Shown here: piece by piece, positions 1-64,000 of the stretch
Numbering within the stretch: the stretch's first letter is position 1
Layout: every line of letters begins with the position of its first letter
The notes under the pieces: generated by a model
Seen by the model: the letters and a program-made list of their open reading frames with translations, nothing else
The model's database searches: none
What the model was told of the DNA's origin: nothing
Source of the DNA: a phage
DNA: 64,000 nucleotides
Direction: 5' to 3' (one strand)
Sequence record: PZ386955.1
Translations under genes and position numbers: made by a program

Positions 1-1
1 A

Positions 2-1906
2 AAGCGTAGAAGTTTTGCAAGTGGTTTTACCTTAAGAGATGCTCGTGAAGCATTGCTCTTTGAAACTGACGGTAACTACTATCAGTGGAAAGGTTCTCTA
101 CCTAAAGTTGTACCTGCTAACTCTACTCCTACATCTACTGGAGGGATTTCAGATACAGCTTGGAAAAATGTGGGTAATGCAGATGACATTGCTCAAATAG
201 AATCAGAATTAGATGCTATTGAAGCTGAAATTGAAGATCTTAGAGAATCCATCCCAGAAGCTGGTAAATCAGCTTACCAGATTGCCGTAGACAATGGTTT
301 CCAAGGTACTGAGACACAGTGGTTGGCTTCTTTAAAAGGTGATCCAGGTGCTCCATTAAAGCTACTAGGGACGCTATCTAATACCAACCAATTACCTACA
401 ACTGGAAACAATGCAGGGGATGCATGGATTGTAGGCGAGAATATGTATGCTTGGGATGGTACTGCTTGGAGAAAAGTAAACTCACAGGGGCCAGAAGGTA
501 AATCAGCTTATCAAGTTTGGCTTGCAGCAGGAAACCAAGGTACAGAACTAGACTATCTTGCTGCAATTAAAGGTGATAAAGGGGAGCCTGGCCCAGAGGG
601 GCCACAAGGTGTGCCAGGTAACAATGCTAATGGTTTTGATTACCAAGGTGCAGCTAATTCCGTTTCAGATCTTCCTTCTGCATCTCATGGAAACACATCT
701 CAAGCATGGAGTATTGGTACATATCTATACGTGTCAAACGGTGTAGAATGGATCAATATGGGTGCTATAGTGGGGCCAAAAGGAGATAAAGGCGACAAAG
801 GAGATAAGGGTAACACTGGTGATTCAGCTTATCAAGTCTGGTTAAACGCTGGTAACGTTGGTACTATTGACGAATATATTGCCTCTCTGAAAGGAGAAAA
901 AGGTGATAAGGGAGACAAGGGTGATCAAGGTGAACAGGGTATACAAGGCTTGACGGGGCCAACTGGTGCAGGGTTGACCATTATTGATATTCTGACTAAC
1001 ACTTCTGAACTACCACAAACTGGAGAAGATGGTGATGGTTATCTAATCAATAATGAACTTTGGGTCTGGTTGCAAGGAGCCACAGAGTGGACAAATGTTG
1101 GTCGTTTAGCTGGTACTCCAATCACTGCAAAAGGACACGTTGCGTCTGCAAGTGCGCTTCCTCCTACAGCCAATTACGGTGATGCTTATCTGACGGAAGA
1201 TACAGGTCATCTTTACATTTACACCTATAATGAACAAACTCAAACTGCTGAATATGTAGATATGGGTAGTTTGAAAGGTGATAAGGGTGAAAAAGGTGAC
1301 GCTGGTACTAACGGTACAGACGGTGCAACTTGGATTGTTAAAACAACAGATCCAATCTCTAGTGATGGTAAACAAGGGGATTATGCCTTTAATATCTCCA
1401 CTGGCGAGGTGTTCTTAAAAACATCTGCAACTGTCTGGACTTCTCAAGGTACACTACCTAGCATTACAGATGCACCTAGTGATGGTAAAATTTATGCTCG
1501 TAAAGATGGAGCATGGGAAGAACTAACTAGTTCTGTAGATGGTCAAGATATAGTTCCAACAAAAGTAACAACTAATTTTATAGAGGTTACAGCATATACC
1601 AACAACTCTGTTACAGGTGACTGGACACCTCCAGGAACACATAACATGAATGTGTTGAATCTTACTGGTAACTCTACTATAAAAGCATGGCCTGGTGTCG
1701 AAGATAGCACAAAACCTAAACCATTCTCTGCAATAGTTTATCTTATCCAAGATGCCACTGGAGGTCGTACTGTTACTTTAGATCCATCTTACAAAGTAAT
1801 TGGTTCTAGTGATATTAATACAGATCCTAACGGAGTAACAATACTACAACTAACATATTGTGGTGTTGGCGATTACGTGGATGCTATTGTTGCTAAACGC
1901 ACATAA
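2..1906 (+). CDS. tail fibre protein with collagen-like Gly-X-Y repeats (5' end lies upstream of window)
   Basis: Reading frame open from window edge (track start at 53 is TTG); GDKGDKGDKG and GEKGDKGDKGDQGEQGIQGLTGPTG triplet runs; hairpin terminator follows. Confidence 0.7.
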   Translation, partial: KRRSFASGFTLRDAREALLFETDGNYYQWKGSLPKVVPANSTPTSTGGISDTAWKNVGNADDIAQIESELDAIEAEIEDLRESIPEAGKSAYQIAVDNGFQGTETQWLASLKGDPGAPLKLLGTLSNTNQLPTTGNNAGDAWIVGENMYAWDGTAWRKVNSQGPEGKSAYQVWLAAGNQGTELDYLAAIKGDKGEPGPEGPQGVPGNNANGFDYQGAANSVSDLPSASHGNTSQAWSIGTYLYVSNGVEWINMGAIVGPKGDKGDKGDKGNTGDSAYQVWLNAGNVGTIDEYIASLKGEKGDKGDKGDQGEQGIQGLTGPTGAGLTIIDILTNTSELPQTGEDGDGYLINNELWVWLQGATEWTNVGRLAGTPITAKGHVASASALPPTANYGDAYLTEDTGHLYIYTYNEQTQTAEYVDMGSLKGDKGEKGDAGTNGTDGATWIVKTTDPISSDGKQGDYAFNISTGEVFLKTSATVWTSQGTLPSITDAPSDGKIYARKDGAWEELTSSVDGQDIVPTKVTTNFIEVTAYTNNSVTGDWTPPGTHNMNVLNLTGNSTIKAWPGVEDSTKPKPFSAIVYLIQDATGGRTVTLDPSYKVIGSSDINTDPNGVTILQLTYCGVGDYVDAIVAKRT

Positions 1907-1908
1907 TC

Positions 1909-1934
1909 AAAGCCCCTTCGGGGGCTTATTATTT
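1909..1934 (+). terminator. rho-independent terminator
   Basis: Hairpin AGCCCCTTCGGGGGCT followed by TATTATTT. Confidence 0.7.
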
Positions 1935-1945
1935 AAGGAGATTAA

Positions 1946-4765
1946 ATGTATCCTATTCCTTTATTTATGTCAACAACATCAGCTTCAGTAGTAACAGCTA
2001 CATCTATAACCACTTCCTCTATTGGTATTGCAATAGTTGGTAGTAAAAAGCAACTGACATACACAGTTTCACCGGAAGATGGTGCGTTATTTGATATAGC
2101 TTTTTCATCTTCAGATAATACCAAAATGGTTATAGATAATAGTGGTATGATGGAGTTTGTTGCCGAAGGTGGTTTTGATGCAATAATGACAGCTAAAAAT
2201 AATTTAGGTGCTGTCTTAACTGATCAATCTGGTGGTTATGCTTCAGAATTAAGCGTGTACACTGAAAGTCTATCAGCTATGGATGTAGGCACTACTCAAC
2301 AGTTGGTTGCTACAATCAGTCCAGAAGGTGCTAAAGATCTTCCAGACATGGTAATTACGTACACCACAACAGATCCAGAAGTAGCTACTGTAAGCCCTAC
2401 AGGATTAATAACTGCTCTTAAAGATGGTAATTGCCGTATAGGTTGTACTGCAACGTATCAAGGAACAGTGGTGGCCTCTGATAGTTCTTATTTAGGTGTT
2501 AATGCTATTCCTGTCATTTCTAATGTAACAGCCGTGGCAAACAGCTATGGAGACGTTCGTGTTGCTTGGGATGTAGCTGATCCGCTAGATGGTGATACTT
2601 ATACTGTAGAAGTATTAGATTTAAGTAATAATAGTGTCCAGTGGACTACAACAACCACGAATACTTACGCTTACTTTGATATCTCTGACTCTATTCCTCT
2701 TTATGGGTTTGCTCCAACATACCTTAAAATTAGCGTTAAGAGCACCAAAGCAGCAGCCGTTATCTTTAATAACTCAATAGCTACAGATGATTCATTCATT
2801 AAAGAAGTTATTGTCTTTGCTGGACAAGATAACGTAAATGCACACTTTACAGAATTATCTGGTGCAAATAAAGCAGCAATGAGTAGCACAACAGTCCGTA
2901 ATGCATATGCTACGCAACGTGGTTTAGCAAATGCTGAAGTTCTTCCGTTAAATACAGCTTCTGGATCATCAGCAGCAGATAAATATGCTGACGATAAAGC
3001 TGGAACAGGTACACCAGACAACTACTGGTATGATCTGGATAACACAGCAGATGGGCCATGCTTAACTAACTTTATCACTAAAGTCACACCTTATGCAAGT
3101 AAGGTTAAAGCAATTGTTTGGGGACAAGGTGAAAATGATGCTGTATCAGCATCTTCAACTGTTGCAGGTAGGTACAGTAACACTACACGTTACCATGATG
3201 CTACGATAGCTATCTTTGATAAGATGCGTACAATAGTTCCTGCTTCTCAAGCAAAAATTGTTTGGCAGATCCTAGGACGTTCTTATTTATATGGTGTAGA
3301 AGTTAATGGTGTGGATTGGCAGAAGTACAGAAATGTACAAAGAACCATCTCTACAGCACGTGATGATGTTATCATTGGTTCTTGGGTAGATGGTGCTGAA
3401 CGTTACAGTGGCTATGTTTATGAAGAAGGTATTGATGGTCGTATCCATTATGTTTCTTCTGTATACCAAACAGCAGCTACAAAACTTGCTAAATCGGCAG
3501 CAGACGGTACAGACTTAACATCAACGTCACCTGTTTGGGTTGATATGGCTGTTCCAACTGGAGCAACAGCTACTTCCCAATCTAATCAAGATACAATTTT
3601 AGCATGGGATGCTCAAGGCTATAGTAAACACTACTTCCGTAATATTAACGTCTTAACAGCATCTGTATTAACGGAACAAACGCTTAATACGAACAGCTAT
3701 ACGTTTACCTATGCAGATCAAGTAGCACAATATGGTTTTGCAGCAGGAACTACTATATTTGATGTTGCATATTATGACGAAGCAAATGATGTGTTATCTC
3801 CTTTAGTACGTTTTAATGTTAACGTTACAGCAGGAACCGAAGAAGATAAACCTGTCGTGATGGACTATGATTTGACGCAAGAAACTCTCCCATCAGATGT
3901 TAAGGTTAATGGTGGGAACTCTTTTGCTCGTGCTTCTGGAGATAAACTTGTAGCCACTAACACCTTGGTTGCTCCGTTGGAGTATGTTGGTACTACCCCT
4001 GTAGGTAGACGTGTAACAGCTAACACAGCTACACAAATTTTTGTCAACAACGCCTTAACAAGTGCAAGCCCGTGGGTAAAGACCAACTTAACTGTTGCAG
4101 CTTCATCTGATAACTCTCCGGCTGGAACTACTGCTAATGTATTCAAATTAACTCCGACTACAACCTCTAGTAGTCATATCTTAACTGCGACATATACTAA
4201 CGCGTACAACATATCTGCCGGACGTAACTGGTCTGCCTCTGTTTTCTTGAAAGCGAATGGGATTACTAAGGCCAAACTAAGATTAAAAGCAGGAACTGAA
4301 GTTAATGAGGGTACTTTTGATTTAGCAGCAGGTACATTCACAGGAAGTGAAGCTAATATTATATCTATGGGCAACGGTTGGTATCGTGCTATTCTGCATA
4401 AAACAGGGATAGCCAAACAGTCCTCCATAAGTTTTGAAATAATTGCCTTGGATGCAACTGGTGCGGAGATTTTCGCTGGAGATGGTACTAGTAACCTTGC
4501 AGTTTGGTTGCCACAGCTTGAAGGTGCTTCTACAGGAGAAACATCAAAAGCTGGATCGCCTTATGTCTGCACATATCCTGGAAATTTAGGAGGAGTATCC
4601 TTCACTATACCAAGGAACGGACATACTGGTGTGGATGTTTACTATTCCAACGGAGACGTTGTTCGTGACGTATTCTCTGGTACGGCATCTACTTGGACAA
4701 TAAACTACTCCAGCTTGTATGATTGGGGATCAGTCTTTATTACAGGTTTGAAATATTACGACTAA
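1946..4765 (+). CDS. tail fibre / receptor-binding protein with Ig-like (Big_2-type) domain and possible SGNH/SASA-like esterase segment
   Basis: 939 aa; segment VGTTQQLVATISPEG...VATVSPTGLITALKDGNCRIGCTATYQG resembles Big_2; FAGQDNVNAHF and IVWGQGENDA resemble sialate-O-acetylesterase blocks (nucleophile position uncertain). Confidence 0.55.
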   Translation: MYPIPLFMSTTSASVVTATSITTSSIGIAIVGSKKQLTYTVSPEDGALFDIAFSSSDNTKMVIDNSGMMEFVAEGGFDAIMTAKNNLGAVLTDQSGGYASELSVYTESLSAMDVGTTQQLVATISPEGAKDLPDMVITYTTTDPEVATVSPTGLITALKDGNCRIGCTATYQGTVVASDSSYLGVNAIPVISNVTAVANSYGDVRVAWDVADPLDGDTYTVEVLDLSNNSVQWTTTTTNTYAYFDISDSIPLYGFAPTYLKISVKSTKAAAVIFNNSIATDDSFIKEVIVFAGQDNVNAHFTELSGANKAAMSSTTVRNAYATQRGLANAEVLPLNTASGSSAADKYADDKAGTGTPDNYWYDLDNTADGPCLTNFITKVTPYASKVKAIVWGQGENDAVSASSTVAGRYSNTTRYHDATIAIFDKMRTIVPASQAKIVWQILGRSYLYGVEVNGVDWQKYRNVQRTISTARDDVIIGSWVDGAERYSGYVYEEGIDGRIHYVSSVYQTAATKLAKSAADGTDLTSTSPVWVDMAVPTGATATSQSNQDTILAWDAQGYSKHYFRNINVLTASVLTEQTLNTNSYTFTYADQVAQYGFAAGTTIFDVAYYDEANDVLSPLVRFNVNVTAGTEEDKPVVMDYDLTQETLPSDVKVNGGNSFARASGDKLVATNTLVAPLEYVGTTPVGRRVTANTATQIFVNNALTSASPWVKTNLTVAASSDNSPAGTTANVFKLTPTTTSSSHILTATYTNAYNISAGRNWSASVFLKANGITKAKLRLKAGTEVNEGTFDLAAGTFTGSEANIISMGNGWYRAILHKTGIAKQSSISFEIIALDATGAEIFAGDGTSNLAVWLPQLEGASTGETSKAGSPYVCTYPGNLGGVSFTIPRNGHTGVDVYYSNGDVVRDVFSGTASTWTINYSSLYDWGSVFITGLKYYD

Positions 4766-4770
4766 TAAAA

Positions 4771-4797
4771 AAGGAGCCATTAGGCTCCTTTTCTTTT
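4771..4797. terminator. bidirectional rho-independent terminator between convergent genes
   Basis: Hairpin AAGGAGCCATTAGGCTCCTT flanked by A-run upstream and TTCTTTT downstream. Confidence 0.7.
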
Positions 4798-4800
4798 ATC

Positions 4801-5232
4801 TTAATCAGTGAAAATTACACTTACATCTTCTTTAGAAAAGAGTTTATGATCTTCACCTTTTGTCTCAAGAGTTTCATACAGGTTAAGAAGTTCTGAAACA
4901 TCTTTCTCTACCAGTTTCTTCAATGTTGCAATTTTCTGTTTGCGACTCTTAATACGTTCAGCTACAACCTTACGTTGGTATCCAGCAGTACGATAACCTG
5001 AGAAAGTTACACCAGTGAGACTTGCAGTTACAGGATCGTAATGACGTTCAATCTGAAATTTATTAAAAGGTACAGCGTCATCACGAATAATCTTCCCACC
5101 ATTACTTACTTGACGAAGACCAGTAACTTGTTCTAGTCGTGCCATAGAAATCTTTGGAGACAGACCAGAGTCCAGGTTCATACCATTGTTAATCAGTGCT
5201 TTCAGGGTGATTTTGCTGTTCAGTGTACTCAT
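4801..5232 (-). CDS. hypothetical protein
   Basis: 143-aa ORF; GGAGGA SD upstream of ATG at 5232; 3' overlap with methyltransferase gene. Confidence 0.5.
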   Translation of the reverse strand: MSTLNSKITLKALINNGMNLDSGLSPKISMARLEQVTGLRQVSNGGKIIRDDAVPFNKFQIERHYDPVTASLTGVTFSGYRTAGYQRKVVAERIKSRKQKIATLKKLVEKDVSELLNLYETLETKGEDHKLFSKEDVSVIFTD

Positions 5233-5920
5233 TTAGTCGTTCCTCCGCTTGCTTAAAAATATTTACATCGGCTTCACAGCCTAAGTATTCTCTACCTGTT
5301 AAAAGTGCCGCAACTTGTGTTGTTGCACTTCCAGAGAAGAAGTCTAAGACTACATCTCCTTCGTTGGTGTGTATATTAATAAGGTCACAAAACAAAGTCA
5401 AGTGTTTTTGTGTTGGATGAAAACGATCTGCTCCTTGATAGATAGGATACTCAAACACACCCTTATGGTAGGAAGCATTGAAGGTTGGCTTAGAACCTTT
5501 AACACAAACAATAGCCATTTCTTTAGCGTTACTAAGGTAGTTAACACCACTGTTGATGGGTACAGGGTTTGTTTTAATCCATTCAATAGTACGGAACATA
5601 CGAAAACCAAGCGGTTCAAGGATTTCACGTAGCTCCTGGATCTTCCACATATCATACCAAACTATGCAAGTACCACCTTTTCTAAGCACCCTGTAGGCTT
5701 CTTTGAATACTTCTTTAAAGTAAGGAATATCTACAACATCCCAATCACCAAAGTTGTAAGATACACGGAATCTATCCGTATCTTTTCCAGTAGGCTCTCC
5801 AGACTGAAAATTTGTGTCACGAGAAATAGCATATGGTGGGTCAGTAAGAATCAAATCTACACTATTGCTTTCGAGGGTTTGCAGGTAGTTTAATGCAGTG
5901 TTGTTTACAAATTCGCTCAT
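5189..5920 (-). CDS. DNA N6-adenine (amino) methyltransferase, beta-class
   Basis: N-terminal DPPY motif (LILTDPPYAI) preceding FxGSGxT-type AdoMet motif (LDFFSGSATT); GAAGGAG SD. Confidence 0.85.
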   Translation of the reverse strand: MSEFVNNTALNYLQTLESNSVDLILTDPPYAISRDTNFQSGEPTGKDTDRFRVSYNFGDWDVVDIPYFKEVFKEAYRVLRKGGTCIVWYDMWKIQELREILEPLGFRMFRTIEWIKTNPVPINSGVNYLSNAKEMAIVCVKGSKPTFNASYHKGVFEYPIYQGADRFHPTQKHLTLFCDLINIHTNEGDVVLDFFSGSATTQVAALLTGREYLGCEADVNIFKQAEERLNEYTEQQNHPESTD

Positions 5921-5936
5921 TATATCTCCTTCAAAG

Positions 5937-5962
5937 AAAAGGAGCCGTTAGGCTCCTTATAT
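5937..5962 (-). terminator. rho-independent terminator
   Basis: Hairpin AAGGAGCC(TAAC)GGCTCCTT followed by TTTTCTTT on minus strand. Confidence 0.65.
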
Positions 5963-5980
5963 TCACACAATATTTAACTA

Positions 5981-6928
5981 TTAGAAACAGTGCAGGAAGT
6001 TTCGACCATACTGCAAACCAATAGGAGCAAATGGGATATCATCATCGAAATCTTGAACAACAGGTTCTGGTTCTTTCGGTGCTGGCTCTTTCTTCTCTAC
6101 TTTTTTAGTTTCTTTCTTAACTTCTTGTACTGGGGTAGACATTCCACGGATAGCAGCAGCTACTTTATCAGACAAAGCAAGAACTTCACGAGCAGCTTCA
6201 ATAATCTCTTCTGCCGTTACAGTTTTACCTGTATGATCACGACAAGCGTTAAGAATTGCGTGTCCAACTGAAGCACCAAGATCATAGTCAGTCACATCAA
6301 CGCCACGATCTTTAGCAATTTCAGCTTTCAGAGTAACAGTTGCAGATTGTACCACACCAGCCAAGTCGAAAGCATCACCTTTCACACCAGCACGTAGAAG
6401 CTCCAGAGCGCCGTTTACAGCGTGTCCTGTTTCAATCCCTACGGTATCACGTTTTTTGTAGTTAGGCTTGCTACCTTCGTTATTAGATGGCTTATTTCCA
6501 CCTTTTGAAGAAGATTGCGCTTGCTGAACACCTTCTGTTGAAAGAACAGTGATTTTACCTTTAGAGGAGTTGTAGTATGTTTTGCCATTCCATTCGGAAG
6601 GTTTAACATCCATAGTTAGTTCTACACCTTTTTCGATAGTAACCCACTTGTCACCATCTTTAACTTGCAGGTTTTCATGTTCTGGATGCAGTTTAACTTC
6701 ACCTAGGCTAACCCAAACACCTTTATCATCAGCACCAGCACCTTTCTCTTTAATAAGCAGAGATGCTTTGTGAGTTGATTCAATTTTCTTATCTGGCTGA
6801 CCTGCAACCTTAATATAAGAGACTTTCATTTCATCAAACTTATCCAGTTTGACATATTCAACGATACCTTCAGCCCAGAATGCTTCTTTTTTAGTACGAC
6901 GGTCGATTTCAGAATTAATTACTGGCAT
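5981..6928 (-). CDS. putative ssDNA-binding / replication accessory protein with SSB-like acidic DDDIPF motif
   Basis: 315 aa; Lys/Glu-rich linker then DFDDDIPF near C-terminus (SSB-tail hallmark, but 15 aa from the end). Confidence 0.35.
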   Translation of the reverse strand: MPVINSEIDRRTKKEAFWAEGIVEYVKLDKFDEMKVSYIKVAGQPDKKIESTHKASLLIKEKGAGADDKGVWVSLGEVKLHPEHENLQVKDGDKWVTIEKGVELTMDVKPSEWNGKTYYNSSKGKITVLSTEGVQQAQSSSKGGNKPSNNEGSKPNYKKRDTVGIETGHAVNGALELLRAGVKGDAFDLAGVVQSATVTLKAEIAKDRGVDVTDYDLGASVGHAILNACRDHTGKTVTAEEIIEAAREVLALSDKVAAAIRGMSTPVQEVKKETKKVEKKEPAPKEPEPVVQDFDDDIPFAPIGLQYGRNFLHCF

Positions 6929-6944
6929 AAATTCTCCTCTATAA

Positions 6945-7343
6945 TTACATTACTTTAACACAAAACTCTCGTAAAAGAGTAGCGTCAGTTTCTTCCAACA
7001 GGTATTTACCAAGACCAATACCAAATCCTATTTCACCACTTTCGAAATGGAGGATTTGTATCTTTTCTCCACCAAGGTTAATTACTTTTGCTTTTCCAGG
7101 ATTATCCAAAACATCTCGTATTGTATCCTGTAGTAGCATTAGTTCACGTTTTGTGATAGTGGTTTCAGATATCTCTTTGTTTTCTACTCTCACTGTTAAA
7201 CGATTGTATCCACCAAAGAGACATAGTATTTGAATAAAAAAGGTATTATCTTGAGGTTCAACATCTTTTTTAGTTAGCTCAAGACGATTAGTTTCTCTAC
7301 TATAGAACGTCTCGACTAAGATTTTAGAACGATTATCTGTCAT
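6945..7343 (-). CDS. hypothetical protein
   Basis: 132-aa ORF in co-directional gene block. Confidence 0.5.
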   Translation of the reverse strand: MTDNRSKILVETFYSRETNRLELTKKDVEPQDNTFFIQILCLFGGYNRLTVRVENKEISETTITKRELMLLQDTIRDVLDNPGKAKVINLGGEKIQILHFESGEIGFGIGLGKYLLEETDATLLREFCVKVM

Positions 7344-7386
7344 TCAAGTCCTCATAATAACACATAATTATAATGTTTGTCAACAC

Positions 7387-7980
7387 TTAAATTTTAAATT
7401 CTTCATTGTTAAATGAATCCAGTGTACGTACTTCTGGCTCTTTGGGAATGAAAACGTCTTTTACAAAGCGGAACATAGGGAAACGTTCTGCCATTTTACG
7501 GACGTGTGCTTCTTTACCTGTGTATCGGTGATTAATAGTACAAATATTAGTTTTCAGTGCAAATTCAAAATCTGGATGATATACATAATTTTGACCATCC
7601 CAGTAACACAAGCAAATAGCTACATCAAAGTTCCATACGATTTCACTGCGTACACCTTCTTCCATGATCATAAAGTTAAACTTAAGATCTTTATAGTATG
7701 CTTCAAATACCCATTTCAAATGTGGTAGTTCGGCATAAGTGTGTTCTGTTTGCTTAGTAAGTTGTTTAACATTACGTGCACCAACACCCAACATCAAAAA
7801 CTTCTCTACTAGCACGAGTGTATTGTGGTTAGGCATACGCAAGTAAATGTCAATGTCTTGTGCAGGTTTCTCTAATCGCCAATCACGTACAGCGCCGCCA
7901 GCTACAATTGCAAACGGATCTACCAGTTGGCACATACGTAATACTTCTAAAGCGCGTACTTTTTGATCTTCAATATTCAT
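7387..7980 (-). CDS. nucleotidyltransferase, pol-beta superfamily (CCA-adding / poly(A) polymerase head-domain type)
   Basis: GGAVRD...DIDI motif (hG[GS]-x12-DxD) at residues ~27-45; only 197 aa. Confidence 0.55.
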   Translation of the reverse strand: MNIEDQKVRALEVLRMCQLVDPFAIVAGGAVRDWRLEKPAQDIDIYLRMPNHNTLVLVEKFLMLGVGARNVKQLTKQTEHTYAELPHLKWVFEAYYKDLKFNFMIMEEGVRSEIVWNFDVAICLCYWDGQNYVYHPDFEFALKTNICTINHRYTGKEAHVRKMAERFPMFRFVKDVFIPKEPEVRTLDSFNNEEFKI

Positions 7981-8117
7981 ATTTTCTCCTATCTCTTATG
8001 GTCTTTGCGTTATTCTAGATGTTCAAACATCTAATTATGAAATGGTTTAAAAGTGTGGAACAACCTTGGCAATAACAGATTGTCCCACATAAAAACTCCT
8101 TTAAAATCAAATAGATA

Positions 8118-10697
8118 CTAGTGACAACTGGCCCATGAGTTACCAACATCGTAACCAGCAGTGAGAGGTACATTAAGATTGTAATACTCACCAGCTTTAT
8201 TAACAGCAATAGATGCTAATTCTCCAGCACGACTGTAGGCTGTAAACCAACCACCTTTCGGAGATTCATGTACGTTAGCCCAAATCTTGCCAGTACGTTT
8301 CTCTTCCTCTTCTTTCCAGGCATTAACTTTATCCAAACATTCTTTATCAATTTTCTTTTGTTCTTCTGGATCATCAACTTGAGTCCAACCTAAAGATTCT
8401 TTAGAGAACCATTTAAAATGCACCAGATCACGAGTTACTTCAAGCTGTGCTTCATCGTGGTATGCAATCATTTGTTGAACGAATGACTTATTTTTCCAGT
8501 CATCAACAAAAAAGTCAACAGCTAATCCTTCTTCTTCGATAAGATCGTCGTAGATAACCATTGCTCTTTTTGCACAAATAACACCACCACTCTGGAACAG
8601 AGAGTTAAGTATTGCGTGTGCAGATCGTGTAGGTACTTTTCTACCATCAATACCGAGAATGTATTTCTTACCTGTTTTAACCCAAAAATCATGCAGACGT
8701 TCTTTAAGAAGCGCAAGAGGTTTTGCAGCTTCCCAGAAAGCATCGTATACAAGCTGTCCTGTATACATATCACTACCAATAGTTTTTGCTACTTTTGCAG
8801 CTTGAGCACCATAAGTAATACCATACTTAACAGATTTAGCAGGGCTTCGTTCAAACTTACGACCAATAGTATCAGAAATACGTCGAGCCATCATTGTATG
8901 AACATCATTAGGTTTTTCCAACAATAGAGCATTACAATATTCGTGTGGTTCCTGCTCGTACCGCCAACAGTAGTGTGATTCTATTTTTGCCTCAAGAGAA
9001 TCAAAGTCATAACCAATTTGGAAGTATTTTGGAACTTCTACACCAAATAAGTTACGCATTTCATACCCGTACAAAGATGTTACACGTGGGATGTTTGCTA
9101 CTAACCTATGTTTCATACGAGACGTAGCTGCATCACACGTTGCAGCAGGAGTTGGTATACGACCATCAGCCCTTACTGCCGCCAGATACCCTTTATCATA
9201 ATCCTCTTCATCTTCTTCCCAATCAGCACCACCACCTAGAATAGAGTTTCTACGATGTTTATACGTAAGATACTGCACAATCTGCGTAGCATAAGGAAAC
9301 TTTTCACCTAGTGCTTCCAAGTTAGGACAAATATCCTTCTCTTGCCCTTTTGTAAAGGAAGGGTTAGTAAGCACTTTAACACCACGACCTTTAGCTTTAG
9401 CAATACGATCTCTTAGTTTCCATTCCAAAGTTTCTGGTGTGCACTCCAGATGATCACATCTATCCTGGCAGAAGTTAGATGCTAATGTTTGATCAACATA
9501 GTCACGAATAGCTTTCTCCATTTGTGCTTCATCTTTCTTAATCTTAGTGCCAGATTTAAGAGTGATATCTTTATCTTTATATTCAGATGGACTCCAACCT
9601 AAACCAACTAACCAATTTTTAATATGTGTAGTGTCATCTAAAGTAGCAGGTACTGTAGGATCACAAATAGGTTCTTCTGCTGGAATAGGTAGTTTAAACT
9701 CTTTACCTAATGCAAATAACCACCAACCATCTTCTTTTTGTACAAGTTCACCAGAATGTTTCTCTGCAAACTTTATCATGTTACTTGAAGGTTCACCATT
9801 CTTTTTAAACTGTAGTTTAGGTGGAATGAATGATTTCAAATAACCTTTAGTAGCAGGTTTAGGAGGTAGCACAGGTTCTGCCTCTAAACGACATGCTTCC
9901 ATTCGAGCATCCAGATCACGAATATTATCTTCTGCTTGTTTCATATTGAAAGCAAAGCCACGGTGCTCTTGACGTGTAATAATATCAGCTACACGTTGTT
10001 CTAAGTTAAATGGTTCAGACCACTTATTATAATCACCCCACTCTTCCATCAAATAACGGAACACTGCGGTGTTAGCTTTGTTATCGTAAATACAGTAATA
10101 CAGCATATCTGCTGCAAATGTTTTAAATCTTTCAGTTTCAGGAATGTTTTTTCTAAAATCAATTTTAACATCCCCTCCAGCTTTCTTAGATAACTCTGCC
10201 AGACTATGACCACCGAAGCGATCAGGGTTTAGTGTCTTACTTAAGATCATAGTATCACAAATTTCAATGTTACTATTACCCCAAGTATTGTACTTAATAC
10301 TGTAGTTGAGTTTAAAAAATAATTTAATTGCCAGTAAGTCGAAGTTAATGATGTTGTGTCCAACTACTTTGGTAATTTTATAGTTTGAATTACCTTTAAA
10401 TTTACCTGTTCCATTTACAAAATCAGGAAAATCTTTAAGAGGGAAATGGGTATATTCTAAATGCTCATATTCCTCCAGTCGGTATTCATACTTTCCGTCA
10501 GTCTCAATATACGGACGACCATCGAAAAGATATTTATCACCATCATGGAAAGCAATAATCTCTCCAGTATCATGACTTTCGCACACAATACAGTGCATTG
10601 CAAAACTATCTTTTAAACGATATGGACTTGCCAAGTAATCTACACTTTCGTCATTAAGCAAGTTGTTACTTTCAATGTCGAAAGTAAAAGCTCCCAT
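8118..10697 (-). CDS. DNA polymerase, family A, with 3'-5' exonuclease domain
   Basis: 859 aa; Exo I FDIES; motif A YDFDSLEAKI; motif B RSPAKSVKYGITYG; motif C YHDE. Confidence 0.9.
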   Translation of the reverse strand: MGAFTFDIESNNLLNDESVDYLASPYRLKDSFAMHCIVCESHDTGEIIAFHDGDKYLFDGRPYIETDGKYEYRLEEYEHLEYTHFPLKDFPDFVNGTGKFKGNSNYKITKVVGHNIINFDLLAIKLFFKLNYSIKYNTWGNSNIEICDTMILSKTLNPDRFGGHSLAELSKKAGGDVKIDFRKNIPETERFKTFAADMLYYCIYDNKANTAVFRYLMEEWGDYNKWSEPFNLEQRVADIITRQEHRGFAFNMKQAEDNIRDLDARMEACRLEAEPVLPPKPATKGYLKSFIPPKLQFKKNGEPSSNMIKFAEKHSGELVQKEDGWWLFALGKEFKLPIPAEEPICDPTVPATLDDTTHIKNWLVGLGWSPSEYKDKDITLKSGTKIKKDEAQMEKAIRDYVDQTLASNFCQDRCDHLECTPETLEWKLRDRIAKAKGRGVKVLTNPSFTKGQEKDICPNLEALGEKFPYATQIVQYLTYKHRRNSILGGGADWEEDEEDYDKGYLAAVRADGRIPTPAATCDAATSRMKHRLVANIPRVTSLYGYEMRNLFGVEVPKYFQIGYDFDSLEAKIESHYCWRYEQEPHEYCNALLLEKPNDVHTMMARRISDTIGRKFERSPAKSVKYGITYGAQAAKVAKTIGSDMYTGQLVYDAFWEAAKPLALLKERLHDFWVKTGKKYILGIDGRKVPTRSAHAILNSLFQSGGVICAKRAMVIYDDLIEEEGLAVDFFVDDWKNKSFVQQMIAYHDEAQLEVTRDLVHFKWFSKESLGWTQVDDPEEQKKIDKECLDKVNAWKEEEEKRTGKIWANVHESPKGGWFTAYSRAGELASIAVNKAGEYYNLNVPLTAGYDVGNSWASCH

Positions 10698-10787
10698 TCT
10701 CCCTCCTTAAAATATTTCTAAAGTCTTAATTTGTTAATACTGTACCATAAATTAATTGTTTTGTAAAGGGGCTTTCGCCCCTTCTTG

Positions 10788-11183
10788 TTATTTATTGTCA
10801 GCACTTAATTGTACTTTAATAAGGCAATTAGGGACACCATTGGTATTTCTCAAGCCTACACGTTCAATTTTAACTGTCCCTGTTAAGCCACTAAAAGTGG
10901 AAACAATGTTGTTAATGTTTTCATCCTTACTAGCGATATCAAGAACAACTTTATCACTAACATTTTTCAACATACGATCTACAAGCTCTCCCACAAAACC
11001 ACTGGTAGTTTGAATGAGAAGGTATAGGCAACCATCCTCAAACCACAAATGTTCACCATAAGCATAACCGTATGGTTCTAACTCCGATCCATCTTGAAAT
11101 TTAAACTTAGCAATAGTTTTCGTATAATCATACCCTAACGCATAAGGGGATACCCCATAGAGGATATTTTCGTTGTCTTTCAT
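10788..11183 (-). CDS. hypothetical protein
   Basis: Start reassigned to internal ATG at 11183 (AAGGAGAG SD) to remove overlap with primase-helicase. Confidence 0.5.
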   Translation of the reverse strand: MKDNENILYGVSPYALGYDYTKTIAKFKFQDGSELEPYGYAYGEHLWFEDGCLYLLIQTTSGFVGELVDRMLKNVSDKVVLDIASKDENINNIVSTFSGLTGTVKIERVGLRNTNGVPNCLIKVQLSADNK

Positions 11184-11193
11184 ATTTCTCTCC

Positions 11194-12966
11194 TTAATAA
11201 GAACCATCAGGAATATTCTCTGGGTTACTTGTGTATTGATCGTAATCGTGAAGTGTAGCTGTTTTAATCTCATAGAAGAAACTACCTGCTGCACCAGTCT
11301 CTGAGAACTCACGGTTCTTTAGAATGTAGCAATATGTGCGGTTACGTTCCATAGGATCTTCAGCTTGTTTATCACGCTCCAGCGCAATTGTGATACCAGC
11401 ACCTTTAGCAAGGAAGCTACTACCCATTGCATCATCTTCTACAATATGTTCATTACTATTGTTAGAAGACTTTTTAACGTGTGAAATTACAACAATGGTA
11501 ATTGCGTACTCTTTCATAATGCGTTTGAGCCACGTCGCAAGTTCCTCTTGTTGTGACACGTCCATACCAGAAAGCAAATCAGAATAAGGGTCGATAACAA
11601 GAATGGTTACTCCGAAATAAATAATCATTTCCAGAACCTTCTCTTTAATCACATCTACGTTAGCTCCACGATCATCACAAACATAGAAACGTGGTGTTCC
11701 ATCTTCCCGTTCGTAAAAATCACGAATCTTTTCTTCATTATCTTTTAAAATCTTTTCCTTCTCTTCTTTCGTTTTACGGTGAAGAGGGATATGCAAGAAT
11801 GAAGACAGTAAGTTACGAGAATACTTCTTATACGTTGCCTCCAAAGATAAAATACCAAGAGTATGTTCTGGGTGTGCAAGAATAATGTGCTTCGTAATCT
11901 CGTTAACCAACAGTGTTTTACCGATACTTGTTTTTGCAAGTATAACAGTAATTTCTTCTTCTACCAAGCCTCCACCTAACATATTAGAAGCAACACGCAT
12001 GAATGGAGGAAGGGTGATCATTTTAGCTTCCAGGCATTCCAAGGCTGCTTCATACAGTACGTTAGAAGCATAAACACCAGCAGGTGTGTACAGTTTAGCT
12101 TTGAAAAAGCGATCAAGAAAGTGATCAATTTTTCCTTCTACTAGTGCCTGGTTAGGATCTTTAACATCTGTTAGTTCCATCACGTAAACTTTATTACGTG
12201 GTAAGATTTTAACACATTTCTCAACTGCTGCACGTCCAGCTTCATCATTATCCATACATAGAACAATCTTTTTAAATTGATCTAAGAATTTATAACGATG
12301 TTGAAGCTGCTTATGCAGAGATGTTTCGCCACAAGTGCCAGATACTACAGCAGGAACAGGATATTTACCACCCTTGTTATAATCTTTTAGCATCTGTGTT
12401 GCAGCCAGCATATCGTGTTCACCACCAACGATTAGAATAGTACCGCTGTGGTTACGATATTTAAACTCCCCAAAAAGATCACAATCCTTTCCTGTTTCAC
12501 CGATAGGATGTGAGAAATCTTTTGGATCGATACGTTGTTTATACCCAGCAATATTGTAATCTTTAGTTGTAGGGTATAGTGTTGAAATTACTTCGCCAGT
12601 AGCTTCATCGTACATATAACGTACACCGAAAGGCTTAGAGATATCTTCACGAATACCGCGATAACCTTTTGGATTAGTTCCAGTGCTGGCTTTCAGTTTA
12701 TCATGTACTTCTGGATTAAACTCACTACCCAAGATATCCTCCTCTTCAATTTCTTCGCCGTGTGCATTTAACCATTTTTGATCAGGGATAGTAAAGCCAC
12801 AAGAAAAACAATGTGCGCCTCGATGGTCTTCATCGGCATCTAAGCCATATACCATCAAATTGTTTTGTGATCGATCACGCCCTCCTTTCATACAACGAGG
12901 ACACCCAGTATGTCCTTCTTGACTTAGATCAATATTATACCCATATTTATTTACAACATAAGACAC
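11194..12966 (-). CDS. DNA primase-helicase (T7 gp4-like: zinc ribbon, primase and DnaB-family helicase)
   Basis: N-terminal CPRC...CFSCG zinc ribbon; Walker A AKTSIGKT in C-terminal helicase half; 590 aa. Confidence 0.8.
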   Translation of the reverse strand: MSYVVNKYGYNIDLSQEGHTGCPRCMKGGRDRSQNNLMVYGLDADEDHRGAHCFSCGFTIPDQKWLNAHGEEIEEEDILGSEFNPEVHDKLKASTGTNPKGYRGIREDISKPFGVRYMYDEATGEVISTLYPTTKDYNIAGYKQRIDPKDFSHPIGETGKDCDLFGEFKYRNHSGTILIVGGEHDMLAATQMLKDYNKGGKYPVPAVVSGTCGETSLHKQLQHRYKFLDQFKKIVLCMDNDEAGRAAVEKCVKILPRNKVYVMELTDVKDPNQALVEGKIDHFLDRFFKAKLYTPAGVYASNVLYEAALECLEAKMITLPPFMRVASNMLGGGLVEEEITVILAKTSIGKTLLVNEITKHIILAHPEHTLGILSLEATYKKYSRNLLSSFLHIPLHRKTKEEKEKILKDNEEKIRDFYEREDGTPRFYVCDDRGANVDVIKEKVLEMIIYFGVTILVIDPYSDLLSGMDVSQQEELATWLKRIMKEYAITIVVISHVKKSSNNSNEHIVEDDAMGSSFLAKGAGITIALERDKQAEDPMERNRTYCYILKNREFSETGAAGSFFYEIKTATLHDYDQYTSNPENIPDGSY

Positions 12967-12978
12967 ATGATTCTCCTA

Positions 12979-13248
12979 CTAAAATGATTCGTTTGTCTCC
13001 ATAATATATTGCATTTCCAAATCTTCCATATGTTTCTTAAATTGGTAAACAATTTCCGATGGGGAAATATCTATATCAAAAAGTTCTTTTGTACCAGAAT
13101 AAAATCTAATACCATCAACAATAAGACCACCATAATAATCCCAATCACTTTCTCGTGAGAAAGGGTTAGGTTCTTCATAATAGTAATCTACTTCAACAAT
13201 AATAGGTTCTTTATTATCTTGTTTATACTCAAAATCAAAAGTGTTCAT
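12979..13248 (-). CDS. hypothetical protein
   Basis: 89-aa acidic ORF. Confidence 0.45.
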   Translation of the reverse strand: MNTFDFEYKQDNKEPIIVEVDYYYEEPNPFSRESDWDYYGGLIVDGIRFYSGTKELFDIDISPSEIVYQFKKHMEDLEMQYIMETNESF

Positions 13249-14192
13249 TATAAATCCTCGATAAGCAGTCTGCGGGTTTCATTTAAATCATCAATATTGT
13301 AGTTATCTCTTACATACTTAGCAAGAGCCAATCCTTTCTCAATACAAACATCAGGAGATTCGATTAAGTATTCTACAATATCTTTCCACTCTTTAACTGA
13401 ATCAGCAAAGAAGATTAGATCTTTAAACTCTTCAGTATAATAGTTCTCTCGTGGTGAACAAACGAGTGGCAAACCTTTAGCACCAGCTTCAAGAATTTTT
13501 AAATTACTTTTGGCATTATTAAAATGATTATTTACTAATGGAGCTATGGAGATTTGATGACCATCGTATGCTTCCATATAACACTCATAAGGACGAATAC
13601 CCTCATAAACACAATCTGGTTGAATATCTTCTTTAATTTGCAACCATTGAGCACTACTTAACTCTTCGTGATCTCTACGAAATCCACATAAAGTTAAATC
13701 TTTACCAAAACTAGGAAGAATAGCTAAATCATGTTTATGTGTTTCACTTCCCGCCCAAACCAGTGGACTTTTAGAATAACGATCTTTAGTAAGAACAAAC
13801 TGTCCTTCATCAAAAGGTAGTCCGTTAGGCACAATATGTACATTATCATTGTATTGGCTTAATTCAACCTTTAATGCTGGAGTTGTTGTAGTTACAAGAT
13901 CGCTTCTTTCAAGGAACCATTTTAGATCATCTCGGATTTGATTTTCAAATAATCCTTCAAGCATATGTCCTTCAGGAATAATTAAAGAATCATCCAGATC
14001 CATTACCAATTTAAACCCAAGTTGTTTAAGAGCCAGGAAACCTGGCTTTCCACGGGTTGGTACTCCATTGAACACAAAAATATTATGCTTAGGATTAATG
14101 GTCAGTTTGCGTTTATATGGCAAAATGATTCTATGAAAATCACATACACTATACTTTTCATTTTCGCGTGTGTCAAGAATAATGTTAGGCAT
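13248..14192 (-). CDS. putative glycosyltransferase (GT-B-like), paralogue 1
   Basis: C-terminal KILEAGAKGLPLVCSP resembles GT-B nucleotide-sugar motif; paralogous to 14204-15178. Confidence 0.4.
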   Translation of the reverse strand: MPNIILDTRENEKYSVCDFHRIILPYKRKLTINPKHNIFVFNGVPTRGKPGFLALKQLGFKLVMDLDDSLIIPEGHMLEGLFENQIRDDLKWFLERSDLVTTTTPALKVELSQYNDNVHIVPNGLPFDEGQFVLTKDRYSKSPLVWAGSETHKHDLAILPSFGKDLTLCGFRRDHEELSSAQWLQIKEDIQPDCVYEGIRPYECYMEAYDGHQISIAPLVNNHFNNAKSNLKILEAGAKGLPLVCSPRENYYTEEFKDLIFFADSVKEWKDIVEYLIESPDVCIEKGLALAKYVRDNYNIDDLNETRRLLIEDL

Positions 14193-14203
14193 ATCGCTCC
14201 TTA

Positions 14204-15178
14204 TTAAAGACTTTCAATAACTTGACGACGCAGTTCATTGGCATCTGCAAGATTATAATTAAGACGAACGTGTTCTGCAAGCATCATACCACGATCTTCT
14301 GTGTATCTAGGGTTCCTCATTAGCTTGACAACTTCATAATGCCAAGATGCTTTAGAGTCTGCATAAATAACAGCCTTTGCATCTACTGGATTGAAGTACG
14401 GCAGCACAGGAGAACAGATAATAGGAAGACCCTTTGCACCTGCTTCCAAAATCTTCAAATTGCTTTTACAGTTGTTGAAGTCATTATCTACCAGAGGAGC
14501 AATTGCAATACTGTGACCGTCATACACAGACATATACTCACCTAGATTTTTAATAGCTGGTTTATACTGTGCATTTGGAATTTTACGTTTTATTTTAACC
14601 CACTCCGCAGTAGTTAGATACTGACTATTATTTCCAACAGGTGCAGAAGGATACACTTCGTACCCTGCAATTGTCAATAGTGTATCATCAAATGTATTAG
14701 CTACAAGAGATAAATCAGGTTCATGGCTTGCTCCTCCAGCCCAAACAATAGGTGTGTCAGAATAACGGTCTTTTGTTAAAGTAAATTGACCTTCATCGTA
14801 AGGCAGTGCGTTTCTAATAACGACAACATTACGATTTAAATGACGAATTTTGTAAGCTAGGTATTCTGTTGTTACAGTAACCACATCTGCTAACTTAATC
14901 ATCTCTACAATAGTCTTTGAGTGATTAGTAAATACGCCAGCCATATAATGTTCAGGATTAAGCGAATAAAAATCATCTAAATCAACAATAATCTTAACAC
15001 CTTGTGCCTTCAGGCGTTTAACTTCGTCTGATCCACGAGAATACACTCTATTAAAAACTAAAACGTCTTTCTTAGGTTTAAACGTATTTCCAGCAAATGG
15101 CATTACAATACGATGGTAATCACAACCACTGCCTAACTTATTATCACACTTAAGTACAGGAGTATTAGGATTTACCAT
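14204..15178 (-). CDS. putative glycosyltransferase (GT-B-like), paralogue 2
   Basis: Shares VWAG...DGH(S/Q)I(A/S)IAPLV.N.FNN.KSNLKILEAGAKGLP blocks with 13248-14192; start at 15178 with AGGAGG SD. Confidence 0.4.
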   Translation of the reverse strand: MVNPNTPVLKCDNKLGSGCDYHRIVMPFAGNTFKPKKDVLVFNRVYSRGSDEVKRLKAQGVKIIVDLDDFYSLNPEHYMAGVFTNHSKTIVEMIKLADVVTVTTEYLAYKIRHLNRNVVVIRNALPYDEGQFTLTKDRYSDTPIVWAGGASHEPDLSLVANTFDDTLLTIAGYEVYPSAPVGNNSQYLTTAEWVKIKRKIPNAQYKPAIKNLGEYMSVYDGHSIAIAPLVDNDFNNCKSNLKILEAGAKGLPIICSPVLPYFNPVDAKAVIYADSKASWHYEVVKLMRNPRYTEDRGMMLAEHVRLNYNLADANELRRQVIESL

Positions 15179-15851
15179 ATTTTTGAGCCTCCTCATAAGA
15201 GATAAAAGTTTTACCATTGCGAAGATCCTCCAGTGATTGTTTATATTGTTCCCAGTTTACACCAATCCCCTGTTCTTTCTCTTCTTTTGACAGATTCGCA
15301 AAAGGTAAAGGATTGTCTCCAAACACATCGTCAGGATGGATAAACGCCATAATTCGAATAGGACATGGTACGCCGTGAATACCTCGGTTCAAACCTGCCA
15401 GTGGAACGCGCTGAATCCACTCTGCATCTTCATATCCATAACCGTGGGTGTATGAGCGGAAATAGCCAGCTTTCTCAATAACTGCACGGGAATACATACC
15501 AAACTGGCACATGCCTAGCTCCCAAATAACCACTTCTCCTTCAATACCTTTTACTTTATCTTTAAAGTATTCAGGCATACCAAAGAAATCCCAACCATTT
15601 TCCTTCGCCTGTTTTACAAAATATGTTTCCCAACCTGGAACAACAGGATAACAATCATCATCAAAAATAAACCAGTAGTCATACCCTTCATCATAAAACT
15701 TTTTCATCAGTTCATTACGGGCATATGCAACACCTTTTCGTTCACGATCATACTGTACAACAAAAGTAGCATTAGGATCAGTTACAAGATAATCTTTAAG
15801 AGGACGCTTACCTACAGTAATAACACCAACACCAATTTTTGTATTTTCCAA
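15165..15851 (-). CDS. putative glycosyltransferase (GT-A-like, DxD motif)
   Basis: YDYWFIFDDDCYP block typical of DxD nucleotide-sugar transferases. Confidence 0.45.
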   Translation of the reverse strand: MENTKIGVGVITVGKRPLKDYLVTDPNATFVVQYDRERKGVAYARNELMKKFYDEGYDYWFIFDDDCYPVVPGWETYFVKQAKENGWDFFGMPEYFKDKVKGIEGEVVIWELGMCQFGMYSRAVIEKAGYFRSYTHGYGYEDAEWIQRVPLAGLNRGIHGVPCPIRIMAFIHPDDVFGDNPLPFANLSKEEKEQGIGVNWEQYKQSLEDLRNGKTFISYEEAQKYGKS

Positions 15852-15860
15852 AATAACTCC

Positions 15861-16424
15861 TTAAATAATTTTATTCATGTCTTGACAATGTAAAAGGTGT
15901 GAAACAGCTTTTCTAGGATCATCATTACCTAAACGGTATGTGTGAAATAAATATAACCCACGTAGTAAACCTAGCCTTTTATTGTTAGCGTGCAATGCTT
16001 TAGAGAAAATTATATCAAACTGTATTGATCTTTCCTCAAAAGGAATTTCATTCCACAGACTCTTACGAAAGAGAAGAAAGAATCCTGCTAAGATAGCATC
16101 TGTAGGTACTTCCTCTATTGAGTTTCCCCATTCTAGATGTGCTCTTTTTGCAATCTCAATGTGGTGTAATATATTCGGATCTTCACTTCTTTCATTATTA
16201 AATAATTGATATGTTGATCCCAATCTGTTACAAGATGCACCAAGAACATCAAAATCAGGATTTGAACGGACAATTGATTCCAGCCAAGCAGGTTGTTCTG
16301 GAAGAAGAAACATTGTATCAATGTCTCTTAGGCAAATCCAACTATCTTCTGGTAAGACACTTATTGTGTCATTGATACCTTTTCCAATATCTCCAGAAAG
16401 ATAGGGAGTTATGTGAAATATCAT
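15861..16424 (-). CDS. hypothetical protein (possible nucleotide-sugar transferase)
   Basis: 187 aa, ICLRDIDTMF acidic motif; adjacent to glycosyltransferase genes. Confidence 0.35.
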   Translation of the reverse strand: MIFHITPYLSGDIGKGINDTISVLPEDSWICLRDIDTMFLLPEQPAWLESIVRSNPDFDVLGASCNRLGSTYQLFNNERSEDPNILHHIEIAKRAHLEWGNSIEEVPTDAILAGFFLLFRKSLWNEIPFEERSIQFDIIFSKALHANNKRLGLLRGLYLFHTYRLGNDDPRKAVSHLLHCQDMNKII

Positions 16425-16481
16425 ACTCCCTCCGTATTATTACTTTAGCATTTTTAGACTAAAAAGTCCAAATGGTTTTAC

Positions 16482-16676
16482 CTATTGATTACGTTTTGCG
16501 AGTTCCATTTGGATAGCTAAACTGTGATCTCGTGCTTCCATATACTCTTTATATGTTTCATTAAGATGATCACGACAAACATCACGCAGTTTAATCAGTT
16601 TATCTGTAGGGATACCACTAAGATCATCCCAAGATTTTACAACTTCACCAGTATCATTGATCCCAATGGTTTTCAT
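16482..16676 (-). CDS. hypothetical protein
   Basis: 64-aa ORF. Confidence 0.4.
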   Translation of the reverse strand: MKTIGINDTGEVVKSWDDLSGIPTDKLIKLRDVCRDHLNETYKEYMEARDHSLAIQMELAKRNQ

Positions 16677-16884
16677 CTACAACCTCCTTAATTGCTACAG
16701 CACAGTTTTTGCAGATACACTGCCCTTTACCTTTAGAAATCTGGATGTAAGGTTCATTTTCATTTTCGCCCTTACGTGAGTCATATATTACAGAATTGAA
16801 GCACACAACGCAAATATTTTTTAAGATTGTATACTTATCAACTTTCTTTTTTGTTTTAAAGTTAACTTCAATAACATCAGCCAT
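16654..16884 (-). CDS. Cys-rich zinc-ribbon protein
   Basis: CVVCF...CICKNC motifs; start set at ATG 16884 overlapping upstream stop. Confidence 0.4.
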   Translation of the reverse strand: MADVIEVNFKTKKKVDKYTILKNICVVCFNSVIYDSRKGENENEPYIQISKGKGQCICKNCAVAIKEVVDENHWDQ

Positions 16885-17162
16885 CAGTGTAACACTCCCA
16901 GTATGTTGCTTTGTGACATAACCATAGAACATTCAACATTATCGTGACTACGTGAAAAACGTTCCCAAACATCTTCATCGACTCGTAAAGCTATACAAGG
17001 ATAGACGTTATCATTGATCATTTCAATTGAATAAACATCCACATTGTCTTCGTCTTCGATGAACATCATTGCAAACTGTTCTAAATGTTTCCTAATGTAA
17101 TGTACATCCTCTTCTGTAAGACCAATAACAAGATAACTTGCAACGATAATGCCATCTTTCAT
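16884..17162 (-). CDS. hypothetical protein
   Basis: 92-aa ORF. Confidence 0.4.
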   Translation of the reverse strand: MKDGIIVASYLVIGLTEEDVHYIRKHLEQFAMMFIEDEDNVDVYSIEMINDNVYPCIALRVDEDVWERFSRSHDNVECSMVMSQSNILGVLH

Positions 17163-17172
17163 CTATATCTCC

Positions 17173-17682
17173 TTAGCGATAGAATTGATGTTCTTTGTAG
17201 CGGTACACTAGAACCATATCTTTTTCCCAGTGTGCTCTTATTGTAGATTTTTTAAAGTATAATGCTCCTTTTGTAATATCTAATGCAATTCGTAATTCTG
17301 GAAAATGCGTATCGAGATAAAGTAGACGTTCTGCTATAGCCTTAGCTTCCTTCCACTTATCACGTTCCATAACGTTGAATGTCTTTGTGTAAGAGAATTG
17401 TCCTTTTTGAAACAAAACTTCTTTTATAGTATCAGGGAAATATGAATCTCTAGCCCTATTCAATACTACATTACCAACAGCAGACATACCGCGCTTTCCT
17501 TGATTACGACTTTCTGCATAGATTGCACAAGCTAATAGATTTTCTTTACTATCACGCTTTGTACACTTGTGAACTACTTTAGCAGTTTTTACGTTTGCAG
17601 CTTCGGCTTGCGCCACAACAGGTGTAAATGTAAAAGCAGTTAAGGATAGTAACGCAATTGCGACAAAGGTTTTTATTGACAA
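17173..17682 (-). CDS. secreted cell-wall hydrolase, SleB/Hydrolase_2 family (candidate lysis enzyme)
   Basis: N-terminal signal peptide (LLSLTAFTFTPVVAQA); AIYAESRNQG...VGNVVLNRARDSYFPDTIKEVLFQKGQFS matches SleB-type block. Confidence 0.65.
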   Translation of the reverse strand: MSIKTFVAIALLSLTAFTFTPVVAQAEAANVKTAKVVHKCTKRDSKENLLACAIYAESRNQGKRGMSAVGNVVLNRARDSYFPDTIKEVLFQKGQFSYTKTFNVMERDKWKEAKAIAERLLYLDTHFPELRIALDITKGALYFKKSTIRAHWEKDMVLVYRYKEHQFYR

Positions 17683-17774
17683 ACTTGCCTCCTATTTTGT
17701 TAAACGAACTTTTATTGTAACACAGAAGAGGCTGTTTTGCAAGTGGAGGGGGATTATCCCCCTCTTACACTCTG

Positions 17775-18377
17775 TTAGATATTGTAAACCTTCGTATGAG
17801 TTACTACACCATCTTCTACAAAATCAATACGTTCTTGATCCGTAACTAGTGCAGACAACACTTTAAATTTAATTTTTACACGTTCAAAAGCTGGTTGACC
17901 ATCTTTAAGATAATTATGTTCGGTTGTCACTGTCTTGTTTACAAAATCAACTTTCGCTTTACCGTTTTCGCGTAGGTGGAATGTTTTTCCTGCTTTGTAC
18001 ACAATTTCAACATTACCTTCGAGAATAATTCCTTCAAAAAGTTCACCCTCTTCTTCATTTTCTTCACTTTTGAACAGACGACGAAACTCTTCCATATCAA
18101 GATAAACAACATCTTCAGAATAACTATCAGTAAGGTATGTCTTACCATCCATTAACCCGAAATATTGCCAGATCGCAGAATAAACATCACTAGTTGATCC
18201 AAGGGTTTCTCTGAGTTTAGTTCCACGGATTACTTCATAAACTTCAAAATTGAAACCAGACTGCAAAGCATCAAACAGTACATCACTAACTTCTACAGCA
18301 TAATCTTGATTGTTGTCAACATCCACAAGAAAATTGCCGCTACGAATAAGTTTTTGACCTTCTAAAGTAATACCCAT
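17775..18377 (-). CDS. hypothetical protein
   Basis: 200-aa ORF. Confidence 0.5.
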   Translation of the reverse strand: MGITLEGQKLIRSGNFLVDVDNNQDYAVEVSDVLFDALQSGFNFEVYEVIRGTKLRETLGSTSDVYSAIWQYFGLMDGKTYLTDSYSEDVVYLDMEEFRRLFKSEENEEEGELFEGIILEGNVEIVYKAGKTFHLRENGKAKVDFVNKTVTTEHNYLKDGQPAFERVKIKFKVLSALVTDQERIDFVEDGVVTHTKVYNI

Positions 18378-18400
18378 TGTTTTCTCCTCTTTTATTTAAA

Positions 18401-18425
18401 ATATGCGCCCCGAAGGGCGCTATGA
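18401..18425 (-). terminator. rho-independent terminator
   Basis: Hairpin GCGCCCCGAAGGGCGC immediately downstream of TerD-family gene. Confidence 0.6.
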
Positions 18426-18429
18426 TTTA

Positions 18430-19026
18430 TTACTCGAACCAATCGTCGCCAGCGCCAAACGCTTTAACTACATCGTAAATGTCAAGCCCAGCTTTACCCA
18501 CACCATACGCTTTCAGTTTCCATTCGCTATCTTCTCGCACCAGGGAGGCAACGTGGCAAATGGTGTTACCTGCAAGTTCTGGAGCCAAGAAGTCAAAGTC
18601 CAGCAGTTCAACATTACGTTCATCATCGAAGATTTTAAGGAAACCTTCGGTAGCGTGACCAAGGCGTTTCTTACCCGTTTCGTCATCAATAGTAATTACG
18701 AATGCAATTTCCTGTGCTTCAGCAGAGATATTATCCAGTGTAACATCAATCTGCTCCATCTGTCCTACACCATCACGAACATCTTCACCTGCAAAAGTAG
18801 AACGTTCAGGATCAAATTTCTGCGCGTAGCACACCAGGTGACGAGGAGACAACAGTTCCGGCAGACCAGATGCATTGTGTCGGCAAATCAGAGCACTAAC
18901 ATCCAGATCCAGTTTTTCGTTAGATTTCCAAGAGAATTCCAGACGAATGCGTTTCAGTGCTGGTGCAATCTTTTTCAGAGAAACTTTTTCGCTAGAACCT
19001 TTTTTCAGGGAAATTTTCTGAGTCAT
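18430..19026 (-). CDS. TerD-family protein
   Basis: Blocks ISLKKGSSEKVSLKK, LDLDVSALIC, AGEDVRDGVGQMEQIDVTL, IAFVITIDD, SEWKLKAYGVGKAGL align with E. coli TerD blocks. Confidence 0.85.
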   Translation of the reverse strand: MTQKISLKKGSSEKVSLKKIAPALKRIRLEFSWKSNEKLDLDVSALICRHNASGLPELLSPRHLVCYAQKFDPERSTFAGEDVRDGVGQMEQIDVTLDNISAEAQEIAFVITIDDETGKKRLGHATEGFLKIFDDERNVELLDFDFLAPELAGNTICHVASLVREDSEWKLKAYGVGKAGLDIYDVVKAFGAGDDWFE

Positions 19027-19098
19027 AATTTATTATCTCCTTTGTTGTTAATTTACGTTGTCTATTTTACTAATCTTTTCTACAAAGTCAAGCGTTTT

Positions 19099-19893
19099 TT
19101 ACGCTTTTGCTCCAAATTTTTTAACCCACTCACCAAACTCTTCGGATAGCAGTTTATCGTAAAGTTCTTCGTCAGACAAGGACAAATCTGCAATACCGAT
19201 AAAATCAACATTATCGTATTCTTTTGCCAAGTCTTTCAGGAATTTAAAGTTTGCATTACCTACACCAACCATAAACCAGTAAACAGGCGTATTGCGGTGT
19301 TTGTTCAGTAAGCTACGTACTGCTGAAGTATCCATGTTCTCCCCGTCAGTTTGGAAGAAAATCATTGCAGGAGTACGATCAACTTGTGCATCAGTATCTA
19401 CAACCTGTTCTACAACAGTACGTGTTACTTCTACAAGTTCTTTTTTACCAGTTAGTTTAGCAAGGAAACCTTTAGCCGGAACTTCTTCATACTCAACGAC
19501 TTCGCGTGTAATATTTTTCATAGGTACACTACCGAAGTATGTATCATAGATCTCTTGCATTACTGGAGCATAAGCAGTACCACCGTTGATGCAAACATTA
19601 GACATGCAAGAGCCGACATAATCATCATACACATCAGCCGTTGCAGGAGGCAGTTCAAAAGAAGAACTATTGAAAGCCCACATGTCAATCTGTGCATTAT
19701 CATCAAACTTCATACCAAACGGCAGCAGTTTACCTACAAAATCGCTAACAGTGCCATCACGATACAGCTCACACATACTACCCGAAATATCTAAGGCGCT
19801 ACCTACACGAAGAACAACATCGTTAATCTTTTTCTTACGCAGGGATACAGTAAGAGTTTCTTGACGTTTTTTAAGACTGATTTTATTGGACAT
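19099..19893 (-). CDS. von Willebrand factor A (vWA) domain protein, TerY-like
   Basis: MIDAS-type DISGSM motif. Confidence 0.5.
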   Translation of the reverse strand: MSNKISLKKRQETLTVSLRKKKINDVVLRVGSALDISGSMCELYRDGTVSDFVGKLLPFGMKFDDNAQIDMWAFNSSSFELPPATADVYDDYVGSCMSNVCINGGTAYAPVMQEIYDTYFGSVPMKNITREVVEYEEVPAKGFLAKLTGKKELVEVTRTVVEQVVDTDAQVDRTPAMIFFQTDGENMDTSAVRSLLNKHRNTPVYWFMVGVGNANFKFLKDLAKEYDNVDFIGIADLSLSDEELYDKLLSEEFGEWVKKFGAKA

Positions 19894-19894
19894 A

Positions 19895-20164
19895 TTATTT
19901 CTCCTTTCTGACTGTAATGTTAGTAACTTCTAAATCCACTTCTACCACTTCTGTATCATATAAAATACAGTTAAGTTGACCTCTTTGTGAACCGTTAAGA
20001 CACATTGCTTGGTTTGTATTAACCTTAATAAACACTAAGTTTCTGAACGTATCTAAACCAGCATCTTGATAGGCAACATAATATACGAATGTATCACCTG
20101 TGTCAAGTTCTCCAAAACATTTAGGTTCATCTGATTTGTCGTCTTTGATATTAAATTTAAGCAC
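19895..20164 (-). CDS. hypothetical protein
   Basis: 89-aa ORF. Confidence 0.45.
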   Translation of the reverse strand: MLKFNIKDDKSDEPKCFGELDTGDTFVYYVAYQDAGLDTFRNLVFIKVNTNQAMCLNGSQRGQLNCILYDTEVVEVDLEVTNITVRKEK

Positions 20165-20720
20165 TGTCTTCTCCTTTACCTGCTCTCAAGCCTAAATAGA
20201 AAGCCTCTCTAGTGATTTTTTGCAACTCGTTTAAAGAGATAGTTACAACTAAATCATCTTCAATTTCTAGCTTTGAGTCTTCTTCTGTCTCAATGCAAGT
20301 ATTATGCACTTTGTGGTAAGGATTGTCAACACGTTTAAATTTATTATTTTCAGTGCTGAAGAAGCAATCTGGATCTTCTTCTCCATCACCCCAACCCTGG
20401 TTAGGGTCTTCTTCAGATCTTTCTGTTGGGATCTCACCTGTAAAGTGTTCTTCTAATACCAGAGCAATCCCATCTCCAAGATCGGAAGAGAACATCAAAT
20501 TACAAACTTCTTCCCAAGGCATAGACCACTTGAATCTTTTACGATTGCCATGTTTATCTTCTTCGTTAGAGAAAACACTACCATAGCTATCATAATTCCC
20601 ATACATCTCTTCGACAACCTTACCACCTTTCAAAAGAAATAGGTAGCAAGGAGAGCCATCGAAAGAGGTAGAAAGAGCAGCATTACCAGACTCTTTGCAC
20701 AAGAAACTAAAACACCCCAT
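20157..20720 (-). CDS. hypothetical acidic protein
   Basis: 187-aa ORF. Confidence 0.45.
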   Translation of the reverse strand: MGCFSFLCKESGNAALSTSFDGSPCYLFLLKGGKVVEEMYGNYDSYGSVFSNEEDKHGNRKRFKWSMPWEEVCNLMFSSDLGDGIALVLEEHFTGEIPTERSEEDPNQGWGDGEEDPDCFFSTENNKFKRVDNPYHKVHNTCIETEEDSKLEIEDDLVVTISLNELQKITREAFYLGLRAGKGEDSA

Positions 20721-20920
20721 TATACACCAGCCTTAAGATCAATTAAAGCCAAAGTTGTTTCAGAGTGTGTTTGCTCGTCTACAGGTGCAGTCATATGATA
20801 ATACAAAAAATCTTCGGCATCATACCAATCTGATTCTTGACCTTGTTTCCAACCATCAATGAAAGCATCTTCCATAATGGTTTGCAATTCTTCACGAGTT
20901 AAGTGAATATCTTTACTCAT
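20720..20920 (-). CDS. hypothetical protein
   Basis: 66-aa ORF. Confidence 0.4.
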   Translation of the reverse strand: MSKDIHLTREELQTIMEDAFIDGWKQGQESDWYDAEDFLYYHMTAPVDEQTHSETTLALIDLKAGV

Positions 20921-21126
20921 TACACATTCTCCTCTTTTACCAATTCCATCGTTGAACTATCAAAACCATCTTTAGAAGAATAGGTATAGACAGAACGTAG
21001 TTCTCGCAGGACAGTGAATACATTGGGATCATCTAACCAAGCATCCTGGAGGAGAACATAACGATCTTCATTGTCGTACTGGACAGCAATCATAGAACCA
21101 GACAGTTTGTAAATTTTAATATTCAT
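20920..21126 (-). CDS. hypothetical protein
   Basis: Start set at ATG 21126 with AAGGAG SD. Confidence 0.4.
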   Translation of the reverse strand: MNIKIYKLSGSMIAVQYDNEDRYVLLQDAWLDDPNVFTVLRELRSVYTYSSKDGFDSSTMELVKEENV

Positions 21127-21139
21127 AATATATTTCTCC

Positions 21140-22243
21140 TTAAAGTAGACCACGTTTAACAGTTTGAATCATACCATCTTCAAGAGATTGCACTTCTTGA
21201 ATGTAATCAATACGCGCAGCACGGGCTTCAGTGTTGATTCGGTTAGTTTCTTCCAACATTTTAACTAAGTTTTCTTGATCGCGACGTAATGTTTCAATAT
21301 CCAATACTTGACGATTAGCAAGTTGTGTAGCTTCAATTTGGTTTTGTGCAGCCAGATCACTACCCATTGCAATAGCAGCATTAAATTCATTCAGCACATT
21401 GTTCTGTGTATCGGCTGCTTTCTTCTGGCGTAGACTTTCAATATACATAGAAAAGTTTGCAGAGTAAGCAGGGATAACATTATTCACAATATTACGGGCT
21501 GATCGCATCAAACTTGCAGATACTTTCTGCATACTTTGTACCCGTGGCCCCATCTGAACACACAGTAAACGCAAGGCTTTCAGGTCTGCAATACGAATTT
21601 CAAGCAGATCCATAGTATCACGAGTACGTTGACGCTCTTCTACTTCATTTTCAGGTAGTGTATTAAGGCGAACTTCTTCTTTTTCATAAGTAGCTGTTAG
21701 AAGCTCTATATCCCTGTTTAAGCTAAGAGCATATTTTGCAATAGCCTCTTCTAAACGTTGCAGATATCGTAAAGAATCTTCTTCTTTTTTCAAGTCTGTT
21801 TGTAGTGTCTTTACCAAACCTTCAATACGGTTATTGATGGTGTCAAATTCTCCAAACAAATCTTCTTTCATACCTAATACTTTCTTAACTAGTTTACCTA
21901 AGCCTTTAGATTGTTTAATAGAGTTAGGATCAAGTTGCTTTGCTTGCTTAATAAGTGCAGTTAAACGTTCACTCATTTCATCCCCCTGAGATGAACGCTG
22001 GTGTTTAAGCACTTCAGCATTAAGGTTACGAAGAGTAAGTCCTGCATCAGCACCAACTTGTTCAATCTCTTCACGAGACATTGGAGGCAGCATTTGTACA
22101 GGTCGTGCAACAGCAGGGGCATATACAGGGCTTGCATCCATAGCACTTGGAGCAAACAAAGACTTACTTTTTTCTGTTGTTGCCGTGAATACACTCATTT
22201 CAGACGGTTTGCTTTTTACGGCACTGATAAAAGGACTGGACAT
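21140..22243 (-). CDS. coiled-coil protein, possibly TelA-like (toxic anion resistance family)
   Basis: 367 aa, helical/coiled-coil composition, size and Ter-gene context; no diagnostic motif confirmed. Confidence 0.35.
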   Translation of the reverse strand: MSSPFISAVKSKPSEMSVFTATTEKSKSLFAPSAMDASPVYAPAVARPVQMLPPMSREEIEQVGADAGLTLRNLNAEVLKHQRSSQGDEMSERLTALIKQAKQLDPNSIKQSKGLGKLVKKVLGMKEDLFGEFDTINNRIEGLVKTLQTDLKKEEDSLRYLQRLEEAIAKYALSLNRDIELLTATYEKEEVRLNTLPENEVEERQRTRDTMDLLEIRIADLKALRLLCVQMGPRVQSMQKVSASLMRSARNIVNNVIPAYSANFSMYIESLRQKKAADTQNNVLNEFNAAIAMGSDLAAQNQIEATQLANRQVLDIETLRRDQENLVKMLEETNRINTEARAARIDYIQEVQSLEDGMIQTVKRGLL

Positions 22244-22311
22244 TCAATTTCCTCCATATTCTTTAGTAGATGGTGATACCTCTGTACCACCATCATAACA
22301 CAAATTAAGTA

Positions 22312-23163
22312 TTAAACAAACATATCTAAATAATTTGTAGTAATAAATGCTCCATCTGCTTCCAGATTAACATAACCAGTAGCATTAGTGGTTAAGAAAT
22401 CCAGATCGAAGGACTCTTTAACACCCCGTACCTCAACACGAGAGATATCGAATACAGGTAGTGTAACAGCCTCTTCGTGCAATACCGTACCTTTGTAGGT
22501 TGCCTTAATGATAAACTTGATATTACCCGTTCCAGCATCATACAAAACACTTTCAAACCCTTTGAGAGTATACTTATCACCAGAAGTGAAGTGCAAAGTT
22601 GCTTTGTTTACAGTACGTTTCTTACGAGGAGTTCCTTTCACACGTTTATGATCACTACGTTTTTTGTATTTAGGAATGAATACAAACGATACATTGTGAA
22701 GAAAGGTATCAACATCAAGGATTTTAATATCCTCTGTTGCAGCAAATTTTGAAGTTGTTGCATCAAAATGCTTTTCCCTGCGATCATACATAAAGATATC
22801 AAACCGATCTTCTAAATCAAACAAATTATGTATTTTAATTTCAGAATGCTTGCGCATTGCAGCAACCTTGAACTCTTCAAAACGTGGGTGTTCTACAAGT
22901 TCTTCAAGTTTTACACCAAAGACAGTATATTGCTTCGGAGTTTTTTCTGGTGTTGGCATTACAGAAGCATAATCCCCGATTGCGCTCTTAAAGCAAAATT
23001 GTTCTTGACCTGTATTTTTACCAACGAATTTACAGTATTCGTCATCGTGCATACTTTCCTGGGTAGTACCAACAAACTCAAAACCATCTTTATTCTTCTC
23101 AAGAATTTCTTGATTAAAGATCCAACCTTCCAGGCGATACACTTTACCAACTTCTAGTTTCAT
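22312..23163 (-). CDS. hypothetical protein
   Basis: 283-aa ORF. Confidence 0.5.
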   Translation of the reverse strand: MKLEVGKVYRLEGWIFNQEILEKNKDGFEFVGTTQESMHDDEYCKFVGKNTGQEQFCFKSAIGDYASVMPTPEKTPKQYTVFGVKLEELVEHPRFEEFKVAAMRKHSEIKIHNLFDLEDRFDIFMYDRREKHFDATTSKFAATEDIKILDVDTFLHNVSFVFIPKYKKRSDHKRVKGTPRKKRTVNKATLHFTSGDKYTLKGFESVLYDAGTGNIKFIIKATYKGTVLHEEAVTLPVFDISRVEVRGVKESFDLDFLTTNATGYVNLEADGAFITTNYLDMFV

Positions 23164-23198
23164 CTGTTTCTCCTTCTTATTTAATCTGTATTAAATTA

Positions 23199-23789
23199 TT
23201 AACGACGACGTGAGCTACTAAAACTACGTTTCGACGAAGAATAACTTTTCGAAGACTTACTATAAGAGCTAATAGGGCTTGAGTAAGACTTACGAGCAGA
23301 GTAATTACTATTCACTTTTGTTGTTGATGGGCGTGAATACGTTTGTACACTTTGCTGCTTAATTGTGTTTTGTTTAGTGGTTGTATATGTATTCCCTTGT
23401 TTATCATAAAAACTATGCTTTTGTGTTGTATATGCTTTACTGTTAGTTATAGGAGCAGCGTTGTTATTAATAATTGTTGTGCTGCTACCACCATCCCTAT
23501 AACCACCACCGCCACTATTACCACTCAACATATGACCAAGAAGCATACCTGTAGCGAACTCACCTACGCCAGAAGAACCACTGCCGCCTCCTTGAACAAC
23601 AACTGTTGAAGGTTGTGCAGGTGCTGCTTGAACAACTTGAGGTGCAGGTTGATTTACATATTGCTCATCTACCATCTGATTTGGTGTTTGTTGGTAACGT
23701 TGATTTTGTACATTTTCAGAATCATCACAACCTACCAGCAATACACTACCTAAAACAACTGCAACAATAAAAGATTTAATGTTTTTCAT
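23199..23789 (-). CDS. putative lipoprotein with Gly-rich and Ser/Tyr/Lys-rich regions
   Basis: Signal peptide ending LLVGC (lipobox-like); start at ATG 23789 with SD. Confidence 0.5.
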   Translation of the reverse strand: MKNIKSFIVAVVLGSVLLVGCDDSENVQNQRYQQTPNQMVDEQYVNQPAPQVVQAAPAQPSTVVVQGGGSGSSGVGEFATGMLLGHMLSGNSGGGGYRDGGSSTTIINNNAAPITNSKAYTTQKHSFYDKQGNTYTTTKQNTIKQQSVQTYSRPSTTKVNSNYSARKSYSSPISSYSKSSKSYSSSKRSFSSSRRR

Positions 23790-23995
23790 TTGTAACCCTC
23801 TCATTTAAAGTCTCAACACAATTTTTAAAATCCCTAGAGAAACAATACATCTGTTCTCCGTTCCTGTTGATAGTAATTGTATGGTTATCAATATATGTTG
23901 TCAAGATAAAAATCAAACAAAACAACCCTAGAGCAAAACAAATATTTTCAAACAGAATCCAAAGAACACGTAAAACCACCATCAGATCACCTCAA

Positions 23996-24018
23996 CAAAG
24001 CCCCCGAAGGGGCTTAAT
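23996..24018 (-). terminator. rho-independent terminator
   Basis: Hairpin AAGCCCCTTCGGGGGCTT followed by TTTGTT on minus strand, downstream of TerC-family gene. Confidence 0.6.
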
Positions 24019-24021
24019 GAA

Positions 24022-24999
24022 TTAAGCAACAGTCTGGTCTTCTTTTTCAGGGAAGATTAAACTTGCAATAACACCCAACCCAAGAGTACCTAACACGATA
24101 TACATACTGATCGTCGGGTCAATGTGTGCTGGCAGGAAACTCATTTTTGCGTGCAGAGTTTCTGCAAACGGATGATACATCAGTTTTACACCCACAAACA
24201 CCAAGACTACGATAACTGCTTTCTCCAGATGAACCAAATACTTCAGTGCAACACTAAGAACAAAGAACAGAGCACGTAAACCTAAGATTGCACAGAGCAT
24301 CGAAGAGAACACCAGCAGAGGTTCTTGTGTCACTGCAATTACTGCTGGAACAGAGTCTACTGCAAAGATTACGTCAACCATTTCCATTACAAACACACAA
24401 ACCAGAGCCGGAGTTGCTACACGAACACCATTTTTGATTGTGAAGAACTTCTCACCATCCATCTGATCAGATACAGGGAACAGCTTACGAACAATGCGAG
24501 TAGCCCAGTGTTTAGAGTAATCAACTTCTGCATCATTATCTCCAGCGAATACCATTTTAGCCGCACAGAAAAGGATGACAGCACCGAAGAAGATATTAAC
24601 ATACCAGCCCAAACTCAACAAGTAAGTGCCTACTGCTACAAACACACCTCGGAAGACAATCGCACCTGCAATACCCCAAAGTAGAATCTTGTGTTGTAAG
24701 TGTGTGCTTTTAATACCAAAACTTGCGAATACTGCCACAAATACTACTAAGTTATCTACAGAAAGAGATTTCTCCAACACATACCCACTCAAGAACAAGC
24801 TCGCAAAATCAGCACCGTGTTGGAAGTATACAAAACCATAGTAGGCTAATGATACTCCAATCCAGAAAATTGACCAGCCAATTGCAGATTTAAATGAAAT
24901 TTCTTTGTTTTCTCTGTGTCCAAAGAAGTCAATACAAATCGACAAGACTAAAATACCCACTAAAACAACCACATCAATAATTGGGAAACCCAGTTGCAT
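24022..24999 (-). CDS. TerC-family integral membrane protein
   Basis: Multi-pass hydrophobic; YVLEKSLSVDNLVVF matches TerC signature. Confidence 0.75.
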   Translation of the reverse strand: MQLGFPIIDVVVLVGILVLSICIDFFGHRENKEISFKSAIGWSIFWIGVSLAYYGFVYFQHGADFASLFLSGYVLEKSLSVDNLVVFVAVFASFGIKSTHLQHKILLWGIAGAIVFRGVFVAVGTYLLSLGWYVNIFFGAVILFCAAKMVFAGDNDAEVDYSKHWATRIVRKLFPVSDQMDGEKFFTIKNGVRVATPALVCVFVMEMVDVIFAVDSVPAVIAVTQEPLLVFSSMLCAILGLRALFFVLSVALKYLVHLEKAVIVVLVFVGVKLMYHPFAETLHAKMSFLPAHIDPTISMYIVLGTLGLGVIASLIFPEKEDQTVA

Positions 25000-25076
25000 T
25001 CTTTTCTCCTCTTTAATGCGGAGGACAATCCTCCGCTCTATGTCTTATACTATAAACTGTTTTTAAAGAAAGTCAA

Positions 25077-25325
25077 CTAGTTCAGTTCTGTAATTTTAAG
25101 TTTATCTTCTTTGTTAATGATAGGGAAAGCTACAGCATCACCTACATCATCAATAAAGCAAATAGCAAGACCACCTTCCACTTTGCTAACCTGACCATTA
25201 AAGGCATGATACGGGGCAGGAACTTCATCTCCATCTTCAATGAGAATAGCCTCGTAAACCTTGCCGATAGTACAATCACGGGTGTTTATAAATTTTTCAA
25301 GCACTTCAACATTTACTTTACGCAT
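25077..25325 (-). CDS. hypothetical protein
   Basis: 82-aa ORF. Confidence 0.45.
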   Translation of the reverse strand: MRKVNVEVLEKFINTRDCTIGKVYEAILIEDGDEVPAPYHAFNGQVSKVEGGLAICFIDDVGDAVAFPIINKEDKLKITELN

Positions 25326-25339
25326 ATAAAGATCCTCTC

Positions 25340-25546
25340 TTATTTGTTAGATTGAAAGATACCACGGAGTACCGCAAGAATGAACGTCACACAGACTACA
25401 CTCCAAAACGTTACAGGAACATGATGCCAGTCTAAGCCGATAATGTCAATCATATAATTGTATGCTAAAAGCAGTAGCCAACTAGGGATTAACACAATCA
25501 AGAACACAACAATAAAACAACCTAATACTGCTAAAACACCTGCCAT
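25340..25546 (-). CDS. small membrane protein
   Basis: 68 aa, two hydrophobic segments. Confidence 0.4.
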   Translation of the reverse strand: MAGVLAVLGCFIVVFLIVLIPSWLLLLAYNYMIDIIGLDWHHVPVTFWSVVCVTFILAVLRGIFQSNK

Positions 25547-25555
25547 ACTTTCTCC

Positions 25556-26272
25556 TTATTTCAGTTTGTAAACAATTACATTTAAACCTTTGTTTACTAG
25601 AGTTTCTTCGATCATAAGTTTTACAATATTCCAAGAACCTCCAGCCAAACCACAACCAAGCATTGGTAAACCTACAATTTTACCGCCTGAAGATACAACA
25701 TCGTCTCCCATACTATCTAGCGCATTGTAGATAGCTTCATAATTCAGGTCACGCTTACCTTCCTCACGACGACTATAACCATATTGTCCATATAAATTAT
25801 AAATTGTCAAATTGTTTTCTGTATATTTGGTAAACGTACCTAATTTTTTATAATCACCACGTTTAGTGGCACAATCTGCTTTAAACGCACCAGGCCACTT
25901 GCTTTTAATTTTTGGTGCAATACCACTACCCATAGTGCAAAAACAGTTACAGCAGTGTGCTATAGCGTCTATATCGCCTCTCTCGGCTGCTGCTAAAAGA
26001 TCACCGTATACCTCAATGATACCTGCTGGATAACTTGTTACAATTTCATCTTCCCAGTACATTTTCTCTACACCACCGATCAGTGCAAAGTTTTGTGTAA
26101 TGCGATCATCAATATAGTTAAGACCTGAAACATACACAGCGTATTCATCCTGTGCTGTAATACCTTGCACACGAATTCTTAAGACACCATCTTTATCTGT
26201 TGCTACACGCCCAAAATCTTTTTCTGTAATATTGGTGATAGGATCTCCGAAAGTCATTACTTTATTAGACAT
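25556..26272 (-). CDS. macro-domain protein (ADP-ribose binding/processing)
   Basis: DIDAIAHCCNCFCTMGSGIAPKI and IVGLPMLGCGLAGGSW resemble macro blocks; start at ATG 26272 with SD. Confidence 0.55.
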   Translation of the reverse strand: MSNKVMTFGDPITNITEKDFGRVATDKDGVLRIRVQGITAQDEYAVYVSGLNYIDDRITQNFALIGGVEKMYWEDEIVTSYPAGIIEVYGDLLAAAERGDIDAIAHCCNCFCTMGSGIAPKIKSKWPGAFKADCATKRGDYKKLGTFTKYTENNLTIYNLYGQYGYSRREEGKRDLNYEAIYNALDSMGDDVVSSGGKIVGLPMLGCGLAGGSWNIVKLMIEETLVNKGLNVIVYKLK

Positions 26273-27122
26273 AATAATCCCCTTTAACATTAGATTTGTT
26301 GATAATGTTGCTTTCAAAAAATTGACGTAGGAAATCAAAGTTCTCTTTGTATTTTTCAATGTTATTGTAACCTTCTGCAAGGCAACCAAAGAACAGTTGT
26401 TCTACATAATACAAAGGAAGTTGTGAAAGTGCAATTTTAAAATCAACTTCGCTTTGACTCATTAGATACTTAATAGGACGAACCAAACATTTAGCATCAG
26501 TTTCTTGCTTAATCATTTTAATAAAAGCTGCCAGATTATTGATATAGTTGAAGTTAAGTGCAGCTTCGGTATTGGCTTCTGTACCTTCATACTTTGCAAA
26601 GTACAGGAAAAACGTATCGTTTTCAACACCTTCTTTGTCTAAAATTTCAATAAGTTTTTCTTCGTGCGTTCCTGTAATATTAACATCATCAATGAAAATC
26701 AGAGTTTTATTACCCCAGAAATCACGATTGATAGAGAAAGTGTCACCATCGATCAAAGCCTTACGATCTTCTTTGCTAAGAAATCCATAATCATTGATAT
26801 AGCTCACTTTACGATGAACGATATCCCACTCCACTGGTTTACCACCTTTGATAGAGATTAGGTAGTTGAGGTGATCTACAAAATGTTCAGATAACACTGT
26901 AGCTGCATTTTTCACATAGTTATATGGAGATGGAATAACAACAAAACTTTCATTTACCAGTCGTTCTTCATACTTAGAAAAGAAACTTTCAGCCAGAATG
27001 CGCCCCATTCTTTTTGCTGCCTGGTTACTACCAAACTTTAGCTTGGAATAATCTGCAATGTTAAATTTTGCTTCCTTCAGGTTAGTAAAAGTATTAGCAA
27101 AATGTTGAATTTGATTACGCAT
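26265..27122 (-). CDS. phosphoribosyltransferase-like protein
   Basis: KTLIFIDDVNITGT resembles type I PRTase PRPP-binding motif. Confidence 0.4.
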   Translation of the reverse strand: MRNQIQHFANTFTNLKEAKFNIADYSKLKFGSNQAAKRMGRILAESFFSKYEERLVNESFVVIPSPYNYVKNAATVLSEHFVDHLNYLISIKGGKPVEWDIVHRKVSYINDYGFLSKEDRKALIDGDTFSINRDFWGNKTLIFIDDVNITGTHEEKLIEILDKEGVENDTFFLYFAKYEGTEANTEAALNFNYINNLAAFIKMIKQETDAKCLVRPIKYLMSQSEVDFKIALSQLPLYYVEQLFFGCLAEGYNNIEKYKENFDFLRQFFESNIINKSNVKGDYYV

Positions 27123-27771
27123 TAATAAGTTCCTCTTTTTTAAGTTTAGCCAACAAGTCTTCTGGATTAATAATATGACAGAACTTCATCCCTATGTCAA
27201 CAGCTTTTCCATCATAAATCAAACTATCTCCAACGTGTAAAATCTCCTCTGGTGCAAGATCAAACGTCACCATTTCATCAAAAGAGAGTTTAAAAAACCT
27301 AGGATCTGGTTTACACAAGCAAAACTCGTCAGAAAAATGCATAAAGTCGAATGGTAATTTTGTTAAACCAGAATATACAGCTAAGAAACTACCTGGTACA
27401 AAATTAGTATTGCTCTTAATACTCAAAGAATAGGTTGAACTTAGCTCTTCCAACTTCTTGCAAAGTTCAGGATTCAATGTTGGAGGATGTTTTATAAACA
27501 TTGCTAAACAGTCTCTTTTTAACCCATCCACTTTATCAAGATCAATGTTCAAACGAGTAGAAAGTGTAACCCAAGCATCCTTAGACGTTCCACAAATGCC
27601 TTTTTCTGCTTTTAAATCCAAGAGGGTTTTTACCTCTTTATATACGGTAGCTGCTTCTACCTCAGAACAAGAGGCATACTCGGCAATGACCTTGTTGCGC
27701 TCTTCTGCATACAAAGGGTTAGCAGTAATAAGAGTATTCCATACATCAAAAGAAATATGCTTAACAGTCAT
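27115..27771 (-). CDS. HAD-superfamily hydrolase
   Basis: FDVWNTLI (motif I-like), CKPDPRFF (motif III), HVGDSLIYDG (motif IV); GGAGGA SD before ATG 27771. Confidence 0.5.
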   Translation of the reverse strand: MTVKHISFDVWNTLITANPLYAEERNKVIAEYASCSEVEAATVYKEVKTLLDLKAEKGICGTSKDAWVTLSTRLNIDLDKVDGLKRDCLAMFIKHPPTLNPELCKKLEELSSTYSLSIKSNTNFVPGSFLAVYSGLTKLPFDFMHFSDEFCLCKPDPRFFKLSFDEMVTFDLAPEEILHVGDSLIYDGKAVDIGMKFCHIINPEDLLAKLKKEELINA

Positions 27772-27940
27772 TTTTAATCCTCCGTCCAAAAGAATATCAT
27801 CTGCTTAATTTTATTGATCTCTTGATGTAGTAACTTTCCAGCATGTGATTGATCTTTAATATTGACAGCAAGAATTTCAAGTTCCGTTAGTTTTTCTTGG
27901 ATAGCTTTATATTCATCATCTGTAAGCATTTTCTTCCCCT

Positions 27941-28144
27941 TTAGAATGGTAATCTTTGTATGTCACTTATACCCACACCAAGAAGTCTAGCAATATCCTT
28001 ATCTAAAAGCAACTCTTTTTGTTCTAAAATGTTAATCAGATCTCCTAATACTTCTTTAATGTCACGATCATTTTTAGCAACGTGACCACCTGCCGTATCA
28101 ACTTTATCTTTAAAAACAAAGTAATGATCCATAATACCCTCCAT
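27941..28144 (-). CDS. hypothetical protein
   Basis: 67-aa ORF. Confidence 0.4.
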   Translation of the reverse strand: MEGIMDHYFVFKDKVDTAGGHVAKNDRDIKEVLGDLINILEQKELLLDKDIARLLGVGISDIQRLPF

Positions 28145-28149
28145 ATAAA

Positions 28150-28175
28150 TAAAGGAGGCTTTCGCCTCCTTTTAT
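28150..28175 (-). terminator. rho-independent terminator
   Basis: Hairpin AAAGGAGGC(TTTC)GCCTCCTTT. Confidence 0.6.
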
Positions 28176-28178
28176 CAC

Positions 28179-29339
28179 TTAGTAAGAACGACCACCAAAC
28201 ACATACTCTGTGTAGTTTTTACGTTCTTTGTTTTTAATAACAACTTCAATGTTGTTGCCTTTATCATCGGTGAACACAAAGTGATAACCGTCACCACCCA
28301 TTGTACGGATGTGTTTTTCATCATACGTCAGCAAGATACGGTCTACACCCCAGTAGTAGTCACCTTCTTCATCTTTATCTTCTACGGTAACGACTCCTTC
28401 CATTTCAGGAAGATGCTCTTCTCCTAGCTTATGGTCTACAGCTACAACATAACGATTACCGCTAAACAAACCCTGTGCTGTCATACCGTCAATATCGGTA
28501 TCTGCCGAAACATCTCCTGTACGGTCTACACCGTTGACTTTCAGAAGTTTAACTTCTTTTGCAGCATAGCGGTGTTCAGTAATACTGATACCCATTAATG
28601 CAAGTGCATCAGAGAATTTGTCATTAGGGTAACGGTTAAGTTCTTCTACTAAGGACTGAACAATATCAAAGTTCAAATCCACGGAAAGATTATAAAGCGT
28701 TTCAAAATCTGGTAAAAAGGCTTTGTTCTCCAGATTTTTAGCCAGATAGTCATCCATAGTAGCTTTAGGTAGTTTCTTATAGCTAAAGCTGTAGAAAATA
28801 CGGCTAGGACGATTACGCAAAAATTCTGATACATAACCATCATTTTTAGTCAATACAAACAGCTTGTCATAGCCACCAACACCATCCAGCAGGGTAAGCA
28901 AACCATCCTGTGCATCTTTTTCAGCATACAGTTTATCAAATTCATCGATCATAATCATCACAGGTTGTGTGATTTTAGACATAAAATTGATAAAGCCTTC
29001 ACCATTAAAAGCACTACCGATAGAAATAGTAGGAATACCCATTTCACGAAGAGCAGAAGACAGCATTTTAGCTTGCAAAGTTTTACCGCTACCCTTCGTA
29101 CCCTCAAGGAGAACACCTGTGTTTTTACCTTTGCGGCTAAGGAACGTCTTGATAATACGTTCTGATTTATCATCAGTATCACCGTATGTTACTGAAGGGA
29201 CTTCCATATCGTTTTTAGGATACAGGAAGAACTCACCACTTTGAGTAACACCTACACCAAAAGTTCCTGCTGGAATTTCTTCGATATCTGTACCAGACTT
29301 CTGACGCAGGAAGATTTGATTGCCGAATACTGTAAACAT
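28179..29339 (-). CDS. AAA+ ATPase, paralogue A
   Basis: Walker A GTKGSGKT, Walker B IMIDEFDK, LLTLLDG; N-terminal 250 aa paralogous to 43581-45191. Confidence 0.6.
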   Translation of the reverse strand: MFTVFGNQIFLRQKSGTDIEEIPAGTFGVGVTQSGEFFLYPKNDMEVPSVTYGDTDDKSERIIKTFLSRKGKNTGVLLEGTKGSGKTLQAKMLSSALREMGIPTISIGSAFNGEGFINFMSKITQPVMIMIDEFDKLYAEKDAQDGLLTLLDGVGGYDKLFVLTKNDGYVSEFLRNRPSRIFYSFSYKKLPKATMDDYLAKNLENKAFLPDFETLYNLSVDLNFDIVQSLVEELNRYPNDKFSDALALMGISITEHRYAAKEVKLLKVNGVDRTGDVSADTDIDGMTAQGLFSGNRYVVAVDHKLGEEHLPEMEGVVTVEDKDEEGDYYWGVDRILLTYDEKHIRTMGGDGYHFVFTDDKGNNIEVVIKNKERKNYTEYVFGGRSY

Positions 29340-29359
29340 AGTTTTCTCCTCTATTTAAT

Positions 29360-29830
29360 TTAGTCAGATTCCCAAATGTTGTCTTTCTTAATCCACATTC
29401 GTTGATTATCTGAACCTCTATAACGTTTCGTTGTTGGTTGATTCATATCATACTTACCATCTATCACTATGTCAACCAGTTTTTTAATTTTTTCTGGAAT
29501 TTCCTCAAAAAGATATCCTGTATATAAGACAATATCTTTTTTGTTTCCAAAACAATCTCTTACCTTCTCAAGAACATACTCTACAGTGTCAATGTTCTCT
29601 TTGTCAAGAGGTTCACCACCTAAAACTGTTAATCCTTTAATGAAAGGTCGAGATAAATCTTTCAAGATAAGACCTAATGTTTCAGTAGTGAACTCTTGTC
29701 CGTAGTTATACGACCAGGCTTTCTGGTTAAAGCAGCCACGGCAACCGTGGCTACAACCGCTCACCCACAAAGAGCATCTTACACCGTCACCGTTGAGCAT
29801 GTCAACAGGTTCATATCCGGCGTAATTCAA
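29360..29830 (-). CDS. nrdG: anaerobic ribonucleotide reductase activating protein (radical SAM)
   Basis: CSHGCRGC cluster near N-terminus; 156 aa; immediately downstream of nrdD. Confidence 0.85.
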   Translation of the reverse strand: MNYAGYEPVDMLNGDGVRCSLWVSGCSHGCRGCFNQKAWSYNYGQEFTTETLGLILKDLSRPFIKGLTVLGGEPLDKENIDTVEYVLEKVRDCFGNKKDIVLYTGYLFEEIPEKIKKLVDIVIDGKYDMNQPTTKRYRGSDNQRMWIKKDNIWESD

Positions 29831-31626
29831 AAATGTTTCTCCCTTTCTAGTACCTCTTGCATTTTACCTTTATTATAAGGGCGAGAGTTAGGGGCAGACA
29901 GGTATCCTGACACTCTTCTGATTACAGATATAGATTCTTCCTCATGATTGCCACAACTTGGACACTCGAAGCCTTTAGCTGTTGCCTTAAATTCACCATG
30001 AAAACCACATTTGAAACACTGATCTACAGGTTGGTTCACGCCAAAATAAGGAATTTTGTTGTAGGCATAATCTACAAGGGTTTCCAGTGCTTGCAAGTTA
30101 TTTTTAAGGTTTGGTGTTTCTACATAACCTATGTTCCCACCATTACTGATTTGTGCAAAACCTTCCTCATAATCCCACTTTTGGAACGGGGTAGTGTGCA
30201 TCCATACAGGTTGATGGAAAGAGTTTGTCAAGTAGTCACGATCAATAGAACCAGGATAGCGATCATTTAATGCTTTGGCAAATTTATAGCACAAGGATTC
30301 TGCTGGTGTTCCATACAAACTAAAAGCTAAACCAGAACGTTCTTTAAATGTGCCACAGATATCCTTCATATATTGAAGGATGTTTTTACCCATTGCTTTT
30401 GGATTGGTGTTACCTGGGTATAAAATCTCCATAGCTTCTGCTAAACCTACATAACCGATACTAATAGAGGCATAACCACCTTCGAATAGTTTACCAATCT
30501 CTTCATTAGCTTCTAGTCGAGCTAAAGCCCCTTCCATAAACAATGTAGGGTTTTGAGATGCTTTGGTATGTCTAATACGGTTAACACGTAGCATATGTGC
30601 CTTATACGCCATCTCCATATGTTGTTCCAACAGTTCAGTAAATAAGATGCCCTTTTCACGGGACTCTGCTGCAATGATAGGTAAGTTTAAAGAAACTACG
30701 CCTAAGTTGAAACGACCATCATATTTTTCACCCTGCTCTGTTGCATAGTATGACAAGAAGCTACGGCAACCCATGCTTGTGACGCGACCATCTGAAGATC
30801 CTGTAACTTCTTTGTTTAAAGGTACAGAGATAAAATCAGGATAAATGCGTTCAGCACAACACTCCATTGCCAGTTGCTTCAAATCATAATTTGGATCGCC
30901 AGCTTTCATGTTAACACCATCTTCCAAGAAGAAGATAACTTTAGGAAACACAGGAGTTACCCTATCTTTTCCCAACCCTTGTTTGTGCACCATTAGGTAG
31001 TTTTTAGTGATCATTCTACCAAAAGCAGAGGTATCCAAACCTAAACTAATTGTTATAAAAGGTGACTGACCATTTACACTCATTAGAGTGTTCACCTGGT
31101 AGATTAAAGTTTGCATTGCATCATAGACCTGTTTATCTACCATACGCATAGCAATATCATAATCGCCAACATCGGCATATATTTTATTAAAACTTGCTTT
31201 AACGTATTGACTAAGCCCAGTATCAACATGTGCACAAGTTTGTCCACCATATTGGCTAGAAGCTACTGCTTGAATAATTTGAGTTAGGACAGTAGTCGCT
31301 ACACCGATAGATTTTGGTTTTTCAATATGTGCATTACCAATACGGAAACCGTTCTCAAGCATATCTTGGTAATTTACCAGGCAACAATTAGTTAAAGGTG
31401 AGAGTAAATAATCTAAATCGTGAATGTGACCATACCCACTTTTATGCCATTCTGCCAGATCTTCCGGTAAAATATGGGTCATTGCCATGTGCTTGCTTAG
31501 GATACCTGCTAGTAAGTCTCGGTGAGTATTAACAATCATTGCAGGTTTGTTTGCATTTTCACGAGTAAATTCTTCGGATGTTTGTTCGAGGAATCCGATT
31601 ACATCCTCATATAGTTTTTGGGTCAT
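29827..31626 (-). CDS. nrdD: anaerobic ribonucleoside-triphosphate reductase
   Basis: C-terminal glycyl-radical motif RRVSGYL and CxxC...CxxC zinc site; start reassigned to ATG 31626 (GGAGGA SD). Confidence 0.9.
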   Translation of the reverse strand: MTQKLYEDVIGFLEQTSEEFTRENANKPAMIVNTHRDLLAGILSKHMAMTHILPEDLAEWHKSGYGHIHDLDYLLSPLTNCCLVNYQDMLENGFRIGNAHIEKPKSIGVATTVLTQIIQAVASSQYGGQTCAHVDTGLSQYVKASFNKIYADVGDYDIAMRMVDKQVYDAMQTLIYQVNTLMSVNGQSPFITISLGLDTSAFGRMITKNYLMVHKQGLGKDRVTPVFPKVIFFLEDGVNMKAGDPNYDLKQLAMECCAERIYPDFISVPLNKEVTGSSDGRVTSMGCRSFLSYYATEQGEKYDGRFNLGVVSLNLPIIAAESREKGILFTELLEQHMEMAYKAHMLRVNRIRHTKASQNPTLFMEGALARLEANEEIGKLFEGGYASISIGYVGLAEAMEILYPGNTNPKAMGKNILQYMKDICGTFKERSGLAFSLYGTPAESLCYKFAKALNDRYPGSIDRDYLTNSFHQPVWMHTTPFQKWDYEEGFAQISNGGNIGYVETPNLKNNLQALETLVDYAYNKIPYFGVNQPVDQCFKCGFHGEFKATAKGFECPSCGNHEEESISVIRRVSGYLSAPNSRPYNKGKMQEVLEREKHF

Positions 31627-31642
31627 TAATCCTCCGTGGAAA

Positions 31643-31670
31643 ATAAAAGCCAGCATTAAGCTGGCTTTAG
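31643..31670 (-). terminator. rho-independent terminator / attenuator upstream of nrdD
   Basis: Hairpin AAAGCCAGC(ATTA)GCTGGCTTT. Confidence 0.5.
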
Positions 31671-31715
31671 GGTGGATCTTTATTTTAAATCTTTTTCGTA
31701 AGATTGTCCTTGATC

Positions 31716-32666
31716 TTAGTCAAGGTTTTTGGTAATACGTGTACAACCATCAGAAGTCAAACCGTCAACTTGAGTTTCCCAAGTGCCATGAATATTTCGG
31801 AACAATGTTGTTACACCTTTTGGTTCATTAATAATGATTGCCATAACAAGTTTAGGATCGATAACAGACATAATCTTTTCCTCAATACCCTCTGTAATAA
31901 CATTATTACGCACAATATTAATTACATCTTCTTGTACAGAAAGGGTACTTACGTTCTTAAGAGTATATACCTGCTGCGTAGTGTAAATGATACGAACATA
32001 ACTTACAGAACGAGTAGGCACAGGTTTACGCGGTCGGCGAAAACGTGGTTTTGGTGAAGATTCAGTCTTACTTTCATTTTTTGAATAATACTCCTCAAAC
32101 AGTTTAGTAAATGTTTTTACATCAACTACAAACCGATCTTTCCTATATGGAGAATTCTTATGTGCACCATTAATACCACTGTTTTCATCGAAGAAAGTAA
32201 TGTTTTCTTCAGTTGAATACATTAGATAATGATCTGCATTTTTCCAATGTGGTTGTGGACAACGAGGATTACAAACGGAAAGCAGATAATTAATATTTTC
32301 TTCCGTAGCCTCAGTATCCAGGAAACACGTATTATGCACAGTCAGTTGTACTTTTTCAGTCATATCTTTTTCTTTATCCTCTTTAGCAAGATATTCAGTA
32401 CGAATAATCTCCAGAAAACCTTCAGGTGTTACTTCCATAAATTTATATTCAGGATGAAGCTCCATATATTCAAATCCACAACCATCTAATTGCTGTAGGA
32501 AGTTAGGGTAGAAGAACAAATCATTAACACTGTGAATCAGATCATTGATTTCTGCTTCAGTTGTGTAACCAAAACTCTTGTGAATTGCTTCGTTAAGAAT
32601 ATGCAGGATACCCATCTCTTCTGCTGCTTTTTTAACTTCCAGTTTATTAGCGTAAAATGCAATCAT
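31716..32666 (-). CDS. hypothetical protein
   Basis: 316-aa ORF. Confidence 0.5.
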   Translation of the reverse strand: MIAFYANKLEVKKAAEEMGILHILNEAIHKSFGYTTEAEINDLIHSVNDLFFYPNFLQQLDGCGFEYMELHPEYKFMEVTPEGFLEIIRTEYLAKEDKEKDMTEKVQLTVHNTCFLDTEATEENINYLLSVCNPRCPQPHWKNADHYLMYSTEENITFFDENSGINGAHKNSPYRKDRFVVDVKTFTKLFEEYYSKNESKTESSPKPRFRRPRKPVPTRSVSYVRIIYTTQQVYTLKNVSTLSVQEDVINIVRNNVITEGIEEKIMSVIDPKLVMAIIINEPKGVTTLFRNIHGTWETQVDGLTSDGCTRITKNLD

Positions 32667-32683
32667 TATGTTCTCCTTCTAAA

Positions 32684-33118
32684 TTAGTTTAAAATTTCTT
32701 TTGCAATGGTAGAAGCAAGTTTTCCATCATATTGATTCGGATACTCTGCTTTAAGGTGTTTCATCATATCTGGCATTTTCTTGCCTGTCAAGGCAAATTC
32801 TTCAGCAATAGCTCGAAGATCATCTTCAGATAGCATTTCTGGCAAATATTTTTCCAGAGTGGTGATATCACGCATAGCTCGCTCACACTTGCTAATGGAG
32901 GCATTAACTTTCTTAAGCGAGTCTAGTTCCTCTTTAGCGTGTGCAATACCAATCTTAACAATGTTAATCATAATATCGTCTTCTGATTTATTCAGATTTG
33001 CCTTTTGAGTACGAGCAAGGTCAAACTCACCAATAATATTAGTTAACAAAGCAAAAGCACCCTTATCGGTTGTACGTGCTAAGATACGATCTGCTTTCAT
33101 TTGTGTCACAATAGACAT
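32684..33118 (-). CDS. GatB/YqeY-domain protein
   Basis: EKYLPEMLSEDDLRAIAEE and YDGKLASTIAKEIL resemble YqeY blocks. Confidence 0.45.
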   Translation of the reverse strand: MSIVTQMKADRILARTTDKGAFALLTNIIGEFDLARTQKANLNKSEDDIMINIVKIGIAHAKEELDSLKKVNASISKCERAMRDITTLEKYLPEMLSEDDLRAIAEEFALTGKKMPDMMKHLKAEYPNQYDGKLASTIAKEILN

Positions 33119-33130
33119 TCTATTCTCCTC

Positions 33131-33703
33131 TTATTTGCTAATGCTTTGAATCTTATTTACAACACGGTTTATTGCCAGTGAAGCCCTAGGTTCCGCAATA
33201 CCTGTTGCATAGATATAAGGATGACCTTTTGGAGACTCCCTCATACCGAATGAACCTAATTCTAAACCATATTCATCCTCTACGTCAACCCCAATATTAG
33301 TGGGTACTAAATATGTTTTAACTCCATAATAAGTAGAGAAGAAACAGCGCATAGAGTTAGCATACTCTTCAATTGTAGCATCAGGGTAGAACTCAATCAA
33401 CTCCAATTTCAAGAAAATATTAAAATGGGTATCATCTAAATTTTCTTCTGTGCGGTAACATGGTGTTAGTGCCATATACGGATTACCTACTGCAAATTCA
33501 AAACCATCCTTCTCCATTTGCAGGAAAGATTGTTCTGCACTAGCTACATAGTATTTACCGTTAGGATGCCCTAATGGGCGATCCTCTTTATTTTCTGGTA
33601 GTGTGTACGCCAGTATATCAGCATCCACGAGATATGGAACTTCCAACATTTGTGCAAACCGACCATAGTAATCAATAGCTTGAGCTATTACTGCAACATT
33701 CAT
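33131..33703 (-). CDS. hypothetical protein
   Basis: 190-aa ORF; weak resemblance to class II aaRS-like core (CYRTEE, GIAEPRASLAINR) not verifiable here. Confidence 0.5.
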   Translation of the reverse strand: MNVAVIAQAIDYYGRFAQMLEVPYLVDADILAYTLPENKEDRPLGHPNGKYYVASAEQSFLQMEKDGFEFAVGNPYMALTPCYRTEENLDDTHFNIFLKLELIEFYPDATIEEYANSMRCFFSTYYGVKTYLVPTNIGVDVEDEYGLELGSFGMRESPKGHPYIYATGIAEPRASLAINRVVNKIQSISK

Positions 33704-33951
33704 GATCGACCTCCATTGCGGAATGCACGTTTAGTAATGTTTGACATAGTGATCAAATCTTGAAGCGTCATACCAGGAAAATGCTGTTCAAGAACACCTT
33801 CAACAGCGCCTACAATATCTGATAACTCAATAAGTTGCATCAGCTTGCAATCTTGATCAATAGCATCTTGAAGTTCATAAAGCTCTTCTTGAATCTTAGC
33901 AACAGAACCATATTCCTCTTTGCTAATCTCCTTCAAATGATACCCTGCCAC
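33700..33951 (-). CDS. small helical protein, possibly MazG-like nucleotide pyrophosphohydrolase
   Basis: EELYELQDAI...ELSDIVGAVEGVL pattern. Confidence 0.35.
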   Translation of the reverse strand: MAGYHLKEISKEEYGSVAKIQEELYELQDAIDQDCKLMQLIELSDIVGAVEGVLEQHFPGMTLQDLITMSNITKRAFRNGGRS

Positions 33952-33961
33952 TTTAACCCCC

Positions 33962-35698
33962 TTAGTTTACCAGTTTATTTATATCTGGTAAAAGATTTAT
34001 TTCACCTAAAAAATCACCTTCACCTTCCTCTAACCAACTCTCATATGCTTGTGCATGATTATAGTTACCATCAAAAGAATCTGCAACAAATTTTTCTACA
34101 GCTTTTCGAGATGTGCCAGCGCCAAATACACCAAGTTTAATACCATTGATCGGTAAAGTGGTACTTGTGGGTACTTTCTCTGTTGCAACACGGTTGATAT
34201 CTATAATCTCCTGTACGGTTGTGTTCCATTGTAAGCATTTAACACAACGGGTATGCGCTACATACAGTAGGTTTCGCTCTGCCTCTTCCAGTCCTACCCA
34301 TTCACCAGTCTTTTTATCATAGTTGGAAGGAAAATCATTAGCAACAATAACCTGATCCCACTCCAAACCTTTAGACTTGTGTGCTGTAGTAAGTGTGACT
34401 TTTGCTGTAGGAGAATTTCTGTGCGTTCTAAGTGTATGTGCTATGGTGTTCGCCTTACCAGAAACTACGATGTTTAACAAGCGTTTAGCATCTGGATCAG
34501 CCTCTGCACACTCAACAAATTCATCCCAGTCTGCGTAAGGTAATACAGTTTCATGTTTTACTTTCTCAATATCTCCTCTACGAAGAGCATTAACACTATC
34601 TACCATAGAGATAAAATCCCTGGTATCTACGTTAATAATAATTTCTTCCCCATCTGCAATACGATCCATTGCCTCCATAAGCAAGGTTAAATTCTTGCGA
34701 AAGATGATAGTGTAAGGTTTTGTATAGTCTACAACATCTGATTTGTAGCTACCTACTACAGTATCAAAGCCTTTACCAACCAAAGGGTGACGCAAAGGTT
34801 CTTTATCGCTTAAAATCATATTGGCAATGTTTGCCACTTTTGGGCCAAAACGGAAGCAAGCAGTTAATGGAAGCTCTGCCCCATATGTAGATGTTTCCTT
34901 CATCATATTTTGGCTTCCACGGAACTGGTAGATGCTCTGATATTCGTCACCCACCACTACTACTTGTTTTGCAGATTTAGCATTTCGCAGAATAGACAAG
35001 AATGCAGGGTTAACATCCTGGAATTCATCACCAAAAATAATATCATAACCAAGATCAGCACCAGACAATTCAAACAATTTTACATAGGTGTCATGCGTCA
35101 TCAAAGTATCTGTGTTAGGATCGATGCGCTCTCGCCACAATTGTTTTGCATACTTAACTACTTCTGTAATTAGTTTGTGTTCGTTAATACCTTTTCTTTT
35201 AATATCTGCAAGATGTACACTAGGAAAATGTTTACGGCTGATAAAAGGATCATCCGAAAATTCAAACTTACCTACGGTTTGTTTGATCATTAAACCAATC
35301 ATAGCACGAGTTAAAAGTGTTTTCCCTCGTTTATCAATAAGATTATTAATCTTAAATTTCTTTGCTATTTCGCTACCTGTACCTGCAACGTTAACATACT
35401 GTCCTTCTGGTCGTGACAGTTTTGCACGTAAACGATGATCCAGGAATTGATAGCAAATAGAATGCAATGTACGGCATTCTACATTTAGTGGCATCTTACG
35501 TCGTGCTTCTTCTGCCATGCTTTTATTGAAAGCTAAGTAAAGAATGCGATCTTCTGTACTGTTAGCCAGCAAATAAAGTGTTGACGTTTTGCCTGATCCA
35601 GATTTAGCTTGGATAGTTAAAAAGCGATGGTCTGGAAAAGCCTCCTTAATAGCTGTTTGCTCTTCTGTTGGAGTGAAGCTCAACTCTTTCTTAGCCAT
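33962..35698 (-). CDS. superfamily 1 DNA helicase (UvrD/Rep-like)
   Basis: Motif I AKSGSGKT, motif II GDEFQDVN, motif III VVVGDEYQSIYQFRGS; start at ATG 35698. Confidence 0.8.
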   Translation of the reverse strand: MAKKELSFTPTEEQTAIKEAFPDHRFLTIQAKSGSGKTSTLYLLANSTEDRILYLAFNKSMAEEARRKMPLNVECRTLHSICYQFLDHRLRAKLSRPEGQYVNVAGTGSEIAKKFKINNLIDKRGKTLLTRAMIGLMIKQTVGKFEFSDDPFISRKHFPSVHLADIKRKGINEHKLITEVVKYAKQLWRERIDPNTDTLMTHDTYVKLFELSGADLGYDIIFGDEFQDVNPAFLSILRNAKSAKQVVVVGDEYQSIYQFRGSQNMMKETSTYGAELPLTACFRFGPKVANIANMILSDKEPLRHPLVGKGFDTVVGSYKSDVVDYTKPYTIIFRKNLTLLMEAMDRIADGEEIIINVDTRDFISMVDSVNALRRGDIEKVKHETVLPYADWDEFVECAEADPDAKRLLNIVVSGKANTIAHTLRTHRNSPTAKVTLTTAHKSKGLEWDQVIVANDFPSNYDKKTGEWVGLEEAERNLLYVAHTRCVKCLQWNTTVQEIIDINRVATEKVPTSTTLPINGIKLGVFGAGTSRKAVEKFVADSFDGNYNHAQAYESWLEEGEGDFLGEINLLPDINKLVN

Positions 35699-35699
35699 T

Positions 35700-36176
35700 T
35701 CAACCTCTCTTAATTTGTTTAACAAGCATAGGAACAAAATCTCGTTTTAAAATTTGTTCAATAATATGATCAGGTAGCTGTTGGAAATTATAATTAAAAG
35801 CTACTGTCTCACCTTTAGGTGTTTCTACCCGCACATATAACATGTTACGAAGTTTATCCACTTGTGCTGTATATTCTAAACCATGTAATTGATGCATTGC
35901 AAACATCAAATCATCAGTTTCAGTTTGGAATCTATCATTTGCTTGCATTAAAGACAAGGTAAAAGGTAGATTTTCCCTAAGAGCCACCTTCTTAGGAACT
36001 AGTGAAGGAAAATACTCACCAATAACTTCCTGTGTAAGCTGGATACACTCTTTTTCAAGTTGGTTTTGTTCCTTAAGTTCACAAACACTTTTTTGTAAAG
36101 TGTTAACCTCTTTTTGCAAAGCTGCTAGTTGAGCACTTAACTTTCTTTTTTGATTACGACCAAAACGTTTAGACAT
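35700..36176 (-). CDS. hypothetical coiled-coil protein
   Basis: 158-aa ORF. Confidence 0.5.
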   Translation of the reverse strand: MSKRFGRNQKRKLSAQLAALQKEVNTLQKSVCELKEQNQLEKECIQLTQEVIGEYFPSLVPKKVALRENLPFTLSLMQANDRFQTETDDLMFAMHQLHGLEYTAQVDKLRNMLYVRVETPKGETVAFNYNFQQLPDHIIEQILKRDFVPMLVKQIKRG

Positions 36177-36184
36177 ATTTCCCC

Positions 36185-36700
36185 CTAGTAAAACCCTTTA
36201 ACAATCTGTATTAACTCGGCACAACGGTTGACCAACTTTTCCTCATACAATACACGTTGTGGCATATGTTGTATAATATACTCCATTTGCTCATGCCATG
36301 TCCACTTTTCTTTTTTGTCCGGGATAACATCACTAGCACGAGAATTATCTTTTAATGTTTGTATAATCCAATTGCTTGGAAAGTGCTCTCCACCTTTCTT
36401 AAATGGTTTATAGTGGCCTAGAGTGAATTGAGAATCCCCTGTTAGAGCACCCAATTTATTTAGATGGATAATCAAACTACGAAACACATAGTATTCATAG
36501 ATGTTATCCACCGTATAGCAAGCATAATATTTCAAGATGCCCTTATCTCGCGGATACTTACCAACATCCAGATTGCACCAGTTGACATTTTCTGGATCAT
36601 AGTGGTGTTCCTTAAGCCATATTTCTCTTTCATCAAAGTCTGGATATATTACCGCTCTGCTTACAGAGTCAACAAGTGGAGATTGAGCATCAAAAAACAT
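36185..36700 (-). CDS. hypothetical protein
   Basis: 171-aa ORF. Confidence 0.5.
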   Translation of the reverse strand: MFFDAQSPLVDSVSRAVIYPDFDEREIWLKEHHYDPENVNWCNLDVGKYPRDKGILKYYACYTVDNIYEYYVFRSLIIHLNKLGALTGDSQFTLGHYKPFKKGGEHFPSNWIIQTLKDNSRASDVIPDKKEKWTWHEQMEYIIQHMPQRVLYEEKLVNRCAELIQIVKGFY

Positions 36701-36721
36701 TATATTTTCCTTATTGGTTTG

Positions 36722-37087
36722 TTAAACGTTTTCTAAATCTTTTAAGGCATTACCCAACGTTAGAACAATAACATCGTTTGCTGCCTCTTCCCCATTGATA
36801 TTGGTGAAATTTGGTGTTACAAAAGTAACCATATAAAACTCGTCCACCTGGAAGATAGCAATAACACCATCCATCTTAACATCTTGACGAAAGGAAAAAC
36901 CAATCATCTTCTCTTGCAAAGGCATATCCCCTTCCTTCATTACCGCTAGGGAGTTTTCAGGAATGTTATATTTATCTGCTCCAATGTAGATGTACGTAAT
37001 GTTATCTTTATCGTGATGATACAGGGTTGCTTTTTCCATATCTAAACCTGACAGATCAAATACGTTAATTTCTTGTGTAGTCTTCAT
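36722..37087 (-). CDS. hypothetical protein
   Basis: Start at ATG 37087 with GGGAGGA SD. Confidence 0.45.
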   Translation of the reverse strand: MKTTQEINVFDLSGLDMEKATLYHHDKDNITYIYIGADKYNIPENSLAVMKEGDMPLQEKMIGFSFRQDVKMDGVIAIFQVDEFYMVTFVTPNFTNINGEEAANDVIVLTLGNALKDLENV

Positions 37088-37451
37088 AAATATCCTCCCA
37101 AATCCAATAATCATCTGTGTAAGTAGGATGCCTTTTATCCCACTCTGTTCTAGCCCAAGCAACCGCTGCTACCAACACATCACCATGACAAGGTTGAGGT
37201 GAGCAGAAGCAAACTAAGTCTTTCCCTTCTAATTCTAACAAATCCTCAAGAGTGATTTTACCACAACGAATTTGTTCCCACAACCACTCTTTATATCTTT
37301 GTATAGTTGACCCTCGTGGTTCATCATCCTTTAACTTAAAAGGATTTGCAAACTTTGAGGCTTTTAACCCCATATGAGGCATAGCTCTGCCAATGTAAAC
37401 TGCACCTTCAGGTATTACTTTACCTAAGTGGTAGAAATTCAATACTCTCAT
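37065..37451 (-). CDS. hypothetical protein with C-x-C...CHGD motif
   Basis: YIGR...NPF and CFCSPQPCHGDVL blocks; start at ATG 37451. Confidence 0.45.
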   Translation of the reverse strand: MRVLNFYHLGKVIPEGAVYIGRAMPHMGLKASKFANPFKLKDDEPRGSTIQRYKEWLWEQIRCGKITLEDLLELEGKDLVCFCSPQPCHGDVLVAAVAWARTEWDKRHPTYTDDYWIWEDIYEDYTRN

Positions 37452-37452
37452 A

Positions 37453-37803
37453 TTAACCCAAACACATTTGTGCAATCAAGCCCTGTATAAATTTATTAGC
37501 TTCTTTACTGTCGTAGTCAGTTTCTTCTGGATATCCATCTTCATCGTACACAACTGTACCTTCAATATACCCTGCCTCAATTAAGGCGCGGATCATATCA
37601 AATTGCCAGCATGAGTTACCAAATGGACGTTTACCATTAAAACACTCTTCTTCTCTCCATAACGTAGAGAGTAGTTGTCGGAAATATTCCCGTACAGTGA
37701 CAGTACCAAGATCTGAATCCTCAAACATAACATCCAGGGCATCAGGATTGCTTTTCTCTACATAAGGGATATATTTAACACCATTAATAGTTACATCAAG
37801 CAC
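37453..37803 (-). CDS. hypothetical protein
   Basis: 116-aa ORF. Confidence 0.45.
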   Translation of the reverse strand: MLDVTINGVKYIPYVEKSNPDALDVMFEDSDLGTVTVREYFRQLLSTLWREEECFNGKRPFGNSCWQFDMIRALIEAGYIEGTVVYDEDGYPEETDYDSKEANKFIQGLIAQMCLG

Positions 37804-38166
37804 TTATTTCTCCTTATCATCATATTCTAGGAACATATCTGCACGATATGCTTTACGCTCTTCAAACTTAGCAGGATCTACAACAATAAGCAATACAAGG
37901 TTAACATCTAAATACTTCTTAACAAATAGAAATAAATCTTTTCCACAGTTAAAACCTATACCAGTATAGGCATCCCCATATTGATCTACTGATTTGATCT
38001 TCTTACTAACCGTACACTCTATGCTATTCTTTTCTTCTTGGTATAAGGCTTTCCCACCCCAATATGTAAAGAATTTAGTACCGTCAGCACCAAGTTTAAA
38101 ACCCTCTGTTGCATGTCCCGCAAATGAAAGTAAGCATAACCAAGTGATCATCAGGTACTTTAGCAT
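37804..38166 (-). CDS. putative secreted protein
   Basis: Signal peptide MLKYLMITWLCLLSFAGHA. Confidence 0.45.
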   Translation of the reverse strand: MLKYLMITWLCLLSFAGHATEGFKLGADGTKFFTYWGGKALYQEEKNSIECTVSKKIKSVDQYGDAYTGIGFNCGKDLFLFVKKYLDVNLVLLIVVDPAKFEERKAYRADMFLEYDDKEK

Positions 38167-38167
38167 T

Positions 38168-38650
38168 TTAACCACCCAATTGCAAATGTTTAGAAAGAAC
38201 AATATCCCACTGATCACCACAACCGTTATCTATGCGGAACATAATGTACGTATCATCTTCTTCTACGACATATAATACTTCATAGGAATTACAACAGCCT
38301 TCCCAATTTTTAACAGCCTCTGGTGTATCATGTGTAAAAATTTCATTACCATCATATGACCAAAACAAAGGGGTAAGGTTTTCGAAGGTCAGTGAAGTAG
38401 GGTTTACTTCATCTTTAACTGCTTCCTCATATTCTTTATGCGTTTGTACTGCTTTAGTTAGTGTACTCATGTCTATCTCCTTTTCTCCTTCTTGACTATG
38501 GAGGATAGCAAACTCTCTAAACTCCACTTCACGCCACGTTTTTAGGTAGTGCTTTATAATTTTATCAACATCTGCCTGTTCAACATTACTTTTCAAGCAA
38601 TAGTAATCATGGTCTTCGCCCATTCTACCCCATATGCTATACATTGTCAT
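38168..38650 (-). CDS. hypothetical protein
   Basis: 160-aa ORF. Confidence 0.45.
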   Translation of the reverse strand: MTMYSIWGRMGEDHDYYCLKSNVEQADVDKIIKHYLKTWREVEFREFAILHSQEGEKEIDMSTLTKAVQTHKEYEEAVKDEVNPTSLTFENLTPLFWSYDGNEIFTHDTPEAVKNWEGCCNSYEVLYVVEEDDTYIMFRIDNGCGDQWDIVLSKHLQLGG

Positions 38651-38918
38651 CTGATTGATCCTTTACATTGTTCTTGGCATACACAGGAATAACATCATTA
38701 TGATCTTTATTACTTTCATCTGTTAAAGCCCAAAACAACTTACCTGCTGGATGTTTAAAGATGTAAGCAATAGGTTCCTCTTCCTGGGCTTCTTTGCTAC
38801 GGATACCATCCCGCCAGGCAAGCCAAGTGTAGATCATCACTTCTTGACGTTCTTCTTCGTTAGGCCACATATGTGATGGAAAGTTTTTATCAAACCATTG
38901 CTTAAATTCTTCAGTCAT
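38637..38918 (-). CDS. hypothetical protein
   Basis: 93-aa ORF. Confidence 0.45.
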   Translation of the reverse strand: MTEEFKQWFDKNFPSHMWPNEEERQEVMIYTWLAWRDGIRSKEAQEEEPIAYIFKHPAGKLFWALTDESNKDHNDVIPVYAKNNVKDQSDDNV

Positions 38919-39153
38919 AGTCTACTCCTTAGCGTACAAAGTTAACTTCTGCTTCTTTCAGCTTTGACACTTCTACATAACCACCATGATCATCTTTAAT
39001 CCATTCTTTTCCTTTACGGATGATAACAGGATATGTAGAGTGAGTAAGTTTAGGTACAGATCTTTTTGTTTTAGTGATAGAAATGTTTTGCATAGTAGTC
39101 TCCTTAGTAAATTTTACATAGAGTCTAGATTATTTAGTAGATAGAGTCAATAA

Positions 39154-39420
39154 CTAATTACTGTTAGATCTGTATTCTGTCTTCCATTCACAATGGTAAA
39201 CTTCAACAGGTTCTAACTTCCAATGTTCAGGAACTAATTCAGGGCAATATCTACAAAAGAGAAATAGATAGATAACTAAGACAGGTATTAAATAGTAAAA
39301 TGGTATACGATCATAACCATACTTACGAGATAACATGTAGACATATAGATAGGGTATAACAATTAATCCTATAACTATAAGTAAGAAGAGAAGTATAAAC
39401 CTTAGTGTAGTAACATCCAT
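39154..39420 (-). CDS. small membrane protein
   Basis: Two hydrophobic helices. Confidence 0.45.
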   Translation of the reverse strand: MDVTTLRFILLFLLIVIGLIVIPYLYVYMLSRKYGYDRIPFYYLIPVLVIYLFLFCRYCPELVPEHWKLEPVEVYHCEWKTEYRSNSN

Positions 39421-39583
39421 AGTATTCTCCTATACAGTAATATACTCTGTTCCTGCCCCTCCATGAGTGACAGGAACAATATCTATAGAGAATACTAACT
39501 CGCTTCGCTCGTCACCTTTCAGGTTTAGGGTAGCATGTTTTTCTGAAAAAGTCAATACTCTCCACAAAACTTTACAAAATACT

Positions 39584-39856
39584 TTACATAGGTACAACAG
39601 AGTCTGTTTTGAAGTCGTACATATGATTTACACCTGTGATTTTTGACATAGAGATTGCACGTTTAGCACCTGCAATTACCTGGTCTGTCTTCTTAATCTC
39701 TTCACGGAACTTACGTACAGTTAAAGAGAAGAAACGATGATCCATCCATTGACGATTCACACGATCACGCTTGAAGTGACGGAAATCTTCAATCTGTTTA
39801 TTGCGCAATCGGCGCAGTACATGCAATAGTTGATAGTAAGGGTGTTTATTTTTCAT
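39584..39856 (-). CDS. hypothetical basic protein
   Basis: 90-aa ORF. Confidence 0.45.
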   Translation of the reverse strand: MKNKHPYYQLLHVLRRLRNKQIEDFRHFKRDRVNRQWMDHRFFSLTVRKFREEIKKTDQVIAGAKRAISMSKITGVNHMYDFKTDSVVPM

Positions 39857-39859
39857 AAT

Positions 39860-40288
39860 TTATTCTCCAAATCGAAAATCGTCAATATCATCAAACCATA
39901 CACAATGGCGAGTCCTTTCTTTTTCTGTTGCAGACATTGTTTCAACAGCTTTAGGACTAAGCACAACAGGAATGTAACGAACAGGTCGTTCATAATAGTA
40001 GCCATACTTTTCTGTATTAGCTGCCTCAAAGACTTTACGGCGTTCTTCAAGATCTTCTATGGTGAATCCTACCATATAACCATCATGTTTGCTACCCCAT
40101 CCTTCCTCACTTTCAACAATCGGGATATAAAAGCCGTTACGCGTCCCTGACGCTGGTTTTTCTTGAGCCTGAAGGCAAGCCTCCCATCCTGCTTTAAAGA
40201 CGTTATAGAGCGATTTACGCACGTTATGAGTGCCGCTTTCGCTTGCTGGATAGAGTTCATTAAATTTGTCTTGAATTTGTTGTGTCAT
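39860..40288 (-). CDS. hypothetical protein
   Basis: 142-aa ORF. Confidence 0.45.
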   Translation of the reverse strand: MTQQIQDKFNELYPASESGTHNVRKSLYNVFKAGWEACLQAQEKPASGTRNGFYIPIVESEEGWGSKHDGYMVGFTIEDLEERRKVFEAANTEKYGYYYERPVRYIPVVLSPKAVETMSATEKERTRHCVWFDDIDDFRFGE

Positions 40289-40431
40289 ACTCGCCCCTTA
40301 GTGATTATTTGACCAACTAAACAAATAGCTTGTAGTACAATAAAGAAGTAGCCTAATTTTACACTACCCAATACCCAGAATGCAATGTTTGCAAACAAAC
40401 AAAAAGCAATATTAAGTCTAAAGAATAACAT

Positions 40432-40632
40432 TTAATCCCCTTCATATTTAGGTAAAGGCATATATGCCACAATAGGAGGGTAATCAAAGTGAAAATGATG
40501 GTTCACCACAATAATCTTACCAGACATACTTTTATGCACTTCACAATACCCTTTTTCACCATCTTCCATTACCACCACATACTCACCTAGTGGGATATCG
40601 TATGGATCTTCTACTTTTACCCATTCTGTCAT
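40432..40632 (-). CDS. hypothetical protein
   Basis: 66-aa ORF. Confidence 0.4.
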   Translation of the reverse strand: MTEWVKVEDPYDIPLGEYVVVMEDGEKGYCEVHKSMSGKIIVVNHHFHFDYPPIVAYMPLPKYEGD

Positions 40633-40898
40633 TTTGGAAACACCTCTTGTCCATCTTCATGCATTTGTAGTAAAGTTTCACAGATTTCATACACATCTTG
40701 GTATGTTACAACTGAGAGATCAGAGTCTTGATCTTCGACAAGCATAGCACAAAGAGCTTTAATATCAATACCTTTACAATGTTCCGTAGCTATACGGTAC
40801 ATTTCACCATCCTCCCAAACAATTGGTTGCGGAAGCAAAACGTCTGTACCATCTTCACAAGTTACAATGTAATCTGCAATATTATCACGAATTTTCAT
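40629..40898 (-). CDS. hypothetical protein
   Basis: 89-aa ORF, overlapping stop/start with neighbours. Confidence 0.4.
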   Translation of the reverse strand: MKIRDNIADYIVTCEDGTDVLLPQPIVWEDGEMYRIATEHCKGIDIKALCAMLVEDQDSDLSVVTYQDVYEICETLLQMHEDGQEVFPK

Positions 40899-41152
40899 TG
40901 TACTACCCCCTTAAATCCAGATGTGCTGCCAGTTTTAACTTTTGCTTTAAGATGTTCCAACTCTACCATAGGTGTTGCTACTTGTATAGGATTTTCCTCA
41001 ACCTGATGAATATAATATTCATAATAAGCATACTTACCAATAGAGTGCAGATACTTAATTGCATGTTCAGGCGAATCTGCTTCGACATACCCTAAATCTT
41101 TTGTGGTACGACCTTCGCAATCACCTTCGGTAGTTACATGATAAAGTGTCAT
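40895..41152 (-). CDS. hypothetical protein
   Basis: 85-aa ORF. Confidence 0.4.
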   Translation of the reverse strand: MTLYHVTTEGDCEGRTTKDLGYVEADSPEHAIKYLHSIGKYAYYEYYIHQVEENPIQVATPMVELEHLKAKVKTGSTSGFKGVVQ

Positions 41153-41281
41153 AAAACCTCCTCATAGTAGGGTAAAGCCTTAATCAGTTGTTCTGAAGTG
41201 CCATTTTGCACCCACGTAACACCATTGTCAACAGAAACATACCCTTTTTTGTCAATAAATTTACGCAGACAGCCAGTGAAC

Positions 41282-41461
41282 TTATTTTTGTAGATCATTT
41301 CTTCTTTCCTTTTTGATTACAGCCCCATCACTCCCTTGCCAAACTTCCGATCTGAATTCCATCTCAAACCACTCACCACCGCAAAAACGGTTATGTTCAA
41401 CACGTCTATCTTCCTTCATTGCTTCTTTAGCTTCGATAGAAGTTAGTTCGATGTTTTGCAT
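41282..41461 (-). CDS. hypothetical protein (first gene of leftward block)
   Basis: Start reassigned to ATG 41461 with GGAGAAAAACAAA SD. Confidence 0.35.
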   Translation of the reverse strand: MQNIELTSIEAKEAMKEDRRVEHNRFCGGEWFEMEFRSEVWQGSDGAVIKKERRNDLQK

Positions 41462-41579
41462 TTGTTTTTCTCCTTTCATTTGGTATGCGCTAATCTTAAC
41501 AAAATAAAAATGTATGTCAATACTTGATTTGAAATTAGTTTCTGGTACTCTGTGGGTATCGTAACAAAAGAGGTTAGAT

Positions 41580-41870
41580 ATGAACATCACACTAGCAACT
41601 AAGAATATTACAGAAACTTTTGATGGTTTTGGCATTATTATTGCTGTTCATGGGCATAACGAAAAATGGTTAGCCTCTTTTGAAGAGGACAAAGAACGCA
41701 ATGTACGTTTGAATGCACCAATCAAAGTTTTACACCAGGTAGGTGAGAATAAGAAACAATGGAGATCATACAAAGAGTGGAACATTACGAACGAGTTAAT
41801 ACACAAACTTGACAAAGTGATAAACATGTTCGACAATGCACCAAGCAGTGCAAAACGTGTTTTACTATAA
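41580..41870 (+). CDS. hypothetical protein
   Basis: AAAGAGG SD. Confidence 0.45.
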   Translation: MNITLATKNITETFDGFGIIIAVHGHNEKWLASFEEDKERNVRLNAPIKVLHQVGENKKQWRSYKEWNITNELIHKLDKVINMFDNAPSSAKRVLL

Positions 41871-41881
41871 AGGAGAGTGAT

Positions 41882-42235
41882 ATGAAAATTGTACACGATG
41901 AAATTCAATTTGAAGAGAGTGATCTTCTTGATCTGGATGTGACACTAAGTAAACTGATCTACAACGCACTTTCTGCATATCGTGCAAAAGTGATAGCCAC
42001 AAACAATGTTAAAATTCCTAGTGGGTTACTTCGTCGGATGTACCCACACGCTAAAGGTGACTATCTACCTTATATGGAAGAACGAGCAGCAGAACACTGG
42101 TTAGAAATTCTTGAAAAAATGGAGTCCTCTTTTAAAGATTCAACTCCACCTGAAGAAGTTAATGAAAAACAACGGCAAGAGCGTTTAGAAGGTCGTATTT
42201 TGTTTGCTAAGTATTTCCATAATTTGTGGAGCTAA
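41882..42235 (+). CDS. hypothetical protein
   Basis: AAAGGAGAG SD. Confidence 0.45.
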   Translation: MKIVHDEIQFEESDLLDLDVTLSKLIYNALSAYRAKVIATNNVKIPSGLLRRMYPHAKGDYLPYMEERAAEHWLEILEKMESSFKDSTPPEEVNEKQRQERLEGRILFAKYFHNLWS

Positions 42236-42333
42236 ACATATCTGGTAAAATCACTTATATGTTCTTAGTATACTTGTGTAAAGAAGTTATCTAACAGGTG
42301 TTGAGTGGACTATTAAATTAGGAGGGCTTTAAT

Positions 42334-42672
42334 ATGTTTAGTAAAGAAATGAGAGAAGTAATTGCCACTTTGGTAGTTGATCATGGTGTTGAAGTTGAGC
42401 GTCACGTTTGGAACGATGAACCTCCTTTCTTCGATTTGGCATCACGAGCTAAAAGTCATATGCACCTGCTGGAAGACGGTAATGAGTTTGTTCTCCGTAT
42501 GCGTTATGATCGAGAGTTTCGAATTCCGCTTGACACTGAACCAGATGGTGTAGTAATGTGGTTGGCAGAACATTTCGCATACGATGCACTACATGGAAGA
42601 AGTTTTGGTAATGAGCGTTGGGATGCCATTTGTCGTAAGCATAATATTGAACCAGAGTACGGGAGTATGTAA
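42334..42672 (+). CDS. hypothetical protein
   Basis: AGGAGGG SD. Confidence 0.45.
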   Translation: MFSKEMREVIATLVVDHGVEVERHVWNDEPPFFDLASRAKSHMHLLEDGNEFVLRMRYDREFRIPLDTEPDGVVMWLAEHFAYDALHGRSFGNERWDAICRKHNIEPEYGSM

Positions 42673-42923
42673 TGTTAAGTATCAAACCTAAAATGATAAC
42701 AGAAGACGAAGCAGACTTTATTTTCAAATGTGGACGTGTATGGAGAGAATTCACAAAAGGAAATGAAGTGGTGGTTGTTGTTGAACACAAGATATCTATC
42801 CAGGATCTGTTTGGACAATATATTGATGTTATTAAATTAGGTATTGACAAGGGTTTAGTTGAGGTGTTAACATTAGATCAAGTTGAAGCAGAGCACCTCG
42901 ATAAAGTGGTGGTTGAATTTTAA
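42672..42923 (+). CDS. hypothetical protein
   Basis: GGGAG SD; start overlaps upstream stop. Confidence 0.45.
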   Translation: MLSIKPKMITEDEADFIFKCGRVWREFTKGNEVVVVVEHKISIQDLFGQYIDVIKLGIDKGLVEVLTLDQVEAEHLDKVVVEF

Positions 42924-42943
42924 AATACAGACGGGAGAAAGGT

Positions 42944-43117
42944 ATGAGTTTCTTTGTTACAGTATTTATGGCTATCTGGATTGTAGTCTCACTCGTTCTT
43001 TTCCTGGTGGGTTGTCTGGAAGAGATTAAGAAAGCGGTTATTTGCGGTTTCTTTGGCTTTATTATCTCTCCTGCCTGGATGTGGTTCTTCATTATGATTG
43101 GTTTCCTTAAAAGGTAA
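42944..43117 (+). CDS. small membrane protein
   Basis: 57 aa, two hydrophobic segments, GGGAGAAAGG SD; below ORF-track size cut-off. Confidence 0.35.
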   Translation: MSFFVTVFMAIWIVVSLVLFLVGCLEEIKKAVICGFFGFIISPAWMWFFIMIGFLKR

Positions 43118-43131
43118 GTGAGGAATAAAGA

Positions 43132-43569
43132 ATGAGTAAAACAAACGTAATCGCAGATAAAGCAACGGATGTACTTCTGAACATGGTTAACGTCACTATT
43201 CAAACAATGAGTGATGTTGTAGAGTTTGGAAAACAACAAATTCCAGAAGTAATCCATCAATTATTAGTGTGGAAAGCAGTATCCGCAGGTTTATGGCAAC
43301 TTTTTAGTATTTGCTTTATGTTTATTACTTTTATTGCTGTGCGGAACCTCGTAAAAGCAATTAAAGATAAAGAATGCCTGTGGTCACGAGATCGCTATGG
43401 TGAAGTATCTGCTTTACCTATTGTTGGTCTTGTTGTCTGTGCTTTCTTTTTCTTTTTAGGATTTGTTATTTTCTTTTCGAATTTTGATTGGCTAAAAATC
43501 ATTATTGCACCAAAAGTGTATCTGATTGAATTTGCTGCTGATTTAATTCGTTCATCTCAACAAAAATAA
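43132..43569 (+). CDS. membrane protein
   Basis: 145 aa, multiple hydrophobic segments. Confidence 0.45.
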   Translation: MSKTNVIADKATDVLLNMVNVTIQTMSDVVEFGKQQIPEVIHQLLVWKAVSAGLWQLFSICFMFITFIAVRNLVKAIKDKECLWSRDRYGEVSALPIVGLVVCAFFFFLGFVIFFSNFDWLKIIIAPKVYLIEFAADLIRSSQQK

Positions 43570-43580
43570 AAGGGGTTAAA

Positions 43581-45191
43581 ATGAAATACACGATTTATGG
43601 TGATATTGTAAGTGTAAATAAAGATATGGGCGTGGAATCTAACTATCTTCCACCTGGATTCTATACTGTTAGTCGTGATCCCCTTGGCAATTATTTTTTA
43701 AGCCGTGGTAATCTAACAGGTGTACCGGATGTTCTGTATGGTGAAACAGAAAAACGAGCAAATCACGTTATCCGTACATTCCATCGCCGGAGTGCACAAG
43801 GTAAAAATACAGGCTTGCTTCTGACAGGAACTAAGGGTAGTGGTAAAACTATGTTAGCCAAACTCATTAGTCGTGATCTTGTAGAAGAAGGTATTCCAAC
43901 TATTATGGTTACTCAAGCCTACAGTGATGCTAATTTCATTGAACTTATTAGCAAGATCACCGACAAAGCAGTGATTATTTTTGACGAGTTTGATAAAGTA
44001 TATGAGAAGAAACAAGATCAAGAAGCACTTCTCACTTTGTTAGATGGTACTGGCAGTGGTAATAAACTGTTTATTCTAACTAAAAACAGTGGCTTTATCT
44101 CTGAATTCTTTCTAAATCGTCCTAGTCGTGTGTTTTATAATTTTAATTATGATAAAATCTCACTAGAAACTATGATTGACTATTTAGATAAAAACCTGGA
44201 TAACAAAGCACACTTTGATAATTTCCAAAGACTTTGGGATGTAAGTTTAGAGTTGTCCTTTGATGTGATCCAAGGTATAGTAGAAGAACTTAATTTCTAC
44301 CCTGATTTATCCTTTAAAGAATGCATCTCTATGATGGGCGTTTCTTTGGGTGGTGGTAATAAATGGGATACTACAAGTATTAACAATTTTAAACGTGGTA
44401 GCGGTTGTCCACAATGTAAGAGGGAGAGACAAACAATGTCCGACGATCAACATATTGCAGATTTCTTTTCTACAGGGGAATTTAAGGAAGGCACTATCTT
44501 CACCAATACAGGGAAACGTAACAAGCGTGATGCAGTATGGATGGTTGAGTGTCCTGTTTGCTCCCATGATGAATATGTTCAAGCAGGTGTTTGTGATGGT
44601 AAATTTTACTCTGCAGGACATAACCTTAAACAAGGGTATATTCCGTGTCGTTGTGGGAACTATCAGTATACAGAAGACCAGATCACCTATAGGGTAAAAA
44701 AGGAAGTAGAAGGGAAAGGGTATGTCTGGGTAGATTGGATTACCAAACCCTCTTCTATAGGTAAGTTTAAATATCTTTGTCTTGTGCATGGTGAGCAGAT
44801 AGGGAGTGCTCGTAATTTATTAAGCCTCGGTCAAGGTTGTCCACAGTGTGCTGGTCATAATCAACAGCAATTATATATTAATATTGTTAAAGATAATGAT
44901 ATTATAGTTGCTCTTAAGTTTGGTATATCTAAAGATAGCGATAGACGATTAAACGGTCAAAATAGCCGTAATCTGTTTTTTATGGAGCGTATTTGTTTAT
45001 ATGATTTTAGCACAGTGAAACAATGTAGGGCTGCTGAAAGAGCTATAAAGAAAAAATTAAAAACTGGTATTTTAACGGCAAGAGAGTTGAAAGATGGTTA
45101 TACAGAAACAGTAAGTGTTTCTGATTTGGAAAATCTTCAAAAAATTATTACACAATATGGTGGCAAATTAGTATACAGTAAGGAGATGTAA
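43581..45191 (+). CDS. AAA+ ATPase fused to zinc-ribbon repeats and a C-terminal GIY-YIG/T5orf172-like domain, paralogue B
   Basis: Walker A GTKGSGKT, Walker B IIFDEFDK, LLTLLDG; then GCPQC, CPVCSHDE, CRCG, GCPQCAGH; C-terminus IVALKFGISKDSDRRL. Confidence 0.6.
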   Translation: MKYTIYGDIVSVNKDMGVESNYLPPGFYTVSRDPLGNYFLSRGNLTGVPDVLYGETEKRANHVIRTFHRRSAQGKNTGLLLTGTKGSGKTMLAKLISRDLVEEGIPTIMVTQAYSDANFIELISKITDKAVIIFDEFDKVYEKKQDQEALLTLLDGTGSGNKLFILTKNSGFISEFFLNRPSRVFYNFNYDKISLETMIDYLDKNLDNKAHFDNFQRLWDVSLELSFDVIQGIVEELNFYPDLSFKECISMMGVSLGGGNKWDTTSINNFKRGSGCPQCKRERQTMSDDQHIADFFSTGEFKEGTIFTNTGKRNKRDAVWMVECPVCSHDEYVQAGVCDGKFYSAGHNLKQGYIPCRCGNYQYTEDQITYRVKKEVEGKGYVWVDWITKPSSIGKFKYLCLVHGEQIGSARNLLSLGQGCPQCAGHNQQQLYINIVKDNDIIVALKFGISKDSDRRLNGQNSRNLFFMERICLYDFSTVKQCRAAERAIKKKLKTGILTARELKDGYTETVSVSDLENLQKIITQYGGKLVYSKEM

Positions 45192-45743
45192 ATGCGGATT
45201 ACTGATAAGTATGTGTTCTTCTTCTCGGCAAAAGATGAATTTAGCAACTGGTATCTATCATCTTTTATTGAACCTTTAGCTCCCAAGTATAATAATTCTA
45301 TTACAAGTTCTGTTGAATTTACTTGTGTGGAACAATATATGATGTGGAGAAAAGCATGTTTGTTTTATGATTACAACATTGCATCTTCTATTTTAACCGG
45401 AGATCTAAGATATACAGGAGAAAAAGAACAGGCATATTATAAGCGACTAGGCAGATTAGTTAAAGATTATGATGAAGATACCTGGGCTTCTTTACGGGAG
45501 AAGATTGTCAAGCGTGGTTTGTATCTTAAATACACACAAAATGAAGATCTCAAAAATAAACTTATAGCTTACGCAGATAAGGAGTTTGTAGAGGCAAGTC
45601 CTTATGATTCTATTTATGGTATCAAAATGGGGATGTGGGATCGGGACGTGGAAAATAAGGATTGTTGGAAAGGACAAAATCTTTTAGGAAAATGGCATAC
45701 AGACCTTGCTGTTTATCTAAAATCACAATCTGATATTTCCTGA
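45192..45743 (+). CDS. NADAR-family protein (YbiA-like ADP-ribose N-glycosidase fold)
   Basis: Blocks FFFSAKDEFSNW, FTCVEQYMMWRKACLFYD, EASPYDSIYGIKMG match E. coli YbiA/NADAR blocks; start overlaps stop of upstream ATPase gene. Confidence 0.8.
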   Translation: MRITDKYVFFFSAKDEFSNWYLSSFIEPLAPKYNNSITSSVEFTCVEQYMMWRKACLFYDYNIASSILTGDLRYTGEKEQAYYKRLGRLVKDYDEDTWASLREKIVKRGLYLKYTQNEDLKNKLIAYADKEFVEASPYDSIYGIKMGMWDRDVENKDCWKGQNLLGKWHTDLAVYLKSQSDIS

Positions 45744-45960
45744 TATTTTGAAAATTTTTACTTTTATAAAAAGGGGTGTGGGTTTCATGTACGGAAATCC
45801 ACCCTCTGAATAATATATCCAGAGTAAATATTATTCTGTACTCTGTTAATAAAGTATTTAATTTGTTTGTTGGACTATGGTATCTGATCTTTAAAAGGCA
45901 TACTATCTCTTAACTACTATTTATAACAGAACAGTAAAATCATTTTTATAAAAAGGACAA

Positions 45961-46160
45961 AATTATTTAAAGTTTTTACAGATTTTTGGATACAAATTTT
46001 GAAAATGAAAAGTTCAAGTTTGGTCAAAATTATTTAAAGTTTTTGTACGTATTTCTATCCAGATTTTGAAAATGAAAACTTCAATTTTTTAAAAATTCCC
46101 CAGTTTATTTAAAGTTTTTTTGCCTTTTTCCGTAGAAAAATCAAAAATGAAAAGTTCAAT
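45961..46160. repeat. three tandem ~65-75-bp direct repeats
   Basis: Each unit has ATTATTTAAAGTTTTT then TTTGAAAATGAAAAGTTCAA (internal TTGAA/TTCAA inverted repeat). Confidence 0.7.
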
Positions 46161-46183
46161 TTCGTGTTTTTATAGGTGTGTGT

Positions 46184-46198
46184 ATGATAATCATTCTC
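46184..46198. promoter_or_regulatory. Fur-box-like palindrome within palindromic cluster
   Basis: ATGATAATCATTCTC vs Fur consensus ATGATAATCATTATC; followed by TCATTCTCAGTAAGAGAATGA and GAGAATTTTTCTC palindromes to 46250. Confidence 0.4.
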
Positions 46199-46477
46199 AG
46201 TAAGAGAATGAGAATCGTTAGCAAATGAGAATTTTTCTCATTTAGAGAATAACGCGCAGGGGTGGTGTTTGTCTCGCGCTCCCGTGTCCCCTCGCCATAC
46301 AATAAGAATAGCATAACCAACAACAAAAGCAAGCGATTATTTCTATCTTTACATTTCTTTACAAATTTATTTTAGACGAGCTACCGGCGATCAACCTTCC
46401 AACCAGTAGTGCCCTGGTATGTTAGCCCCGCCTTTACGCCGTGGGGGTGGCGCTTCCTCTTCTGTATGTAAAACAGT

Positions 46478-46500
46478 ATAAGCCCGATCCCTGGGCTTGT
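46478..46500 (-). terminator. possible rho-independent terminator
   Basis: Hairpin AAGCCCAGGGATCGGGCTT downstream of minus-strand ORF. Confidence 0.4.
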
Positions 46501-46505
46501 CAAGA

Positions 46506-46772
46506 TTATTTTTTGTTTTCTTGCCAGGATAGGACACCTAACCAAAAATACATGTCGCCCCGCGCCCCTGGCGGGATCTTGCTTTCCCCGCCGCCACTGC
46601 AAGCCCATAGATAACCATTTGCGAACGTATCAAAATGATCTATCTCTTCCACCTTATGATCGCCCAGGTTGAGAACGGTTTCAACCTTTAAGCCCGTTGC
46701 GCTTGCTACCTGGTGCACCGTGCCGCCTTGCCAGCCCAATGAGTGCATAAGGTGTAAAGTAGTATTTGTCAT
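46506..46772 (-). CDS. hypothetical protein encoded in GC-rich island
   Basis: 88-aa ORF with AAGGG SD, own promoter and terminator; GC-rich codon usage. Confidence 0.4.
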   Translation of the reverse strand: MTNTTLHLMHSLGWQGGTVHQVASATGLKVETVLNLGDHKVEEIDHFDTFANGYLWACSGGGESKIPPGARGDMYFWLGVLSWQENKK

Positions 46773-46819
46773 GGTATCGCCCTTTCTTTGATGTGCGCCC
46801 TGGTTGGCGCGGTAGAAAG

Positions 46820-46848
46820 ATAATAGCCCTTTCCTTTATAGATAGCAA
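46820..46848 (-). promoter_or_regulatory. sigma70-type promoter (leftward)
   Basis: TTGCTA-N17-TATTAT on minus strand. Confidence 0.5.
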
Positions 46849-46883
46849 GCAAAAAAGAAATGAAAAAAGATTAAAAAAGGGGG

Positions 46884-46912
46884 TTGACGTTCCTCACCTG
46901 GTAGCGTATTAT
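46884..46912 (+). promoter_or_regulatory. sigma70-type promoter (rightward), divergent from previous
   Basis: TTGACG-N17-TATTAT; leader contains start-stop minicistron AAGGAGGGCGCA-ATG-TAG. Confidence 0.55.
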
Positions 46913-47039
46913 TCATCTTGTCGAGGGGGGCGAGGCACAACGACAATAAACAAAAGGAGGGCGCAATGTAGGACGGGCAAAGGTGAGGATCTCCATAATC
47001 CACCGTCACAATAACATTACTTATAAAAGGTTGATAACG

Positions 47040-47135
47040 ATGATCAAGAAAGAAAACAGCTTGACGGTTGGAACGATTAACGCTATCATTCTAGCCGTTC
47101 CATTTTGGATTGTAGTAGCGGTTATTATCTTTTAA
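47040..47135 (+). CDS. 31-aa hydrophobic peptide (type I toxin-like / small membrane protein)
   Basis: MIKKENSLTVGTINAIILAVPFWIVVAVIIF; SD AAAAGG; downstream of long leader. Confidence 0.3.
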   Translation: MIKKENSLTVGTINAIILAVPFWIVVAVIIF

Positions 47136-47143
47136 AAATATTC

Positions 47144-47201
47144 TTGACAACGTTTTTTAATCTGATAAGATGTATCACATAGGGCGGCAATAGTGCCGCT
47201 C
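47144..47201 (+). promoter_or_regulatory. early promoter + GC hairpin cassette
   Basis: TTGACA-N16-TAAGAT then GGGCGGCAATAGTGCCGC hairpin, ~25 nt before ATG. Confidence 0.6.
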
Positions 47202-47223
47202 ATAACAGAAGAGAGAAATAATC

Positions 47224-47496
47224 ATGGCATCATATAGCGCATCAATGATCGTAGCTGGCATCACTGGTAAACCTATGCGCGGTGGCGGATCTTTCGCTAA
47301 TATTAATATTGATGGGCGTTTATCCCTGGACGCAGCGATCACCGTGGCACGGGAAACATTTAAAAAAGAATGTAATTTCAATAAACAAGATTATCTCGGC
47401 TTCGTTATTGAAAAAACCGCGCGCTTTGTTGATTATAAAAGCCCGAAAATGGTTGATACTACACTAAAAGCGCAAGATGTAGCATTTTTGCTTTAA
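47224..47496 (+). CDS. hypothetical early protein
   Basis: AGAGAGAAA SD; follows cassette. Confidence 0.5.
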   Translation: MASYSASMIVAGITGKPMRGGGSFANINIDGRLSLDAAITVARETFKKECNFNKQDYLGFVIEKTARFVDYKSPKMVDTTLKAQDVAFLL

Positions 47497-47499
47497 GGC

Positions 47500-47559
47500 T
47501 TGACACTGAAAAATAATTTGGTAATATCTACTACATAGGGCGGGAAATGGTTTCCCGCC
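47500..47559 (+). promoter_or_regulatory. early promoter + GC hairpin cassette
   Basis: TTGACA-N16-TAATAT; hairpin GGGCGGGAAATGGTTTCCCGCC. Confidence 0.65.
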
Positions 47560-47581
47560 AAATCAAAGAAAGGGTAACACA

Positions 47582-47944
47582 ATGAGCAAGCAAATCAATA
47601 CTATCATGTTAAACCTGGTATCTTTCCGCGATGACGTGAAAAATCTTTCGCGTGATGCAGTAGATGCACGGATCGAAAGCTATCGCTCACAGATCGCAAC
47701 ATTACCGCTAAAACGTGATCAACATGCCGCTAATATGATGCTTAATGCTATGCTTAAAAAGATGATTCAATGTGATCTTACCCTGGCTTATGAATATGCT
47801 GGCGATCTCTTTGTAACATACAATAAGCCCGTTCCAGGTATGAGCACAACCAAAGAATTGCATGCCTTAAATCTGCGACAAGATGCATGGGATAATATGC
47901 GCCGCGTTATGGTATGGGTAGAAAGCGGCAAAATTTACGCATAA
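47582..47944 (+). CDS. hypothetical early protein
   Basis: AAAGAAAGGG SD; follows cassette. Confidence 0.5.
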   Translation: MSKQINTIMLNLVSFRDDVKNLSRDAVDARIESYRSQIATLPLKRDQHAANMMLNAMLKKMIQCDLTLAYEYAGDLFVTYNKPVPGMSTTKELHALNLRQDAWDNMRRVMVWVESGKIYA

Positions 47945-47948
47945 AGGC

Positions 47949-48004
47949 TTTACATTACACGAAAACCTGATAAGCTATCTTAAAGCGGGAATAGTTCCCG
48001 CTTT
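47949..48004 (+). promoter_or_regulatory. early promoter + GC hairpin cassette
   Basis: TTTACA-N16-TAAGCT; hairpin AAAGCGGGAATAGTTCCCGCTTT. Confidence 0.55.
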
Positions 48005-48020
48005 CATAGGATAAAACTTT

Positions 48021-48167
48021 ATGAAACAATATGTAATGAGTATTCACACCAAAAACGGCGCTACTGTTACGACTCCGGCACGGTTTGCACTTGTAAACCG
48101 TTGCAAGAGACTAAAACGAGAGTTAAAAAATAACCGTGCAACGGGCTTTAAACGCTGGGGAGGATAA
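48021..48167 (+). CDS. hypothetical small basic protein
   Basis: 48 aa; below ORF-track cut-off; follows cassette. Confidence 0.35.
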   Translation: MKQYVMSIHTKNGATVTTPARFALVNRCKRLKRELKNNRATGFKRWGG

Positions 48168-48169
48168 TC

Positions 48170-48442
48170 TTGTTTTTTCTAAAAGTTTTTGATAATGTGA
48201 TCGCTTTTGAACATGCTACAACGTTCAACCTGGCGAGATACGCTATCAGGTTTAAAGATAATGTTTATCCCCGTGCTGGAGGCGGTTACACTATTTTTAA
48301 TCATCGTAACGCTCAATTAACGGATATAACGAATCCAGATCCTGGAGTGTATCGCATAGGCTGGCTACCGTCAAAAGACGCGGCAAGCATGTTTAAGGTG
48401 TGTAAACTACTAACAGAAGAGGCGAACGAACATGGGGCGTGA
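48170..48442 (+). CDS. hypothetical early protein (TTG start)
   Basis: GGGGAGGA SD 6 nt before TTG. Confidence 0.45.
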   Translation: MFFLKVFDNVIAFEHATTFNLARYAIRFKDNVYPRAGGGYTIFNHRNAQLTDITNPDPGVYRIGWLPSKDAASMFKVCKLLTEEANEHGA

Positions 48443-48986
48443 ATATGTGATCCAGTCCTGGGTAAAGCATGATGCTGATGATCCGCGCATAATACCAGAT
48501 GACATGATCGATCACATGGTAGGGTATAGCGGGGAGCAGATAGGAAATCGAGCGGCAAAGAGCAACGGTCACACAAAAACGCGATCCGTTCGCCCTGGTT
48601 GGCTGGCAAATGGTAACGCTGACATTGCAAGCGCCGCAGATCCAAGCGATGACGCTAAAAATAATCCCTTATACAGCATTGATCCGGCTTTTAAGGTGTT
48701 AGAAGAGTATCCCGCTAAATTAGCCGCACTAGATAAGGCATACGAAGAAAAGCGCATGGCATGGACGGTATACAACACCGCTAAGATGGTGCTAGATGCA
48801 AAATTGATTAAAGCCCAGGAGAAGATCAATAAACTTGTTACCATAGCGCAAGAGGAAGACCAGGACGACCAGGAGGAAGAGGAAGAAATCATGCCTACCC
48901 TGGAAGAGGAAGAGATCCAGCCATACATGCCGACGGAAGAGGAAAAAAGACAAGCTCTAAAAAATTATGAAAATTGTGTTGTGTAA
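48432..48986 (+). CDS. hypothetical protein with poly-acidic C-terminus
   Basis: C-terminal QEEDQDDQEEEEEIMPTLEEEEIQPYMPTEEE. Confidence 0.5.
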   Translation: MGREYVIQSWVKHDADDPRIIPDDMIDHMVGYSGEQIGNRAAKSNGHTKTRSVRPGWLANGNADIASAADPSDDAKNNPLYSIDPAFKVLEEYPAKLAALDKAYEEKRMAWTVYNTAKMVLDAKLIKAQEKINKLVTIAQEEDQDDQEEEEEIMPTLEEEEIQPYMPTEEEKRQALKNYENCVV

Positions 48987-48989
48987 GGC

Positions 48990-49047
48990 TTGACATATAC
49001 AAACAAGCCCCGTAATATGTACCACATAAAGCGGGGCAACGCCCCAT
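48990..49047 (+). promoter_or_regulatory. early promoter + GC hairpin cassette
   Basis: TTGACA-N17-TAATAT; hairpin GCGGGGCAACGCCCC. Confidence 0.6.
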
Positions 49048-49067
49048 AAGGTGAAATAAAAAATCAC

Positions 49068-49095
49068 TTGACACCTGAAATCAGTAAGCTATAAT
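49068..49095 (+). promoter_or_regulatory. sigma70 consensus promoter
   Basis: TTGACA-N16-TATAAT. Confidence 0.65.
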
Positions 49096-49132
49096 GCTTA
49101 TATAGATTGAAACATTACTAAGGAATAAAAGC

Positions 49133-49312
49133 ATGGCTATTATTGCAAAGACTGAGATCGTAGGTTTAGATTCTATCATCCTGGCATATGAGGAAGCTAT
49201 AGAAATGTATGTGGTTTCCTATGGTGATTATATCCGTGAATATAAATCTATTGATCTAGCTTTTGAATGCTATATTCGCCAGGTCAATAAAGCCTATGAT
49301 GATTATCGTTAA
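49133..49312 (+). CDS. hypothetical small protein
   Basis: 59 aa, AAGGAA SD; below ORF-track cut-off. Confidence 0.4.
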   Translation: MAIIAKTEIVGLDSIILAYEEAIEMYVVSYGDYIREYKSIDLAFECYIRQVNKAYDDYR

Positions 49313-49407
49313 AAGTTTTAGTCTTGTGCTATTGACAACGAACGATAGTACAAGCATAATAACTTTTATCGGGAATACTCCTAACTAATCAAAAGAGATC
49401 AAAGACT

Positions 49408-49773
49408 ATGGCTAAAAATATCAATGTTTCTGCTTATGCTACCCTGGCTAACACTGCTAAAATTGAACTATCCAGCATTGAAGCGGTACATATTAGCGCC
49501 CGTCGCTGGTTTCAAAAGTCTTATGGTAACACTTATTTCTCTTTGATGGTTGACGTTGAGATCGGCGGTAAACTGATTGAAGTCGTTAACGTTCCGTTTC
49601 ACTATGGCTACGGGGATCATTTTGATACCGTCGCCCTGGAAGAATTTAGCAAGGTTATCAACCTGGAAGGTAAAGACTTTTCAAATTATGCTTACCTTTC
49701 CCGTTTTTGCCGTGATAATGGGATCGCTGTATACAGTCATGCAAGCGATGTTAAACGTAAAAAAGATTTATAA
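49408..49773 (+). CDS. hypothetical early protein
   Basis: AAAGAGA SD. Confidence 0.5.
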   Translation: MAKNINVSAYATLANTAKIELSSIEAVHISARRWFQKSYGNTYFSLMVDVEIGGKLIEVVNVPFHYGYGDHFDTVALEEFSKVINLEGKDFSNYAYLSRFCRDNGIAVYSHASDVKRKKDL

Positions 49774-49779
49774 AAAGCA

Positions 49780-49840
49780 TTGACAGCACGAATAAAAAGC
49801 ATATAATACTTATATCGAGAGCGGGAATAGTTCCCGCCTC
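49780..49840 (+). promoter_or_regulatory. early promoter + GC hairpin cassette
   Basis: TTGACA-N16-TATAAT; hairpin GAGCGGGAATAGTTCCCGCCTC. Confidence 0.7.
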
Positions 49841-49862
49841 ACTGAAAAAAGAGATTAACATC

Positions 49863-50102
49863 ATGGCTAAATCTAAAATGTTCTTAGGTCACAAAAACAA
49901 AACTCATTGGAATGTAAGCCTTTGGATCAACAACGATGAAGGTTTTTATAATCTTGCGCGTGAATTTATCGCAGCTAACACCAATAAGAATGACGCAGCG
50001 CGTGATATGATGTTATTTCTTGAAAGTATGGATCAAGATAAAACGCCAGACGGTTACAAGTTCAGTAAAACTGCGATCCGCGCCGCGATGGTTGGAATGT
50101 AA
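49863..50102 (+). CDS. hypothetical early protein
   Basis: AAAAGAGA SD; follows cassette. Confidence 0.5.
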   Translation: MAKSKMFLGHKNKTHWNVSLWINNDEGFYNLAREFIAANTNKNDAARDMMLFLESMDQDKTPDGYKFSKTAIRAAMVGM

Positions 50103-50197
50103 AGGAGACATAAAAATGAAACATCGTTCGACCTATCTCACAAAACGTTTTAGCTTAGATCATAAATTGGGCTATTACGGAAGAAATAGAAAATAAT

Positions 50198-50256
50198 TTG
50201 ACACTGTTTAAAATTCTGGTATAGTTTATCACATAGGGCGGGAAATGGTTTCCCGC
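50198..50256 (+). promoter_or_regulatory. early promoter + GC hairpin cassette
   Basis: TTGACA-N16-TATAGT; hairpin GGGCGGGAAATGGTTTCCCGCC. Confidence 0.7.
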
Positions 50257-50279
50257 CAAATGAAAGAAAGGTTATCATT

Positions 50280-50507
50280 ATGGCTATCGTTATTGTTCGT
50301 GTATCCGGCACGGTTGGAATCTCCCAGGTAGTAGCAGTTATCACCGAGAAGAAAGGGGATGATCTTCACTCTTCCTTGAATAGCTGGGCGGTCGCTAACT
50401 TCGGGCAATGGTCGAGCGTTGAGTACATCGAATCCTACCAGGTGCCAACGATTAGCCTAACCGATCTAAATGTTGATCGCTTGTTGTGCCTGGATGGATT
50501 AAACTAA
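50280..50507 (+). CDS. hypothetical early protein
   Basis: GAAAGAAAGG SD; follows cassette. Confidence 0.5.
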   Translation: MAIVIVRVSGTVGISQVVAVITEKKGDDLHSSLNSWAVANFGQWSSVEYIESYQVPTISLTDLNVDRLLCLDGLN

Positions 50508-50515
50508 AAATAATC

Positions 50516-50573
50516 TTGACAAGATAACTAAAATCAGTAAAATGTAATGCATCGGGCGGCAATAGTGCCGCTC
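50516..50573 (+). promoter_or_regulatory. early promoter + GC hairpin cassette
   Basis: TTGACA-N16-TAAAAT; hairpin GGGCGGCAATAGTGCCGC. Confidence 0.65.
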
Positions 50574-50594
50574 ATAGTAAGAGAGATTATCAAG

Positions 50595-50810
50595 ATGGCT
50601 AATATCCGCACACTGTTAAAAAATGCAAGTCAAGTTTTATTTTCAGATGACGAGTATTTCAACAAAGACATTACAGGCGTGAAAAATTTAAAAGACGTGA
50701 AGGATGTTATCGGTATCCGTGGATCTTTACGTAAAGGTGACATATACGGTAACAAGGTGCAATATAAACTGTCAAAAGATTATGATTTTACTTTGACAAT
50801 TATCAACTAA
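50595..50810 (+). CDS. hypothetical early protein
   Basis: Start moved to ATG 50595 (AGAGAGA SD); track start lies inside the hairpin. Confidence 0.5.
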   Translation: MANIRTLLKNASQVLFSDDEYFNKDITGVKNLKDVKDVIGIRGSLRKGDIYGNKVQYKLSKDYDFTLTIIN

Positions 50811-50821
50811 GGGATCACAAA

Positions 50822-50980
50822 ATGAAAACTTGCCAATGTGGTAAAAAGTCTATCTCTGGTTTAAAACGTGGCGTTGCTCTTTGTCAATATCACTATAACG
50901 CTCAAACGTGGGGTAAGCAGTGGGCGGATCAGGTGGAAGAGGCAAAGAAAGAAAATATAAAAGTAGTTGCAAAGAAATAA
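50822..50980 (+). CDS. small Cys-containing protein
   Basis: 52 aa with CQCG...C motif; below ORF-track cut-off. Confidence 0.4.
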   Translation: MKTCQCGKKSISGLKRGVALCQYHYNAQTWGKQWADQVEEAKKENIKVVAKK

Positions 50981-51005
50981 AAATAGAGTAAACTGTATTC
51001 ATCAA

Positions 51006-51027
51006 GGCGGTGGAATAGCCAACCGCC
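51006..51027 (+). promoter_or_regulatory. GC hairpin (cassette variant)
   Basis: GGCGGTGGAATAGCCAACCGCC imperfect hairpin ~25 nt before ATG; weak TTGCAA/TAAACT upstream. Confidence 0.4.
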
Positions 51028-51051
51028 TAACAAAGAGAAGAGGAAAACACC

Positions 51052-51222
51052 ATGATCACTTTCGCCACCCGTGAAGCCGCTCGCAACGTTGCACGTAAAG
51101 TTAATGCCGCCAACCTGGGCGCTACGCTTAAAGCCCCGGTAAAAGATGAATCAGGAAAATGGATCTTCCCTGGTCTGCGTCACGCTGATAAGCTGGGAAC
51201 ATTAACGTTAAAAAATAAATAA
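51052..51222 (+). CDS. hypothetical small protein
   Basis: 56 aa; GAGAAGAGGAAA SD. Confidence 0.4.
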   Translation: MITFATREAARNVARKVNAANLGATLKAPVKDESGKWIFPGLRHADKLGTLTLKNK

Positions 51223-51229
51223 TATCCGC

Positions 51230-51288
51230 TTGACAGTAGCATGATTTATAAGTAAAGTAACAACAACGGCGGGAAATGGTTTCCCGCC
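51230..51288 (+). promoter_or_regulatory. early promoter + GC hairpin cassette
   Basis: TTGACA-N17-TAAAGT; hairpin CGGCGGGAAATGGTTTCCCGCC. Confidence 0.65.
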
Positions 51289-51308
51289 AACAATAAAGAG
51301 ATAAGATT

Positions 51309-51668
51309 ATGAAATCAGTAAAAGCAATCAAAACTTACATTGTATCGGCTATTTCTTTTGAAGGTACTACAACCGAAAAAGAAAAAATCACCGAACTGAT
51401 GCGCCGTTTTAATTCTGAATACTGGTATCCCGATAATCAAAAACGTTACAATTATAACGTGATCAAGGCGATAGCCTCATGGTTACAAGGTTTACCGTCA
51501 GACATTAACATCGCCTTTGATTATAACGAGATTGATCATTTATTAATTGAATGGAAGTACATAAAAGAAACAAGCAAAGAAACAACCGTTACCCGTGAGC
51601 GGGAAAATTATTGGTTATATATTGCAAGCATGATCGTAATCCTGGCAAAACAGCATAACGTGGCGTAA
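51309..51668 (+). CDS. hypothetical early protein
   Basis: AAAGAGA SD; follows cassette. Confidence 0.5.
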   Translation: MKSVKAIKTYIVSAISFEGTTTEKEKITELMRRFNSEYWYPDNQKRYNYNVIKAIASWLQGLPSDINIAFDYNEIDHLLIEWKYIKETSKETTVTRERENYWLYIASMIVILAKQHNVA

Positions 51669-51683
51669 TTAAGAGGAAGAAAC

Positions 51684-51821
51684 ATGAACGCATCACAGCA
51701 GATCGAAAAATTCAACCGCAGCAAGGCGCGTAAAGATTGGAACGAAGAGATCACCAAAAAAGGCGACAAGCGGAACAAAACAAAGAGAGATCGCAGCACA
51801 AAAAGATACTGGAACGAATAA
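51684..51821 (+). CDS. small basic protein
   Basis: 45 aa, Lys/Arg-rich; AAGAGGAAG SD. Confidence 0.35.
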   Translation: MNASQQIEKFNRSKARKDWNEEITKKGDKRNKTKRDRSTKRYWNE

Positions 51822-51825
51822 CAAA

Positions 51826-51852
51826 AAAGGGCGCAATAAGCGCCCTTTTAGC
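51826..51852 (+). terminator. rho-independent terminator
   Basis: Hairpin AAGGGCGC(AATA)AGCGCCCTT + TTTAG. Confidence 0.7.
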
Positions 51853-51939
51853 TTATATAGAGGCTTGTTACCCATAGGCAATGGTAACGCCAGGATAAGC
51901 CTATAAACCACGTTAGACAGCTTTACAGGAGCTTTAAAA

Positions 51940-52122
51940 ATGAAATTAGACGAAATAAGCAAGGCACTAGCCCAGGGGCAAAGGTTATGCGCCCGATATC
52001 GTGATCAATATGGCTTCATAACTAGCGGCGTGATCCTGGGGATTGAAGGCAATAAGATTTTTATTGACACGTTGAAAAACGTTGTATATAGTGACAATAT
52101 AATCTCAATAAAACATATATGA
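51940..52122 (+). CDS. hypothetical protein
   Basis: AGGAG SD. Confidence 0.4.
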   Translation: MKLDEISKALAQGQRLCARYRDQYGFITSGVILGIEGNKIFIDTLKNVVYSDNIISIKHI

Positions 52123-52130
52123 GGCAAGAA

Positions 52131-52532
52131 ATGAAAAAATTATTGATCGCTGGTTTAATCTCTTTTGGCATGGTTGGAACATCTAGCGCGGCGATATCCT
52201 CCACAGTAGCAGAATTAAGCGCCGTTGATGCAATGGAAAACGTCATGCTTATTAATAATGCGATCCCCGATGAAATCATGGAGGATTCACACATGATCGC
52301 TTATGGTGCTGTTACACAACTAACGGCAAAAATAGATAAATCTATTGTTAATGGCTTAAATGAAGATGTACCATGTGAAATTATTACCAGTGTGCTGACT
52401 ACTCAAAATTTTACGCCGTGGTTAAAAAGTATTCAAAAAGTACACAGTACAGCCGCAGATCGTAGCAATGAAAAACTAGTGTCAGCCCTTGCAACGTATA
52501 CCCTAGCAAAATGCACCGAGATAAAAGATTGA
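52131..52532 (+). CDS. putative secreted/periplasmic protein
   Basis: Signal peptide MKKLLIAGLISFGMVGTSSAA; start at ATG 52131. Confidence 0.5.
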   Translation: MKKLLIAGLISFGMVGTSSAAISSTVAELSAVDAMENVMLINNAIPDEIMEDSHMIAYGAVTQLTAKIDKSIVNGLNEDVPCEIITSVLTTQNFTPWLKSIQKVHSTAADRSNEKLVSALATYTLAKCTEIKD

Positions 52533-52579
52533 CAACATAGAAAGCACGTTATAAGATACACACAACAAAGGAGAACTAC

Positions 52580-52882
52580 ATGAACGGCATAGCTAAAACG
52601 TTTTTTCTTTTTTCTGGTGTAAATGATCCATCAATAAAAGTCGATAGTGTAAAAGAAAACAATACTATCACCGCTAAATTGTTTCAAGATGAAACAAATA
52701 ACGTGCTAATCATTAATCTTAAAGAAATAACGAAAGGTTATTATACTATTGCTTACCATGCGATTTATCATGCTGGTACTAGTGAGGAAGTGCAAACAAG
52801 CAACAACGAAAGCGCGGCGCTACCTGGTGATCTGGTACTGGGCGTTATCAGTTTAATTGTCAATGATTTTTTTAAGGAGTAA
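52580..52882 (+). CDS. hypothetical protein
   Basis: AAAGGAGAA SD. Confidence 0.45.
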   Translation: MNGIAKTFFLFSGVNDPSIKVDSVKENNTITAKLFQDETNNVLIINLKEITKGYYTIAYHAIYHAGTSEEVQTSNNESAALPGDLVLGVISLIVNDFFKE

Positions 52883-53140
52883 AACCATGCCCTATTTACA
52901 TTTATTTTTCGGTATCTTATTGACGGGATCTTTTTTCTTCTGTATGCTTGTTTCTATTGTAAACCACGTTTTAAGACATTAAGGAAACAGCATGAAAATT
53001 ATTCCCGTACAATATAGCGTAATAAATCCAGCATACGAGGAAGGAAGGAAAACAAGCATGGCTTTATGTTGTATTGCTACTATAGCCATGTTGTTATACA
53101 TTGTGTTTTAATAGGTTTTATAGTTGTACGCTTTAAAGGC

Positions 53141-53168
53141 TTGACAATTTTTTGTTATGCTTTAAACT
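53141..53168 (+). promoter_or_regulatory. sigma70-type promoter
   Basis: TTGACA-N16-TAAACT. Confidence 0.45.
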
Positions 53169-53211
53169 ATATCTTGAAAACGGCAAAGGCCGCAAACAAA
53201 AGGGTAAAATT

Positions 53212-53535
53212 ATGAAATCTGTGATCGGTGTTTATTTGGATAACTCTGATTTTTTCTATCATCGCGCTCGTTTCCTTGATGCTATTGATATGATAGAATC
53301 AGGCTTTAAAGAGTATCGCCTTGCACATGATGACCTGGAAGCATTACAGGGCAATAGTGTTTTTACATTGCAAGCTAAAGCACTATGCAAAAGCCGGATC
53401 GACATTGCGAGCAAAAAGATAGAACGCGGCATGTCCTGGTTGCGCACCGCAGAAATCAACATGGGGCAATGGTACGGCGAAAACTTAGAAAATAAACATA
53501 CTTTTGTCAATGTAGAAAATATTGAAGATTATTGA
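53212..53535 (+). CDS. hypothetical early protein
   Basis: Start at ATG 53212 (AAAAGGG SD). Confidence 0.5.
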   Translation: MKSVIGVYLDNSDFFYHRARFLDAIDMIESGFKEYRLAHDDLEALQGNSVFTLQAKALCKSRIDIASKKIERGMSWLRTAEINMGQWYGENLENKHTFVNVENIEDY

Positions 53536-53598
53536 TTGACAGCACACCTAACAGATAGTATATTGTATCTCATAGAGCGGGGAAATGGTTTCCCCGCC
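53536..53598 (+). promoter_or_regulatory. early promoter + GC hairpin cassette
   Basis: TTGACA-N17-TATATT; hairpin GAGCGGGGAAATGGTTTCCCCGCC. Confidence 0.7.
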
Positions 53599-53617
53599 TT
53601 AACAGAAGAGATAAGAT

Positions 53618-53902
53618 ATGAAGATCACAAAAGCACTTTCCAACTATGCAGCACGTCGCGGATTATGTTTAACCGTTGAAAATTTAGGGAAAGAAGATTT
53701 TTTGTGCTTTTGGGAGCTTGAGAATGATAATGAGTGGATCTTCTCTTATTCTATCTGCGAAGATCAAAACGGTTGTTTATTAACCTGGCGCGGTAATATC
53801 TATTTACCGGAAGAAATCAAGGAAGAATTACCAGGCACGATCATGACTGAGAAACAGCTTAAGGAAGTGATTAATTTTGTAGGGCAAAACATTAAAAAAT
53901 AA
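53618..53902 (+). CDS. hypothetical early protein
   Basis: AGAAGAGA SD; follows cassette. Confidence 0.5.
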   Translation: MKITKALSNYAARRGLCLTVENLGKEDFLCFWELENDNEWIFSYSICEDQNGCLLTWRGNIYLPEEIKEELPGTIMTEKQLKEVINFVGQNIKK

Positions 53903-53903
53903 T

Positions 53904-53964
53904 TTGACACCAGGCAAACAACGTAGTAAAGTTTATCACATAGGGCGGGAAATGGTTTCCCGCT
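53904..53964 (+). promoter_or_regulatory. early promoter + GC hairpin cassette
   Basis: TTGACA-N17-TAAAGT; hairpin GGGCGGGAAATGGTTTCCCGC. Confidence 0.65.
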
Positions 53965-53985
53965 CACAACAAAAGAGAACAAATC

Positions 53986-54156
53986 ATGATCCCGACTATG
54001 TTTTACGTATCGCGCAAAGGTCACAATATTTTTTGGTCTGAAGATTTAAATGAAGCCATGACGTTTGCCCGTGATCGTGTTGCTATCGGTGGCGTTAACA
54101 TTACTGTAACCGATGAAAACGGCATTGAATACTATAACGGCGACGATGAAGAGTAA
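53986..54156 (+). CDS. hypothetical small protein
   Basis: 56 aa; AAAGAGAA SD; below ORF-track cut-off. Confidence 0.4.
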   Translation: MIPTMFYVSRKGHNIFWSEDLNEAMTFARDRVAIGGVNITVTDENGIEYYNGDDEE

Positions 54157-54161
54157 TTAAT

Positions 54162-54184
54162 GAGGCGGGGGAGTATTCCCCGCC
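54162..54184 (+). promoter_or_regulatory. GC hairpin (cassette variant without obvious promoter)
   Basis: GAGGCGGGGGAGTATTCCCCGCC. Confidence 0.45.
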
Positions 54185-54203
54185 GTCAATAAAGAGGTAA
54201 ATC

Positions 54204-54473
54204 ATGAAAATATCATTGGACGTTGCAATCAAGGCCATCGAATCCGGTTACACCCTGGTAAAAGATGATAAGGCTAAAATAGTGCATCATGTTAACAAGG
54301 AAACAGGCGAAAGCATGATCACATATAAAGCCGCCTACTTTCTCCAATCAGTAGCAGATCCGCGCGTACAGCGCCAGGTCACGGCGGCTATTGCTAAAAA
54401 ATTATGTGCTTTACAGGGCACAAGTTTTAACGAGATCCCGCCGTGTTTTGACTGGTCGAGCTTGAAAAAATAG
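54204..54473 (+). CDS. hypothetical early protein
   Basis: AAAGAGG SD. Confidence 0.5.
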   Translation: MKISLDVAIKAIESGYTLVKDDKAKIVHHVNKETGESMITYKAAYFLQSVADPRVQRQVTAAIAKKLCALQGTSFNEIPPCFDWSSLKK

Positions 54474-54474
54474 T

Positions 54475-54532
54475 TTGACAAAAATTATAAATCGGGTAGA
54501 ATGTATTTCGTAGGGCGGCAATAGTGCCGCTC
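54475..54532 (+). promoter_or_regulatory. early promoter + GC hairpin cassette
   Basis: TTGACA-N16-TAGAAT; hairpin GGGCGGCAATAGTGCCGC. Confidence 0.65.
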
Positions 54533-54553
54533 GCAACTAAAAGAGAAATCATC

Positions 54554-54748
54554 ATGGCGCTTAAAAAACTAACAAGCAATACTCGTTGGGATGAAATCGA
54601 CGGGGAAGTATACATTTTCGCCCGTAAACCAGGTGATCAAAAATGGTCAAAGGCTTTTACTTGTCACCCTGCAACAATAGATCTAATAAAAAGTAAAGGT
54701 TTACGTGAAGCAGTAGCGAGAAGTTTACTGATTCCTTGTAAAAAATAG
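54554..54748 (+). CDS. hypothetical early protein
   Basis: Start at ATG 54554 (AAAGAGAAA SD). Confidence 0.45.
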   Translation: MALKKLTSNTRWDEIDGEVYIFARKPGDQKWSKAFTCHPATIDLIKSKGLREAVARSLLIPCKK

Positions 54749-54810
54749 TTTGACAATATGCGGTTATCTGGTAAAGTGTACCACGTAGGGCGGGGCAATA
54801 AGGCAACGCC
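54749..54810 (+). promoter_or_regulatory. early promoter + GC hairpin cassette (variant hairpin)
   Basis: TTGACA-N17-TAAAGT; GGGCGGGGCAATAAGGCAACGCCC. Confidence 0.55.
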
Positions 54811-54829
54811 CACTAATGAGGGTAAAATC

Positions 54830-54934
54830 ATGTTAGAGAAAATTTTCACGGTTGTAATAGTGGGCCTGGCGTTATCGGTTGGAGTGATTGCAACTATGGC
54901 TAACATGATCCTATCTTCCCACGGTATTGGATAA
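54830..54934 (+). CDS. 34-aa hydrophobic peptide
   Basis: MLEKIFTVVIVGLALSVGVIATMANMILSSHGIG; GAGGG SD. Confidence 0.3.
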   Translation: MLEKIFTVVIVGLALSVGVIATMANMILSSHGIG

Positions 54935-54944
54935 GGTGAATCAA

Positions 54945-55160
54945 ATGATCACGAATAAGACAGGTAAAACGGAATTTTTACGCGGCTTGCAAATAGGTAA
55001 ACCTGAGATCTGGCATTGCACTAAAAGACCACGTGACGAAATGAAAGATTTCACCGCTACTTTACAACGTGTTAAAATATCTATCACACAGAAAAAAGCC
55101 TTGTTAGTAGTAGAAAATGAGATACCGCAAACCATTATTATTGTCGAGCGTACAGCATGA
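54945..55160 (+). CDS. hypothetical protein
   Basis: Start at ATG 54945. Confidence 0.45.
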   Translation: MITNKTGKTEFLRGLQIGKPEIWHCTKRPRDEMKDFTATLQRVKISITQKKALLVVENEIPQTIIIVERTA

Positions 55161-55543
55161 AAACTGAAATCATTATTGAAATCATCAACGGTTATAAAGA
55201 AGCCTTTATTTTTGCTGAATCAGCCAGGGATCATGAAGGCTATTTTATTGATAACTTAGACGATTATGATTTTTCAGATCAAGCCCATCAGAGGATCATT
55301 CATGACGTAGCGGCTTATTGTGATGCCAATGATGCTGCTATCTCTGAGGCAATGAGCGACGGCGCTACAGCAAACCAGATCGGGAATGATTTACATTTTA
55401 CCCGTAACGGTCACGGCGTAGGCTTTTGGGATCGCCCTGAAATATACACTACTAACACCGCCAACCGCCTAACAAATGCAGCTAAATTAATGCCATCGGT
55501 GCATGCTTACATTGGTGAAGATAATTTGATTTATATTGAATAA
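55157..55543 (+). CDS. hypothetical acidic protein
   Basis: Start overlaps upstream stop (ATGA). Confidence 0.5.
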   Translation: MKTEIIIEIINGYKEAFIFAESARDHEGYFIDNLDDYDFSDQAHQRIIHDVAAYCDANDAAISEAMSDGATANQIGNDLHFTRNGHGVGFWDRPEIYTTNTANRLTNAAKLMPSVHAYIGEDNLIYIE

Positions 55544-55549
55544 AAAGTA

Positions 55550-55608
55550 TTGACACCGATCCCCAGTATGTTATTATTTACCACGTAGGCGGGAAATGGT
55601 TTCCCGCC
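55550..55608 (+). promoter_or_regulatory. early promoter + GC hairpin cassette
   Basis: TTGACA-N16-TATTAT; hairpin GGCGGGAAATGGTTTCCCGCC. Confidence 0.7.
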
Positions 55609-55631
55609 AGGTAATCAAAAAGGTAAATACT

Positions 55632-56021
55632 ATGCGCAACCTGGTTTCTGTTTCTAACGTTGAAAAATTCCAATCCTTGCAGGGTATCGTTAACAACGTA
55701 GCGCCTTTTTTAGTCAATGGCTTGATTGCAAAGATGAAAAATAAACATCATGCGGCATGGTCTGCTTACTGCTTTGATAATGATGAAAAAGCGGCTGAAA
55801 TGATGTTAAATATGCTGTTAGACAGTGTAGAATCATCTTTACCGGAAAACATCGCAGAAGAGATCACCTATCGTTATAATATGGCGATCACTTACCAGGA
55901 AGTGGCGCAGTTTAACATGATGGATGAAGATGACCAACAGGATCAGGAAATGTTTTGGGAGTATGCAGATCGTCAATCGGCTTTTGATGAAAAGTTAGCG
56001 ATGTATTATAACGAATATTAA
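55632..56021 (+). CDS. hypothetical early protein
   Basis: Start at ATG 55632 (AAAAAGG SD). Confidence 0.5.
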   Translation: MRNLVSVSNVEKFQSLQGIVNNVAPFLVNGLIAKMKNKHHAAWSAYCFDNDEKAAEMMLNMLLDSVESSLPENIAEEITYRYNMAITYQEVAQFNMMDEDDQQDQEMFWEYADRQSAFDEKLAMYYNEY

Positions 56022-56035
56022 TACACGGCAAAAGA

Positions 56036-56062
56036 AAGGGGCGCACTAAGCGCCCTTTTTTG
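56036..56062 (+). terminator. rho-independent terminator
   Basis: Hairpin AAAGGGGCGC(ACTA)AGCGCCCTTTTTT. Confidence 0.75.
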
Positions 56063-56406
56063 TATTCTTTTTTCACAATGGAAGCGACACGTAAAGAATA
56101 GGCGTAAAGGTGGCGTAAAACCATCTAAAACCGACTGTAACCGCTTAAACAAGGTAGGAATGATTAATCACCTTACCAGGATGAAAAAGCTGTTATAAAG
56201 CTATCTAGAGCGTTTAAAGCACATAGGAAATAATTTGCTTTTTATCTTGCCTTTTGTCCTACTTTTGATTATTATTATGGAACGGGCGGCACCTGGGAGC
56301 AGGGGAAGATAATCACCGGAAGATCCCGCTATATATTGATAGCTAATATCTATTAAACAACAAAACATCAAAGGAATAAACTATCAAATCTTTACAATCT
56401 TATCTA

Positions 56407-56435
56407 TTGACCAATAAATCACAATAGTTTAATAT
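56407..56435 (+). promoter_or_regulatory. sigma70-type promoter
   Basis: TTGACC-N17-TAATAT. Confidence 0.45.
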
Positions 56436-56483
56436 TGTTTTTAGAGGGTAGAATATTCCCCGAACGAAAACAGGAAAAAGAAA

Positions 56484-56720
56484 ATGAAAGAAGTCATGAT
56501 CCTCAAAAAATCACCTATTTTACGTGGCGGTTTTATCGCTTACTCTGATGATCTGTTAATTGCAACAGTTGCAAAAATACTAAAATCAGAAGATGACAGT
56601 AAAAACGGCGTTTATCGTATCTGTTTCACCCGTGGAAAATTACAAGGCAAGATCGCTTATGCCTTTGATTTACAAGATGTAAACGATAAAATATGCGCTG
56701 TTATTGATTATGCAAAATAA
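56484..56720 (+). CDS. hypothetical protein
   Basis: AGGAAAAAG SD. Confidence 0.45.
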   Translation: MKEVMILKKSPILRGGFIAYSDDLLIATVAKILKSEDDSKNGVYRICFTRGKLQGKIAYAFDLQDVNDKICAVIDYAK

Positions 56721-56732
56721 TTAATTTTCTTA

Positions 56733-56761
56733 TTGACACCGGATCACGCTTACATTATTAT
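56733..56761 (+). promoter_or_regulatory. sigma70-type promoter (cassette with degenerate hairpin)
   Basis: TTGACA-N17-TATTAT. Confidence 0.5.
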
Positions 56762-56807
56762 TTATCACGTAGGGCAAATCATTTTAAACGGTAAACGAGG
56801 AATCACC

Positions 56808-57191
56808 ATGAGCAATATCATCAACCTGGCGGCTACTGTAAACGGTAAAGATTTTAACGGCGCTGTAGATCGTGATCCTATGTGGTGCTTATCAGTGTTT
56901 AAAGGCGATCTGGTTGAAGTTAGAACAACCGAAGGTTATAGCGACGATTATAAATGCGAGATTCATTTACACAACTGGTACACGGGTAAAACTTATGCGC
57001 TGAATCATGCGTTTATCGGGAAAATTGAATATCGCGAGATGATCGACGAGGAAACCGGGCAAGATTTTAGCGAAAACGTTTATATTCGTTCCGAGACATT
57101 AGCCGAACGTTTGATCGAGAAGATGAAAGCAAAAAATAAAATTAATTTAGCTCATTGGATTGATATAACAAACGATCCAGCTTATCAATAA
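56808..57191 (+). CDS. hypothetical protein
   Basis: Start at ATG 56808 (ACGAGGAA SD). Confidence 0.5.
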   Translation: MSNIINLAATVNGKDFNGAVDRDPMWCLSVFKGDLVEVRTTEGYSDDYKCEIHLHNWYTGKTYALNHAFIGKIEYREMIDEETGQDFSENVYIRSETLAERLIEKMKAKNKINLAHWIDITNDPAYQ

Positions 57192-57206
57192 ATAACATTT
57201 CACACC

Positions 57207-57232
57207 AGGGCGCACAAAGCGCCCTTTCTTTT
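57207..57232 (+). terminator. rho-independent terminator
   Basis: Hairpin AGGGCGC(ACAA)AGCGCCCT + TTCTTTT. Confidence 0.7.
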
Positions 57233-57440
57233 ACCTCAATAAAGATGATAGCTTTTACCTATCAAAAACGTTCACCGAAAAAAGTGAATAGATCGCGGTA
57301 TCGAGCTAATCAAGGAGCAGATGAACAACCATACCATGAAGATCATAAGGCGCTTACAACGCGTTTTAGACCGCTTGTTTTTAATTTCTCCATGTAACTA
57401 TCTGGCAAAAACAGCCTTTTTCTTGTCTTTCCTCTTAAAT

Positions 57441-57456
57441 AATAATCATTCTCATT
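57441..57456. promoter_or_regulatory. Fur-box-like half-palindrome
   Basis: AATAATCATTCTCATT. Confidence 0.35.
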
Positions 57457-57492
57457 TGTAGCTGATTATTTATGCAATAAACTGAATAATGC

Positions 57493-57510
57493 AATAATGA
57501 TAATCATTCT
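57493..57510. promoter_or_regulatory. Fur-box-like palindrome
   Basis: AATAATGATAATCATTCT (16/19 to GATAATGATAATCATTATC). Confidence 0.45.
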
Positions 57511-58362
57511 TAACTTAAGACCATCTAACCTATAAAATAATAAGCTATCTAACTAAATTAAAGCTAATTATCTCACCTTTATTTATAACTTACTGTTACT
57601 ATCTCATTGATAACCTTATATTAAACAACAATAACTAATATAAATCATTACCAAGCTAAAGATAAGCTATCTAACCTTTAAAACTATAACTATAATCTAT
57701 CGAATTGTTGCACAAAGTAACTATTAAATTGTTAGTAACATTACTAAATAATTAATATCCTATCTATTTATGATCTAATCTTTACCTTCCTATCTATTAC
57801 CTAAATAATCATTTCATACAATAACTATAACAAGAAATATAATTCGCAAGCGTATCATTAGCAGCCTATGCCGGACACATAGGCGGCTAATAATAACGCA
57901 ACTACACACCCCACATAATAACCATCACCGATAGTTATTATTTGTGCTTATGTAGCTTGCAACAATTGCAAGCGCAACAATATACATGGTATATTGTATC
58001 CCTTACATTGTTGCGGTGCGTTATTATTAGCTAATGTTTAGAACATTGGCTATAATATAAGCTATCCAATAATAATAAGCTATACAATAATAAACATAGT
58101 GAATAATGACCCCCGATGATCATAATGCGCCACCTTCCAGGGGGCGCTATGTGAACACAAAGAAACCTTTCTTGTCAAGAAAAATATTGCCACTATTGCG
58201 CAAAATTATTTATATCTGAATAGATGATTTTTCATACTATTGCCCCCAATACTATCCCTATTTGTTGCCCTAACTATTGTCATTTGTTGAGCCTACTTTC
58301 TTAAAAGCGCAATAAATCAGAATTATCTTGATTTTTAGGGCGTTTTATAGTATAGAAAATAT

Positions 58363-58381
58363 GCAAATGATAATCATTATC
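58363..58381. promoter_or_regulatory. Fur-box-like palindrome
   Basis: GCAAATGATAATCATTATC: 16 contiguous identities to Fur consensus; just downstream of TTGATT...TATAGA promoter-like site. Confidence 0.5.
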
Positions 58382-58548
58382 AGCTATCTTCCACGGGTGG
58401 CACTATTTCACGCAGGATCATTTCATTTGGCAAGGTGTATATAGATGTTTAGACTTGCCAAGCCATTGATTTACTTAGAATTTATCTGTTTTGTTGTGAG
58501 TAGTACCTTTCTTGCTCAGAAAATAATCAAAAGTCTTATAAGTCATTG

Positions 58549-58579
58549 AATGATAATGCAAATGATAATTATTCTCATT
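58549..58579. promoter_or_regulatory. tandem Fur-box-like palindromes
   Basis: GAATGATAATGCAAATGATAATTATTCTCATT. Confidence 0.45.
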
Positions 58580-58950
58580 GATATTTGAGGGGGACGGTCG
58601 GCAGAAATCGGGGGGCGCTGAAAATCGCGTTAAGCACCTCTCGCAAGCGAGCAGTATTTTGCGGCAAGTTATTGATATTATTGACTTTACGCTTATGAAA
58701 AGGGGGTGTGTCGAAATAAATCGGGTATACCGGAAAAATTTTGTGGCATAGATATTTATTTGTCTATATTATGTACAAAGGGGTGTGTTAAAAATAATAG
58801 GTATATATAGAATAATTGATAGGGAATACCTATACTAATTCCTATACTAAATCCTTCATTAATGATGTTTCTATGGTGCTGTTCTTGTAATAGATGAAAA
58901 GACGCTGTATGATGTGTGGCATGAAACGTAAATTTATAAAGGAGTCTGAT

Positions 58951-59310
58951 ATGTGTGTTCCTATTAGCAGTCCACTGCTGTTAGAATTTTACAAAGCATG
59001 GATGGAAGATCATTCCTCAATGCATCGTGAGAATGTTGGTTTGTGTATTTGCCTTATGGATTATCTGGCAACCACTATGTCAAAGAAAAAACCTACGCAA
59101 GAAGATATAGAACATTTCAAGATGGTTCGCAGTAAAACGCTAGAAGAGATGAAATTGCAATTCACGTGTGCTGGGCTATCATCATTCCTGCCCTTTAATG
59201 ATGACCTTCTGTGTTATGAAGATGAAGGTAAGAAACATTCTTGCCATACTAACCCAGGGAGATTGCAGTGGGTGAAAGATCGTATTGCCGATTCATGTAA
59301 GGGTGTGTAG
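58951..59310 (+). CDS. Cys/His-rich small protein, paralogue family member 1
   Basis: Start at ATG 58951 (AAGGAG SD); blocks LL.FYKAW, GLC.CL.DY, QFTCAGL, PFN.D, CHTN, RLQWVKDRI shared with three other ORFs. Confidence 0.5.
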   Translation: MCVPISSPLLLEFYKAWMEDHSSMHRENVGLCICLMDYLATTMSKKKPTQEDIEHFKMVRSKTLEEMKLQFTCAGLSSFLPFNDDLLCYEDEGKKHSCHTNPGRLQWVKDRIADSCKGV

Positions 59311-59311
59311 A

Positions 59312-59467
59312 ATGTGGGAATTGGTTGGAATAGTTTGGTTAATGATAAAAGCAGGTTTTGTCGGTTTCGGACTTCTTATAATTTTGTGTATGTTCCTTAG
59401 TGCAATACAGGCATTCTTTTATCTGCTAGGTAGAATACTTAAGTTAGGAGGTGATCATGAAAAGTAA
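59312..59467 (+). CDS. small membrane protein
   Basis: 51 aa hydrophobic. Confidence 0.35.
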   Translation: MWELVGIVWLMIKAGFVGFGLLIILCMFLSAIQAFFYLLGRILKLGGDHEK

Positions 59468-59825
59468 TATTCCGTTGAGTAGTGCAGCTTTAATACGATT
59501 CTATAAAGCATGGATTGCCAACCATCCGGCAATGAATCGCACAACGAGTGGCTTGTGTGGTTGTCTGGTAGATTATGTAGATGATTTTGTTGGTGAGGTA
59601 ACTAGAGAAGAAGATAAAAGATGGCGTGATCGTTTGTTGGATAGTTTGAAATACGAAATGAGGAAACAATTTACATGTGCAGGACTGGACTACAATCTTC
59701 CGTTCAATGCAGATTGCATGGATTACCTTTCAGAGTGTATAGACTTGGCGTGTCATACCAACACGTTACGTCTTCAATGGGTGAAAGACAGAATCGAAGA
59801 TGCAAATAATGCTTGCATTGAATAG
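59457..59825 (+). CDS. Cys/His-rich small protein, paralogue family member 2
   Basis: AGGAGG SD 5 nt before ATG 59457; LIRFYKAW...GLCGCLVDY...QFTCAGL...CHTNTLRLQWVKDRIED. Confidence 0.5.
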   Translation: MKSNIPLSSAALIRFYKAWIANHPAMNRTTSGLCGCLVDYVDDFVGEVTREEDKRWRDRLLDSLKYEMRKQFTCAGLDYNLPFNADCMDYLSECIDLACHTNTLRLQWVKDRIEDANNACIE

Positions 59826-59895
59826 AAATGTCTGTACACTGTGTTCCATAAGATATGCAATATCGCGCATAACAAACTACTAATGAGAGGTGTAA

Positions 59896-60354
59896 ATGAA
59901 AACTGTATCTTTGTATCTTGCTAACACGGAGCGTGTACATAATCTTGTAAAAGAATGCGGTGTGAGTGTTCAATTTAACATAGGAAAGCCTTCCGTGGTG
60001 ACAGGCAGTGAGATGTGTGTTATTGATTTCCTCAATGAATATTTTCGTGGAAAACCTATTGCTCGTCACTTCATTCAAGAAATGCGAGATGTACTACAGG
60101 CTTATGAATTCTACCCAGAAATTTGTGAACGCTATGAAACTATTCTTAGTTCTGTAGAAGATCCAGATACTAGTGAAACAGGTGTTTCCCACTTACTGTG
60201 GATGTTGAATGAAATTCAGGATGGGTGTAATGGTATGTCTGAAACCAAACGCCATCGTTGGCTAGGCTATATTCAGGGTGTTATGGTTATGAAAAACCTT
60301 ATTACCGTTGATGATGAACGTAATGCTACACGCCCCGTCTTTAATGGAGCATAA
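59896..60354 (+). CDS. hypothetical protein
   Basis: GAGAGGTG SD. Confidence 0.5.
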   Translation: MKTVSLYLANTERVHNLVKECGVSVQFNIGKPSVVTGSEMCVIDFLNEYFRGKPIARHFIQEMRDVLQAYEFYPEICERYETILSSVEDPDTSETGVSHLLWMLNEIQDGCNGMSETKRHRWLGYIQGVMVMKNLITVDDERNATRPVFNGA

Positions 60355-60355
60355 C

Positions 60356-60571
60356 ATGAAAAGCATTCAGGTGTGTATTGAAAATAATTGTGGTTATCTG
60401 GGGTTGACACATGTTGCTTTCCCTCTTATGTTAGATGCTGATATCGCTTACAGCGGAGTTGCTTATGTGTCATTCAAGACAATGAGCCAAGTACCTGGCT
60501 GGAAGTGGGAAGTAGTTGATGTTGTTGAAGGAGAAGATTATGTTTTCCTTCCACACGAATATACTGTTTAA
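60356..60571 (+). CDS. hypothetical protein
   Basis: Start at ATG 60356 (GGAG SD). Confidence 0.45.
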   Translation: MKSIQVCIENNCGYLGLTHVAFPLMLDADIAYSGVAYVSFKTMSQVPGWKWEVVDVVEGEDYVFLPHEYTV

Positions 60572-60586
60572 AGAGAGGAAAAGAAG

Positions 60587-60763
60587 ATGGATAAACAAAC
60601 TACTGTGTACTTAGTAACAAAGAATACCCCAGGCTGGAGCCAATGCAGCACTGTACCTTACAAGATCTGTGCAACATTAGAACTAGCACAACGCGCAGAA
60701 GCAGAAGTGGATGCCATGCAATACAGCTATGGTGAAATCATTCCTTTTACTCTTGAACAATAA
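60587..60763 (+). CDS. hypothetical small protein
   Basis: 58 aa; AGAGAGGAAAAG SD; below ORF-track cut-off. Confidence 0.4.
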   Translation: MDKQTTVYLVTKNTPGWSQCSTVPYKICATLELAQRAEAEVDAMQYSYGEIIPFTLEQ

Positions 60764-60774
60764 GGATTTGTGTA

Positions 60775-61227
60775 ATGTTTGAAATTGGTAAAGTGTATCG
60801 TTTTAAAAACCCATCTTATATCCGTAAGTTTGCTAACATGTCTGAGTGCAATAGCAGGATTGCTTCTTTTTTAGGTGATTCCTATTTTCGTGTATTAGAT
60901 GTGGATGATTGGTATGGTGTCACTGCTTTGCAATCCTTAGCAGGAGAACAAGAAATTATCGCTCAAAATGAAGGAGACTTTCTTCAGTGTTACACGTTGC
61001 TTGCAAAAAGTGAGTTTGAGTATTTTGTAGAAGTCTTAGAGGAAGCACCAAAAAGTAAACACGAAGAGAAATACCTGCTTGTAGTGGATGGAGTTCCGAT
61101 CATGGAAACCATCTCCCGTGAGGAAGTTGAAAAAGAGGCGAAACGTTACAAGCTGGATCGTACACAGAGTGTAGTTGAAGTCTATTCTCTTGTTGGTGTT
61201 GCAGATATTAGTGTGAACATCGTATAA
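60775..61227 (+). CDS. hypothetical protein
   Basis: AAGGA SD. Confidence 0.5.
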   Translation: MFEIGKVYRFKNPSYIRKFANMSECNSRIASFLGDSYFRVLDVDDWYGVTALQSLAGEQEIIAQNEGDFLQCYTLLAKSEFEYFVEVLEEAPKSKHEEKYLLVVDGVPIMETISREEVEKEAKRYKLDRTQSVVEVYSLVGVADISVNIV

Positions 61228-61230
61228 TAT

Positions 61231-61443
61231 ATGTGTAATGACAGATACATTCTTCGTGTATCTGATAAGTCTCCTATGTTTGACTGGCGGGGCTGGTGGC
61301 TACTAGCTCCGATGCAAGGTCTGACAGACGTGGAAAAGGAGGCTTATGTGTATACAAAAGAAGAGATAGAAGATAGCCTTTATTTGACAGATAACATTAA
61401 GAATGGTATCTTTGAGTGTAAATTGAAAGGAGAGGAAGAATGA
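61231..61443 (+). CDS. hypothetical protein
   Basis: 70-aa ORF, weak SD. Confidence 0.4.
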   Translation: MCNDRYILRVSDKSPMFDWRGWWLLAPMQGLTDVEKEAYVYTKEEIEDSLYLTDNIKNGIFECKLKGEEE

Positions 61444-61739
61444 CTATTACAGAAAAACTGCGCTGTATTGCAAAGCAAAGTGGAGAAGGTTTATGGTTTC
61501 CTATTGAGGAAATTATTCAGGACTGTTATGATCAGGCTAAGACTGGCAAATACTCCAAAGCATTTAAACCATCTGTTTTCGGTTTGGATGACTATCCAAA
61601 AAATGAACAAGCAAAGAAACGACAAGTTGATTTGATTGATCTTGCTATGGAAGCACTACGAGAGCATGGGCTTAGTAAGGTGTATGCTTTAAACACCAAA
61701 GAGGGCTTTGTAGATTCAGTGATCGTAGACTGGTATTAA
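61440..61739 (+). CDS. hypothetical protein
   Basis: AAAGGAGAGGAAGA SD; start overlaps upstream stop. Confidence 0.5.
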   Translation: MTITEKLRCIAKQSGEGLWFPIEEIIQDCYDQAKTGKYSKAFKPSVFGLDDYPKNEQAKKRQVDLIDLAMEALREHGLSKVYALNTKEGFVDSVIVDWY

Positions 61740-61748
61740 GGAGAAGTC

Positions 61749-62117
61749 ATGCAAGAGAATAATAAAGTGTGTAACATGAAAAGCAGCCCCTATTTGCTAC
61801 AATTTTATGAATGGTGGTTAGAACAAGAAGATACAAACTTTAGCAAAAAGCACTATGGTCTTTGCACGTGTCTTGTAGACTTCTTATACAATATTGCTTG
61901 GATAAAAGATGTTGAGAATCTAGCAAACCTTCAGTCCTCTGTACGAGAGGAAATGAAGGAACAATTTAAGAAAGCGGGTTTGAACCATTTACATCCGTTT
62001 AATACGGATTTCTCGCACTACTTTACGGAAACAGAGCTAGGCATTGCACACCTTAACAAAGAACGTGTACAATGGGTGATTGATCGTATTCGTGATATGG
62101 AGGAATATAATGGTTAA
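61749..62117 (+). CDS. Cys/His-rich small protein, paralogue family member 3
   Basis: LLQFYEWW...GLCTCLVDF...QFKKAGL...HPFNTD...RVQWVIDRIRD. Confidence 0.5.
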   Translation: MQENNKVCNMKSSPYLLQFYEWWLEQEDTNFSKKHYGLCTCLVDFLYNIAWIKDVENLANLQSSVREEMKEQFKKAGLNHLHPFNTDFSHYFTETELGIAHLNKERVQWVIDRIRDMEEYNG

Positions 62118-62319
62118 GTTTAAAACTTTCTGTGCAATCTCTGTTTGTCTTATTCTTGCATACGTGTTATTCTCTGGTATCATTCGTTTAGGTGAGTATA
62201 TGGCAAGAGAAGCTCGTGAAAGTGAAGCTAAAAAAGAACAGTGCATCGTGTTAAAGCACCAAAGGGATGCTGAAAAATTTCTTGAACAGGATTGTGGGCG
62301 CTATGTGAATTATAATTAG
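62110..62319 (+). CDS. small membrane protein
   Basis: GGAGGA SD; N-terminal hydrophobic helix. Confidence 0.4.
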   Translation: MVKFKTFCAISVCLILAYVLFSGIIRLGEYMAREARESEAKKEQCIVLKHQRDAEKFLEQDCGRYVNYN

Positions 62320-62328
62320 GAGGGAAGT

Positions 62329-62577
62329 ATGTTAGATATTTTTACCTTTGATCGTGTTGGTACACCGATTACCGAAGAAGAACGTACCAAAATTGAACAA
62401 GAATTGGATGCTTTACGTGCGTCTCTTACAGACACAGTCTCACTACAACGTGAAGCTGCACATCTCACAGAGATCACTGGTATTCAGTGGAGCACGGAGT
62501 GGGTTGTAATTACAATTGAAGCGGATATTTGGGGACATGAAGAGACGCTACGTACCGGAGTAGTAACGGTTTGGTGA
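62329..62577 (+). CDS. hypothetical protein
   Basis: AGGAGGGAAG SD. Confidence 0.45.
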   Translation: MLDIFTFDRVGTPITEEERTKIEQELDALRASLTDTVSLQREAAHLTEITGIQWSTEWVVITIEADIWGHEETLRTGVVTVW

Positions 62578-62623
62578 TAGATGTTATTCTTTTGTGTTTC
62601 TTGATATATAAATAGGAGGGTTT

Positions 62624-62848
62624 ATGGTAAAACGTCTGGAATGGGATGCGTGTACTGCTCACGCTTGTCACTGTGATATTGTTGAAGATCCTAATGGAGA
62701 GATGGTGTATTATGAGGATTACGAAGCATTGCACAATGCTGTGATTGCTTTACTGGATGATATTAGCTCACGCTATCCAGGACAACAATTCACGTGTCCA
62801 CATATCCAACTATTAGCCGAACTTACGGAGTATCCAAGTGTTCCATAA
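62624..62848 (+). CDS. hypothetical protein
   Basis: AGGAGGG SD. Confidence 0.45.
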   Translation: MVKRLEWDACTAHACHCDIVEDPNGEMVYYEDYEALHNAVIALLDDISSRYPGQQFTCPHIQLLAELTEYPSVP

Positions 62849-62849
62849 T

Positions 62850-63017
62850 ATGGGTGTCCCTGAACAACTGCTCTTTATTGTAGGATTAGTAGGCTTATTG
62901 GCGGCTGGCGCTAAAGCCGCTTCTCACACGCATCACATAATGTTAAGATTTCTATTCCTACTCCCTTCTATCCTCGTACTATTAGTCATACTGATCGATA
63001 ACATTTTTCACAATTAA
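62850..63017 (+). CDS. small membrane protein
   Basis: 55 aa, two hydrophobic segments; below ORF-track cut-off. Confidence 0.35.
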   Translation: MGVPEQLLFIVGLVGLLAAGAKAASHTHHIMLRFLFLLPSILVLLVILIDNIFHN

Positions 63018-63026
63018 GGAGAGGTT

Positions 63027-63611
63027 ATGAGTAAAATTATACCAAGCAGTTATGAATTATTACAGTTTTATGTATATTATATAGACTGGGTTAGTAGATT
63101 GAATGTTAAAGACAATGCGATGTTTAGTAAAAACATCTGTTTAACAGAAAGTATCTTCCGTTACTGGCACACAGGTAGAAAGTGTACACACAGTGAAGCT
63201 ATGCGCATTGTAGGAGAATATCTGGAGCAATTGCAAAAAGCAGAACTTCCTGTCCTTCACCCATTCAACGAATCTAAAGAAGAATTAGAACAAGAATGTA
63301 GGGAAGGTAAGTGCCATTTGAATGAAAAACGTATCGAATGGGTGAGGCAACGTTTAGCCGATGCAGGGAATCCTCCTAGTGACTCTGACTATACGTGGTA
63401 TGATGTAGAGGGTTTAGTTCAAGGTTTTGAGGCTTGTGCTATAGGTAATACCAACTTTGCCAAAGTTTTATGCGAGGTTTATGATCTGGCAGATAAAATC
63501 CGAAATCACGGATGGAAACAAGAGCATAAAGAATCATATGAACGCCTTGACAAGATTTTCAAACAGATCTATTCTAACCACAAAGAGATGTTCCAAATGG
63601 AGGATGTGTAA
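63027..63611 (+). CDS. Cys/His-rich protein, paralogue family member 4 (extended C-terminus)
   Basis: LLQFYVYY...ICLTE...LPVLHPFNES...CHLNEKRIEWVRQRLAD; AAGGAGAGG SD. Confidence 0.5.
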   Translation: MSKIIPSSYELLQFYVYYIDWVSRLNVKDNAMFSKNICLTESIFRYWHTGRKCTHSEAMRIVGEYLEQLQKAELPVLHPFNESKEELEQECREGKCHLNEKRIEWVRQRLADAGNPPSDSDYTWYDVEGLVQGFEACAIGNTNFAKVLCEVYDLADKIRNHGWKQEHKESYERLDKIFKQIYSNHKEMFQMEDV

Positions 63612-64000
63612 TGAAAGAGATTATGTTTGAAGGGCATCGTTACGAAGTTCCAGACAATGCAAATTTCATGGCTCGTGATATCACTGGAGATGTGTTCTGG
63701 TTTGAAGATGAACCTGTGTTTTCTTCGAACAAACACTGGTTTTCACAACAATCTTCCTCGGAAAATATGACTTTTGGCTACGTAGAGCCTAAAGTGCGCT
63801 GCAAAGCAGCTTCTTCTTTGGTAAAAATTTCCCAAGATGATCAAGAAAATACTCCAGATGTTGTTAGTGCACTACTGAAGTACATTGCAGAACTTGAGAA
63901 GAAAATTAAAGAAGCAGAAACTAAGGTGAAAGCACGATCAGCCATCATTGAAGCTATGTCTGAACGTATCTTAGAGCTAGAAGATTTGTGTGGAGAGGCT
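63610..64000 (+). CDS. hypothetical protein (3' end beyond window)
   Basis: ATG overlaps upstream stop; frame open to window end. Confidence 0.4.

Follow-up and report, generated by a model that had tools for sequence, protein, structure and literature searches.

Organization of the locus

The window analyzed here is a whole stretch of 64,000 nucleotides (sequence record PZ386955.1) from a phi92-like E. coli phage, Justusliebigvirus (Stephanstirmvirinae), which is about 98% identical to phage Eryne. Tail fibre genes come first, the minus strand then carries the genes for replication and nucleotide metabolism (5-42 kb), and a cluster of small genes follows on the plus strand (42-64 kb). The four genes under study, referred to as A, B, C and D, are situated in this small-gene cluster, and their transcription is divergent from that of the replication genes. 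All four ORFs were verified on the plus strand by a sequence check of the window (Table 1). An AAGGAG Shine-Dalgarno sequence precedes the start of A by 7 nt, and this start agrees with the Eryne annotation; the upstream ATG at 58894 is a less likely alternative start.

Table 1. Positions of the four family genes and of associated features in the window (dN/dS values are pooled over orthologues).
Feature	Position	Strand	Details
Promoter-like module upstream of A	58327..58385	+	TTGATT, 17 nt, TATAGA, then Fur-box-like palindrome 58363-58381 (2 mismatches to GATAATGATAATCATTATC)
Second promoter-like module	58545..58600	+	TTGAAT, then Fur-box-like element 58558-58576 (4 mismatches); ~375 nt upstream of A
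A, 119 aa, single family domain	58951..59310	+	phrog_2510 E 3.8e-21; BLASTP to B E 3.5e-33; dN/dS 0.15
Predicted membrane ORF, 60 aa, between A and B, non-family	59285..59467	+	hydropathy maximum 2.49
B, 122 aa	59457..59825	+	phrog_2510 E 4.1e-24; dN/dS 0.20
C, 122 aa, phi92 gp006 orthologue	61749..62117	+	phrog_2510 E 1.6e-25; dN/dS 0.08; PATM annotation
D, 194 aa, phi92 gp010 orthologue	63027..63611	+	phrog_27059 E 1.6e-137; phrog_2510 E 3.1e-17; BLASTP to C E 3.2e-11; dN/dS 0.12
D, divergent family domain	63033..63371	+	residues ~3-115
D, C-terminal extension	63375..63608	+	78 residues

The four genes are anciently diverged, functional homologous copies of one phage-restricted domain. By BLASTP, A is 45.6% identical to B and 40% identical to C (E 2.4e-26), B is 36.7% identical to C (E 1.6e-20), and D is 29.8% identical to C over 114 aa and matches A and B with E-values of 1.1e-8 and 3.3e-9. 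The HMM built from A-D was searched against the 1005 six-frame ORFs of the window and returned A-D only (E at most 3.5e-51; next match E = 1.1), so that no fifth family copy was found among these ORFs. In the PHROG profile scan all four matched phrog_2510 over the full domain (E 3.1e-17 to 1.6e-25), and D is also a full-length member of phrog_27059 (residues 1-194 of 194). An earlier note, made from the letters of this DNA, had proposed four related ORFs at these starts; their coordinates and homology are confirmed by BLASTP, HMM and PHROG searches, and pairwise BLASTP E-values of 3e-33 to 1e-8 place the similarity beyond chance.

Upstream region

Two promoter-like modules lie upstream of A, each containing a Fur-box-like site, and both are conserved in phiWec179 and phAPEC8, so that with the window three genera share them. 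The Fur-box-like elements were scored by mismatches (2-4) to a 19-bp consensus, and they are strongly enriched directly upstream of A, with 2-3 sites where local shuffles predict 0.004-0.05. A regulatory role of the two modules may be inferred from these sequence patterns. The Rfam scan of 55.5-64 kb gave nothing.

Distribution of the family

The family is spread over phages of alpha-, beta- and gamma-proteobacteria and forms 725 clusters at 50% identity. All of the 725 representatives are annotated as hypothetical, and the cluster look-ups give 'hypothetical protein' only; in a word-indexed search for homologues very few proteins came up, and none had a name. Two scans were made of bacterial genomes, and the single match, among 185,579 species genomes, was a prophage copy in a Roseococcus MAG; the L003 prophage gene had no match in complete E. 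coli genomes. By these searches the family appears to be restricted to phages.

In each phage lineage examined the family genes are found in small-gene clusters at or near the genome end, which are the usual place of host-takeover and anti-defence genes. The N4-like Achromobacter phage Axy10 has its family gene after the terminal repeat and ahead of the RNA polymerase genes, three family domains fall within the first 1.5 kb of the T7-like Rhizobium phage RHph_N37, the siphovirus IME207 carries the domain in an end-of-genome small-gene cluster, and PTXU04 has three tandem copies close to the genome end.

Pfam and NCBIfam scans of A-D gave nothing over the curated cut-offs, the best scores being at chance level (ATG11, E 0.041; Crl, E 0.042), and the PADLOC scan of A-D likewise gave chance-level matches only. 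A-D belong to PHROG 2510, to which PHROGs 6418 and 27059 are related, and show nothing different in kind from it; these are catalogue entries for which function, structure and publication were not found. The literature was searched for phrog_2510, Stephanstirmvirinae anti-defence, BASEL Bas60-62 and Fur boxes in phages, and it held no characterization of the family; no homology, fold match or publication tying the family to a function was found.

Predicted structure and conserved residues

The domain is predicted to be all-alpha and of about 105 residues. The AF2 model of A has five helices (pLDDT 88, pTM 0.82), and that of C, made with a 122-sequence alignment, has a pLDDT of 87.9 and a pTM of 0.82. 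The fold matches in BFVD were members of the same family from phages of Pectobacterium, Rhizobium, Burkholderia, Achromobacter, Klebsiella, Delftia and Pseudomonas. No relative of the domain with a solved structure was detected in the fold-match searches, profiles made from the alignments of 4 and of 122 sequences matched nothing in the PDB, and A-D resemble the known anti-defence proteins with solved structures neither in sequence nor in fold.

Specific families were also considered and set aside. The R-x(4-6)-H pattern of HEPN RNases is not followed and HEPN structures are absent from the fold matches; position 113, the one to compare after R106, carries His in 33 of 122 sequences and Arg in 80. 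All-alpha thiol oxidoreductases (Erv/ALR, AhpD/CMD-like) were rejected, as the combination of CxxC at a helix N-terminus with their fold was not found.

The ordered motif blocks described in the earlier note are shared by A, B and C, with AHLN in C where the remaining copies have CH.N, and D departs from them in part. This copy is an outlier in which the GLC.CL.D block is absent, QL..AEL replaces QF..AGL and the Cys is shifted by two residues, the displaced Cys aligning at position 41 by MAFFT and at position 37 in the HMM alignment. Divergence elsewhere, also reported in that note, is evident in the segments separating the conserved positions. The core kept in all four copies consists of the S13-L16-F19-Y20 helix, E68/Q72, the PFN loop and E94, and further towards the C-terminus of H101-x-N103 and R106-x-x-W109-V110.

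Cys39 is near-invariant, being Cys in 236 of 257 family domains, and 17 of the 21 domains without it are D orthologues; in both AF2 models (A and C) it is the second residue of helix 3. Family-wide, His101 is present at 79%, Cys100 at 56% and Cys41, the second Cys of CxC, at 15-22%, while Cys100 and/or His101 occurs in 117 of 122 sequences. Cys100 tends to occur together with E94 (odds ratio 9.3, p = 6e-6). E68, Q72, E94, H101, N103 and R106 are conserved at 77% or more across phages of distant hosts. Direct-coupling analysis, with a depth of only ~181 effective sequences, gave the pairs N85-E94, E94-N103, E94-C100, S13-E68 and K34-H101; the clustering of Cys39 with H101 in space is indirect, since this low-depth analysis is the only source of contacts.

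Metal binding through several Cys/His ligands, as suggested before, is not what the alignments indicate: one Cys is near-invariant, D is without Cys39 and C is without Cys100. A classical Cys/His zinc-binding domain (finger, ribbon or knuckle) was rejected on the absence of three or four ligands at fixed spacing, and A-D showed no resemblance to a known metal-binding fold.

Copy number, recombination and selection

The number of copies per phage is 2-4 within the genus and 5-9 in related genera, with nine in phiWec179. A and B are absent from three of the eight congeneric phages examined, and phage J-01 carries an A/B recombinant chimera with its crossover within the shared RLQWVKDRI block. 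B is the most widely shared copy; its nucleotide sequence is 97% identical to that of a phiWec179 gene and 93% identical to that of phAPEC8_0019, and it is kept across genera while the genes flanking it are not. Copy number shifts by unequal recombination of tandem copies and by exchange between genera. The description of an expanding family is borne out to the extent that these losses, the chimera and the higher counts elsewhere mark a true multigene family whose copies are gained and lost quickly. The accompanying idea of diversifying selection is not supported, as each copy is under purifying selection (orthologue dN/dS 0.08-0.20) and falls within the range of the neighbouring genes (0.04-0.41).

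Tandem two-domain fusions make up 9 of 248 family proteins and tandem adjacent family genes are frequent. About half of the fusions have lost E68/Q72 in one domain and retained them in the other.

Comparison with known systems

The family shares its genomic niche with the T7 class I genes (Ocr/gp0.3) and the N4 left-end early genes, as seen in the T7-like Rhizobium phage and the N4-like phage, and like them it is small, acidic, dispensable within the genus and variable in copy number. It has no sequence or fold similarity to Ocr and other solved early proteins, and its charge is unlike that of a DNA mimic, being mildly acidic. AsiA and Acb2 are small helical phage inhibitors or sponges with solved structures; the family has in common with them the size class (~90-120 residues), an all-alpha make-up and restriction to phages, and oligomeric action is likely for it too.

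Lambdoid-prophage nin-region proteins of 250-400 residues, which are encoded between a lambda-P-like replication gene and RusA, also contain this domain, as a single module set off by Ala/Pro-rich linkers. In P0100 and P0148 the domain is fused to DUF551 (PF04448). These proteins are modular, whereas the copies in the window are stand-alone single domains, D with its unrelated C-terminal extension. The nin-region and DUF551 fusions reveal no activity because, in the PHROG scan of the multi-domain relatives, the partner modules match unknown-function families only.

Ksap2 (Bas60_220), by which a related phage triggers KpAvs2, is apparently a different protein, set apart by its locus tag, which comes some 64 genes after bas60_0156, the orthologue of D, and by its description as weakly terminase-ATPase-like and mostly confined to the subfamily (PMC11564622).

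Proposed role and alternatives

A-D are reasonable candidates for host-takeover or counter-defence proteins, as the earlier note had supposed. We infer early expression from their genome position, and multi-copy small early gene families are the usual source of phage counter-defence and host-takeover functions. Our preferred reading, to which we give a probability of roughly 40%, is that the domain serves as an accessory module, early and non-essential, whose homo- or heterodimers bind a conserved component of the host or of a defence system in stoichiometric fashion. A dimer is suggested because of the tandem two-domain fusions and the frequent tandem adjacent genes. A binding or reactive pocket shared by all copies may be made up of the near-invariant Cys39, at the start of helix 3, and the co-varying N85, E94, C100-H101 and N103. 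Differences in specificity among the paralogues would come from the variable segments that separate the conserved blocks, and several copies would therefore widen the target range. Against this reading, the conserved polar residues could be a purely structural buried network, and polar positions so strongly conserved in phages of alpha-, beta- and gamma-proteobacteria would rather be expected of enzymes or small-molecule binders than of protein-protein inhibitors.

A second reading, which we hold as tentative, takes the domain as an enzyme that depends on a thiol, or as a binder or sponge of small molecules, in which Cys39 would be activated by the helix 3 dipole and by H101, E94 and N103 and would bind or act upon a conserved metabolite or signalling molecule, with substrates differing by paralogue. 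It is favoured by the position of the near-invariant Cys in the first turn of a helix, by the co-variation of the polar cluster, by the one-sided loss of E68/Q72 in tandem fusions and by the conservation of six polar residues in phages of distant hosts.

It is unlikely that a metal or Fe-S cluster is held at a dimer interface by Cys39 and Cys100/His101 of each subunit, with Fur-controlled promoters tying the early programme to host iron status. The near-constant presence of Cys100 or His101 is as expected for an interchangeable ligand position, the tandem fusions imply dimers, and the enriched Fur-box-like sites lie upstream of the first copy in conserved modules. These points are set against only two candidate ligands per subunit, with Cys100 missing in C and Cys39 in D, the lack of similarity to known metalloproteins and a helix topology that does not obviously join Cys39 and position 100/101. 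A little more doubtful still is a new fold in which a helix-capping Cys and the interchangeable Cys/His would form a dimer-interface site for a metal, an Fe-S cluster or a ligand that reacts with thiols, with the host Fur repressor controlling the promoters of the lead copies. In that case Stephanstirmvirinae phages would adjust a part of early expression to how much iron the infected cell has.

It is improbable that A-D regulate the early programme as transcription factors or other DNA-binding proteins, or that they are minor structural proteins. They are small and helical and lie within a regulatory genome region, and EmilieFrey has a 'putative transcription factor' annotation somewhere in the corresponding stretch; however, the acidic charge of the family (median pI 5.2, net charge -4) argues against DNA binding, a helix-turn-helix or other DNA-binding fold was not detected in A-D, and variable copy number with dispensability within the genus is unlike a core regulator or virion protein. 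Chance or low-complexity resemblance, or non-genes, can be dismissed with near certainty, being refuted by the BLASTP E-values, the PHROG matches, the 725 homologues, dN/dS far under 1 and the confident AF2 models.

Value of the family for further study

The family is at present a well-delimited uncharacterized group, not a surprise. It is tractable, being widespread, with a confident fold prediction unlike solved structures and a clear conserved site for mutation (Cys39, His101, E68/Q72 and R106), and natural copy-number variants are already in culture collections, including BASEL Bas60 and Bas62 relatives. If a function could be assigned, hundreds of genes now called 'hypothetical' would be annotated together, including the lambdoid prophage protein modules.

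Neighbouring small genes

The small genes interspersed with A-D are unrelated to them, as previously noted, and fall in other PHROGs annotated as unknown function; two neighbours have weak GoF-like and Lar-like PHROG hints. A small membrane ORF adjoins every family copy in the window as against one of eight copies in phiWec179, and functional coupling to such ORFs as a general feature was accordingly dropped. The membrane ORF between A and B is present in some relatives only (Eryne and AMO3598), and in P0004 an ORF of this type is fused in frame to a B-like copy.

Family membership and spread

The four plus-strand open reading frames A-D were found as the earlier note had described them, and their similarity is significant against chance, with BLASTP E-values from 3.5e-33 (A-B, 45.6% identity) to 1.1e-8 (A-D). 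An HMM of the four copies recovers only A-D among the 1005 six-frame ORFs of the window (next match E = 1.1); phrog_2510 is matched by all four, and phrog_27059 by D end to end. The motif blocks listed in the note are accurate in A-C, whereas D is divergent: its Cys is shifted two residues from the family GLC motif and is placed differently by the MAFFT and HMM alignments, QL..AEL stands where the family block has QF..AGL, and there is a C-terminal extension of 78 residues. A-D are a real, well-delimited paralogous family within a large uncharacterised phage-specific domain family whose fold is unassignable, an uncharacterised member of a familiar sort of phage feature.

Scanned in full with HMMER, 1.84 billion representatives yielded 725 proteins at E <= 1e-3, 134 of them also at E <= 1e-10; one match, the protein P0014, is a false positive of repetitive sequence. 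Most matches are single domains of 95-130 residues, nine are tandem two-domain proteins, two carry a DUF551 fusion, and in about a dozen the domain is one module of lambdoid-prophage proteins of 250-400 residues, one such gene lying between a lambda-P-like gene and DUF1367/YbcO/RusA. By tblastn the domain occurs at 474-573 places in 181-227 phage records, with hosts including Escherichia, Salmonella, Klebsiella, Erwinia, Pectobacterium, Achromobacter, Burkholderia, Delftia, Pseudomonas and Rhizobium. The annotations of family members all read 'hypothetical protein'. Bacteria are nearly without the domain: a degenerate motif scan, whose pattern would detect about a quarter of members, gave one copy in 185,579 species genomes, that of a Roseococcus MAG, where it adjoins a tail-fibre-like gene.

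Genomic position

The region 58800-63700 matched 122 phage records by megablast, the best being Justusliebigvirus (phi92-like, Stephanstirmvirinae) coliphages at 97-98% identity, e.g. Eryne, Nernie and Paula. Four records that bear the label 'Campylobacter phage' and list C. jejuni as host (MG065645, MG065689, MG065639, MG065656) share about 97% identity with this E. coli Justusliebigvirus region, which suggests mislabelled or contaminant genomes. A-D sit at the distal end of the plus-strand small-gene cluster; two paralogous ATPase genes also occur in the window.

Features of the window discussed in the text
Feature	Position	Strand	Remark
Tail-fibre genes	0-4.8 kb		
Replication and nucleotide-metabolism block	5-42 kb	-	incl. 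DNA polymerase, primase-helicase, NrdD, a helicase
ATPase gene	28182-29339	-	matches phrog_2376
Small-gene cluster	42-64 kb	+	~56 genes
ATPase gene	43581-45188	+	matches phrog_2376; fused endonuclease domain (phrog_681)
ORF-poor stretch	~45.9-47.2 kb		
Second Fur-box-like cluster	46180-46250		hexamer repeats TGATAATCATTCTC / GAGAATGAGAATCGTT / AATGAGAATTTTTCTCATT
Terminator-like hairpin	56033-56061		GGGCGCAC(T/A)AAGCGCCC, then T-run
Terminator-like hairpin	57207-57225		near-identical to the preceding
ORF-poor, AT-rich region	57230-58890		1.66 kb
Weaker Fur-box-like sequence	57438-57457		
Candidate Fur box	57493-57511		3 mismatches
Candidate Fur box	58363-58381		2 mismatches, palindromic
Candidate Fur box	58558-58576		4 mismatches
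Family copy A	58951-59310	+	
Predicted membrane ORF	59285-59467		
Family copy B	59457-59825	+	
GoF-like protein	60775-61227		150 residues; weak similarity to PHROG, E 9e-7
Family copy C	61749-62117	+	phi92 gp006
Predicted membrane ORF	62080-62319		
Cys-rich protein	62624-62848		74 residues; weak match to Lar-like restriction-alleviation PHROG, E 7.7e-4
Predicted membrane ORF	62838-63017		
Family copy D	63027-63611	+	phi92 gp010

The genomic niche proposed earlier is borne out: all lineages examined carry the domain in a small-gene cluster situated at one end of the genome or close to it. Axy10, an N4-like Achromobacter phage, has it between the terminal repeat and the RNA polymerase genes; the first 1.5 kb of the T7-like Rhizobium phage RHph_N37 holds three domains; and end-of-genome clusters of small genes contain it in the siphovirus IME207 and, as three tandem copies, in PTXU04. 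phAPEC8 has five copies in the first 15.7 kb and phiWec179 nine across a 40-kb stretch. The left-end regions of T7 and N4 are early and host-directed, and from gene position we infer early expression of A-D in this phage.

Gain, loss and selection

The window was compared with eight congeneric phages, phAPEC8 and phiWec179. Pooled Nei-Gojobori dN/dS, with the window as reference of all pairs and the pairs hence not independent, was 0.15 for A, 0.20 for B, 0.08 for C and 0.12 for D, against 0.04 to 0.41 in eleven neighbouring genes. A-D are constrained proteins and carry no gene-wide sign of the diversifying selection suggested for an expanding family; the rapid birth, death and transfer implied by that description did appear. 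A and B are missing from phiWec187, PD06 and ESCO9, the last two keeping a short 3' remnant of B. In J-01 a single gene (412-777 of its locus) resembles A as far as the shared RLQWVKDRI block and B from there on when compared with window 58951-59825; the crossover falls within the block's coding sequence, and most of B has been deleted together with the membrane ORF. The gene attests directly to recombination of tandem paralogues. B itself has 97% nucleotide identity with a gene of phiWec179 and 93% with phAPEC8_0019, whereas its flanking genes are either missing or about 70% identical, which points to exchange of B between genera.

Predicted structure and possible function

Confident AF2 models were obtained for A (pLDDT 88.0, pTM 0.82) and C (pLDDT 87.9, pTM 0.82; 122-sequence alignment), predicting a fold in which five main helices are bundled and residues 76-87 make up a long loop. 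Among the 122 diverse members (numbering of C) C39, P83, F84 and R106 are invariant, and S13, L16, F19, Y20, G37, L38, E68, Q72, F73, L78, W109 and V110 are at least 90% conserved; E68, Q72, PFN, E94, H101, N103, R106 and W109 are kept in all four window copies.

Phage restriction, small-gene clusters of the kind usual for early host-directed genes, within-genus dispensability, multiplication in tandem, fusion of one domain to another (implying dimers), multi-module prophage proteins and variable inter-helix segments around a conserved core are best fitted by a putative accessory module that would bind a conserved host or defence component, to which we give a probability of about 0.4.

As the main rival, a thiol-dependent enzyme or a binder of small molecules is rather unlikely; the number of polar residues conserved across very distant hosts favours it, and the loss of H101, C100 or C39 in a substantial minority of members weakens it.

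A functional site is kept in play by helix position, co-occurrence and coupling. In both models C39 comes second in helix 3, a typical place for reactive cysteines, and position 39 is Cys in 236 of 257 domains (D orthologues make up 17 of the 21 exceptions). C100 and/or H101 is present in 117/122 sequences, and E94 tends to accompany C100 (odds ratio 9.3, p = 6e-6). The top long-range pairs of a mean-field coupling analysis, shallow at 237 sequences (~181 effective), include N85-E94, E94-N103, E94-C100, S13-E68 and K34-H101, which suggests that the conserved polar residues may form one cluster near the loop preceding C39.

The metal binding earlier read from the Cys/His positions does not hold as a conserved multi-ligand zinc site, since 79% of the 122 members keep H101, 56% keep C100 and 15% keep the second Cys of 'CxC', and within the window C is without C100 and D without C39; a metal or Fe-S site at a dimer interface is improbable. 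With a median pI of 5.2 the proteins are mildly acidic, which speaks against both DNA binding and Ocr-type DNA mimicry.

Upstream region and neighbouring genes

Directly upstream of A, the ORF-poor region holds sequences near the E. coli Fur-box consensus GATAATGATAATCATTATC, which are strongly enriched (1000 dinucleotide shuffles of the region predict 0.004 sites with <= 3 mismatches and 0.05 with <= 4). Two of these sites lie within promoter-like modules, TTGATT-17 nt-TATAGA then box and TTGAAT then box, whose sequences are conserved in the matching ORF-free gaps before the first family copies of phiWec179 (~19621 of locus L005) and phAPEC8 (~6665 of locus L012), and are unlike the promoter motifs annotated elsewhere in phAPEC8. 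A second such cluster lies in the ORF-poor stretch near 46 kb. A literature search for Fur boxes in these phages returned no publication. The two terminator-like hairpins flank a three-gene unit just ahead of the upstream region.

Each family copy (F) of the window adjoins a small predicted membrane ORF (T), in the gene orders F-T-F, F-T and T-F; the adjacency was not reproduced in phiWec179, where 1 of 8 copies adjoins one. P0004, a metagenomic protein, is an in-frame fusion of such a membrane ORF with a B-like copy. The Eryne orthologue of the GoF-like protein is annotated goF.
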